UHGV virus genome: UHGV-0210252
Strand: one strand, 5' to 3'
DNA: 36,405 nt
Source of the DNA: a virus
The notes beneath the pieces were generated by a model that was not told the DNA's origin, did no database searches, and worked only from the letters and a program-made list of their open reading frames with translations. The position numbers were made by a program, and so were the translations under genes. Shown here piece after piece: positions 1 to 36,405 of the stretch. Each line of letters starts with the position of its first letter. Position 1 is the stretch's first letter.

Positions 1-83
1 CTGAAAGAGGGCCTATGGGGAGACTTGAGGTTCTTGAACTGTGAGATGTGGTCTCAAACTTTTGGTCCAAAACTCATCGTCAC

Positions 84-160
84 TACTGTAGGCCACAGCC
101 ACTGTAGGTCAAGGACCGTAGGTCAGGCGACACTAGGATAGACCAATAAGTAGGATGACC
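84..160. repeat. Array of about five degenerate direct repeats (CTGTAGGYCA-like, ~15-16 bp period) beyond gene 19.5, near the genome right end
   Basis: Seen directly: ctgtaggcca (86-95), ctgtaggtca (102-111), ccgtaggtca (116-125), actaggata (132-140), agtaggatga (149-158). T7 carries short repeat arrays next to its terminal repeat. Confidence 0.5.
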
Positions 161-283
161 CTAAGTGAGCTTCTCTTAAGGTGTTACCTAAAGTCCTTGA
201 CTACAGTAGCTAAGGTCAGTAGAGTAGCGTCAGCTATGAACTGACCTTAGGTCTTACGTTCGTGGATTGTTACCATTACGGCG

Positions 284-442
284 TTAATGACACTCAGACA
301 CCAGAGAACATACGAGAGTCTCGACCCACCCGACCCACTGACTTCCAGCAGTAACGCCAGCAGCAAGTAGAACAGCAGCAAGAAACCTGTATGTAGCTCG
401 ATTGGTCGCCAGAGCTTTAAGTACAGCTTTGGTCTTTGCCAT
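284..442 (-). CDS. gp19.5-like small protein (52 aa), hand-translated
   Basis: ATG at 442 with AGGAGG upstream, TAA at 284-286; product MAKTKAVLKALATNRATYRFLAAVLLAAGVTAGSQWVGWVETLVCSLVSECH; position after the phiOR-like promoter and TYRFL...VCS pattern resemble T7 gp19.5. Confidence 0.5.
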   Translation of the reverse strand: MAKTKAVLKALATNRATYRFLAAVLLAAGVTAGSQWVGWVETLVCSLVSECH

Positions 443-620
443 ATGCTACATACCTCCTGTATCTATGGTCGGTGACTATCTGTATTGGAGGTATTATGAT
501 TAATATCACCTCCTTCCATCGGTGCAAGCCTTAGGTAAGAACTCGGAGTCTGCCTCCTAAGGTCTTGCATAAAGTCTGCATATGTATATTCACTACAGTA
601 ATACTATAAGTAACCGGGGG

Positions 621-643
621 TCTTCCCTATAGTGATAGTTAAG
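621..643 (-). promoter_or_regulatory. Phage RNAP promoter (phiOR-like), TSS about 626
   Basis: Plus strand cctatagtgatagtt at 626-640 = minus strand AACTATCACTATAGG; downstream of gene 19 as in T7. Confidence 0.75.
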
Positions 644-738
644 TCCAAACTCCTTGTAAAACAGTAGGTTAGACTGGTAGTAACTATAGGTTACTGACCG
701 CGTATTCATGCAGCTTTCACCCATAGTTATTCATTCAG

Positions 739-2502
739 CTAGTGAAACGTAACGTAGGACCCTAGCCCCAGCTCGTCGTCCGTATCGTGAGTCACCCGGA
801 CCCCATTGTCCCAGAACTCAGTGTGGATGGACTCGAAGCCTTTCCGTGGGTTCTCCATCTGTTCCTCCAGCCACTCCTCAGTGACTTCACGTTCGCCTTT
901 GTTGGCATCCTTAGCCATAGACTCAACGAAGAACTGTACACCGATAGCCAGAGCATCAAGTCGGTCATCGTGTGACAAGGCCCCACGTTCACGAGAGATA
1001 CGCGTCATCTGGTAGAAGAGAGAGTAGATAGGGTTACGAACGCCATCCTTATCAGAGGCTGTCTGGTAGTCTTGGACGATAGCAGCAGCGTTAACGATAA
1101 GTCGGTGAGACCCCATGATAGGCTCCAGAACGTCACAGATGCGGAGTTCTTTCTGAACCTTACTCTTTACTTCAGTTACAGCAGCAGGGTGAATACGGGC
1201 CGCTACGGGCTTGAATAGCTCAAGGTACATACCATCGCCGAAGTTGCCCTCAATGACGTATTCGTTGACCTTCCACTTACGACCAATCTTAGCCAGTGCT
1301 TCCAGCGTAGAGTCTTCATAACCTCCACGCATACCACCAACTTCCATAGCGAAGATGTAGCCGTTGAGCTGATACAGTACCGCATAACCAGTTTCATCCT
1401 TACCTCGACCACTAGGGTCAATGACCAGAATCTTCTGGGTGTACGAGCTGAAGGCAGAACCTACAGTCTGATACGTGTGGTATGAGTCACCCATGAGTCC
1501 AACGTTAGGAACGTCCTCACGCTTGTTCTGAGGGTTTGGCAACCATTGGTAGACCATTGGGCTGGACTCTGGGTCCAAGTCCGCTACGATAAGGTCACGG
1601 AGCTTCAGAGGGTACTTCTCGGCATCACTAAGGTTCGGGTTAAGCATGAACTGCAGAGCGAAGCCAGCTTTACCATAGGACAGTTCACGTTCCTTCAGGT
1701 CCGTATCATCGAATCGTACTTCATCGGTAGGACGCCAGTAGAAGGACTCAGGGTCCTCTTCCAGTTCTGCCTGAAGCATAGGAGCCAGACGGTCTCCGTA
1801 AGACTGCCAGTCCTTCCTGTCGCGTGGATAACGAGCTGGCCAGATAGTAGTGGTGTACCCACGGCCTTCCAGCTCACGATACAGGGTCATCTCGTTCTGA
1901 GGAGTACCCAGATAGATGATTGTACCTCCCGGCTTCAGGATAGCGTCGAACTCTTTAACAAGCTCTGACAGACGGTCTCGTGCAGCCTGAGTCGCTGAGT
2001 TGTTCGGAACCTCCACGTCATCGGCAATCAGGATGTCAGCACGACTACCAGTCAACTGACCAGTGATACCAACGGACTTAACCGAAGGTGAGTGGTCTGG
2101 CTTGGCTGGTCCAACGTCGAAGCTGATAACCGCATCTCGCTGACCCTGCTTAGGTTTGAGTTCCTGAAGCTGAGGCATGAGGTCGATGATTCGCTTGATG
2201 AAGATGGAGTTAGCATCGGCTCGCTCCTTTGAGGCCGACACAATCATGAACTTCAAGTCTGGGTTGTTCCATAGCTTCCAGACAACGAAGGCACACGTAA
2301 TGAAGGACTTACCTATACCACGGAACGCCTGTAAGATGAAGCGCCTGTTGTCCCCAGCCGATAGTTTCTTCGCCATGTCAATCTGACAGCGAGTCGGGAC
2401 TGGGAGTGACAGAGCTTTCCATAGGACGAACAGGAAGAACACGAAGTCTTCCTTCATGCGTGTGGTCATTAGCGCCTGACGAGCCACTAAGTCTTTACTC
2501 AA
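739..2502 (-). CDS. Terminase large subunit (T7 gp19, DNA maturase B)
   Basis: 587 aa; strong recalled similarity to T7 gp19 over whole length ([41 protein letters not shown]). Confidence 0.95.
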
Positions 2503-2504
2503 TG

Positions 2505-2948
2505 TTACACCTCCTTATCTTGCTGCAAGGCTCTCACAGTGTCCTGAAGCGCCTTAATCCACTTGTCTCCTTTCAGTCCGATGGAGATAAGACGTTTAGC
2601 ATCTCGTTCGTCAAGTTCGGCGTAACCATCAATGACGCATCGACCGTCACTTTGCGTGGTTCCACTCGTTGGTTTGACTCGGATGCGCAACCGCTTATTG
2701 TCAGACTGAAGGTCAGCAATAATCCTATCAGTGCTACCTTCCAGCGAGGACATTTCGTCCTGAAACCGTTTGGACACTTTGTTGACTTCAGCTTGGACAG
2801 CAAGCCTTGTATCCTCTGATGCCTTAAGATTCGAGGTGTATTCTGCATTGACCTTAGCCTCCCACTTATTGTTAGCGGTGTGGTAGCCACCAGCAAACAT
2901 CACTGCTGCAAGTAACCACGGAGCCGCTCTCTTTAAAAATTCGAGCAT
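2505..2948 (-). CDS. i-spanin (T7 gp18.5, Rz-like)
   Basis: 147 aa, N-terminal TM segment then coiled coil; position between small and large terminase genes as in T7. Confidence 0.85.
2573..2848 (-). CDS. o-spanin (T7 gp18.7, Rz1-like) embedded in +1 frame of the i-spanin gene
   Basis: ORF 2573..2896 contains signal-like segment [18 protein letters not shown] (lipobox-type Cys) and C-terminus ...[19 protein letters not shown] resembling T7 gp18.7; start chosen at internal Met (2848), start uncertain. Confidence 0.65.
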   Translation of the reverse strand: MQNTPRILRHQRIQGLLSKLKSTKCPNGFRTKCPRWKVALIGLLLTFSLTISGCASESNQRVEPRKVTVDASLMVTPNLTNEMLNVLSPSD

Positions 2949-3003
2949 AGCTGCCCTCCCGGTTTATCAGATTTCACGTAGAGTCTCCTCCACTAGTTAG
3001 TGT

Positions 3004-3049
3004 TAACCATAAAGGCCACTACATATAGTAATGACCTTGAGTCTAACAC
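3004..3049 (-). promoter_or_regulatory. RNase III-type processing hairpin (R18.5-like)
   Basis: Conserved element ATAAAGGCCAC...ATGACCTTGAGTCTA, one of three copies (also 26980-27024, 34215-34260); minus-strand RNA folds AAGGUCAUUAC/GUAGUGGCCUU; sits between genes 18 and 18.5 where T7 has R18.5. Confidence 0.55.
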
Positions 3050-3058
3050 TTAATAAAT

Positions 3059-3322
3059 TTACTGCACTCCATATCCAGTGTCATTATCTTCTGTAGCGGA
3101 GAGCACCTTATCGTACTCTGCGTTCAGGGCCTCCATATCAGCCAGCGTCTTCTCGTCCACAGACACCTTGCTTAACACAAAGTTGTGACGAGCCAGCAGC
3201 TTCTCAATGGCGTTGTAGAGCTGAGGTGAACGTTTAGAGTCATCCCGCAAGTCTTGCAGCATGAGTCGAGCACGTTCAGTATCTAGCATTAAGAGGAACT
3301 TCTCTAAGTCCATCTGCGTCAT
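3059..3322 (-). CDS. Terminase small subunit (T7 gp18, DNA maturase A)
   Basis: 87 aa; size and position match T7 gp18. Confidence 0.8.
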   Translation of the reverse strand: MTQMDLEKFLLMLDTERARLMLQDLRDDSKRSPQLYNAIEKLLARHNFVLSKVSVDEKTLADMEALNAEYDKVLSATEDNDTGYGVQ

Positions 3323-3513
3323 GTTTTACCACCTCCTTTAATCGTTTTGTAGACTAGCACACCAATCTGGACAACGGTGTACGCGATAGCTGCAACGTAG
3401 AACCATTCGTTCAGTGTAAGTCCGAAGAAGAACCGACTGGCACCATCAGCCGCAGCGGTTCCGACGATAGGAGAGGCTTTAAGGACCTCATTCTTGAAGT
3501 CTAACTCAATCAT
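3319..3513 (-). CDS. Class II holin (T7 gp17.5)
   Basis: 64 aa; MIELDFKNEVLKASPIVGT...FFFGLTLNEWFYVAAIAYTVVQIG closely resembles T7 gp17.5. Confidence 0.85.
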   Translation of the reverse strand: MIELDFKNEVLKASPIVGTAAADGASRFFFGLTLNEWFYVAAIAYTVVQIGVLVYKTIKGGGKT

Positions 3514-3646
3514 AAAACCTCCAGTTTCTCACGGTCCTGCCTGTCCCTTGTCTGGTTCTAAAACAGAGTCTTAAATCGTTCCTCCAGTCTGACTAGAAGC
3601 AGTTCAACCGATTCATTCATTCATAATATTACTAATATGTAAACTA

Positions 3647-3662
3647 ACCCCGCCTAAGCGGG
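3647..3662 (-). terminator. GC-rich stem-loop (CCCCGC-UUAG-GCGGGG) just 3' of gene 17; possible terminator or RNA-stability element
   Basis: Perfect 6-bp GC stem seen in sequence, followed on minus strand by UUAGUUUACAU (only weakly U-rich). Confidence 0.3.
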
Positions 3663-3687
3663 GTGTGGTGGGGGGTTATTGTTACTT

Positions 3688-5931
3688 TTAAGGTATTACA
3701 TTGCCCATATAATCCTGCCACTGTCCATATGCGTAATAGAACACCTTCTTACTATTAGGGTCAGACCAGTGAGTACCTGTAACAGGATTCTCAGGTCTAC
3801 CGCGTCCGTACAGAATTGCAGGTACTACAGCGTACTGCGCAGAACCATTGTCTGTAGCATCTGTAAGGGAGACGTAAGCAGCGGTGCCGTGAACATCAGG
3901 TCTGCGCTCTATGCCCCACATACCTAGTCTCGGACCCTTAGCATAAGTCATATCCTTCTGACCAGTTGCGCCTGCACGGGTAAAGCCCCCGAAGCAGTCA
4001 AACAGGAATGCAGGTGGGGTATAGTCTTTGAAGTTCTGAGCGATCTGCTGGCCTGTATCTCCAAAGCTACCGATATACGGACGTACGCCACCGTGAGTCT
4101 GCTTAACGCCGTCGAACTCTACGAAGCTGTCGCTAAGGTCAGAGCTTATACTTGGTTCAGAGAAGCTGAAGGTGAAGTCACTCCTAATGTCCACGAACCG
4201 CACCTGACTTTGGAAGGAAGTGTAGAAACTGCTGTTAAGGTTAGCTGGAACACCGCCGAGGTTTTCTAGTAGCACCTTACTGATATTCACAGAACTAGCT
4301 CCAAACTGGAAGTAGTGGTTGAATCCCGGAGAGGATGCTAAGTCAAATCCGTACACTGTACCTATATCTGCACGAGTACGTGTAAAACGTACAATCGGCC
4401 CTACTGTATCAGCCTTGGCAGATTCCCAGCCAAGTGAGCCTGCACTGCCGCTAAAGTCTACAAAGTCGTATGGGACACCATAGCACCGGTCGCAAGCAAG
4501 GCTACCAATACTGCTATATACGCAAGTAAGTTTATACGCTACACCAGTGCTTCCGTACACGAAGATATTATCTATGAAGTTAGTCGTACCCATAGTGCCC
4601 ATGATGAACCCGTTCCCGCATAAGCTGGAATGTAGGGCTGTGAATCGGGACAAGAAGACGGCGTCGTCGAACTTAATCATCGTACCAAAGCCTTCAATCC
4701 GCAGGTTATGCCACAGCATCTGGGAGCAACCGTTAGTAGCATGAATACCATAACCTACTGTACCAATAATGCTGCTTAAGTGCCCATCCTGAACAATATC
4801 AAAGTCTCTAAGGGATACGTTATAGGTATACTCCCCTGTGGCAGCTGGGCGTATACGTAGGCCATCTGAGCCGTTAGGGAAGGTAAGTAATGACTGTGAT
4901 CGCCCCTCGCCGTACATGTTCAAACCGCTCTTACTATAATGATTCTCTACAGTAATCGTTATAGGGTCCGAACAAAAGTAATTGCCTTCAGGAACTCCCA
5001 GTCTGCGTTTAGATGCTATGGCAGTAATAACAGCCTGCTGCACGGCAGCATAATCAATAGATTGATCAAGAGAAGTTACGAATGGATAGACAGCTTTCGC
5101 CTCTGCAAGTGTGGTGAATCTCTCACTTAATTTATGAAGAACGCCATCACCAATTGCGCCAAAGTCTTTTACACTAAGTACTTCAATAAGTTTATTATTA
5201 ACTGTTCTTCCTACCGAGCCGACAACTGGCTGTTTTGTTGCCACCAGCATATCGCCATTGCCATCACCTGAACTTGCCAGGGCTGCTCTCAATGATGCAT
5301 CACCAACACTAACCCATGCACCAATACCAACACCACCAGATGCTTCAGGTGTTGAGCCGGCAGGAACGTTCTTTGGAAGCATACCATCCCAGCGGTAATA
5401 CTCACCATCCTCTTCCCATAGCAGGACCTCGTTCCATGTTGTAATGTTGAAGCCTTTCTCGAAGGAGCGACGGGTAATATAGCCGATTAGACCAGATGCC
5501 TTGATATTATCAGCGATTCGTCGTGCTTCGTCCTCGCTATCCTTAGCGTTGCCAGCAGAGCTACCAGCAGCATCGGCATATTCCTTCGCTAAGTCAACAG
5601 TTTGGTCTCGACCTTCTTCTGCAATATGGATAGCCTGAAGCTCTGCATTGGTCAGGTCACTAGCTGTCAACACTGAGCCATTCCTGAAGTCTACCACTAA
5701 GTCAGTTCCAGTCTGACGGTGAATACGAACGACGTCGAAACCTGATTGGTCAACCAACATCTCAATCATCGTTGGATTAAGGAATCGGTAATCTCGACCG
5801 ACTTCCAGTACACGGTTCATGGTAGGGTTAGAGCTATTCACCAGCGTAACAACAACAAACGTTCTGGCTAGGTAGTCGAACTCAATCCTGTACTGAGTGT
5901 TTCCTGAAGGGAATTGTGTAATCGTGGACAT
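3688..5931 (-). CDS. Tail fibre / tailspike (T7 gp17 family) with divergent C-terminal beta-helix depolymerase-like domain
   Basis: 747 aa; first ~150 aa resemble T7 gp17 N-terminal attachment domain (FDYLARTFVVVTL...DYRF); remainder unlike T7 and contains VKDFGAIGDG motif typical of pectate-lyase-fold tailspikes. Confidence 0.9.
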   Translation of the reverse strand: MSTITQFPSGNTQYRIEFDYLARTFVVVTLVNSSNPTMNRVLEVGRDYRFLNPTMIEMLVDQSGFDVVRIHRQTGTDLVVDFRNGSVLTASDLTNAELQAIHIAEEGRDQTVDLAKEYADAAGSSAGNAKDSEDEARRIADNIKASGLIGYITRRSFEKGFNITTWNEVLLWEEDGEYYRWDGMLPKNVPAGSTPEASGGVGIGAWVSVGDASLRAALASSGDGNGDMLVATKQPVVGSVGRTVNNKLIEVLSVKDFGAIGDGVLHKLSERFTTLAEAKAVYPFVTSLDQSIDYAAVQQAVITAIASKRRLGVPEGNYFCSDPITITVENHYSKSGLNMYGEGRSQSLLTFPNGSDGLRIRPAATGEYTYNVSLRDFDIVQDGHLSSIIGTVGYGIHATNGCSQMLWHNLRIEGFGTMIKFDDAVFLSRFTALHSSLCGNGFIMGTMGTTNFIDNIFVYGSTGVAYKLTCVYSSIGSLACDRCYGVPYDFVDFSGSAGSLGWESAKADTVGPIVRFTRTRADIGTVYGFDLASSPGFNHYFQFGASSVNISKVLLENLGGVPANLNSSFYTSFQSQVRFVDIRSDFTFSFSEPSISSDLSDSFVEFDGVKQTHGGVRPYIGSFGDTGQQIAQNFKDYTPPAFLFDCFGGFTRAGATGQKDMTYAKGPRLGMWGIERRPDVHGTAAYVSLTDATDNGSAQYAVVPAILYGRGRPENPVTGTHWSDPNSKKVFYYAYGQWQDYMGNVIP

Positions 5932-5976
5932 TATGCCTCCTTTGTGATTTAAACGGAGACCTGTGGTAGCGCCTCC

Positions 5977-5999
5977 AGTTTCCTATAGTGATAGTTTAG
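5977..5999 (-). promoter_or_regulatory. Phage RNAP promoter (phi17-like), TSS about 5982
   Basis: cctatagtgatagtt at 5982-5996; followed on minus strand by leader with AAGGAGG and the gene 17 ATG. Confidence 0.8.
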
Positions 6000-8900
6000 T
6001 CCTTGATGTGGATGCCTTGCTCCTCAAACGTTCCAAGCAACAGCTTCTGGGTAATGGGGTCGTTCGGAACCAGTTCACGGAACGTATTATACATCCCGGT
6101 CATGTAGTCACGCTCGTTGACACGAGTATCAGCCTTGAGGTAGCCAGCCAAGTTGTAAGCCGAAGCGCCAACGTTAGCAGCATATCCGAAAGCTGGAACC
6201 TGCTCCAAGAAGTTACCAACAACATTCATCACAGGGTCACTTGTAGCTGCACCATACGCGATGGCACGTTCAGGCTTCTCTGTAGGCGAACGAGGTAGGA
6301 TAGACGAACGGAGCATCTTAGTGTCCTCGTACCCAGCGATACCCCCAAGAATGTTAGCTACCCCAAGTGGTCCACCAAGATGTGAACTACGCGATAGAGC
6401 CGCATATCCAATCATCGTCGGGTCCAGAGCTTGCTTGAGGTAATCACGGTCTCGGCCATCCTGCATAGCGTAAGCCTTGACGTGCGCCTGAGCCATGTAG
6501 TAGATACCGGCAAGTCCCATAGACATCACAGTTGACAGAGCAGCGTCCATCGCTCGGTTGTTCTTCGTGGCATTATAGAAGGTTCGCATGGTTCGCCCAT
6601 TGATGGACTTGATGACGAAGTTCTTAAACTGAAGGACAGTCTTAGCGAGAGGGCCATAAGCCTTGGCGTCCATGTTTGATAGCTTATGAGGTCGGAGTAA
6701 CGTTTCGTCAGCGATGGTGTCACCCATACGCCACAGGTCCATAGCCCTTGGGTCCTGACTGAACGCCTTCTTGTCCTTGATGGTATACTTCCCGTCTGGA
6801 CCACGAGTCACTGACTCACGGATTAGGGACTTAATACCCTTCCACTGCTCGTCAGAGATACCAGCGGTCTTCAGCCAGCGGTCATCGAACTTACGCTTAC
6901 TACCAGTCAGGCTATGCTCCACGATGTCAGACAGGAAGCCTTGACGTCCAGCATCTAACAGGTAGTTGGTCGTACCGTTGAGGACTTTAGTGAACGGAGA
7001 GCGTACTGCAAGTTCACCAGTGTAATACTTTGCAGATCCTAAAGCAGTAGCCGTAGGTTTACTCAAGGCGCTGTAAGCTCGTAGGCGGTCTATGACATCC
7101 TGTTTAGACGGACGGATTGAGTCATCCAGTTCCTTACCGAAGATAACATTGTGCAGGTCCTTAATCTCTGAGGCCCCTACCTTCTTGTTACGGAAGGCTA
7201 GGTCACGGAACATCGGGACTCCATGCAGCAGCGCACGAACGTTGCCACGAGCAAGCATACCACCAATCTCCGTTAAGTTCTGAACACCCATGTAGGCATT
7301 CTTAGCGAAGAACGATAGGTCTGTCATTGTGCGCATCACGGTAGCGAAGGCCGCATCATCAGCACCATCACGTCTAGCACGACCAGTTAGAATCTTCAAA
7401 GTGTCACGTAAGGTCGAGACCTCACCTTTCAACTTGCCGTCATCGCCAGCCTTGTTCATCATGGTCTCAACCAAGTCCTTCATGTCCTTCGTGGTCTTTC
7501 CTGTACCAGCCATGATAGCAATGTCACCATTAACTCGACGGTTGTATGCCGGGACAATCTTATCCATATCCCACTCACGTAGACTATTTACGCTGAACGG
7601 CTTACCATTTGGCAAGGTTATTTCCATGTCGTTATCGAACAGGTTGCGAGCCTCAAGGAAGTTATTGTTCTCCAGACCAACCAGACCGTTGATGTTTTCT
7701 TCCATTACGGATGAACGCTCAAACTGCTCTGTATGGGAGATACCATAAGCCTTATCATTAGCATACTTCTCTACCATATCCATAGTCACCTCTGGTGCTG
7801 CTTGAGATGCGTTACCAGATGTAGGTTCACCAGCAGTAGTGGTCTGACCATCTACAGCAGTCTTCTGCCCTTTGGCAGCTGCCACAGCCGATTCAGCTTC
7901 AGTTGTTGCTTTGGTGATTCTGTCTCGGACCTTAGCAGCCTGTCCTTTCATGTAGTCAAGACGCTCAGTGTTAATACGGACGTGAGACTTCTGAGTCTCA
8001 ATCATCTGCTTCCGGCTCTCAATCTTAACAGGAATGGTCTTGCTCTTAGGTTTAGCGGCTAGCTTTTCTTCCAACTCCTTCAGCTTAGCTTCATGGGAAG
8101 CCAGTCGGTCCTTTGAGTTCTGGAGTCTCTTTTCACGGTCTGCAACTCGCTTCTCAGCGTTGGTAAGGACATCTTTGAGTTCCGCTACCTTATCAATTGC
8201 CTGTGTAGCCGCATCGTCCAGTTTCATCTGGTCACGGGCTGCTTCTACAGAAGAACGATGATTTGATGCAGTACCTACAGTCTTACCTGCTGCTGGTTGA
8301 GATGCCCGTAACTGCTCTGCTAACATCTCGTCCACTCGCGCCTTGACTTCAGGTCTTGACGCATAGCTTGTCAACCATGACTTCTTGATTGCCTCCTGTA
8401 ACGCCTCTGGGCTTCCAAGCTCATTGATATAAATCTGCTTCATCTGAGAACTATAGACCACAGGAACGTAGGTTCCCTTGAATCTACTACCCGGGAAGAT
8501 AGACTGAGCATCTGTACGACCAAACATCGCTGGGTTCTCCATCATCTCGCGCTTTGCATCAAACTGGTTCTTCAGCAGGTCATAGACTTTCAGTTCCCCC
8601 GGAGTAAGTTCAGCCTTCAGGTTCCCGCTACCATCCTCAATAGCCAAAGCCTCGCGCTTATAAACATCCTCACGCAGAGCTGAGTTATCTCGCCAGAATG
8701 CTGTCTGGAAGTACGGGTCCTTGAGCGCCTCAGTAACAGCATCGTCGATGTCGTTGTAGAACCGATGGTCCACAGCACGAAGTCTCTCGAATACGTCTGA
8801 CGCAGTGGTCCCGATTTTACCTGAAGCCCCTGACTGCATACCAGTTGGTGAACGCACTAAGTCAGCAGCGACTCCACGAATCTCAGGGTTCTCAGACCGA

Positions 8901-10384
8901 AGCAGCTTCAGGCCAATCTCGGTAAGTCCACCAAGGTTCACACCAGCAGCGGCACGTTCAGGCTCAATCACTTCGTCAAAGACTTGACGTGTCTTAGGGT
9001 TCAGAGGGTTCTCACCAATAAGGATTGAACCATCTTCCAGTCGTACACTACCCGGCTCGTTCGGAACGTCTGCGAACTTAACACCTTGATGACTGAAGGT
9101 CTGCTCACCTTCCTGAATAGGTAGACGAGACAGGTCCTGACCATCAACATTACGTGCAGTCTCACGGGCTTCCAGACGTGTAGCCGGACCAGAGAACTCG
9201 TTAGTGGTACGACCTAAGGCTCTGCTTAACCCATCAGCGATAGCAGTCATACCGCCGCCGAAGAGAGCACCGCCAAGGATAGCTTCAGCCACATGAGCAT
9301 CACCACCAGCCACTGAGGTACGGGCCATCTCGGACACACCAGCCAGTGCCCCAGATTGAGCAGCCACGGTGAACATCTTGTTGACTAGCTTACCACCTTT
9401 ACCAACCTGTCCAGCTATAGGAACGTAGGTCAGCGGGTCTACACCAGCACCAATCACACCAGCAGCTAACTGAGCACCAATCCCTGCCTTGGCCTTCTCT
9501 TGGTCCAACTTCTGGTTCTCAAGCGCCAAGTTAATAAGCTCAGTCAGGTTCTGAGGGGAGCCACCAGTAATTACTCCGTAATACTGAGGAAGAACCCCAG
9601 CGTTACGAATCTGGTCAAGCTCCTCACGAGACCACTTATGGTTGTTCCATCGCGTCGGGTTGAACACATCGCCAATGACATCCAGTGAGTCCTCAGTCTG
9701 ACCAGCGCGGATAGCCACGCCGACCATAGAGTTCTTCACTTCAGCTTCTGTAGCCGCACCAAAACCGAACCACGTAGAGCGGCCCTCTCGTTCCTGCATG
9801 GTCTCGCCAGTAGACTTATAGAACATCTCACCGAACGATTCGTTGGGAGCTTCAGGTGCTTGACCCTCAATGTTTAGACCAGCAGCGGTCGGAAGGTTCT
9901 CGCCCAGAGCTACTTTAGGTTTAGCCTTGAGTCCTTCCGTGAGTGCGTCAAATACGTTAGCGCTTACTGGTGGAGTCTTTGGGCTAATGCCATTGAGTGC
10001 TCGTGCGACTCCCTTCTGATAGACTTCAGGGTCGTACCGGGAGCCTGTCTCATGGAAGCTGATAGCTTGAGCCAGAGAAGACAGGGTGTCAGGGTCAGAT
10101 AGGTCGAGACTCTGGGTAGCTGGAATACCAGTTGTGGCCACCACTGAGTCAATATAAGCCTTAGTGTCGTTCTCGTTAGGAGGCGCCCATCGGTTGATAA
10201 TCTTCTCGATGGAGTCATAACCTTGGCGACCGTAGGACAGCAGGTTTTTACCTAAAGCTCGGACGCCAGACTCTGGACTATCGAAGGTGACGAATGCGCC
10301 ATCATCTCCAGTCATTCCTTCCCATTGGTCCTTACTTACCCGGATGTTACCCGGATTGTTATTGCGAATACCACGAGTCGCCAT
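5996..10384 (-). CDS. Internal virion protein D (T7 gp16 family), 1462 aa, with non-T7 N-terminal domain and central coiled-coil insertion
   Basis: Extensive recalled similarity to T7 gp16 from about residue 200 onward (STWFGFGAATEAEV..., GVDPLTYVP, RLEARETARN, MVEKYANDKAYGISH, C-terminal LVPNDPITQKLL). Confidence 0.9.
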   Translation of the reverse strand: MATRGIRNNNPGNIRVSKDQWEGMTGDDGAFVTFDSPESGVRALGKNLLSYGRQGYDSIEKIINRWAPPNENDTKAYIDSVVATTGIPATQSLDLSDPDTLSSLAQAISFHETGSRYDPEVYQKGVARALNGISPKTPPVSANVFDALTEGLKAKPKVALGENLPTAAGLNIEGQAPEAPNESFGEMFYKSTGETMQEREGRSTWFGFGAATEAEVKNSMVGVAIRAGQTEDSLDVIGDVFNPTRWNNHKWSREELDQIRNAGVLPQYYGVITGGSPQNLTELINLALENQKLDQEKAKAGIGAQLAAGVIGAGVDPLTYVPIAGQVGKGGKLVNKMFTVAAQSGALAGVSEMARTSVAGGDAHVAEAILGGALFGGGMTAIADGLSRALGRTTNEFSGPATRLEARETARNVDGQDLSRLPIQEGEQTFSHQGVKFADVPNEPGSVRLEDGSILIGENPLNPKTRQVFDEVIEPERAAAGVNLGGLTEIGLKLLRSENPEIRGVAADLVRSPTGMQSGASGKIGTTASDVFERLRAVDHRFYNDIDDAVTEALKDPYFQTAFWRDNSALREDVYKREALAIEDGSGNLKAELTPGELKVYDLLKNQFDAKREMMENPAMFGRTDAQSIFPGSRFKGTYVPVVYSSQMKQIYINELGSPEALQEAIKKSWLTSYASRPEVKARVDEMLAEQLRASQPAAGKTVGTASNHRSSVEAARDQMKLDDAATQAIDKVAELKDVLTNAEKRVADREKRLQNSKDRLASHEAKLKELEEKLAAKPKSKTIPVKIESRKQMIETQKSHVRINTERLDYMKGQAAKVRDRITKATTEAESAVAAAKGQKTAVDGQTTTAGEPTSGNASQAAPEVTMDMVEKYANDKAYGISHTEQFERSSVMEENINGLVGLENNNFLEARNLFDNDMEITLPNGKPFSVNSLREWDMDKIVPAYNRRVNGDIAIMAGTGKTTKDMKDLVETMMNKAGDDGKLKGEVSTLRDTLKILTGRARRDGADDAAFATVMRTMTDLSFFAKNAYMGVQNLTEIGGMLARGNVRALLHGVPMFRDLAFRNKKVGASEIKDLHNVIFGKELDDSIRPSKQDVIDRLRAYSALSKPTATALGSAKYYTGELAVRSPFTKVLNGTTNYLLDAGRQGFLSDIVEHSLTGSKRKFDDRWLKTAGISDEQWKGIKSLIRESVTRGPDGKYTIKDKKAFSQDPRAMDLWRMGDTIADETLLRPHKLSNMDAKAYGPLAKTVLQFKNFVIKSINGRTMRTFYNATKNNRAMDAALSTVMSMGLAGIYYMAQAHVKAYAMQDGRDRDYLKQALDPTMIGYAALSRSSHLGGPLGVANILGGIAGYEDTKMLRSSILPRSPTEKPERAIAYGAATSDPVMNVVGNFLEQVPAFGYAANVGASAYNLAGYLKADTRVNERDYMTGMYNTFRELVPNDPITQKLLLGTFEEQGIHIKD

Positions 10385-10388
10385 TATG

Positions 10389-12671
10389 TTACTCCTTACC
10401 GATTAGTACGTTTGCGATACCCTCCAATGAGACGTCATTGTACATCCCTCCGCGCTTCTCGATGTTGGCCTCTCGGTCAGCTCGACGTTTATCACCAGCA
10501 GCTTTAGTCCCGACGATACGCGCTCGCTTGTTAGCGTCACGTTCTGCCTGAGCATATGCGGCATCTTGTGCCTTCTGCTGTTGTTCGCGGTAGAGTTTAC
10601 CTACAAGTTCTTTATCGTATCTAATACGAATAGTCCCTGTAGCGTCTTGGAGGAAGATAGAGCCGTTCTGTTCAACAACGGACAACTGAGAGTTCACTAC
10701 CCAAGGGTTGGCCTTAATGAGCTGCTTACGAGCGGTGTCGATAATGTCTCGACCAACCTGCCACGACTCTGGGTTATCCCCTACCATAAGCTGGTGCTTT
10801 GACACCATGCCGATGGACTTACCGTCAGAACCTTCAGACTGGAACGTTACGGTGTTCTCATTCAGCCAGCGTTGAGTCTGCTGAGTTGCAGCGTCAGCGT
10901 TACCTGTACGATAGTACCATGAGTCCCAGACCTTGCGAGCACTTGCGTCCAGAGACGTAGGAAGACGCGAAAGGTCCTTATTCCGAGAGTCGTTCTTCAA
11001 CTCCTGCCACGCCTTGTCTGACTCCATGCGCATCTCACGGCTTTGACTTGCAGCTTGCTTATCAGCTTCAATCATCGTCTGAGGGTCCAGACCCATCTTG
11101 TCCATCTGGTCGAACGTAGAGAACAACTGAGCTTGGTCAGGATACAGAGCAGCAAAACTTGAAGGGTCCTGAGTGTAGGCACGGCGAAGAGATTCGAAGC
11201 GTTGCATCTTGTCTGGGTCGTACTGCCCACGGATGACCGCGGCTTGCCACTCACCAGCAGCGTCCTGAGTCAGCGTCTGGAAGGCATTACGGAAAGGACC
11301 GTTGTTAGTGTCGGCCCTCAACAATGCCACCTTCTGAGCGTCCTTAGCAGCCTCGGGGATGTCCATCTGGTCAATCTGCTGTAGCTTGGCAGACGCATAG
11401 TTGTTCATGTCTGAACGCTTGAACTCTCCTGTAGCTTCAGAGACCGGAAGGTCCTCATAGTTGGTGGACACGTTGTCCCCAGCCAGACGTCGCTGATACA
11501 CTTGGTCAATGACCAGTTGCTTATTCTGGGTCTGGATTAACTTAGTGTTCTCCTTAGCCTGTTCAGCGGACTTACGCTTGACCGCTTCCAATAAGCTGGC
11601 TTCGGCATTAATAAGCATCTGACGCTGAGGCGTTAGCTCTTCACCCGGCTGAAGCAGGTTGTTCTGCTCCTTGAGTTTCTGAATCTGGGCAAGACCAATG
11701 GTTGGGTCATCTTGAAGAATCGCAGACTGAACGCCTAACGCCAAGTCTTCCTGATACTTAGCCACCAGTTTATACTCAGTACCTTGGGCCTCAACCATAG
11801 CAGCGTTGAAGACGTCAGGTCCTACAATCTCTTCGATGGTAGCGTCAACACCATTAAGTGTGATACGCTCGCCACGGACTTGCTGTAGGAAGTTTGAGCC
11901 TCCTGACTTCTGGATTGCGTCACGGACCGTCTGGGTGATGACCTCCCGTGCTCGCTGGTCCGAAGGGATAGCAGCAGTAGTCAGTCCATCACGAAGCTAG
12001 CCCATGAAGGTCTTACCTGACTCAGGTGAACGCATCAGGTCGCCATCGTTCAGGAATGAGTTCATCTCAATACGAGTATTCAACATTGCTGTCTCTTCAG
12101 ACTGCTTACTGAAATACTTATTGAAGGACCCATAGATAGCGATGTTGCGGTCTGTGATGTTATCGTTGAACCCTCGCTGGAAGAACTCATCGGTAGGGTT
12201 AATACCAGCCTCTTCCGCATAGGACTTAGCTGCATCCTGAAGTCTCTGGTGGCGATATTCTTCCATTTCCTGACGTGTGCGGAACTCACCGTTCTGAATC
12301 TTAACGTTAATCTCGTCGTCTACAGCAAAGGCAGCATTACGACCAGTCTTGACTCGAAGTGCTTCCATAGCGTAAGGGTCATCCTGATACAGCAATGTGC
12401 CGTTCTGGATAGCCTCACGTCTTTGCTGAGGTGTCAGCTTACGGATAATCTCGTTAGACCGCTCGTCTGCCCGTGTCTTCTCATCGTCCTTGAACTGCTT
12501 GTACAATCCTGTCCCAGACTCAACGAAGTTAGTCAATGCACGAGCCAGCCCGGAGTCCCCAGTAGGAGCCTGAACGTTGGCTGCTTGGTAGTTGACGGCG
12601 ATAGTTTTACCCGGTGCTCTGCCACGACCCATAGTCCGATTAGCCAGAGCTGATTCAATATTACTAGCCAT
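10389..12671 (-). CDS. Internal virion protein C (T7 gp15), one reading frame of 761 codons interrupted by an in-frame TAG at 11997-11999
   Basis: Track ORFs 11997..12671 and 10389..11798 are in the same frame; hand translation of 11996..11799 is open and T7-like (LRDGLTTAAIPSD...); similarity to T7 gp15 on both sides of the stop. Confidence 0.85.
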
Positions 12672-12682
12672 TAGTCCTCCTC

Positions 12683-13276
12683 TTAGCTATGACCTGTCGG
12701 TGTGCCTTTAGCAGCACTAATTGGTGCAGCACCACCACCACCAGAGCCTGAAGTCCCAGACATTGACTTACCAGCGGCGTAACCTTGCATCCCTGCGGTA
12801 GCAACATTAAGTGCATGAGCCAGTGGGCTGGTCTTGATGATTTTACCCTGACCACGGATAGCAGACTTGGTGTTCTCAATGTTGGCGATACGGTTCCCGA
12901 AGATAGCCGCATAGTCACGGTTGTAGCTTTCGGTAATCCCAGCTCTCTCCTTGACTGTGTCTCCCTCGACCTGACGTTCAATCCTGTTCATAGAGTTACC
13001 TTCCAGACCGGACTCAGCTACCGCAGCTCGGACCATACCCTGATTGCGGATACCGTTTAACGTGGTCTCTGTCAGTTCAGCCATCTGTTGCTCCTTCAGG
13101 TCTCGCTCCTGCATCTTCAGATTGGCGTCAGAGTAGTTCATCTGCTTAACCATCTCCTGAGCCTGACGGTTCTGAGCGTCTATAGCAGCACCCTCAGCCT
13201 TGGCCTGTTGAGATGCGGACATAGTGGCCCCGGCTACAGCCATGATACCCATGCCTATACTAGTTGGCTCGCACAT
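12683..13276 (-). CDS. Internal virion protein B (T7 gp14)
   Basis: 197 aa starting MC..., size and position as T7 gp14; overlaps end of gene 13 as compact T7 genes do. Confidence 0.8.
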   Translation of the reverse strand: MCEPTSIGMGIMAVAGATMSASQQAKAEGAAIDAQNRQAQEMVKQMNYSDANLKMQERDLKEQQMAELTETTLNGIRNQGMVRAAVAESGLEGNSMNRIERQVEGDTVKERAGITESYNRDYAAIFGNRIANIENTKSAIRGQGKIIKTSPLAHALNVATAGMQGYAAGKSMSGTSGSGGGGAAPISAAKGTPTGHS

Positions 13277-13731
13277 ACGTCCTCCTTAGAGATAGTGAAT
13301 AGTTGAAAACGCTCACCAGTTACCGGACTTGTGGTACACTCATCGTGAAACCTAGCTCCTAGTAACTTCAAGAATTTAATGTGAGACTTATTGCCTGACC
13401 ACACGTAGTTCCAGATGGTCCCGTATTGGTCTAACATTAAGTCCCTGTACTCAGAGATACGCTTTATGAACTCTCGCTTCTCTTTAGGTCTCAGCTTATA
13501 GACCAGACCGGAAGTCAAGAACCATACGTTATCCCCTTGGTTTCCACCATAGGCAAACACTTCTCCTACACCGTTCGTTAAAACCACAGCTGACGGAGAT
13601 AGGTGCTTAAGCAGTCTTTCAGCGCGGCCAACTGTTGACCCATAGTTTGCTTTGCACTCATTAACATCATCTGCTGAAAGATGCCACAGAAAGTAGTTGA
13701 CATCTGGTTCCGTAGCCTTGCGAATATACAT
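13255..13731 (-). CDS. Internal virion protein A (gp13 position)
   Basis: 158 aa ORF between phi13-like promoter and gene 14; assignment by synteny only. Confidence 0.55.
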   Translation of the reverse strand: MYIRKATEPDVNYFLWHLSADDVNECKANYGSTVGRAERLLKHLSPSAVVLTNGVGEVFAYGGNQGDNVWFLTSGLVYKLRPKEKREFIKRISEYRDLMLDQYGTIWNYVWSGNKSHIKFLKLLGARFHDECTTSPVTGERFQLFTISKEDVCASQLV

Positions 13732-13750
13732 AAAGTCTCCTTATAACCTT

Positions 13751-13800
13751 AAGGGCCTATAGTCCCTATAGTGATAGTTAAGGTAAATCTATAGGCCCTT
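13751..13800. repeat. Perfect 12-bp inverted repeat (aagggcctatag / ctataggccctt) enclosing the phi13-like promoter core
   Basis: Seen directly; arms at 13751-13762 and 13789-13800, promoter 15-mer at 13765-13779. Confidence 0.6.
13760..13782 (-). promoter_or_regulatory. Phage RNAP promoter (phi13-like), TSS about 13765
   Basis: cctatagtgatagtt at 13765-13779 between gene 12 stop and gene 13 start. Confidence 0.8.
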
Positions 13801-13807
13801 CAATAAG

Positions 13808-16165
13808 TTAGACGGAACGAGCTTTCTTAGCGTATGACGCCTCCCAGCCACACCCAACGATGGACACTGGGGTAGGATAATCGGACTCTAAGGTTAGACT
13901 CGTGGTTAATGCGTTACCATTCATAGCGAAGCGATACTGACCATCCCCAATGTTGGTAGTCCCGATGGTTTGCTGACCAAGGGTGTACCCATTAAAGGTG
14001 TTCACGAACTCCCGCTCTCCGTTTCTTACAATGAGTCTCAGAGCGCCAGTGTCTTTGTAGTTGACCCAAGCCCGACGAAGCTGTAGACGACCAGTGTCTT
14101 CAGACTGAGTGCCACTCTCGTCTTCAATCTTAATCAGGAACCGTGAGAACTTGTAGGACATCAGATAAGACCGTCCGATGAACACTGTACGTCCAGACCA
14201 ATCGCCGTTGAGGATAACCACAGTAGAGCTACTGGTCAAGTCCCCAAGGTCCACATAGGCACCCTGACTGTCAATCAGATAGTACCGACCGGGAGACGGA
14301 GCGTTGCCACCATAAGCAGCACCAATGTCAACCGTAGTCTTATAGGTGTCAGCATTATATGAGCCAATTGGAATTACCATAGACACCTTGGAGTCAACGT
14401 GGAGTCTATACGGCTCTAATGGAAAGTCAGTTGCCTCCTTGATGAACTTAAGGTGCTCAAGGTCCACACCTCCTTGGTGCTGACGAACAATGAACATGGT
14501 AGAGCCAATAGAAGCAGACGCCAGAATCTTATCAGCTTTAGGGAACTCCCAGTGTGACCAAGAGGCTTGAAGCTGTACGCCGTCCTTAAACAAGAACTTG
14601 TAGAGGTAGATTCGGTTGTATGCACCTGTAGAGTTGACGCAGATGTAGTTCTCAGTCCCTGTGCCCTGAATGTCAAACACCCCGTTAGGGATATAGGACA
14701 GTACGTGACCAGTGGTATCATCGGCATCCTTCACGTCAGACACATCTGCTACAGCGAAGTATCGCTTAATGCTGGTGAATGACCCACGAGGTGCTGAGAA
14801 GAAGACTGAGCGTCCTACAGCGAACGGTCGGGCATTATCTCCTAAGGCAAACTCTGAGCCTACATCAAGTTGGATAGACTTCGAGGTAAGGACCCCTGAG
14901 CTTGTCATCACGAACTGCACCTCATCTGACCAAAGTAGTAGCTGCTCACTAAACGGAACGGCATACTTAAGGACTGAGATTCGAGGGTTACTTACAGCTA
15001 CATCAATAGGATCATCGTCACCCAATGTCGCCACACTCTTAGGGAAGAACGCAAAGTAGCTGGCTGAACGGCTCATGATTACGTTCTCGCCTGACAAGAA
15101 CCCCAGCCTATTCCTGTAGAAGAACACATCGTTAATCGTAGAATCCACGAAGCTAGGCATAGGGTTTGTGTCATCATTACCAGCCCCACGCTTAGACCAG
15201 TCCAGAGTCTTGAACTCAAATGAGCCGTCAGATTGTCTCACCAGAGCATGAGGCATTGTGGTGTTATCGAACCCAGTGACCACTCCCGGCTCTACTGTCT
15301 CCTTCCACGTCTTAGTGTTGGAGTCATACATCACGTAATATTCATCGGCGCTACTGTTGGTCTCACCTTGAATCTTAATGATGTACCCATTTGGAGCCGC
15401 AAGAGGCAACTTAGAGATTGTCTGCACTGTGTCGAGGACTGGGCTGATTAGCTGGTTAGCGTAGCCATCCTCCGTCTCCACTGAGTTAATATCGGTCCCT
15501 GAAGGAGCTGTGATTAGCAGGAAGCCAGACCCAAGGTCAAACGTGAAGTCTGGATAGGCAGCAACAAGAAGGTCTCTAAGAGCTGAACCTATGTCCTGAG
15601 CGTCAACCTTAGGTGGGTCATTCTCGGCATCATTACCTGCTGGTAGCTTATGCGAGACCTTGACTCCTCCGTTGATTCCCACCTTAAGGGTTCGACCATA
15701 CTGTCCACCACGCAGGTTAATTAAAGCTCGTGCTTTGCGGTTATAACCAGAGTGTGACTTCTCGCTTCCACCTTTGACGACAACCTTACGGTTAACTACG
15801 AACGTATAGTCTGCTACGGTAACGACACGGATGTCATCTCGTGGGTTTGAGGACTTAACGTAGTCTACCACACCTGACACTGAGTATTGATTGCCACTCA
15901 AGTCAACTACCTGAATGTTGTACCCATTGAACACGATGTAATACTGCTCATGCTCGTCACGGTTAATCAGGTGGAACTTAGGGTTACTCCCAACGTCGAT
16001 GTTAAGACGTCTCTTGAAGACTGTAGGTGGGCGCTTCTGGAGGCCATCACTCTCGGATGACCAGCAGTTAACCTGTGCCTCGCCTTGGTCTGAGAACCTC
16101 AGTATATCAGGCTGTTGGCTAATGCCACCTTTAAGGTTCTTGATTGATTGAGTAATTAGTGGCAT
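13808..16165 (-). CDS. Tail tubular protein B (T7 gp12)
   Basis: 785 aa; strong similarity to T7 gp12 (SIKNLKGGISQQPDILR..., HLINRDEHEQYY, LQLRRAWVNY, CGWEA). Confidence 0.95.
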   Translation of the reverse strand: MPLITQSIKNLKGGISQQPDILRFSDQGEAQVNCWSSESDGLQKRPPTVFKRRLNIDVGSNPKFHLINRDEHEQYYIVFNGYNIQVVDLSGNQYSVSGVVDYVKSSNPRDDIRVVTVADYTFVVNRKVVVKGGSEKSHSGYNRKARALINLRGGQYGRTLKVGINGGVKVSHKLPAGNDAENDPPKVDAQDIGSALRDLLVAAYPDFTFDLGSGFLLITAPSGTDINSVETEDGYANQLISPVLDTVQTISKLPLAAPNGYIIKIQGETNSSADEYYVMYDSNTKTWKETVEPGVVTGFDNTTMPHALVRQSDGSFEFKTLDWSKRGAGNDDTNPMPSFVDSTINDVFFYRNRLGFLSGENVIMSRSASYFAFFPKSVATLGDDDPIDVAVSNPRISVLKYAVPFSEQLLLWSDEVQFVMTSSGVLTSKSIQLDVGSEFALGDNARPFAVGRSVFFSAPRGSFTSIKRYFAVADVSDVKDADDTTGHVLSYIPNGVFDIQGTGTENYICVNSTGAYNRIYLYKFLFKDGVQLQASWSHWEFPKADKILASASIGSTMFIVRQHQGGVDLEHLKFIKEATDFPLEPYRLHVDSKVSMVIPIGSYNADTYKTTVDIGAAYGGNAPSPGRYYLIDSQGAYVDLGDLTSSSTVVILNGDWSGRTVFIGRSYLMSYKFSRFLIKIEDESGTQSEDTGRLQLRRAWVNYKDTGALRLIVRNGEREFVNTFNGYTLGQQTIGTTNIGDGQYRFAMNGNALTTSLTLESDYPTPVSIVGCGWEASYAKKARSV

Positions 16166-16174
16166 AGGCCCTCC

Positions 16175-16402
16175 TTAAATCATACTCATTAGGACGTATC
16201 CTTCAGAGATGTCACCAACGTCAGCAATGTGGACAACCTTACGCGCTACCTGTTGTCCAGTATACCCGTTGTCCCACTCATTCAGGATAAGCCAATCGCC
16301 AACCTTAAAGTCCCGGTCGTTAAGTCTCAGTTCTGCTGTCTTTAGACCTAGCTGTACCGGACCAAAGTGCTGGCGGTGAATCTTCAGGTTGTGACTAGCC
16401 AT
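16175..16402 (-). CDS. DUF3850 / ASCH-like small protein (75 aa)
   Basis: Pattern H-LKI....F..V..G.KT.ELR.NDRDF.VGD.L.L.EWD..YTG matches my recollection of the DUF3850 (PUA/ASCH-like) family; not part of the T7 gene set. Confidence 0.7.
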   Translation of the reverse strand: MASHNLKIHRQHFGPVQLGLKTAELRLNDRDFKVGDWLILNEWDNGYTGQQVARKVVHIADVGDISEGYVLMSMI

Positions 16403-16968
16403 TAGTCCCTCCCGATGTCTGACATCATGTTGTAGCGACCAGTGTCCATCTCGTACTCCATAACCTGCTGATAGAGTTCTGCTTCCTGCTCACGAAGGTA
16501 TAGCTCTGACTCTGGGCTACCGAAGAACTTAGCGTTGAACTCTCGGCTAGCTTTAGTGACGATGTAGTCCCTGAAGACCACAGGCATCTCAGAGAATGGC
16601 TTCATCTCCACAAGCTCTACCGTGATAGGGTCGGTGAAAGTGGTTGACTGAGTGGACAGGTCGTACAAGTATCCACCCATGTTGCTGTAGTAGCTGGTGG
16701 CCCCAGCAGTCATTACACGAAGATATGACGGAAGGAATCGAATCCTATTGTCTTGGACATCAGGTGTCAGGACAGCAGCTTCGTTGATGTTAAAGTTCCA
16801 GCCTTTAGCTTGGACCTGACGATTGACACGATGCAGGATACGTTGAGCGTTCGAGACGTCAGCGTTCCCCTCGTCAAGCTGTAGGACTGCTGGTTCACCG
16901 ATAGCTGCTAACATATCGTTTATGGCGTCTAAGTCATCGTTAGCATTCAGTGGAATGTATTGAGCCAT
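16402..16968 (-). CDS. Tail tubular protein A (T7 gp11)
   Basis: 188 aa; similarity to T7 gp11 (DAINDMLAAIGEP, RILHRVNRQVQAKGWNFNI, YIVTKASREFN, MEYEMD). Confidence 0.9.
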   Translation of the reverse strand: MAQYIPLNANDDLDAINDMLAAIGEPAVLQLDEGNADVSNAQRILHRVNRQVQAKGWNFNINEAAVLTPDVQDNRIRFLPSYLRVMTAGATSYYSNMGGYLYDLSTQSTTFTDPITVELVEMKPFSEMPVVFRDYIVTKASREFNAKFFGSPESELYLREQEAELYQQVMEYEMDTGRYNMMSDIGRD

Positions 16969-16984
16969 AAGTCTCCTCTTGCTT

Positions 16985-17028
16985 TAAGCAAAAAACCCCT
17001 CAAGCACCCGAAGGCACCCAAGGGGTTT
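16985..17028 (-). terminator. Tphi-like intrinsic terminator after gene 10
   Basis: Minus strand AACCCCUUGGGUGCC-UUCG-GGUGCUUGAGGGGUU followed by UUUUUUG; closely resembles T7 Tphi. Confidence 0.8.
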
Positions 17029-17031
17029 CAA

Positions 17032-18206
17032 TTAGTTGTTGGACTCAGCCAGTTTAGCGGCCCTGTTCGCAGCACGAGTACGCGCAGCTTTCTGTTGAGG
17101 AGTTAGAGTCTCCTCTTCAGGTGCAGCCGCTACTGTAGCGACGTTAGGTTGGCTAAAGGTGCTTACGCCGCTGGGCTGAAAACCAGTGCGCCAGCCGCTT
17201 CAGGGCGCAGACCGCCGTGACCCATAGCGTACTTACCAACAATCAGGTCGCCCTGAGCATCGACGTCACGGTCACGTTCCAACGCCAAGTCACGCAGCTT
17301 AACGGTACCCACAGCAGAACGGTGAGAGAACAGACCAACAACGTTATCCAGAGCAACTTTAACGTCACCAGCAGCAGTAGCTGGGAATGCGTGCTTCTGA
17401 CCAGTCGCAATAGTGATACCATCATCACCACGAGTTTCACCAGCACCACCCTGAGTCAAGTGTGGAACCTCAACAACCACGAAGCCCATTACGTTACGGA
17501 TGTTACCAGTCTCTGGGTCAATCAGCGCAGCATAGTTAGCAGCGTTCGGCATCAGAGCAGCGAGGATTGCAGAGTAGTTGTCCGGCGTCGTGTAGAAGTA
17601 ACGGTCGCCAGCAGGAACGTAGTTGGAGGTCAGCTTCGCACGAGCAATGGTCAGTTGACCAATGATTGCTTCACCCAGTTTAGCCGGGGTGTCGAGGTCA
17701 GCTTTCTTGCCTACTTCAAGTACGGACGCAGTGCCCAGGCCAGCAATATTCTCGTTGGATGCAGCCGGGAGGTTACACAGGATAGCCATTTCAGCCAGAA
17801 CCGCGCCATCAGCAGCGATAGCCAGAGCTTCACCCAACTGGTTGGAGTACTCGCCGGCAACGTCATAGTGGTTCATCGCGTCTTCAATGTCGAAAATCAT
17901 CACATCGGCAGTCAGCAGACCATCAATGGTAATCACTTTCTCGGTATGTTTGATACCTTTACGCTTATCGGACAGTCGCTCACCAGGAGCCAGATACACA
18001 CCAGATGTGCGACCCATGACCGGGAACTGAGCAGACTTACCATTCTGAATGGTACGTACAATATGCTTGTCAGCCGTTACGGAGCGGCGAGTGAATGCGG
18101 TCAGGACTTCACCAGCAAATACCTTCAGGAACAACGCCAGAGCGTCGGAACTTGATTTGCCTTTACCTTGGTCTGTACCAATTTTCTGACCCGGAACGTT
18201 TGCCAT
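17032..18206 (-). CDS. Minor capsid protein gp10B, predicted by -1 ribosomal frameshift near the end of gene 10A
   Basis: -1 frame after the shift site is open for 48 codons (QPSGVSTFSQPNVATVAAAPEEETLTPQQKAARTRAANRAAKLAESNN) to TAA at 17032-17034 and resembles the T7 gp10B tail. Confidence 0.65.
17163..18206 (-). CDS. Major capsid protein (T7 gp10A)
   Basis: 347 aa; strong similarity to T7 gp10A (LALFLKVF.GEVLTAF, KHTEKVITIDGLLTADV, AMGHGGLRPEAAGA). Confidence 0.95.
   Translation of the reverse strand: MANVPGQKIGTDQGKGKSSSDALALFLKVFAGEVLTAFTRRSVTADKHIVRTIQNGKSAQFPVMGRTSGVYLAPGERLSDKRKGIKHTEKVITIDGLLTADVMIFDIEDAMNHYDVAGEYSNQLGEALAIAADGAVLAEMAILCNLPAASNENIAGLGTASVLEVGKKADLDTPAKLGEAIIGQLTIARAKLTSNYVPAGDRYFYTTPDNYSAILAALMPNAANYAALIDPETGNIRNVMGFVVVEVPHLTQGGAGETRGDDGITIATGQKHAFPATAAGDVKVALDNVVGLFSHRSAVGTVKLRDLALERDRDVDAQGDLIVGKYAMGHGGLRPEAAGALVFSPAA
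17178..17184 (-). other. Candidate -1 frameshift site G GUU UUC
   Basis: Heptamer read from minus strand, in frame as CUG GUU UUC, 5 codons before the 10A stop; matches my recollection of the T7 gene 10 shift site. Confidence 0.6.
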
Positions 18207-18309
18207 ATGATAATTCTCCTATTCAATTGAAAGATAAAGTTTATTACTTACTGTACGCCCAACCCGTATGGACTGAAGTAATAGGGAAACCTTGAGTCTA
18301 TCTCTATTT

Positions 18310-18332
18310 GTCTCCCTATAGTGATAGTTTAG
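18310..18332 (-). promoter_or_regulatory. Phage RNAP promoter (phi10-like), TSS about 18315
   Basis: cctatagtgatagtt at 18315-18329; minus-strand leader GGGAGAC...GGTTTCCC...AGGAGA...CATATG resembles the T7 gene 10 leader. Confidence 0.85.
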
Positions 18333-18336
18333 TCAA

Positions 18337-19221
18337 CTACAGGCTTGATGCAGCTACCTTAGCGCGAACTTCCATCGTGTACTTAGCGTCACGCAGGTAT
18401 CGCGGGTCACTCATAGCCTTAATCATGTCAGCCTTGGAGCTGAATGCTTCTGTCTTAGGAGCCTTAGGTGATACCACAGGTTTAGCCTGAGTGGTGATGG
18501 TACGCTGAGGTTTAACGCCTACAGCTTTACCCAGAGTCTTGCCAGCCAGATTCAGCAGAGCTTTGGTAGTCGCAATGTCCTTACGAACTATGGCAGCTTC
18601 CAGCGCTTCACGAGTTGACGGGTCGTTGGACTCAAGGTGTGACAGGATGCGATTAAACTGTTCAGCACCACCAGCGTAGCGAACCACACCAGCAGCATAC
18701 TGTTCAGCCAGAGCTTCCTGACCACGTACAAACGAATCTACGAAACGTTTGGTGTAACCTGCTTCCTGCAACTTAGCGTAGGATGCGTCAGACAGCTTAC
18801 CGTCCTTGGCGTATTCAGCCTTGATAGCGGTAATTTCATCAGCAGTGACCTTGCCAGCTTCTACAGCAGAAGACACCATGTCGTCGAATGCAGCTTCGTT
18901 TTCATCCAGAGCGGTGACACTTTCAGTCAGCTCTTTCGGTGCATCACCTAGTTCGATGAACTCAGGTTGCTCACCATCTGTCTCAGACTCTTCGCCATCG
19001 GACTCGTGGTCTTCTTCACCTTCAGTCTCTTCGACGTTCTCGTCTTCTTCGGTCGCCTCTTCGTTTTCGGCTTCCAGTTGCTTGAAGGTAATAGCGTCAT
19101 CGCCATCACGAACAGCTACGTCCTGTTCAAGCATAGACTTCTGGTGTTCGTTCAGGTCCTCAACGGAACCAGTGATTGCATTAGAGCTAACGCCAAACTC
19201 GGCATAAACTGATTGAGACAT
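18337..19221 (-). CDS. Capsid assembly (scaffolding) protein (T7 gp9)
   Basis: Start set at MSQSVYAEFGV (AAGGAG upstream), matching T7 gp9 N-terminus MAESNADVYASFGV; acidic central region; track's upstream Met at 19296 rejected. Confidence 0.85.
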   Translation of the reverse strand: MSQSVYAEFGVSSNAITGSVEDLNEHQKSMLEQDVAVRDGDDAITFKQLEAENEEATEEDENVEETEGEEDHESDGEESETDGEQPEFIELGDAPKELTESVTALDENEAAFDDMVSSAVEAGKVTADEITAIKAEYAKDGKLSDASYAKLQEAGYTKRFVDSFVRGQEALAEQYAAGVVRYAGGAEQFNRILSHLESNDPSTREALEAAIVRKDIATTKALLNLAGKTLGKAVGVKPQRTITTQAKPVVSPKAPKTEAFSSKADMIKAMSDPRYLRDAKYTMEVRAKVAASSL

Positions 19222-19310
19222 TGAGTCATTCTCCTTTAAGTCGTTAATAGGAAACACAACAACCTGCCATCCCGTTACGGCTGGCCATGCGTTCACTCAC
19301 TCAAGTTGTG

Positions 19311-19333
19311 TTGTTCCTATAGTGATAGTTTAG
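19311..19333 (-). promoter_or_regulatory. Phage RNAP promoter (phi9-like), TSS about 19316
   Basis: cctatagtgatagtt at 19316-19330. Confidence 0.8.
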
Positions 19334-20898
19334 GCTTGAGCCATGTCCTCACCAGCTCCCTGACCTACAGCAGCACCCATGTTAGCACCAGCAGCACTAG
19401 CACCTTGGACAACTGCCTGTTGAGACGACTGCTCAGCCATGCGCTGAATCTTCTCGTCTTGCGTCAGGAGTAGACCAGCGGTGTCGATACCCAGAGCGTT
19501 CAGGAGTCGCAGCTTAAGGGTCGGCAAGTTGATGTCCGGGTCCTGAGATAGCGGCTGAAGACCAGTCATCATGTTAACAGCCTGAGTTAGCTTCTCCAAG
19601 TCCTGACCACGACCTAACGCTTCTAGACCAGTGGATACCGTAGGCTCTACCGCTTCTTTCGGAAGGTCTGGAATCATGCCAGCAGACTGAAGCTGGTTCA
19701 TCAGCACACGGACTATAGGTAACTGAAGCTCTTGTGACTGTACCGAGTACACTCCACCTAAGGTCGCCTCCAGTTCTCCAGCAACATAACGAATCTCTTC
19801 AGCAGTGACTCGCTCGGCATTACGCTGAACAGCACTATTGAGAAGGAAGGCCCAGCCTAAACGTTGCTCGATAGCGTCAGCCACCGACTTGGCAATCGTA
19901 AAGTCCTGACCTTTCGTCAGTTGCAGGAAGTTGATGTCCTCGACGCGACCAGCCACGAACTCACCTGTAGCCGCCGTGTTCAGACGACGAGGTTGCGTGA
20001 TACCATTCGGGTTAACGAGGCCCACCACCTTGGAGGCTACCTTAGCCATTTTGGTGATAGCTTCTGTAATCGTCTCCAGCGAGTTCAGGTCCCCAAGATA
20101 CTCCTCGCAATAAGAACGACCATAGTCTTCACCGTCCAGTCGAACCATTCGTACCGGGATGTATGGACATGCAGTCAGTGGGTAGGAACCCTCGGTCCCT
20201 GCTACCTCAATGCCTTCCACTTCTTCATAGCGCAAATACTCGTCGTCCTGACGGTAGATGTGCGTATATACTTCCAGCTCTGTGTCAGGATCATAGTCGT
20301 CTGCGTTGAGTTGTGACTTCACGTCTTCCGGTAGAGCACTAAACGCTACCTTGTCGAGAGTCACAATCTGCAAGATGTTACCGAACGCATCACGTTGAAC
20401 AACGTAAGACACTAAGCGGTACATTCTCATGGGACTGTAGGTCCCCTGTTCAGGCTCTGGAATGTAGAGCAGACAGTTACCGGAGACGATAAGCTGCTTA
20501 AGAGCCTCAAACAATGGGACACGGAAACTGTTAGTCTCCATGTAGGCCATCAACACACGCTCGACCATAGCCAGCCCTTCGTCAACACGAGCAGCCGCCT
20601 CTGAGTCCTGACTCAAGGTCTTAGCCTCATATTCGGAGACTGTTAGTCGCATCCACGGTGATTGAGGGAATAGCGCCAACATCAGCTTTGCAGCCAAGTT
20701 GTTCAAGCAGCGAGCACCTACAGCTTGCCACGGAGTGGTGTACTCAGTAGATGAGTTGTCGGACTCCTTAGGAAACAGTGACGGGATAGTGACAGCAGCA
20801 CAGTTCTGAGCGCGTGTCTCATATGGCTGTCTACCGTTCTTCAGTCTATCATAAACTGCCTTCGCGCCTTCAGCAGCAAATCCTTCACGTTCAGCCAT
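19330..20898 (-). CDS. Head-to-tail connector / portal protein (T7 gp8)
   Basis: 522 aa; strong similarity to T7 gp8 (YETRAQNCA, TPWQAVGAR, YRLVSYVVQRDAFGN, RVTAEEIRYVA). Confidence 0.95.
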   Translation of the reverse strand: MAEREGFAAEGAKAVYDRLKNGRQPYETRAQNCAAVTIPSLFPKESDNSSTEYTTPWQAVGARCLNNLAAKLMLALFPQSPWMRLTVSEYEAKTLSQDSEAAARVDEGLAMVERVLMAYMETNSFRVPLFEALKQLIVSGNCLLYIPEPEQGTYSPMRMYRLVSYVVQRDAFGNILQIVTLDKVAFSALPEDVKSQLNADDYDPDTELEVYTHIYRQDDEYLRYEEVEGIEVAGTEGSYPLTACPYIPVRMVRLDGEDYGRSYCEEYLGDLNSLETITEAITKMAKVASKVVGLVNPNGITQPRRLNTAATGEFVAGRVEDINFLQLTKGQDFTIAKSVADAIEQRLGWAFLLNSAVQRNAERVTAEEIRYVAGELEATLGGVYSVQSQELQLPIVRVLMNQLQSAGMIPDLPKEAVEPTVSTGLEALGRGQDLEKLTQAVNMMTGLQPLSQDPDINLPTLKLRLLNALGIDTAGLLLTQDEKIQRMAEQSSQQAVVQGASAAGANMGAAVGQGAGEDMAQA

Positions 20899-21301
20899 CT
20901 ACGTGCCTCCATGTTTTACCTGTTAATACGTCAGACAGCGTTCTCCTAGCTACTCCCGGATATGCAGAGGTAAGCTCTGTCGCTGTTAGCCCTGACTTTC
21001 GTATGGACTTAACATCTTCGGCTGTTAGCTTTGAGTTGTAATGGCTGTCACTATGTGGAGCGTTCTTTCTACCTTTTGAAACACAGTCTACCATGTTATC
21101 GCTATAAGTACCAACGCTCAGGTGTTCTGGATTGACGCATAGTCTATTGTCGCAGGAATGCATCACCACTAGACCTTCCGGTATGGGACCTTTGTGTTTT
21201 AGGTAGGACACTACATGCGCTCCCCGCAGCTTACCTGCATACCACTTCAGGCCATATCCAGCATTATTTACGCAGCCCTTATGCAGTATGCAGTCTGTCA
21301 T
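20891..21301 (-). CDS. Free-standing HNH homing endonuclease (gene 7.7 position)
   Basis: 136 aa with HSCDNRLCVNPEHL HNH motif; lies between genes 7.3 and 8. Confidence 0.8.
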   Translation of the reverse strand: MTDCILHKGCVNNAGYGLKWYAGKLRGAHVVSYLKHKGPIPEGLVVMHSCDNRLCVNPEHLSVGTYSDNMVDCVSKGRKNAPHSDSHYNSKLTAEDVKSIRKSGLTATELTSAYPGVARRTLSDVLTGKTWRHVDG

Positions 21302-21546
21302 ATAGAAATACCGCCACCAGAGGTACGAGAGACCTGAAGGCTACGCTTACCAGAACGCTTCACTTTCTTCTCATCAGATGCGGTTGTTTCAGTATCCACA
21401 TCCTCCACTTTGTCGTTCGGTACTTCCACTGGCGCTGCTGGGGTCTGAGCCTCAACAACCTTAGGCGCGTCATTAGAGCCAAGACCGACGGTCCCTAAAG
21501 CACCTTTTACTACTTTACTGAAGGCCTTACTGATTGATTTACCCAC
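21298..21546 (-). CDS. Tail assembly / host-range protein (T7 gp7.3)
   Basis: 82 aa, basic N-terminus, C-terminal ...SGKRSLQVSRTSGGGISI resembling T7 gp7.3. Confidence 0.8.
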   Translation of the reverse strand: MGKSISKAFSKVVKGALGTVGLGSNDAPKVVEAQTPAAPVEVPNDKVEDVDTETTASDEKKVKRSGKRSLQVSRTSGGGISI

Positions 21547-21943
21547 GATTAATCTCCTTAGTTGTTACGATGTCTACCGACCCAGAAACATGCTTGACAC
21601 GAGAATACCAGCCAAGACCCCAACGCTTGCACTCTTCGTCTATGATGTGCCTGACAGTCTCAAGAACCTTTCGGGAGGACTGCGAGTCACGACGAATAGC
21701 GACGATTGAAAGGTCAAGACCTGGAGTCGGTCGGTGCCAAGATGCGGTAGCCAGCATGTAGAGATACGCTACTGGTTGACCTGAGACATCGTAGATTGTG
21801 TATTCTTCACCATCGAACTCGTCAGCCATACGGTAAGTATGAGCCTTGAAGTCTGCGAATGACTTGAAGTTAGACTGCCCGTCTTCCCAGAGGCGACAAG
21901 CGCACATGTGGCGACCTTCGCGTGAGTTGAGATATGGTAGCAT
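21539..21943 (-). CDS. gp7-position protein (134 aa)
   Basis: Synteny only (between 6.7 and 7.3). Confidence 0.5.
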   Translation of the reverse strand: MLPYLNSREGRHMCACRLWEDGQSNFKSFADFKAHTYRMADEFDGEEYTIYDVSGQPVAYLYMLATASWHRPTPGLDLSIVAIRRDSQSSRKVLETVRHIIDEECKRWGLGWYSRVKHVSGSVDIVTTKEINRG

Positions 21944-21947
21944 TGTC

Positions 21948-22172
21948 TTACCCCATGTTGACGCCAGAGTTACGCATAGCGCGACTTACTGACGATTTAT
22001 CTTTAGGTGCAGACTCCTTCTTGACCTTCAGGTCTTTGATACCTTTGGTCTCGTTGGTGTCCACATCCGATTCAGCCCCTATGTCCACTGACGCAACTTC
22101 CTCACTCAGAGGTGCTGGCTCAGGTGCTTGGACCGAAGGCTTCGGAGTGCTAATCTTTGGACTGAAACACAT
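21948..22172 (-). CDS. Virion protein gp6.7
   Basis: 74 aa; MCFSPKISTPKP...APEPAPLSEEV resembles T7 gp6.7. Confidence 0.8.
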   Translation of the reverse strand: MCFSPKISTPKPSVQAPEPAPLSEEVASVDIGAESDVDTNETKGIKDLKVKKESAPKDKSSVSRAMRNSGVNMG

Positions 22173-22186
22173 AGTCCCTCCTACAG

Positions 22187-22459
22187 TTAATCGAACTGAA
22201 CGGTATCTTTCAGCTCACGACGCATAGCAATCGCAGAGTCGAGAGTGTCAGAACAATACTGGAGACCCTTGATGAACCCGGCAATGAACGCATCGCTATA
22301 ACCTTGCTGCTTGAGGAGACTGATAGCTCCCATCTTCTCAGCGTAGCTTGCGTTAAACAGTACGTGCAGGAACTGGATGGCAGACTGGGAGATGTTCGGG
22401 ACATCAAGTCTTTCTTCCTGTAACTGCTTAACAACGTTTTCAATAGCATTAATCGCCAT
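22187..22459 (-). CDS. gp6.5
   Basis: 90 aa; position after phi6.5-like promoter and size match T7 gp6.5. Confidence 0.7.
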   Translation of the reverse strand: MAINAIENVVKQLQEERLDVPNISQSAIQFLHVLFNASYAEKMGAISLLKQQGYSDAFIAGFIKGLQYCSDTLDSAIAMRRELKDTVQFD

Positions 22460-22519
22460 CTTGAATCTCCTCTTTAAGTTAAGACTAAAGTCTATCTTAT
22501 AGTCATATCTTAGGTCCTA

Positions 22520-22542
22520 AAGTCCCTATAGTGATAGTTTAG
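22520..22542 (-). promoter_or_regulatory. Phage RNAP promoter (phi6.5-like), TSS about 22525
   Basis: cctatagtgatagtt at 22525-22539. Confidence 0.8.
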
Positions 22543-22595
22543 TGTTTCACCTATGGATGACTGTTGGATTGATAGGATATGACTATCGGTTAGAC

Positions 22596-22688
22596 TCAGT
22601 GTTTAGGACGGTTGTTCGACCCGAACCACTTGTACATGCAGTAAAGGGCCAGAAGTCCGGCCCAGTAAATTACATGGATGGTGTCCAC
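22596..22688 (-). CDS. Possible gp6.3-like hydrophobic peptide (30 aa, GTG start)
   Basis: Hand-translated: AAGGAGG then GTG at 22688, product (M)DTIHVIYWAGLLALYCMYKWFGSNNRPKH, stop TGA 22596-22598; overlaps gene 6 end. Confidence 0.3.
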   Translation of the reverse strand: MDTIHVIYWAGLLALYCMYKWFGSNNRPKH

Positions 22689-23590
22689 AGGATGACCTCC
22701 TTGGACTTAGGGTCATAGTCAGAGGCTCGACAAATACGAGCGACCTGAGCTTGGACCAGAAGTTCCTCCTCGGTCATCCCAGCTTTAGCAGCCAGAGTCA
22801 CCATGCAGTCCCACAGCGTCATGTCTTCACGCTTTGGATACTTCTTCCACTCAGTCTTAATCTGGCCTTTGTTCTTGCCAGTCTTAAGCTCACGGCTCTC
22901 CTGCACGAAGTAGTACGGCTCGTCAAGGAACGCACGAGTGGTGTCCTCACCCATCCCCGGAATCCCGCCGTAGCCATCTGTAGTGTCACCCTTGATGGTC
23001 TGCTCCATATGCCAGTAGTCTGCCTCAGCAGTCGTATGACTCAGGATTTCACCAGTGGTTAACCAGAAGAACTCACAGTTCGGGATGGTCTTGAAGTCCT
23101 TGTCGCAGGACACCAGCACCGCATGGTCACATCCGACAATCTGAGGTCTGGTCCCGATGATACCCATACAGTCATCACCCTCAAGCGTAGGACGCAGGAA
23201 GCTGTTGAACCGTGGGTCAGCCATCACTTCGGCTACGAACTTCTTGTACCCTACAGGCTTGCGGGAACCTTTACGGTTGGCCTTATAGGTAGGAAGAACA
23301 TCCTTACGCCAGTTATTATCATCAGTAAAGCACATCACAATCTTAGCGTCTTTCCACGCCTTTCGCTTCTTAACGATTTCAGAGATGGTGTTCTCAAGGA
23401 TACGACGAGCCTTGGCGTGGTCACAAATCAGAGTATAAATATCATCGCCCCAATCTGTCTCATCCTCAGCCGCAGCCATAGATGAGAACACTAGGTAATC
23501 ACCATCAAGAACAAGAGCTATCTTCTTGTCACTCACAGACAGCCTCCGTGTTGGTTCAGGAACTTGGTGCCAGCAGCGGTAATCTCCCAC
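22670..23590 (-). CDS. 5'-3' exonuclease (T7 gp6)
   Basis: 306 aa; similarity to T7 gp6 (CDHAKARRILE, KPVGY, SCDKDFKTIPNCEF, TIKGDTTDGY, TLWDC, AKAGMTEE). Start is GTG at 23590 and overlaps gene 5.7 by 58 nt; start uncertain. Confidence 0.85.
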   Translation of the reverse strand: MGDYRCWHQVPEPTRRLSVSDKKIALVLDGDYLVFSSMAAAEDETDWGDDIYTLICDHAKARRILENTISEIVKKRKAWKDAKIVMCFTDDNNWRKDVLPTYKANRKGSRKPVGYKKFVAEVMADPRFNSFLRPTLEGDDCMGIIGTRPQIVGCDHAVLVSCDKDFKTIPNCEFFWLTTGEILSHTTAEADYWHMEQTIKGDTTDGYGGIPGMGEDTTRAFLDEPYYFVQESRELKTGKNKGQIKTEWKKYPKREDMTLWDCMVTLAAKAGMTEEELLVQAQVARICRASDYDPKSKEVILWTPSM

Positions 23591-23742
23591 GCACCGTTGT
23601 TACGCCCATCCATAGACAGGCAGCTTAGATGTCCACGACTCGCAGCCTCAGCCACAAGTGCAGCGTTGTTTCGCACATAGTTGGACTGGAAGGTCTTCGG
23701 GCAGGACTTAAGGGCCGCTAGGACCCGTAAGTATTCACTCAT
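23533..23742 (-). CDS. gp5.7
   Basis: 69 aa; MSEYLRVLAALKSCPKTFQSNYVRNNAALVAEAASRGH...GAWEITAAGTKFL is near-identical in pattern to T7 gp5.7. Confidence 0.85.
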   Translation of the reverse strand: MSEYLRVLAALKSCPKTFQSNYVRNNAALVAEAASRGHLSCLSMDGRNNGAWEITAAGTKFLNQHGGCL

Positions 23743-24029
23743 CGTTCGAACTCCACCCGGAAGTTACCAAAGCGCGGCTTGTCACCGTAATCGCTCAGGT
23801 CTTCTTTCAGCCTCTCGACGAGACACTTCTTGATGACCAGTTCGACTACGGCTTCCAGACCTTCAGTCAAACCAACCTCTACCATCTTACGCCCAAAACC
23901 AGTGGTCTTCTCTCCGTTGAGGACCTTACGGCTCAGCTCGCAGAGAGTCTTCTTGAAGTTCTCCACGTCTTCAGTTGACAACACAGTACCCAGCGAGAAC
24001 GAAACTCGCATACGTTTGGTCATAGCCAT
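23739..24029 (-). CDS. gp5.5 (T7 H-NS-binding protein family)
   Basis: 96 aa beginning MAMTK, as T7 gp5.5; position matches. Confidence 0.75.
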   Translation of the reverse strand: MAMTKRMRVSFSLGTVLSTEDVENFKKTLCELSRKVLNGEKTTGFGRKMVEVGLTEGLEAVVELVIKKCLVERLKEDLSDYGDKPRFGNFRVEFER

Positions 24030-24190
24030 TAGCTTTCTCCTTCTTCTTCTTCGTTATGTTCTTTCAGAAGTTCACGAACGTCGCGGCTGCATGCGCCATT
24101 GAGGTTTGGACAATAACGAGACTCCTCTTGTCCACACCACCAAGCTGAACGCATAAGGTCTTTTACCTCCTGTTCGGTGTAAGTCTTCAT
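24029..24190 (-). CDS. Small Cys-containing protein (53 aa), hand-translated
   Basis: MKTYTEQEVKDLMRSAWWCGQEESRYCPNLNGACSRDVRELLKEHNEEEEGES; stop TAA overlaps gp5.5 ATG (TAATG), start ATG overlaps stop of polymerase exon 2 (TGATG). Confidence 0.4.
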   Translation of the reverse strand: MKTYTEQEVKDLMRSAWWCGQEESRYCPNLNGACSRDVRELLKEHNEEEEGES

Positions 24191-24345
24191 CAATGACACT
24201 CCTTCCACGTTGGTCCAATCTTACCTTCGGTATCAAGGACACATTTAAAGTTATAGAACTCACCCACCTTACGCATAGCAAGCTGAGCAATTTCGACTGT
24301 ACGTTCTGCTATTTCTTGAGTACGACAAGCAATCTGTAACTCATC
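24190..24345 (-). CDS. DNA polymerase (gp5) 3' exon, encoding the C-terminal 51 aa
   Basis: Hand-translated DELQIACRTQEIAERTVEIAQLAMRKVGEFYNFKCVLDTEGKIGPTWKECH aligns with T7 gp5 C-terminus DEIQVGCRTEEIAQVVIETAQEAMRWVGDHWNFRCLLDTEGKMGPNWAICH. Confidence 0.75.
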   Translation of the reverse strand, partial: DELQIACRTQEIAERTVEIAQLAMRKVGEFYNFKCVLDTEGKIGPTWKECH

Positions 24346-24943
24346 CTTTCTGTATTCTCCCATTACTGGAAGTGTCGGACTATATCATCAGTCTTTGAGG
24401 TGACTGTCTGGCGCTTCGGGTTACGTGGGAATCTCACCCACGGCCCTACTCCTTTCGGATAGTCTCTACGCCTTCCACTCTCTAATCCACCCACAGGCGG
24501 CTGAGAACGACACATTGAATACTTCGGCTAACTTCGTTCCAGTACACCCAGTCTCTACCCAGTAGTCTCGTGCTTCTAGCTTCCTAGCAGCGTATCGCTC
24601 TTGGTTGGTCTTGACTAAGTGTGAGTCCCGGTCTAATACTTGTAGATGTTCGACGTTGCAACAAGCTCTATTACGACACTTGTGGTCTACTTCGAAACCT
24701 TCAGGTATTGGACCGTTAGCTTTAATCCATACAGTTCTATGATACATCTCAAGGACACCGTTAGTCCTCTTTCGGAAGTATCCATCCTGATTCAATTTAT
24801 GTGACGTAGGGATTATGCAGCCAGTCTCAGTGGCCTCAAGAATTAACTTCTTGCCTCTCATACATCCTCCCTATGGCTTGGCTCGGTATTGTCCCATTAG
24901 GAGTTCACCGAGTTCACCAGATTTAATGTGCACCATGATGTTA
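24346..24943 (-). mobile_element. Putative group I intron (598 nt) in the DNA polymerase gene, carrying an HNH homing-endonuclease ORF
   Basis: Separates WVH from DELQ in the polymerase; candidate P1 (exon GUGCAU with intron GUGCAC, U.G at splice site), terminal G before the 3' exon, R-like GUAGAGACUA and S-like GAUAUAGUCC elements, CGUGGG/CCCACG hairpin between them. Confidence 0.7.
24466..24861 (-). CDS. Intron-encoded HNH homing endonuclease
   Basis: 131 aa with VDHKCRNRACCNVEHL HNH motif; own RBS (AGGGAGGA) and ATG inside the insert. Confidence 0.8.
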   Translation of the reverse strand: MRGKKLILEATETGCIIPTSHKLNQDGYFRKRTNGVLEMYHRTVWIKANGPIPEGFEVDHKCRNRACCNVEHLQVLDRDSHLVKTNQERYAARKLEARDYWVETGCTGTKLAEVFNVSFSAACGWIREWKA

Positions 24944-26959
24944 ATGCACCCATGCCATGTACGCGAAGTCTCCTTCCCAGCCGTGGACATACCCGGCTTC
25001 TTCGAGCATACGCTCTGTCTCGACAATCCAGTGCTTACAGACCACCGCACCATCCCCCTGAAGCAAGGCGTTAAGTGCTGAGTGTGGCGACCGGATGTGA
25101 ATACGGCGACCATCCAGACCTTTCAGCCAGCGACGTTTCCACTTCACGATGTTCTCACCGTCTACCCACTTGGACTCGGAGATGAGAGTGTTTTGCACAG
25201 CTTCCCTGAGGTCCTTGATGGCTGGTGTACCCTCAATGAATTTCTTCATTAGGGCCGCACCTTCCTTCTTGCCACCGCCAACTATCAGTCCAATCTTAGC
25301 GGCCCCTGCACCATACAGGAACGCATAGATGAACGTCTTAGCGTTATTACGGAAAGCATCGTGGTCGTGGCTAGACTTGTCGCGTGGGACGTTAGGTGCT
25401 AACCCAGCGTTGACTGCGTTGGCCCAGTGGATGTCACCTTCGACCACAGTCTTCGCATAGTCGCCACCATCAAACGGAGCCGCTCGGTTCCCCAGACAAC
25501 GAAGCTCAAGACCTGAAGCATCCACACCTACTTGAATCCAAGGGTCTGGCTTACCGTCCTTCTTGTTCCACGCTGCACCGAAAGCACCACGGCAAGTCTC
25601 ACCATATGGAGCACCGTTAGCCGGGACCTGAGCCATGTTTGGTGAACTATGAGTTGCACGTCCGGTTACTGCACCGCATGGGTTGATTGAACCGTGCATA
25701 CGTCCGTCTGGGCCTACAAGTTTCAACCATGCGTTCTTACCTTCAGCCGCCTGACCGATGCGCTTCTGGACGACCAGATACTCACGGACCAGCTCTACGC
25801 AAGCCTGAGCCTCTGCGTCTGGTAACTTAACGTGCTCTAACGTCTCGTCATCGACTACAGGTTTCCCGGTGTCAGTGAAGTCCACAGGCTCCCAGCCACG
25901 CTCAATCACGACTTTCGCTAAGTGGTCTCCGCTCCCAGGATTAAACTCAACGTAAGTGATAGGTGTGAACGGTGCTCCCTCCCCCGTGTCTCGTGAGTCG
26001 AACTCGCAAGGCTCCAGACCTAAGCGTTGAGCTTTGTTCTTCGGCTTCTTGAATACCGACCCGACCTTAGGATACACGACTCGTGGATACTTCGGAAGGT
26101 CCTTGCCTGTCCGTGGATGCCTGAAGAACTCCTTGCCACCCTTCGGTGCATACCAGCTACCGAAAGTCGAACGCAGCTTGTCCAGCAGCTCTGCACGTTT
26201 GACGGTGAGTTCACGATATAAGCCTTCGACCATCTCGGTGTTCATCGGATAGCCGTTACGTTCCATCTTCGCACAGGTCCACGCAGCATCATGTTCCAGA
26301 CGCAACGCATAAATCTGGTCGAAAGCGAACTGTTCAGACTGGAAGTAATACTTGTCAGTCAGGAACTTCTTGAACAACGCCAGTGTGACCACAACGTCTT
26401 GAACGTTATAGTCCAGCATCTCCTGAGACGGGAACAACCATTCGTCCCCAGCCTTATATTCGATACCTTCGGCCTTGCATTTGGTAACGTAATCGTGTTT
26501 GTACTCACCTTTCATTTCACCGAGACGATAGCCCCAAGCCTCAAGAGACTGACGGCCCATCATCTGAGGTGGCAGACGTCCAGCTTTAACCGCGCCCATG
26601 TCTGAGAACTTAATGTTTGGATACATCAAGCGCCCCAGCACCAAGGTATCAATCATCTTGTGTTTCGGGAAGTTAAAGCGTTTCCCAAAGTACAAACGCT
26701 TCAGCTTGTCTATAGCCGGGACGTCATAGTTGATACCGTTATGGAAGACCAGCATACCCGTAGGCGTTGCGGCAATTTCTTCCACCTTCTGTACATACTC
26801 TTTGAAGCCACCGACGATACCGACCATCGGCGCTACCCCATACTTAAGGGTCTCATTCGACTCGGCATTAATCAGGACCCCACAATGGAACTGGGACACG
26901 GTGTCAAGGAGACCGTTTGTCTCGATGTCCGAACCCCAAATATCCTTAAGGTCAAACAT
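24944..26959 (-). CDS. DNA polymerase (T7 gp5) 5' exon
   Basis: 672-aa ORF with strong T7 gp5 similarity (FHCGV, HNG.NYDVPA, VQDVVVT, GSWYAPKGG, INPCGAVTGRATH, DASGLELRC, AKTFIYAFLYGAG, FAYMAWVH); last codon of the track ORF (TAA 24941-24943) assigned to the intron. Confidence 0.95.
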
Positions 26960-26979
26960 GGTTAATCCTCCGCTTTAGT

Positions 26980-27023
26980 CTAATCATAAAGGCCACTCGA
27001 TGTGAATGACCTTGAGTCTAGAC

Positions 27024-27024
<1 letters not shown>
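26980..27024 (-). promoter_or_regulatory. RNase III-type processing hairpin (R4.7-like)
   Basis: Second copy of ATAAAGGCCAC...ATGACCTTGAGTCTA, immediately upstream of gene 5. Confidence 0.55.
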
Positions 27025-28903
<1,879 letters not shown>

Positions 28904-28910
28904 TCACTCC

Positions 28911-29006
28911 TTATCCAAGCCTACCAGTTAGGTAGCCGATAATGCCTAAAGTTAGAATACTGATTCCTGACACAAGCACGAGTCCGTGCCACACAGTTAA
29001 CTCCAT
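28911..29006 (-). CDS. Small hydrophobic peptide (31 aa), hand-translated
   Basis: AAGGAG 8 nt upstream of ATG (29006); MELTVWHGLVLVSGISILTLGIIGYLTGRLG, a single predicted TM helix; stop TAA 28911-28913 just upstream of gene 4. Confidence 0.4.
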   Translation of the reverse strand: MELTVWHGLVLVSGISILTLGIIGYLTGRLG

Positions 29007-29055
29007 AGGTCACTCCTTAATCACAAATGCGAACAAAGGGACAGGACTCACGGTC

Positions 29056-29078
29056 CCATCCCTAAGGTGATAGTTTAG
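29056..29078 (-). promoter_or_regulatory. Variant phage RNAP promoter (phi3.8 position), TSS about 29061
   Basis: cctaaggtgatagtt at 29061-29075: two changes in the -3/-2 region (CACCTTAGG versus CACTATAGG); may be weak or non-functional. Confidence 0.5.
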
Positions 29079-29290
29079 GCTTTGAAGAACTGAGCCAGCT
29101 GGTCAGCTTTGGTATCAGCCTGACGAGCCTTCATGCCAGCTTCCAGTGACGCGATGGTAAGCTTGTCAGCCAGAGCAGCAGCATCAGCCGCACCGTCAGC
29201 AGTCTTCTTTTCTACCTTTCGTTCCAGTACCGCAGCACGACGATAACCACGCACAACCAGACGACCAAGAAATTCGATAAGTTTAATCAT
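29075..29290 (-). CDS. Small coiled-coil hypothetical protein (71 aa)
   Basis: MIKLIEFLGRLVVRGYRR...QLAQFFKA; resembles by pattern a small T7-group protein family, ortholog unresolved. Confidence 0.5.
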   Translation of the reverse strand: MIKLIEFLGRLVVRGYRRAAVLERKVEKKTADGAADAAALADKLTIASLEAGMKARQADTKADQLAQFFKA

Positions 29291-29314
29291 TGAGTTGTTC
29301 TCCTTTATAGTTTA

Positions 29315-29773
29315 TCAACCGTGGTCTGAAGTGACCAGTTCATTGGTAGACAGCCAGCGTTGCAAGTCGAAACTTGGGCACGCCTTCGGTGCTACGTCAT
29401 GGTGTGCTTTGATTTCTGCCTGAGGATACAGGGCCTTCAGGTCAGCAAGCTTGTTGCGTAGGGAGTTCATCTGGGCCGGAGTGAAGTTAGCTTCAAACTT
29501 GCCCTTAGCGTCAATTCCACCTACAAGGCAGACGCCTACAGAACGTGAGTTCCAGTCCTTAACATGTGACCCTACGACATTGACCGGTCGACCCTCTTCC
29601 ACAGTGCCATCACGCTTGATGATAAAGTGGTAGCCTACGTCCAGCCAGCCCTGCTGCTTGTGCCACATACGGATGGTCTCTACCCCGATGTCCATCTCTG
29701 GCTTGGTAGCCGAACAGTGAACGAAGATAGCGTCAGTCCTGGACCGTGGGTTGAACTGTACCTTACTTACCAT
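29315..29773 (-). CDS. Lysozyme / N-acetylmuramoyl-L-alanine amidase (T7 gp3.5)
   Basis: 152 aa; TDAIFVHCSATKP, WLDVGYHFIIKRDGTVE, GVCLVGGID, APKACPSFDL closely match T7 gp3.5. Confidence 0.92.
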   Translation of the reverse strand: MVSKVQFNPRSRTDAIFVHCSATKPEMDIGVETIRMWHKQQGWLDVGYHFIIKRDGTVEEGRPVNVVGSHVKDWNSRSVGVCLVGGIDAKGKFEANFTPAQMNSLRNKLADLKALYPQAEIKAHHDVAPKACPSFDLQRWLSTNELVTSDHG

Positions 29774-30257
29774 TGTACACCACCAGTTCTACTACCACCA
29801 GATTCAGGTGCTGGGTGAAGCGTTGTGCGTCCGTGGTGTGCATCTGGAGACGCTTATGGTTGAAGACGTGTGAGTTGCTAATCTTCACGTAAACTTCTTC
29901 AGGCTTTCCATGGACGATGAACGTCTGGCCTACACCAATCTTGTCGATTGTCAGGACTTCACGCTTCACAGTCACAGGAGGTACGCTCGAAGCTGGCAGG
30001 ACTTGAGTGGTCTGTACACCAGTGAGTTCCTCTTCTGGCTTGATTTCCTGAAGTTTGCAATTAAGTACCCATGCTCCCCACATACCATCAGGCTGAGTAT
30101 TGTAGCCGTTAGACCCATGTTTGTATGTCCCTGGAGTCTGGCACTCAACTAGGGTCATTCTTGAATCTGGTACGGGGTCCTTCTCACACTTGGTAACTAT
30201 AGTCCCACTAGGCCAGCCATACGCATCTACTAACAGTTTAAACTTCTTGCTCATCAC
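29763..30257 (-). CDS. Hypothetical protein (164 aa) inserted between endonuclease I and lysozyme genes
   Basis: Intact ORF in co-orientation overlapping both neighbours by a few nt; no motif recognised; T7 has no gene here. Confidence 0.5.
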   Translation of the reverse strand: MMSKKFKLLVDAYGWPSGTIVTKCEKDPVPDSRMTLVECQTPGTYKHGSNGYNTQPDGMWGAWVLNCKLQEIKPEEELTGVQTTQVLPASSVPPVTVKREVLTIDKIGVGQTFIVHGKPEEVYVKISNSHVFNHKRLQMHTTDAQRFTQHLNLVVVELVVYNGK

Positions 30258-30706
30258 TTAACTCCTTTCTTCTTGGGGATGAGTATTCCTGAAGGCAGAC
30301 GTACAGTCGCCTCTCGCAGCCACTCAACCGGGATGAATTTATCGGCATACTTATAGCCGTTCTTTTCGCACCATGCACCATACGTGGTCGGAGACCCTTT
30401 GTATAACTTGGAGCGGGAACTTGAGAACACGAACCGTATGTCTAACTCTGGGTGCTGTTCTCGTACCAGAAGGTGCTTCTTACGGTCATCACTGTCGAAG
30501 ATACCTTTGGTCTCGACGATGATACCGTTAGGAAGGATAAAGTCTGGTGTATACTTGTGGTCGGAAGCCGGAATCACATAGTTGATATAATGGCTTTCGT
30601 ACTCCGCTTTGACGCCGTTCTGTTCCAGCCACTGCTGGTTCTTAGCTTCAAGTCCAGAGCGGTAGGCACCCACAGAGTGCCCCCGTTTTGCAGACCATTG
30701 GGCCAT
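30254..30706 (-). CDS. Endonuclease I, Holliday-junction resolvase (T7 gp3)
   Basis: 150 aa; YVIPASDHKYTPDFILPNGIIVETKG, DRKKHLLVREQHPELDIRFVFSSS match T7 gp3. Confidence 0.92.
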   Translation of the reverse strand: MAQWSAKRGHSVGAYRSGLEAKNQQWLEQNGVKAEYESHYINYVIPASDHKYTPDFILPNGIIVETKGIFDSDDRKKHLLVREQHPELDIRFVFSSSRSKLYKGSPTTYGAWCEKNGYKYADKFIPVEWLREATVRLPSGILIPKKKGVK

Positions 30707-31404
30707 TAGAAGTCGTAATCGCCACCAGAGCCGGAGTAGTCACCACCTTCGGAACCATCGTCACCGAAGTCATCAGACCCGAAGTCACCATCAGTTGACG
30801 CTTTGTAACCAGTACCGAGGTCTTCATCATCACCCCAGCCACCATCGCCACCAGCACCATCGCCTTTCCACTCCTTCAGTTCTACCAGAAGGCAGGACTC
30901 AAGCTGGAGCTTAACGCTTGCACCAGTCGCGGCGTTCCACTTGAACGGCAGGACTTTAAACTTGACCTTCAGCTTAGACCCAGCGCCAATATTCGGGACG
31001 TCACGGATGAGTTTAGCATCGGTGTCGTAGAACCGTAATACGATAGGCTCGGACTTGCCGTCTTTAAGGTAAGACGCAAAGCATTTGAACTTCAGGGTAA
31101 CAGTACCATCACCATTCTCAATCCACGGCATATCGCCTTCACGCGGCTCGATAGGCTTCTTGCCACGCTGAACCTGAGGTGGGTTCTTCTCGTGGTCTGC
31201 GAGTGCTTTCGCATACGCATCGTCGTGAATCTTCTGTAAGACATCAATCATCTTACGGACCTTCGGGTTGCTCAGGTCGAATGTCAGGTTGACTTTGTGT
31301 TCACCACGCTCGTTGAACTTGGTGTCTGCTTTGTTCAGCCATGCGTAAGGCTCAACGATACCAGCTACCGGAGTGGTGAAAGTCTTCAGTTGCTCTTTAG
31401 CCAT
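30706..31404 (-). CDS. Single-stranded DNA-binding protein (T7 gp2.5)
   Basis: 232 aa; GSKLKVKFKVLPFKWNAATGASVKLQLESCLLVEL and acidic C-terminal tail ending in F, as T7 gp2.5. Confidence 0.92.
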   Translation of the reverse strand: MAKEQLKTFTTPVAGIVEPYAWLNKADTKFNERGEHKVNLTFDLSNPKVRKMIDVLQKIHDDAYAKALADHEKNPPQVQRGKKPIEPREGDMPWIENGDGTVTLKFKCFASYLKDGKSEPIVLRFYDTDAKLIRDVPNIGAGSKLKVKFKVLPFKWNAATGASVKLQLESCLLVELKEWKGDGAGGDGGWGDDEDLGTGYKASTDGDFGSDDFGDDGSEGGDYSGSGGDYDF

Positions 31405-31442
31405 CGGTGTAAATCTCCTAATTTAAAGTTACGAACTGGACG

Positions 31443-31465
31443 TCTGTCCTACAGTGATAGTTTAG
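31443..31465 (-). promoter_or_regulatory. Variant phage RNAP promoter (phi2.5 position), TSS about 31448
   Basis: cctacagtgatagtt at 31448-31462 (one change at -2). Confidence 0.6.
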
Positions 31466-31623
31466 GTCTCAGGACGAATCCGTCCTACCACAAACCCAGC
31501 GTCCTCATACTCTTGGGACTTAAGGGTAGCCTCTTCAAGAGACTTTGCGTACACCGGAACCTCGAAGGACTGAACGCGACCCTCAAGCTCCACGATGTAC
31601 TTCTTCTTCTCAACCTCAGTCAT
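31462..31623 (-). CDS. Host RNA polymerase inhibitor (T7 gp2), 53 aa, hand-translated
   Basis: [53 protein letters not shown]; SFEVP.YA..L.EA and AGF.V.R.RP match T7 Gp2. Confidence 0.75.
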
Positions 31624-31739
31624 AAAATCTCCTTGTCGAGAATCTCTTCCAGCTTAACAAGTTCCTCTTCGGATAAATCAGTGAAGTCCACGAACTCCTT
31701 AATAAGCTGACACACAAAGTTAATCTGGTCTTGGTTCAT
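31620..31739 (-). CDS. gp1.8-position small acidic protein (39 aa), hand-translated
   Basis: [39 protein letters not shown]; stop overlaps gp2 ATG (ATGA). Confidence 0.4.
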
Positions 31740-31817
31740 AAACCGCGCTCCTTCCATTGGTTGTATAACGTAATGTAGTCCGGATTGAGAGTCTTCTCAT
31801 ACATCTCCCGGCACCAC

Positions 31818-32261
31818 TCACTCGGTAGCATAACACTTACCTTTATGCAGGTTGAACAGCTCCTGATAGAAGGCTGCTTTGTTCAGGTCCTTCTCCATAG
31901 TAGCCAGCTCTGACTTCTTACCAGCCCGGAGTCGATACTTCAGGACGTTACCCATGCAGAAACCACGGAACTCGCTGACAGTCATGGACCGAGCGATAAT
32001 CTCAATGGACTCCACACCGTCAAAGACCTGATAGTGGGACGGTTTACGGACGCTGTCTTCCTGACCTATTGTTGTCTGCTCGGTCTGCTCCTGATTGGTG
32101 ATTTCTAAGGCACTAGAGGAGTGAATGACTGGTTCAGATAAACAGGGCCACTTAACCACAACTATGTGCCCCATTCTAACCATAATCACCTTGCCACAGG
32201 AGAGTCCCATGTAGGCTGTAACTGGTCCAACATATTTAACTGTATCCCCAACCTTAACCAT
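31818..32261 (-). CDS. Nucleotide kinase (T7 gp1.7 family), shorter N-terminal region
   Basis: 147 aa; C-terminal half (KPSHYQVFDGVESIEIIARSMTVSEFRGFCMGNVLKYRLRAGKKSELA..DLNKAAFYQELF) matches T7 gp1.7; N-terminal half differs. Confidence 0.75.
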   Translation of the reverse strand: MVKVGDTVKYVGPVTAYMGLSCGKVIMVRMGHIVVVKWPCLSEPVIHSSSALEITNQEQTEQTTIGQEDSVRKPSHYQVFDGVESIEIIARSMTVSEFRGFCMGNVLKYRLRAGKKSELATMEKDLNKAAFYQELFNLHKGKCYATE

Positions 32262-32514
32262 TGACCACCTCCTTCACGTACTCAATGAATAGACGAACGC
32301 GAGGCCACTTAGTGTAGACCACAGGTACGTTGGTCTCACGCTTCTGGCGAGCCTCTTCAGCTTTGCCGGGAGTAATCAAGGCGAATACTGTAGGTGATAA
32401 CTTAACAGCCTTCCCGAAGTAGCCCAGCTTCTCGTTGCGCTTAATGCAAGCGAACGGGTTGTTGGACAGGTGGAAGGTATTTGTATAACGGTTGAACATT
32501 AAGTTCTTAGACAT
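32254..32514 (-). CDS. gp1.6-position protein (86 aa)
   Basis: Synteny and size only; AAGGAGA RBS after the promoter. Confidence 0.5.
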   Translation of the reverse strand: MSKNLMFNRYTNTFHLSNNPFACIKRNEKLGYFGKAVKLSPTVFALITPGKAEEARQKRETNVPVVYTKWPRVRLFIEYVKEVVNG

Positions 32515-32536
32515 AGAGTCTCCTTGGTTGTTTGTT

Positions 32537-32559
32537 GTAGTCCTATAGTGATAGCTTAG
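32537..32559 (-). promoter_or_regulatory. Phage RNAP promoter (phi1.5/1.6 position), TSS about 32542
   Basis: cctatagtgatagct at 32542-32556 (one change at about -13). Confidence 0.7.
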
Positions 32560-32595
32560 GGTCCAGCTGGTGTCCCAGACGATAGCTTGCTAGCA

Positions 32596-32632
32596 CAAAG
32601 CAAAGAAACCCAGCAGTCCGAAGACCACTGGG
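32596..32632 (-). terminator. TE-like intrinsic terminator after the DNA ligase gene
   Basis: Minus strand CCCAGUGGUC-UUCG-GACUGCUGGG (10-bp stem with two G.U, UUCG loop) followed by UUUCUUUGCUUUG; T7 has its early terminator after gene 1.3. Confidence 0.65.
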
Positions 32633-32643
32633 TTGACATTTAA

Positions 32644-33732
32644 TTAGCTCTTAATGGTCGGGTTATCTTCCGTCCCGCGCCAGCACTTGAAGCTAGGGTG
32701 ACGTAAGGAACCATCTGGTGTCATCTCCATGTAGGAGACCTCACACTGCCAGCCCTCGTATGGATTGACACCGCCAAGGATATATGTGTCGGTGTTACAT
32801 GCTTCCGTGAACTCATCCATCATAGCCTGAGAGATATTGTTAGCAGCAACTACCATACCGTTCTCAAGCAGTACGTCGAACCCAATCACCTTACCTTCGT
32901 TAGCGAGACCTTCAGTCCCCCAATTCAGTCCAACCACAGTACCATCAATGGTATCCTCAGGCTTCATTTTCCACATGCCTGACTTCTTACCACGCTTCCA
33001 CTTACCCAGCGGGTCCTTGACTACCAGACCCTCGTGTCCTTCCAGACGCTTCTCTTCGTACAGGGAGTTGAGCGACTCAAGGTCATAGACCGTGTGTGAC
33101 TCAGACAGAACCCAGTCAATTTCCGGGAAGTATTTCTTGAGGAGAGGGACGATAGCTTCGGCCTTCAGGCGGGTTACGCTATGGATAGGACCTTCGGCTT
33201 TCGGGTCGAGGATGACGTTAAGGTCGATGACCCCGTAGACGACTACCTGAATGTGTTCAGCAGCCAGCAGGAACGGTAGCTTTGACTTAGCGCCTGTTGA
33301 CTTGCGGGGCATCTCGTCAAACTTAACGTCATTGAACTTGAGGTTATCAGGCTTCAACCACTTCGTTCGTATGAGACCTGAAGACGTGTTGAAGTCTACA
33401 CCCTTGACCATGATCTCACCATCAATCATCAGGCCAGTGCCTTCGTAGCCAGCTTGCTTCAGGAACCAGAGCCAGTCAGACGCATTGGAGAGTCGAGGGT
33501 CTGCTACCTTATAGTCTCCTGCTGAGGTTGACAACCAGCTCAACGCTGGAAGCTCCTTGGACTCGCGGCTTAACCATTGAGTCTCACCAGTAGGAAAGAC
33601 CGGAAGATTCAACCGGACACCGTCATACTTCACCTCAGCTTCCAGTGACCCAGCAGCTTCCAGTGCTTTCTTAACGCCTGACTCAGAGTAATCTACAGCG
33701 CGATGCGGGTTAGTTTTGATAGTCGTAGTCAT
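32644..33732 (-). CDS. ATP-dependent DNA ligase (T7 gp1.3)
   Basis: Start set at MTTTIKTNPHRAV (T7 MMNIKTNPFKAV); EVKYDGVR adenylation motif, GHEGLVVKDP, WKMKPE, PDGSLRHPSF; track's upstream Met at 33810 rejected. Confidence 0.9.
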   Translation of the reverse strand: MTTTIKTNPHRAVDYSESGVKKALEAAGSLEAEVKYDGVRLNLPVFPTGETQWLSRESKELPALSWLSTSAGDYKVADPRLSNASDWLWFLKQAGYEGTGLMIDGEIMVKGVDFNTSSGLIRTKWLKPDNLKFNDVKFDEMPRKSTGAKSKLPFLLAAEHIQVVVYGVIDLNVILDPKAEGPIHSVTRLKAEAIVPLLKKYFPEIDWVLSESHTVYDLESLNSLYEEKRLEGHEGLVVKDPLGKWKRGKKSGMWKMKPEDTIDGTVVGLNWGTEGLANEGKVIGFDVLLENGMVVAANNISQAMMDEFTEACNTDTYILGGVNPYEGWQCEVSYMEMTPDGSLRHPSFKCWRGTEDNPTIKS

Positions 33733-33736
33733 TGTG

Positions 33737-33994
33737 TTATCTCCATGTGTCGAGTTGGTTAGCGAGACAGTTAAGGAAGCCTGTTGCAGTGTTGTACAGT
33801 ACGTCTTCATCGCGGTGTGCGAAGGTCTTAAGTGCGAAGATGTTACCTGCTAGGTCCTCGACTTGAAGTCTCATGCACTCTTTCTGAAGATGCGCCTCGT
33901 ACCAATGCTGCTGTATCACGCAGAAGTCTAACTGATAAAGCCTGTTACACGCTGCTTTGAAAGCGTTGAGGCTTCCACTATAAAGTCGGCCCAT
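33737..33994 (-). CDS. gp1.2 (host dGTPase inhibitor family)
   Basis: 85 aa; MGRLYSGSLNAFKAACNRLYQLD...HRDEDVLYN closely matches T7 gp1.2. Confidence 0.85.
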   Translation of the reverse strand: MGRLYSGSLNAFKAACNRLYQLDFCVIQQHWYEAHLQKECMRLQVEDLAGNIFALKTFAHRDEDVLYNTATGFLNCLANQLDTWR

Positions 33995-33998
33995 AGCG

Positions 33999-34178
33999 TT
34001 ATGCTCCTACGAAGTATTTCTCTTGGTTGACCATAGAGTCTTTACCTTCAGCATTACGGAAAGCGCCTTTGATGCCACCGCCACGTTTAGTCTTGTTCAG
34101 CTTGCGGCCCTTCGGAATGTAACCTTCAGTCTGCTGACGTTCACGGATGCGCTCGAAGTTGATAGTGTTCTGATACAT
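33999..34178 (-). CDS. gp1.1-like small basic protein (59 aa), hand-translated
   Basis: MYQNTINFERIRERQQTEGYIPKGRKLNKTKRGGGIKGAFRNAEGKDSMVNQEKYFVGA; KGRKLNKTKR matches T7 gp1.1; GGAGA RBS. Confidence 0.6.
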   Translation of the reverse strand: MYQNTINFERIRERQQTEGYIPKGRKLNKTKRGGGIKGAFRNAEGKDSMVNQEKYFVGA

Positions 34179-34214
34179 ACTGTTAAATCTCCAGTAGTTT
34201 ACGTTAGTAGTAAG

Positions 34215-34260
34215 GGTTAATCATGAAGGCCACGACTTTGAGTCATGACCTTGAGTCTAA
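34215..34260 (-). promoter_or_regulatory. RNase III-type processing hairpin (R1.1-like)
   Basis: Third copy of ATGAAGGCCAC...ATGACCTTGAGTCTA, immediately downstream of the phi1.1-like TSS. Confidence 0.55.
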
Positions 34261-34279
34261 TCCTATAGTGATAGTTTAG
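34257..34279 (-). promoter_or_regulatory. Phage RNAP promoter (phi1.1-like), TSS about 34262
   Basis: cctatagtgatagtt at 34262-34276. Confidence 0.8.
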
Positions 34280-34742
34280 GGTATAATCGTTGGCTGTTGC
34301 GTAAGGCTTGTACTATACGTTCCTGCTCTGCCTCCTCGCCGTAGACCTTAACCCGCTCGTAGTCGTACTGGATGCGACCGTCGATGTCGCTCAGTCGGTA
34401 CTCAAAGTCTTTCTGAGACCCGTCTACGTGGTGCTGGTGGATGGTAAGGGTGCGTTCAGTCTTCGATGTGGTGAAATGCTTAACGTTCTTCCCACAGCTA
34501 CCCGGCCCGGTCTTGAACTCAGTCGGTTGGTACAGACCGTTGAACAGTGCCTTGAACTTGATGCCTACCATACGCTTGACATGTACAGCCAGTGGTGGCG
34601 TTAGGCGCTTACGCTCTGATTCAGCAAGTTTAACCTTCAGTCTCTCGTTGTCTTTATCCAGGACCATTACTACTCGCTCAAAGTATGCCACCTTCATGTT
34701 CAACTCTTTGATTTGTGCTTTAAGTTTTGACTTACCAAACAT
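34263..34742 (-). CDS. Hypothetical protein (159 aa) between gene 1 and gene 1.1
   Basis: ATG with GAGG RBS; N-terminal coiled-coil-like region; no motif recognised. Confidence 0.55.
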   Translation of the reverse strand: MFGKSKLKAQIKELNMKVAYFERVVMVLDKDNERLKVKLAESERKRLTPPLAVHVKRMVGIKFKALFNGLYQPTEFKTGPGSCGKNVKHFTTSKTERTLTIHQHHVDGSQKDFEYRLSDIDGRIQYDYERVKVYGEEAEQERIVQALRNSQRLYPKLSL

Positions 34743-34820
34743 AGGGTTAACCTCTTCTGCGTTGGATTAAAGTGAATACTGCGAGTGCTCCTAGCCACAA
34801 GGCCAGTAACTGTAGGTCTG

Positions 34821-35036
34821 TCATTTGGTCTGCTCCAGCTTGGACACTGCGTCCTTCAGGTACTTCTCGTGGCTGGACTCGACCAGATATACAAGAGTCT
34901 TGAACGGAATGTTGAGCTGCTTGGACATCTTAGTTGGGATGACAGTGGTCTTCACCAGAACCTTACCGTTGTGTTCCGTTACGGTCACGATTTGAGTCCC
35001 ACCATTAACGCCCGTCTGCTTGTGTGCGAATTTCAT
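34821..35036 (-). CDS. Hypothetical protein (71 aa) immediately after gene 1
   Basis: ATG 35036 with GGGGAGAG RBS, 13 nt after the RNAP stop; no motif recognised. Confidence 0.5.
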   Translation of the reverse strand: MKFAHKQTGVNGGTQIVTVTEHNGKVLVKTTVIPTKMSKQLNIPFKTLVYLVESSHEKYLKDAVSKLEQTK

Positions 35037-35048
35037 AACTCTCCCCTG

Positions 35049-36405
35049 TTAAGCGAATGCAAAGTCTGAAGACAAGATGTCCTCGATATTCAGTTTACCT
35101 TTCTTCGGAAGCTCAGGCAACTTGTCGCGCTGGCTCTCATGAAGTTGGTATTCAAACTGCTCGTAGAAGTCAAGCAGCACATCGTTGTCGCGGTAGGTCT
35201 CGACCATTGTCTCACGGACACCCCGGAACAGATACTCAGCGTCAGCCGGGATGGTCCCGAAGCTATCGTGAATCACTGCGAACGACATCACGCCATACTT
35301 ACGGTGAGTGTGGACTACAGTCTTGCGGAGGTGGCTACCATCTTGTGAATGGACGAAGTTCGGGCTAATGCCTGACTCCTGCTTGTGCTTGTCCAGCTCT
35401 TTCTTAGTACCTTTGTTTACTGTAGGCTGAAGGTTAAATGACCCTAAAAACATCAGGTTCAGACGAGTGGTATCCTTCTTTCGGTATTCCTGCCAGACAG
35501 GGAAACCATCAGGTGTGACCCAGTGTACCGGAAGGCATGGCTTCAGGATTTCTCCAGTCTTCTTGTCCTTCACTTCAGCAGCCAGCAGCTTGGCAGCTCC
35601 TTGAAGCCACTTCATCGCGTCAACAGCAGCAACTACGGTCACACTCACAGCTTCCCAAATCATCTTAGCCATGAAGCGAGACGCTTGGCTTGGTTCGGTG
35701 AACATAGCTCCAGACCCTGAGTCAATCGCTGGCATCACGATGTCCTCGTACACTTGGTCTGCGAAGCCATACTCTTTCGACCCGTAAGCCAGAGTCATGA
35801 CCGAACGCTTAGTGACCTTACGTGACATACCGTAGGTCAGCCACTGACGGGCCAGCTCTCGTGTCCCCAGCTTGAGACGCTCGGTAATCTCACCAGTTTT
35901 CTTGTCCTCGTGAGTTATCATCTCGTTGTCCGTACCGTTAACCAGCAGGACTTTAAGCTCCTCCTCAATGCGGTCAGACACGATACGGTAGATGTCTTGG
36001 ACCTTACCGGATGGCGTCAGGTTTACTGCATGTCCACCGATGTGGTCACGAAGCATAGCGCTGAAGTGCTGAATCCCAGAGCAGGACCCATCGAAAGCTA
36101 TCGGCAGCGAGCAGGAGTAAGACAATCCGTGGTGCATTACGCCAGCATACTCGAAGCAGAACGCAAGGAAGCAGAACGGAGAGTCTAACTTGCCCCACCA
36201 CTCAATGCTGTCCATCGGTGCCTTAGCAGCAGCCATGATGTTGTCGTGGTTGTCTTCCACCCACTTTATGCGCTCCTCGAAGGTAACTTTATCGACACCC
36301 GCGCAGTTTGCACCGTGGACCTTCAGCCATTTAAAACCATCGGCACCAATAGGCTTACCGACTGCTAGAGTTAGGAGTCCCTTCTGCATGTCGTTACCTT
36401 GAGGG
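35049..36405 (-). CDS. Phage single-subunit RNA polymerase (T7 gp1), C-terminal ~450 aa; 5' end lies outside the window
   Basis: Strong similarity to T7 RNAP C-terminal half (SCSGIQHFSAMLRD, RSVMTLAYGS, HDSFGT, terminal FAFA); reading frame open to the window edge. Confidence 0.95.
   Translation of the reverse strand, partial: PQGNDMQKGLLTLAVGKPIGADGFKWLKVHGANCAGVDKVTFEERIKWVEDNHDNIMAAAKAPMDSIEWWGKLDSPFCFLAFCFEYAGVMHHGLSYSCSLPIAFDGSCSGIQHFSAMLRDHIGGHAVNLTPSGKVQDIYRIVSDRIEEELKVLLVNGTDNEMITHEDKKTGEITERLKLGTRELARQWLTYGMSRKVTKRSVMTLAYGSKEYGFADQVYEDIVMPAIDSGSGAMFTEPSQASRFMAKMIWEAVSVTVVAAVDAMKWLQGAAKLLAAEVKDKKTGEILKPCLPVHWVTPDGFPVWQEYRKKDTTRLNLMFLGSFNLQPTVNKGTKKELDKHKQESGISPNFVHSQDGSHLRKTVVHTHRKYGVMSFAVIHDSFGTIPADAEYLFRGVRETMVETYRDNDVLLDFYEQFEYQLHESQRDKLPELPKKGKLNIEDILSSDFAFA

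What the first reader, a model, noticed from the sequence alone, without database searches (positions are those of the whole stretch)
34263..35036. Two-gene accessory block between gene 1 (RNAP) and gene 1.1
T7 has only promoters and an RNase III site between genes 1 and 1.1. Here two intact co-oriented ORFs with good RBSs (71 aa at 34821-35036; 159 aa at 34263-34742) occupy this interval. I recognise no motif in either. The block would be transcribed early by host RNAP readthrough from gene 1, the timing typical of host-takeover or anti-defence functions, which makes it a candidate for an undescribed function.
Basis: inference. Interest (0 to 1): 0.55.

Follow-up and report, generated by a model that had tools for sequence, protein, structure and literature searches.

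The report
Known phage gene block, function unknown
The two small genes after the RNA polymerase gene of this T7-like phage are real, but both belong to known families of unknown function (the larger is the counterpart of phage T3 gene 1.05), and a conserved, unannotated 25-codon membrane-peptide gene lies between them.

Summary
The window is a Kayfunavirus (K1F/EcoDS1-like T7 relative) read on the minus strand. Both ORFs sit at the stated coordinates, have ribosome-binding sites and are under purifying selection.

Neither is a new gene:
- The 159-aa ORF is a clear member of Pfam PF25755, "phage T3 gene 1.05". This gene sits at the same place, between gene 1 and gene 1.1, across Studiervirinae; T7 lacks it.
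- The 71-aa ORF is PHROG 8082, found after gene 1 in about 220 Kayfunavirus-type records.

No function is reported for either. Sequence, profile and fold searches found no informative relative.

New points:
- The 78-nt "spacer" between the ORFs holds a conserved 25-codon ORF. It encodes one membrane helix plus RRRG and is not annotated in any record inspected.
- The 159-aa gene is a dispensable cassette, cleanly missing from K1F and many relatives.
- Its stop codon lies inside the phi1.1 promoter.
- Many homologues in other genera carry an N-terminal membrane helix.

Best reading (inference): early, non-housekeeping host-interaction proteins, some of them membrane-directed. Interest is low to moderate.

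The parts
35049..36405 (-). 3' part of gene 1 (T7-type RNA polymerase). It runs off the window; the stop codon is at 35049-35051.
   Evidence: translation. The last 200 residues are 89.9-100% identical to gene 1 of the Kayfunavirus loci and 71% to phiSG-JL2. Annotated as RNA polymerase in SP7 and EcoDS1.
34821..35036 (-). ORF-A, 71 aa, pI 9.8. Genus-restricted small protein (PHROG 8082). The model shows three beta strands (residues 2-33) followed by three short helices.
   Evidence: 153 homologues, all on T7-like contigs of about 40 kb; 220 phage records. AF2 pLDDT 75; dN/dS 0.16 overall, 0.07 for residues 1-46; pI.
34747..34824 (-). Unannotated 25-codon ORF encoding MTDLQLLALWLGALAVFTLIQRRRG: one hydrophobic helix plus a basic C-terminus. 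Its ATG overlaps the ORF-A stop (ATGA). Its last codons contain the Shine-Dalgarno sequence of ORF-B.
   Evidence: Conserved at 25 codons in the window, the 23 Kayfunavirus loci first collected and 3 more divergent ones. Stop codon is TAA, TGA or TAG, always at the same position. Variable sites by codon position are 10/7/16. dN/dS is 0.20. A GGAG/GAGG motif lies 8-12 nt upstream in every ORF-A allele type. The 88-nt stretch is present in 222 phage records. No PHROG match.
34263..34742 (-). ORF-B, 159 aa, pI 9.7. Member of the T3 gene 1.05 family (Pfam PF25755).
   Evidence: Labelled gp1.05 in EcoDS1. dN/dS 0.22.
34602..34739 (-). ORF-B residues 2-47: long helix with a heptad pattern and one core Asn, suggesting a parallel dimeric coiled coil (inferred). 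This is the most variable part of the protein.
   Evidence: AF2 helix 2-47. Heptad register LILVFVLNLLSR. dN/dS 0.40, with several distinct allele types.
34344..34586 (-). ORF-B residues 53-133: six-stranded beta domain, which is the PF25755 domain. Signature: F..EFKLGxGxCGKxV...Q.[H/C]xDG..K.F.Y...D..GR[IV]E.
   Evidence: Pfam match covers residues 58-128. AF2 strands. Invariant G79, C83, Q103, F113, G122, R123 across 50 cluster representatives with 21% mean column identity. dN/dS 0.14.
34260..34282 (-). Phage-RNAP promoter phi1.1 (ACCCTAAACTATCACTATAGGAT). The predicted +1 G at 34263 is the last base of the ORF-B stop codon TAG.
   Evidence: Nine sites on the minus strand share CTAA(A/G)CTATCACT(A/G)TAGG. 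The same gene-end/promoter overlap is annotated in phiSG-JL2 and EcoDS1.
34219..34262 (-). Hairpin just downstream of the promoter, with a 12-bp core stem at 34226-34252. It occupies the position of the RNase III site R1.1.
   Evidence: -16.9 kcal/mol, z = -3.1 against shuffles. A stem-loop annotated as the R1.1 RNase III site sits at the same place in phiSG-JL2. No Rfam family matches.
33999..34178 (-). Gene 1.1 (59 aa).
   Evidence: Pfam PF08200 Phage_1_1, E 6e-11; PHROG 4383.
33737..33994 (-). Gene 1.2 (dGTPase inhibitor family).
   Evidence: Pfam PF10922, E 1.4e-30; PHROG 2949.
32607..32634 (-). Terminator-like hairpin after the ligase gene. It marks the likely end of the early transcription unit that contains the block.
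   Evidence: 12-bp stem followed by a T-rich tail. A terminator named TE is annotated at the same place in EcoDS1.

Best explanation
SHOWN:
- The interval between gene 1 and the phi1.1 promoter of this Kayfunavirus encodes three small proteins, with no promoter or terminator-like site separating them from gene 1.
- ORF-A is a 71-aa basic protein specific to the genus.
- The second is a 25-aa peptide with one predicted membrane helix; its ATG overlaps the ORF-A stop.
- ORF-B is a 159-aa member of the T3 gene 1.05 family.
- ORF-A and the 25-codon ORF are constant in the genus.
- ORF-B is an optional cassette. It is precisely absent from K1F-type genomes, at a junction flanked by the 6-nt repeat ACCCTA that is shared with the promoter.

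INFERRED:
- None of the three is a replication, transcription or structural housekeeping protein.
- They are early host-interaction factors that act by binding rather than by a known enzymatic activity.
- ORF-B is probably a parallel coiled-coil dimer that presents two copies of an 80-residue beta domain.
- The domain's invariant Cys83, Gln103, Arg123, near-invariant Asp107, Lys111 and Tyr115, and a His/Cys-alternating position 105 probably form a metal- or ligand-dependent binding site.
- About 40% of homologue clusters in other genera (phiSG-JL2, Berlinvirus and Erwinia phages among them) fuse this domain to an N-terminal membrane helix with the basic residues after it. The target is therefore most likely at the cytoplasmic face of the inner membrane.
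- The 25-aa peptide is likewise membrane-inserted.
- The likely biological role is modulation of a host envelope-associated process, or exclusion or defence evasion. It would be useful on some hosts and dispensable on others.
For: Identity and conservation:
-. The domain is found in 608 phage records when a membrane-helix-bearing homologue is used as query.

Early transcription unit:
- No promoter or terminator lies between gene 1 and the block.
- The promoter sits at the ORF-B stop, and a terminator-like hairpin follows the ligase gene.

Selection:
- dN/dS is 0.16, 0.20 and 0.22 for the three ORFs.

Dispensability of ORF-B:
- It is absent in 9 of 23 related loci, always at the same junction.
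- It is truncated in SH3 and split in Peacock.

Architecture:
- AF2 model with pLDDT 82: helix, six-strand domain, helix.
- Heptad pattern with a core Asn.
- Invariant polar residues.
- 21 of 51 representative clusters have an N-terminal hydrophobic helix (a 22nd flagged window is internal). Examples are translated.

No housekeeping relative:
- No hit in Pfam, NCBIfam or PADLOC beyond PF25755, in PDB sequence or profile searches, or in fold searches.
Against: - No experiment or informative homologue supports any specific activity or target.
- The window's own ORF-B has no membrane helix (maximum Kyte-Doolittle 19-residue window 0.67). The membrane argument is therefore borrowed from homologues.
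- Coiled-coil-only forms exist without any neighbouring membrane-peptide gene, as in Pectobacterium phage Cornix.
- Strongly conserved polar residues could equally indicate an enzyme.
- Both ORF-A and ORF-B are basic (pI about 9.7-9.8), which also fits nucleic-acid binding.
- The fold searches for ORF-B were dominated by its long helix, so a distant fold match for the beta domain may have been missed.
Confidence: 0.5

Rival explanations
1. The block is a nucleic-acid or polymerase-directed control module. ORF-A, and possibly ORF-B, would bind DNA, RNA or an RNA polymerase and tune transcription or replication initiation at the adjacent phi1.1 promoter/origin region, or shut off the host polymerase.
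For: - ORF-A directly follows gene 1 in every genome of the genus.
- ORF-A is basic (pI 9.8).
- Divergent alleles carry an A-x-x-x-G-[IL]-[ST] helix-turn-helix-like motif.
- Gene 1.05 abuts the promoter in all genera examined, and phiSG-JL2 annotates a replication origin next to it.
Against: - No helix-turn-helix or other DNA-binding Pfam family matches any of 13 ORF-A alleles, even at E <= 10.
- The net charge of the ORF-B beta domain is not conserved (mean +0.7, range -5 to +6).
- Many ORF-B homologues are membrane-anchored.
- ORF-B is dispensable in nature.
Confidence: 0.2
2. ORF-B is a small enzyme, or a sponge for a small signalling molecule, rather than a protein-binding adaptor. Its invariant Cys, Gln, Asp, Lys, Tyr and Arg would form an active site or ligand pocket, and it would counter a nucleotide-signalling defence system.
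For: - Six invariant and nine near-invariant residues persist in an 80-residue domain at 21% mean column identity.
- The gene has a patchy, accessory distribution and sits in the early unit.
- It is a small, oligomer-prone protein.
Against: - No similarity to any solved structure or family.
- A membrane anchor in about 40% of clusters is not expected for a soluble sponge.
- The GxxxxGK-like motif is not a true P-loop: the residue after Lys varies, Lys is Leu in several members, and the fold is all-beta.
Confidence: 0.15
3. The 78-nt stretch between ORF-A and ORF-B is conserved as a nucleic-acid element (for example a ribosome-binding or processing signal for the downstream gene, or a promoter remnant), and the 25-codon ORF is not translated into a functional peptide.
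For: - Nucleotide identity is very high: 170 of 222 records are at least 95% identical.
- Its 3' end contains the Shine-Dalgarno sequence of ORF-B, or of gene 1.1 in vB_Ecl_MII_004.
Against: - Variation is concentrated at third codon positions (10/7/16), and dN/dS is 0.20.
- The stop codon changes identity but not position.
- The Kosakonia phage version shares only about half of its residues yet keeps 25 codons, the hydrophobic helix and QRRRG.
- No stable RNA fold is predicted (z = +0.53), and there is no Rfam match.
- The stretch is retained where ORF-B is absent.
Confidence: 0.1
4. The ORFs are non-functional or spurious open frames.
For: - No function is known.
- ORF-B is missing or broken in some relatives.
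Against: - All three ORFs are under purifying selection.
- Hundreds of intact homologues exist.
- The ORF-B domain is conserved across several Studiervirinae genera.
Confidence: 0.03

Closest known systems
Phage T3 gene 1.05 family (Pfam PF25755 Phage_T3_1_05; PHROGs 8103, 6379, 6440, 9238)
   Same: - ORF-B matches the Pfam model at 88 bits (cut-off 27) over residues 58-128.
- It lies between gene 1 and gene 1.1.
- Its 3' end overlaps the phi1.1 promoter, as in phiSG-JL2 and EcoDS1.
- Function is unknown in every member.
   Different: - The window's protein has a coiled-coil N-terminus without the membrane helix seen in phiSG-JL2 gp1.05 and the Berlinvirus and Erwinia phage homologues.
- It has no phi1.05 promoter of its own, unlike AP5 and phiSG-JL2.
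PHROG 8082 (the small protein after gene 1 in K1F, EcoDS1, SP7 and relatives)
   Same: ORF-A matches full length at E 1.7e-40. It is 93% identical to the unnamed K1F protein AAZ72969 and occupies the same position.
   Different: Nothing of note. It is the 71-aa allele type; a 66-aa type and alleles at 44-56% identity also exist. EcoDS1 labels it 'gp1.1', which is a naming error.
Small single-helix membrane peptides of bacteria and phages (for example type I toxins and small regulatory membrane proteins); resemblance recalled from general knowledge, not tested
   Same: 25 residues, with one hydrophobic helix followed by a short basic tail.
   Different: No sequence family match. No antisense RNA or toxicity evidence was sought. 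It is translationally coupled to an upstream phage gene.
T7 early accessory proteins (gp0.3 Ocr, gp0.4, gp0.6, gp0.7, gp1.2), from established knowledge of T7
   Same: Small proteins encoded in the early, host-RNAP-transcribed region, and variable between relatives. Gene 1.2 is present just downstream.
   Different: No sequence or fold similarity to any of them was found, and no target is known.

Membership tests
Pfam PF25755 (T3 gene 1.05 protein), for ORF-B | Match to the family HMM above the gathering score | tested here: met
   88 bits against a cut-off of 27, E 4e-25, profile positions 2-73 of 73. All 50 diverse homologues also match.
Pfam PF25755 (T3 gene 1.05 protein), for ORF-B | Position between gene 1 (RNAP) and gene 1.1, ending at the phi1.1 promoter | tested here: met
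   The layout is the same in EcoDS1, phiSG-JL2, Berlinvirus K12P1.1, the Erwinia phage and Cornix.
Pfam PF25755 (T3 gene 1.05 protein), for ORF-B | Conserved core motif GxGxCG(K) ... Q..DG..K.F.Y ... GR | tested here: met
   G79, G81, C83, G84, K85, Q103, D107, G108, K111, F113, Y115, G122 and R123 are all present.
Membrane-anchored gp1.05 subtype (phiSG-JL2 type) | N-terminal hydrophobic helix before the coiled coil | tested here: not met
   Maximum 19-residue Kyte-Doolittle mean is 0.67, against 1.9-3.7 in anchored homologues.
PHROG 8082, for ORF-A | Full-length match to the family profile | tested here: met
   E 1.7e-40, residues 1-66 of a 66-position profile.
Helix-turn-helix DNA-binding proteins, considered for ORF-A | Match to a helix-turn-helix profile or fold | tested here: not met
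   No Pfam helix-turn-helix hit for 13 alleles at E <= 10. There is only a PADLOC HTH_VI hit at E 0.015 and a motif seen by eye.
AP2 / integrase-N-type three-stranded-sheet DNA-binding fold, or Xp10 P7-like RNAP binder, considered for ORF-A | Significant structural superposition | tested here: inconclusive
P-loop NTPases, considered for ORF-B because of GPGSCGKN | Walker A GxxxxGK[ST] in an alpha/beta fold | tested here: not met
   The residue after Lys is N, T, V, E or D. Lys is replaced by Leu or His in several members. The domain is an all-beta meander of 80 residues.
Known anti-phage defence proteins (PADLOC), considered for both ORFs | Match to a defence-protein profile | tested here: not met
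   No hit for ORF-B and one weak hit for ORF-A. No library of anti-defence proteins was available.
Type I toxin-like or small regulatory membrane peptides, considered for the 25-codon ORF | Membrane insertion, plus toxicity or a specific partner | not testable with these tools
   Only the composition is known: one hydrophobic helix plus RRRG, GRAVY 0.73.

The most novel reading that the evidence does not exclude
The interval would encode a three-part early module aimed at the inner membrane. A 25-aa membrane peptide, so far unannotated although its coding stretch is present in more than 200 sequenced phages, would be the detached anchor, or a partner, of the gene 1.05 protein. Together with the genus-core 71-aa protein they would represent a new kind of T7-family host-takeover or exclusion factor, built on a beta domain with no detectable relative among solved structures.
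Probability: 0.15. Interest if true: 0.55.

Novelty: new member of a known kind. Interest (0 to 1): 0.3.

Why it matters
On its own, the finding adds another copy of two already catalogued hypothetical phage genes.

Its value is in three points:
- Gene 1.05 is among the most widespread Studiervirinae accessory genes with no assigned function. It is seen in about 600 deposited genomes, many of them phages isolated on Klebsiella, Salmonella and E. coli. It also has natural presence/absence pairs (for example K1F against SP7 or EcoDS1) that make its role directly testable.
- Its conserved Cys-containing domain and alternative membrane-anchored forms narrow where to look for a target.
- A conserved 25-codon membrane-peptide gene is missed by the gene calls in every record inspected, which shows how small phage genes escape annotation.

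Tried and rejected
- **Sequence and profile searches of solved structures** for both proteins and their alignments found nothing below E 0.01.
- **Foldseek against the PDB** gave no hit with E <= 0.001.
- **Caps** on structure prediction and fold search stopped me from re-running the isolated domain.
- **NCBIfam and PADLOC** gave no meaningful hits.
- **A full HMMER scan of 1.84 billion cluster representatives** found only 58 clusters, nearly all small phage proteins.
- **A profile search for distant ORF-A relatives** stayed within the same family.
- **Literature.** Searches for gp1.05, 'gene 1.05', accession numbers and the Pfam name returned only genome-announcement tables. The supplements of the accessory-gene screen by Silas et al. 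do not contain these sequences.
- **P-loop reading of GPGSCGK** was rejected.
- **Programmed frameshift fusing the 25-codon ORF to ORF-B.** The ORF-B start is in the +1 frame in 12 of 14 loci but in the +2 frame in L017 and L022, so the frame relation is not conserved. I treat this as unsupported.
- **RNA structure or an Rfam family in the spacer** was not found.
- **tblastn with the 25-aa peptide** found nothing, probably because of low-complexity masking. A nucleotide search was used instead.
- **Conserved basic charge of the beta domain**, as a sign of nucleic-acid binding, is not present.

Full report
**What the window is.** The region reads on the minus strand as the early region of a T7-family phage:
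- the 3' part of gene 1 (RNA polymerase);
- the two ORFs of the finding;
- gene 1.1 (Pfam PF08200);
- gene 1.2 (PF10922);
- DNA ligase.

A megablast of 34100-35200 finds 223 phage records. Those I opened at this locus are classified as Kayfunavirus (one record carries no lineage). The best are vB_EcoP_SP7 (93.8% identity) and Klebsiella phage SEA1f (93.7%); EcoDS1 is at 90.9%.

**The observation.** They are real genes:
- ORF-B (159 aa) matches Pfam PF25755 'Enterobacteria phage T3 gene 1.05 protein' at 88 bits against a cut-off of 27, and PHROG 8103 at E 2e-58.
- ORF-A (71 aa) matches PHROG 8082 at E 1.7e-40.
- Database searches return 237 and 153 homologue clusters respectively, and every long contig among the listed hits is about 40 kb.
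- Mean pairwise dN/dS across related loci is 0.16 for ORF-A. It is 0.07 in the N-terminal sheet region.
- For ORF-B it is 0.22: 0.40 in the N-terminal helix and 0.14 in the beta domain.

**It is not an unrecognised block.**
- EcoDS1 already labels the ORF-B homologue gp1.05.
- AP5/T3, phiSG-JL2, Kvp1 and 285P have a gene 1.05 at the same position.
- With a membrane-helix-bearing homologue as query, the domain is found in 608 phage records, 345 of them Klebsiella phages.
- T7 is therefore the exception rather than the rule.
- ORF-A is present in about 220 records, including K1F itself. A profile search did not take it beyond this family.
- Every paper retrieved that mentions gene 1.05 lists it only as hypothetical.

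**Anatomy and expression.**
- The phage promoter consensus in this genome is CTAA(A/G)CTATCACT(A/G)TAGG, with nine sites on the minus strand.
- None lies between gene 1 and ORF-B, and no terminator-like site does either.
- The first promoter in this stretch (34260-34282) overlaps the end of ORF-B. The stop codon TAG is part of CACTATAGG.
- It is followed by a 12-bp hairpin at the place of the R1.1 RNase III site (z -3.1; compare).
- A terminator-like hairpin follows the ligase gene, where EcoDS1 annotates TE.
- In SP7 and EcoDS1 a phage promoter also lies about 80 nt upstream of gene 1. Transcription by the phage enzyme is thus likely as well. That region is outside the window.

**A third gene.** The 78 nt between ORF-A and ORF-B are not a spacer. 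An ATG overlapping the ORF-A stop (ATGA) opens a 25-codon frame at 34747-34824. It encodes MTDLQLLALWLGALAVFTLIQRRRG. Evidence that it is coding:
- The frame is 25 codons long in the window and in all 23 Kayfunavirus loci first collected.
- There are 22 distinct nucleotide sequences but only 12 peptides.
- Variable sites by codon position are 10/7/16, and dN/dS is 0.20.
- The stop codon is TAA, TGA or TAG, always at the same position.
- Three further genomes, whose ORF-A is only 44-56% identical, keep the frame. Kosakonia phage Kc166A has MSDSLWLVIWLALLVVYIIRQRRRG.
- A GGAG/GAGG motif lies 8-12 nt upstream in every ORF-A allele type, although the overlapping protein sequences differ.
- The stretch occurs in 222 records and is kept where ORF-B is missing.
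- No stable RNA fold and no Rfam family explains it.

It is not annotated in SP7, EcoDS1, K1F, Pisces, Peacock, ST63, Kc166A or vB_Ecl_MII_004. Two other records instead call a 38-aa ORF in a frame that the substitution pattern does not support. I conclude it is very probably a translated single-helix membrane peptide.

**ORF-B is an optional cassette.**
- Nine of 23 related loci, including K1F, lack it.
- In those loci the sequence runs ...GAAGAGGTTAACC(C)TAAACTATCACTATAGG.
- The gene is therefore missing exactly between two copies of ACCCTA. One copy precedes its ATG (34742-34747). The other lies in the promoter (34277-34282).
- Citrobacter phage SH3 has a truncated copy, and Peacock has a split one.
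- ORF-A and the peptide gene are always present.
- EcoDS1-type genomes carry one more 76-aa ORF between gene 1 and ORF-A.
- The stretch from gene 1 to gene 1.3 is thus a small accessory region with fixed and variable slots.

**What the proteins look like.**
- ORF-B: the AF2 model (pLDDT 82) has a helix at residues 2-47, a six-stranded beta domain at 53-133, and a helix at 135-152.
- The N-terminal helix has a clean heptad pattern with one core Asn. By general knowledge of leucine zippers this suggests a parallel dimer.
- Across 50 cluster representatives (mean column identity 21%) G79, C83, Q103, F113, G122 and R123 are invariant.
- F63, F76, G81, G84, V87, D107, G108, K111 and Y115 are nearly invariant.
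- Position 105 alternates between His and Cys, with three Thr. That pattern is typical of a metal ligand, and it would lie near Cys83 in a beta meander (inference).
- The family has three architectures: domain alone, coiled coil plus domain, and membrane helix plus coiled coil plus domain.
- The last is found in 21 of 51 clusters and in phiSG-JL2 gp1.05, a Berlinvirus and an Erwinia phage.
- In those proteins the basic residues follow the helix, which places the domain in the cytoplasm by the positive-inside rule.
- ORF-A: the model (pLDDT 75) shows three strands and then three short helices.

**Attempts to assign function.** No solved structure, Pfam, NCBIfam or PADLOC family is informative.
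- Foldseek found nothing with E <= 0.001.
- A P-loop reading of GPGSCGK fails.
- The domain's net charge is not conserved.
- A frameshift fusion of the peptide gene to ORF-B is not supported, because the frame offset differs in two loci.

**Verdict.** But it describes members of known families.

My best explanation, at about 0.5 confidence, is a set of early host-interaction proteins, with gene 1.05 acting as a dimeric binder near the inner membrane. This rests on architecture and distribution, not on any functional evidence.

The main rivals are:
- a nucleic-acid or polymerase-directed regulator, chiefly for ORF-A (0.2);
- an enzyme or ligand sponge, for ORF-B (0.15).

The most useful new item is the unannotated 25-codon membrane-peptide gene.

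Noticed in passing
window 34747-34824 (-): A conserved, unannotated 25-codon ORF encodes a single-helix peptide ending in QRRRG. It overlaps the ORF-A stop (ATGA) and is present wherever ORF-A is present.
   Followed up: yes
window 34260-34282 (-), and eight other minus-strand sites with their CACT(A/G)TAGG core at 626-634, 5982-5990, 13765-13773, 18315-18323, 19316-19324, 22525-22533, 31448-31456 and 32542-32550: The phage promoter consensus is CTAA(A/G)CTATCACT(A/G)TAGG. The phi1.1 copy overlaps the last codons and the stop of ORF-B, so the C-terminal tail ...YPKLSL is encoded by promoter sequence. Homologues with other tails differ just upstream of the promoter core.
   Followed up: partly
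window 34742-34747 and 34277-34282 (-); L003 (K1F) 2070-2100: A 6-nt repeat, ACCCTA, flanks ORF-B. Genomes lacking ORF-B have exactly one copy, which fits loss or gain by recombination at promoter-like sequence. T7's paired phi1.1A and phi1.1B promoters might be the remnant of the same event (speculation).
   Followed up: partly
L001 (EcoDS1) 3168-3398; also L010, L011 and L028: Some relatives carry an additional 76-aa ORF between gene 1 and ORF-A (MSMKLVAHNKAFNDGSGRCHVELTYKDL...). It is another variable slot and is absent from the window.
   Followed up: no
loci L001, L005, L007, L010-L021, L023, L024, between gene 1.1 and the ligase gene: In 17 of the 23 Kayfunavirus loci compared, tblastn with the window's gene 1.2 product finds nothing, although about 230-320 nt separate gene 1.1 from the ligase gene. 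The gene 1.2 slot seems to hold unrelated alleles.
   Followed up: no
L034 (Enterobacter phage vB_Ecl_MII_004) 1098-1200: Here gene 1.1 (MYQNTINF...) starts directly after the 25-codon ORF, with no phi1.1 promoter or hairpin in between.
   Followed up: no
phage records OR786095 (Staphylococcus phage MBBL139), MT350292 (Enterococcus phage EFA-1) and PQ520054 (Enterococcus phage IME_EF3): Records named after Gram-positive hosts carry this Kayfunavirus locus at 88-99% identity. The host labels look wrong, or the samples were mixed.
   Followed up: no
records MT808983 (TM1), MK610268 (yong1), MW748991 (IME278); EU734172 (EcoDS1): ORF-B homologues are annotated 'microtubule-binding protein', most likely an artefact of the coiled coil. 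EcoDS1 labels the ORF-A homologue 'gp1.1', duplicating the name of the true gene 1.1.
   Followed up: partly
window 33732-33810 (-): The mechanical ORF for the ligase starts at an upstream ATG (33810) inside gene 1.2. By comparison with relatives, the likely true start is the ATG at 33732 (MTTTIKTNPH...).
   Followed up: no
protein P0259 (1173 aa): A long Cys-rich protein matched the G-x-G-x-C-G-K region of ORF-B in 12 separate stretches (E 6e-8). It is probably a repeat or composition artefact and was not examined.
   Followed up: no
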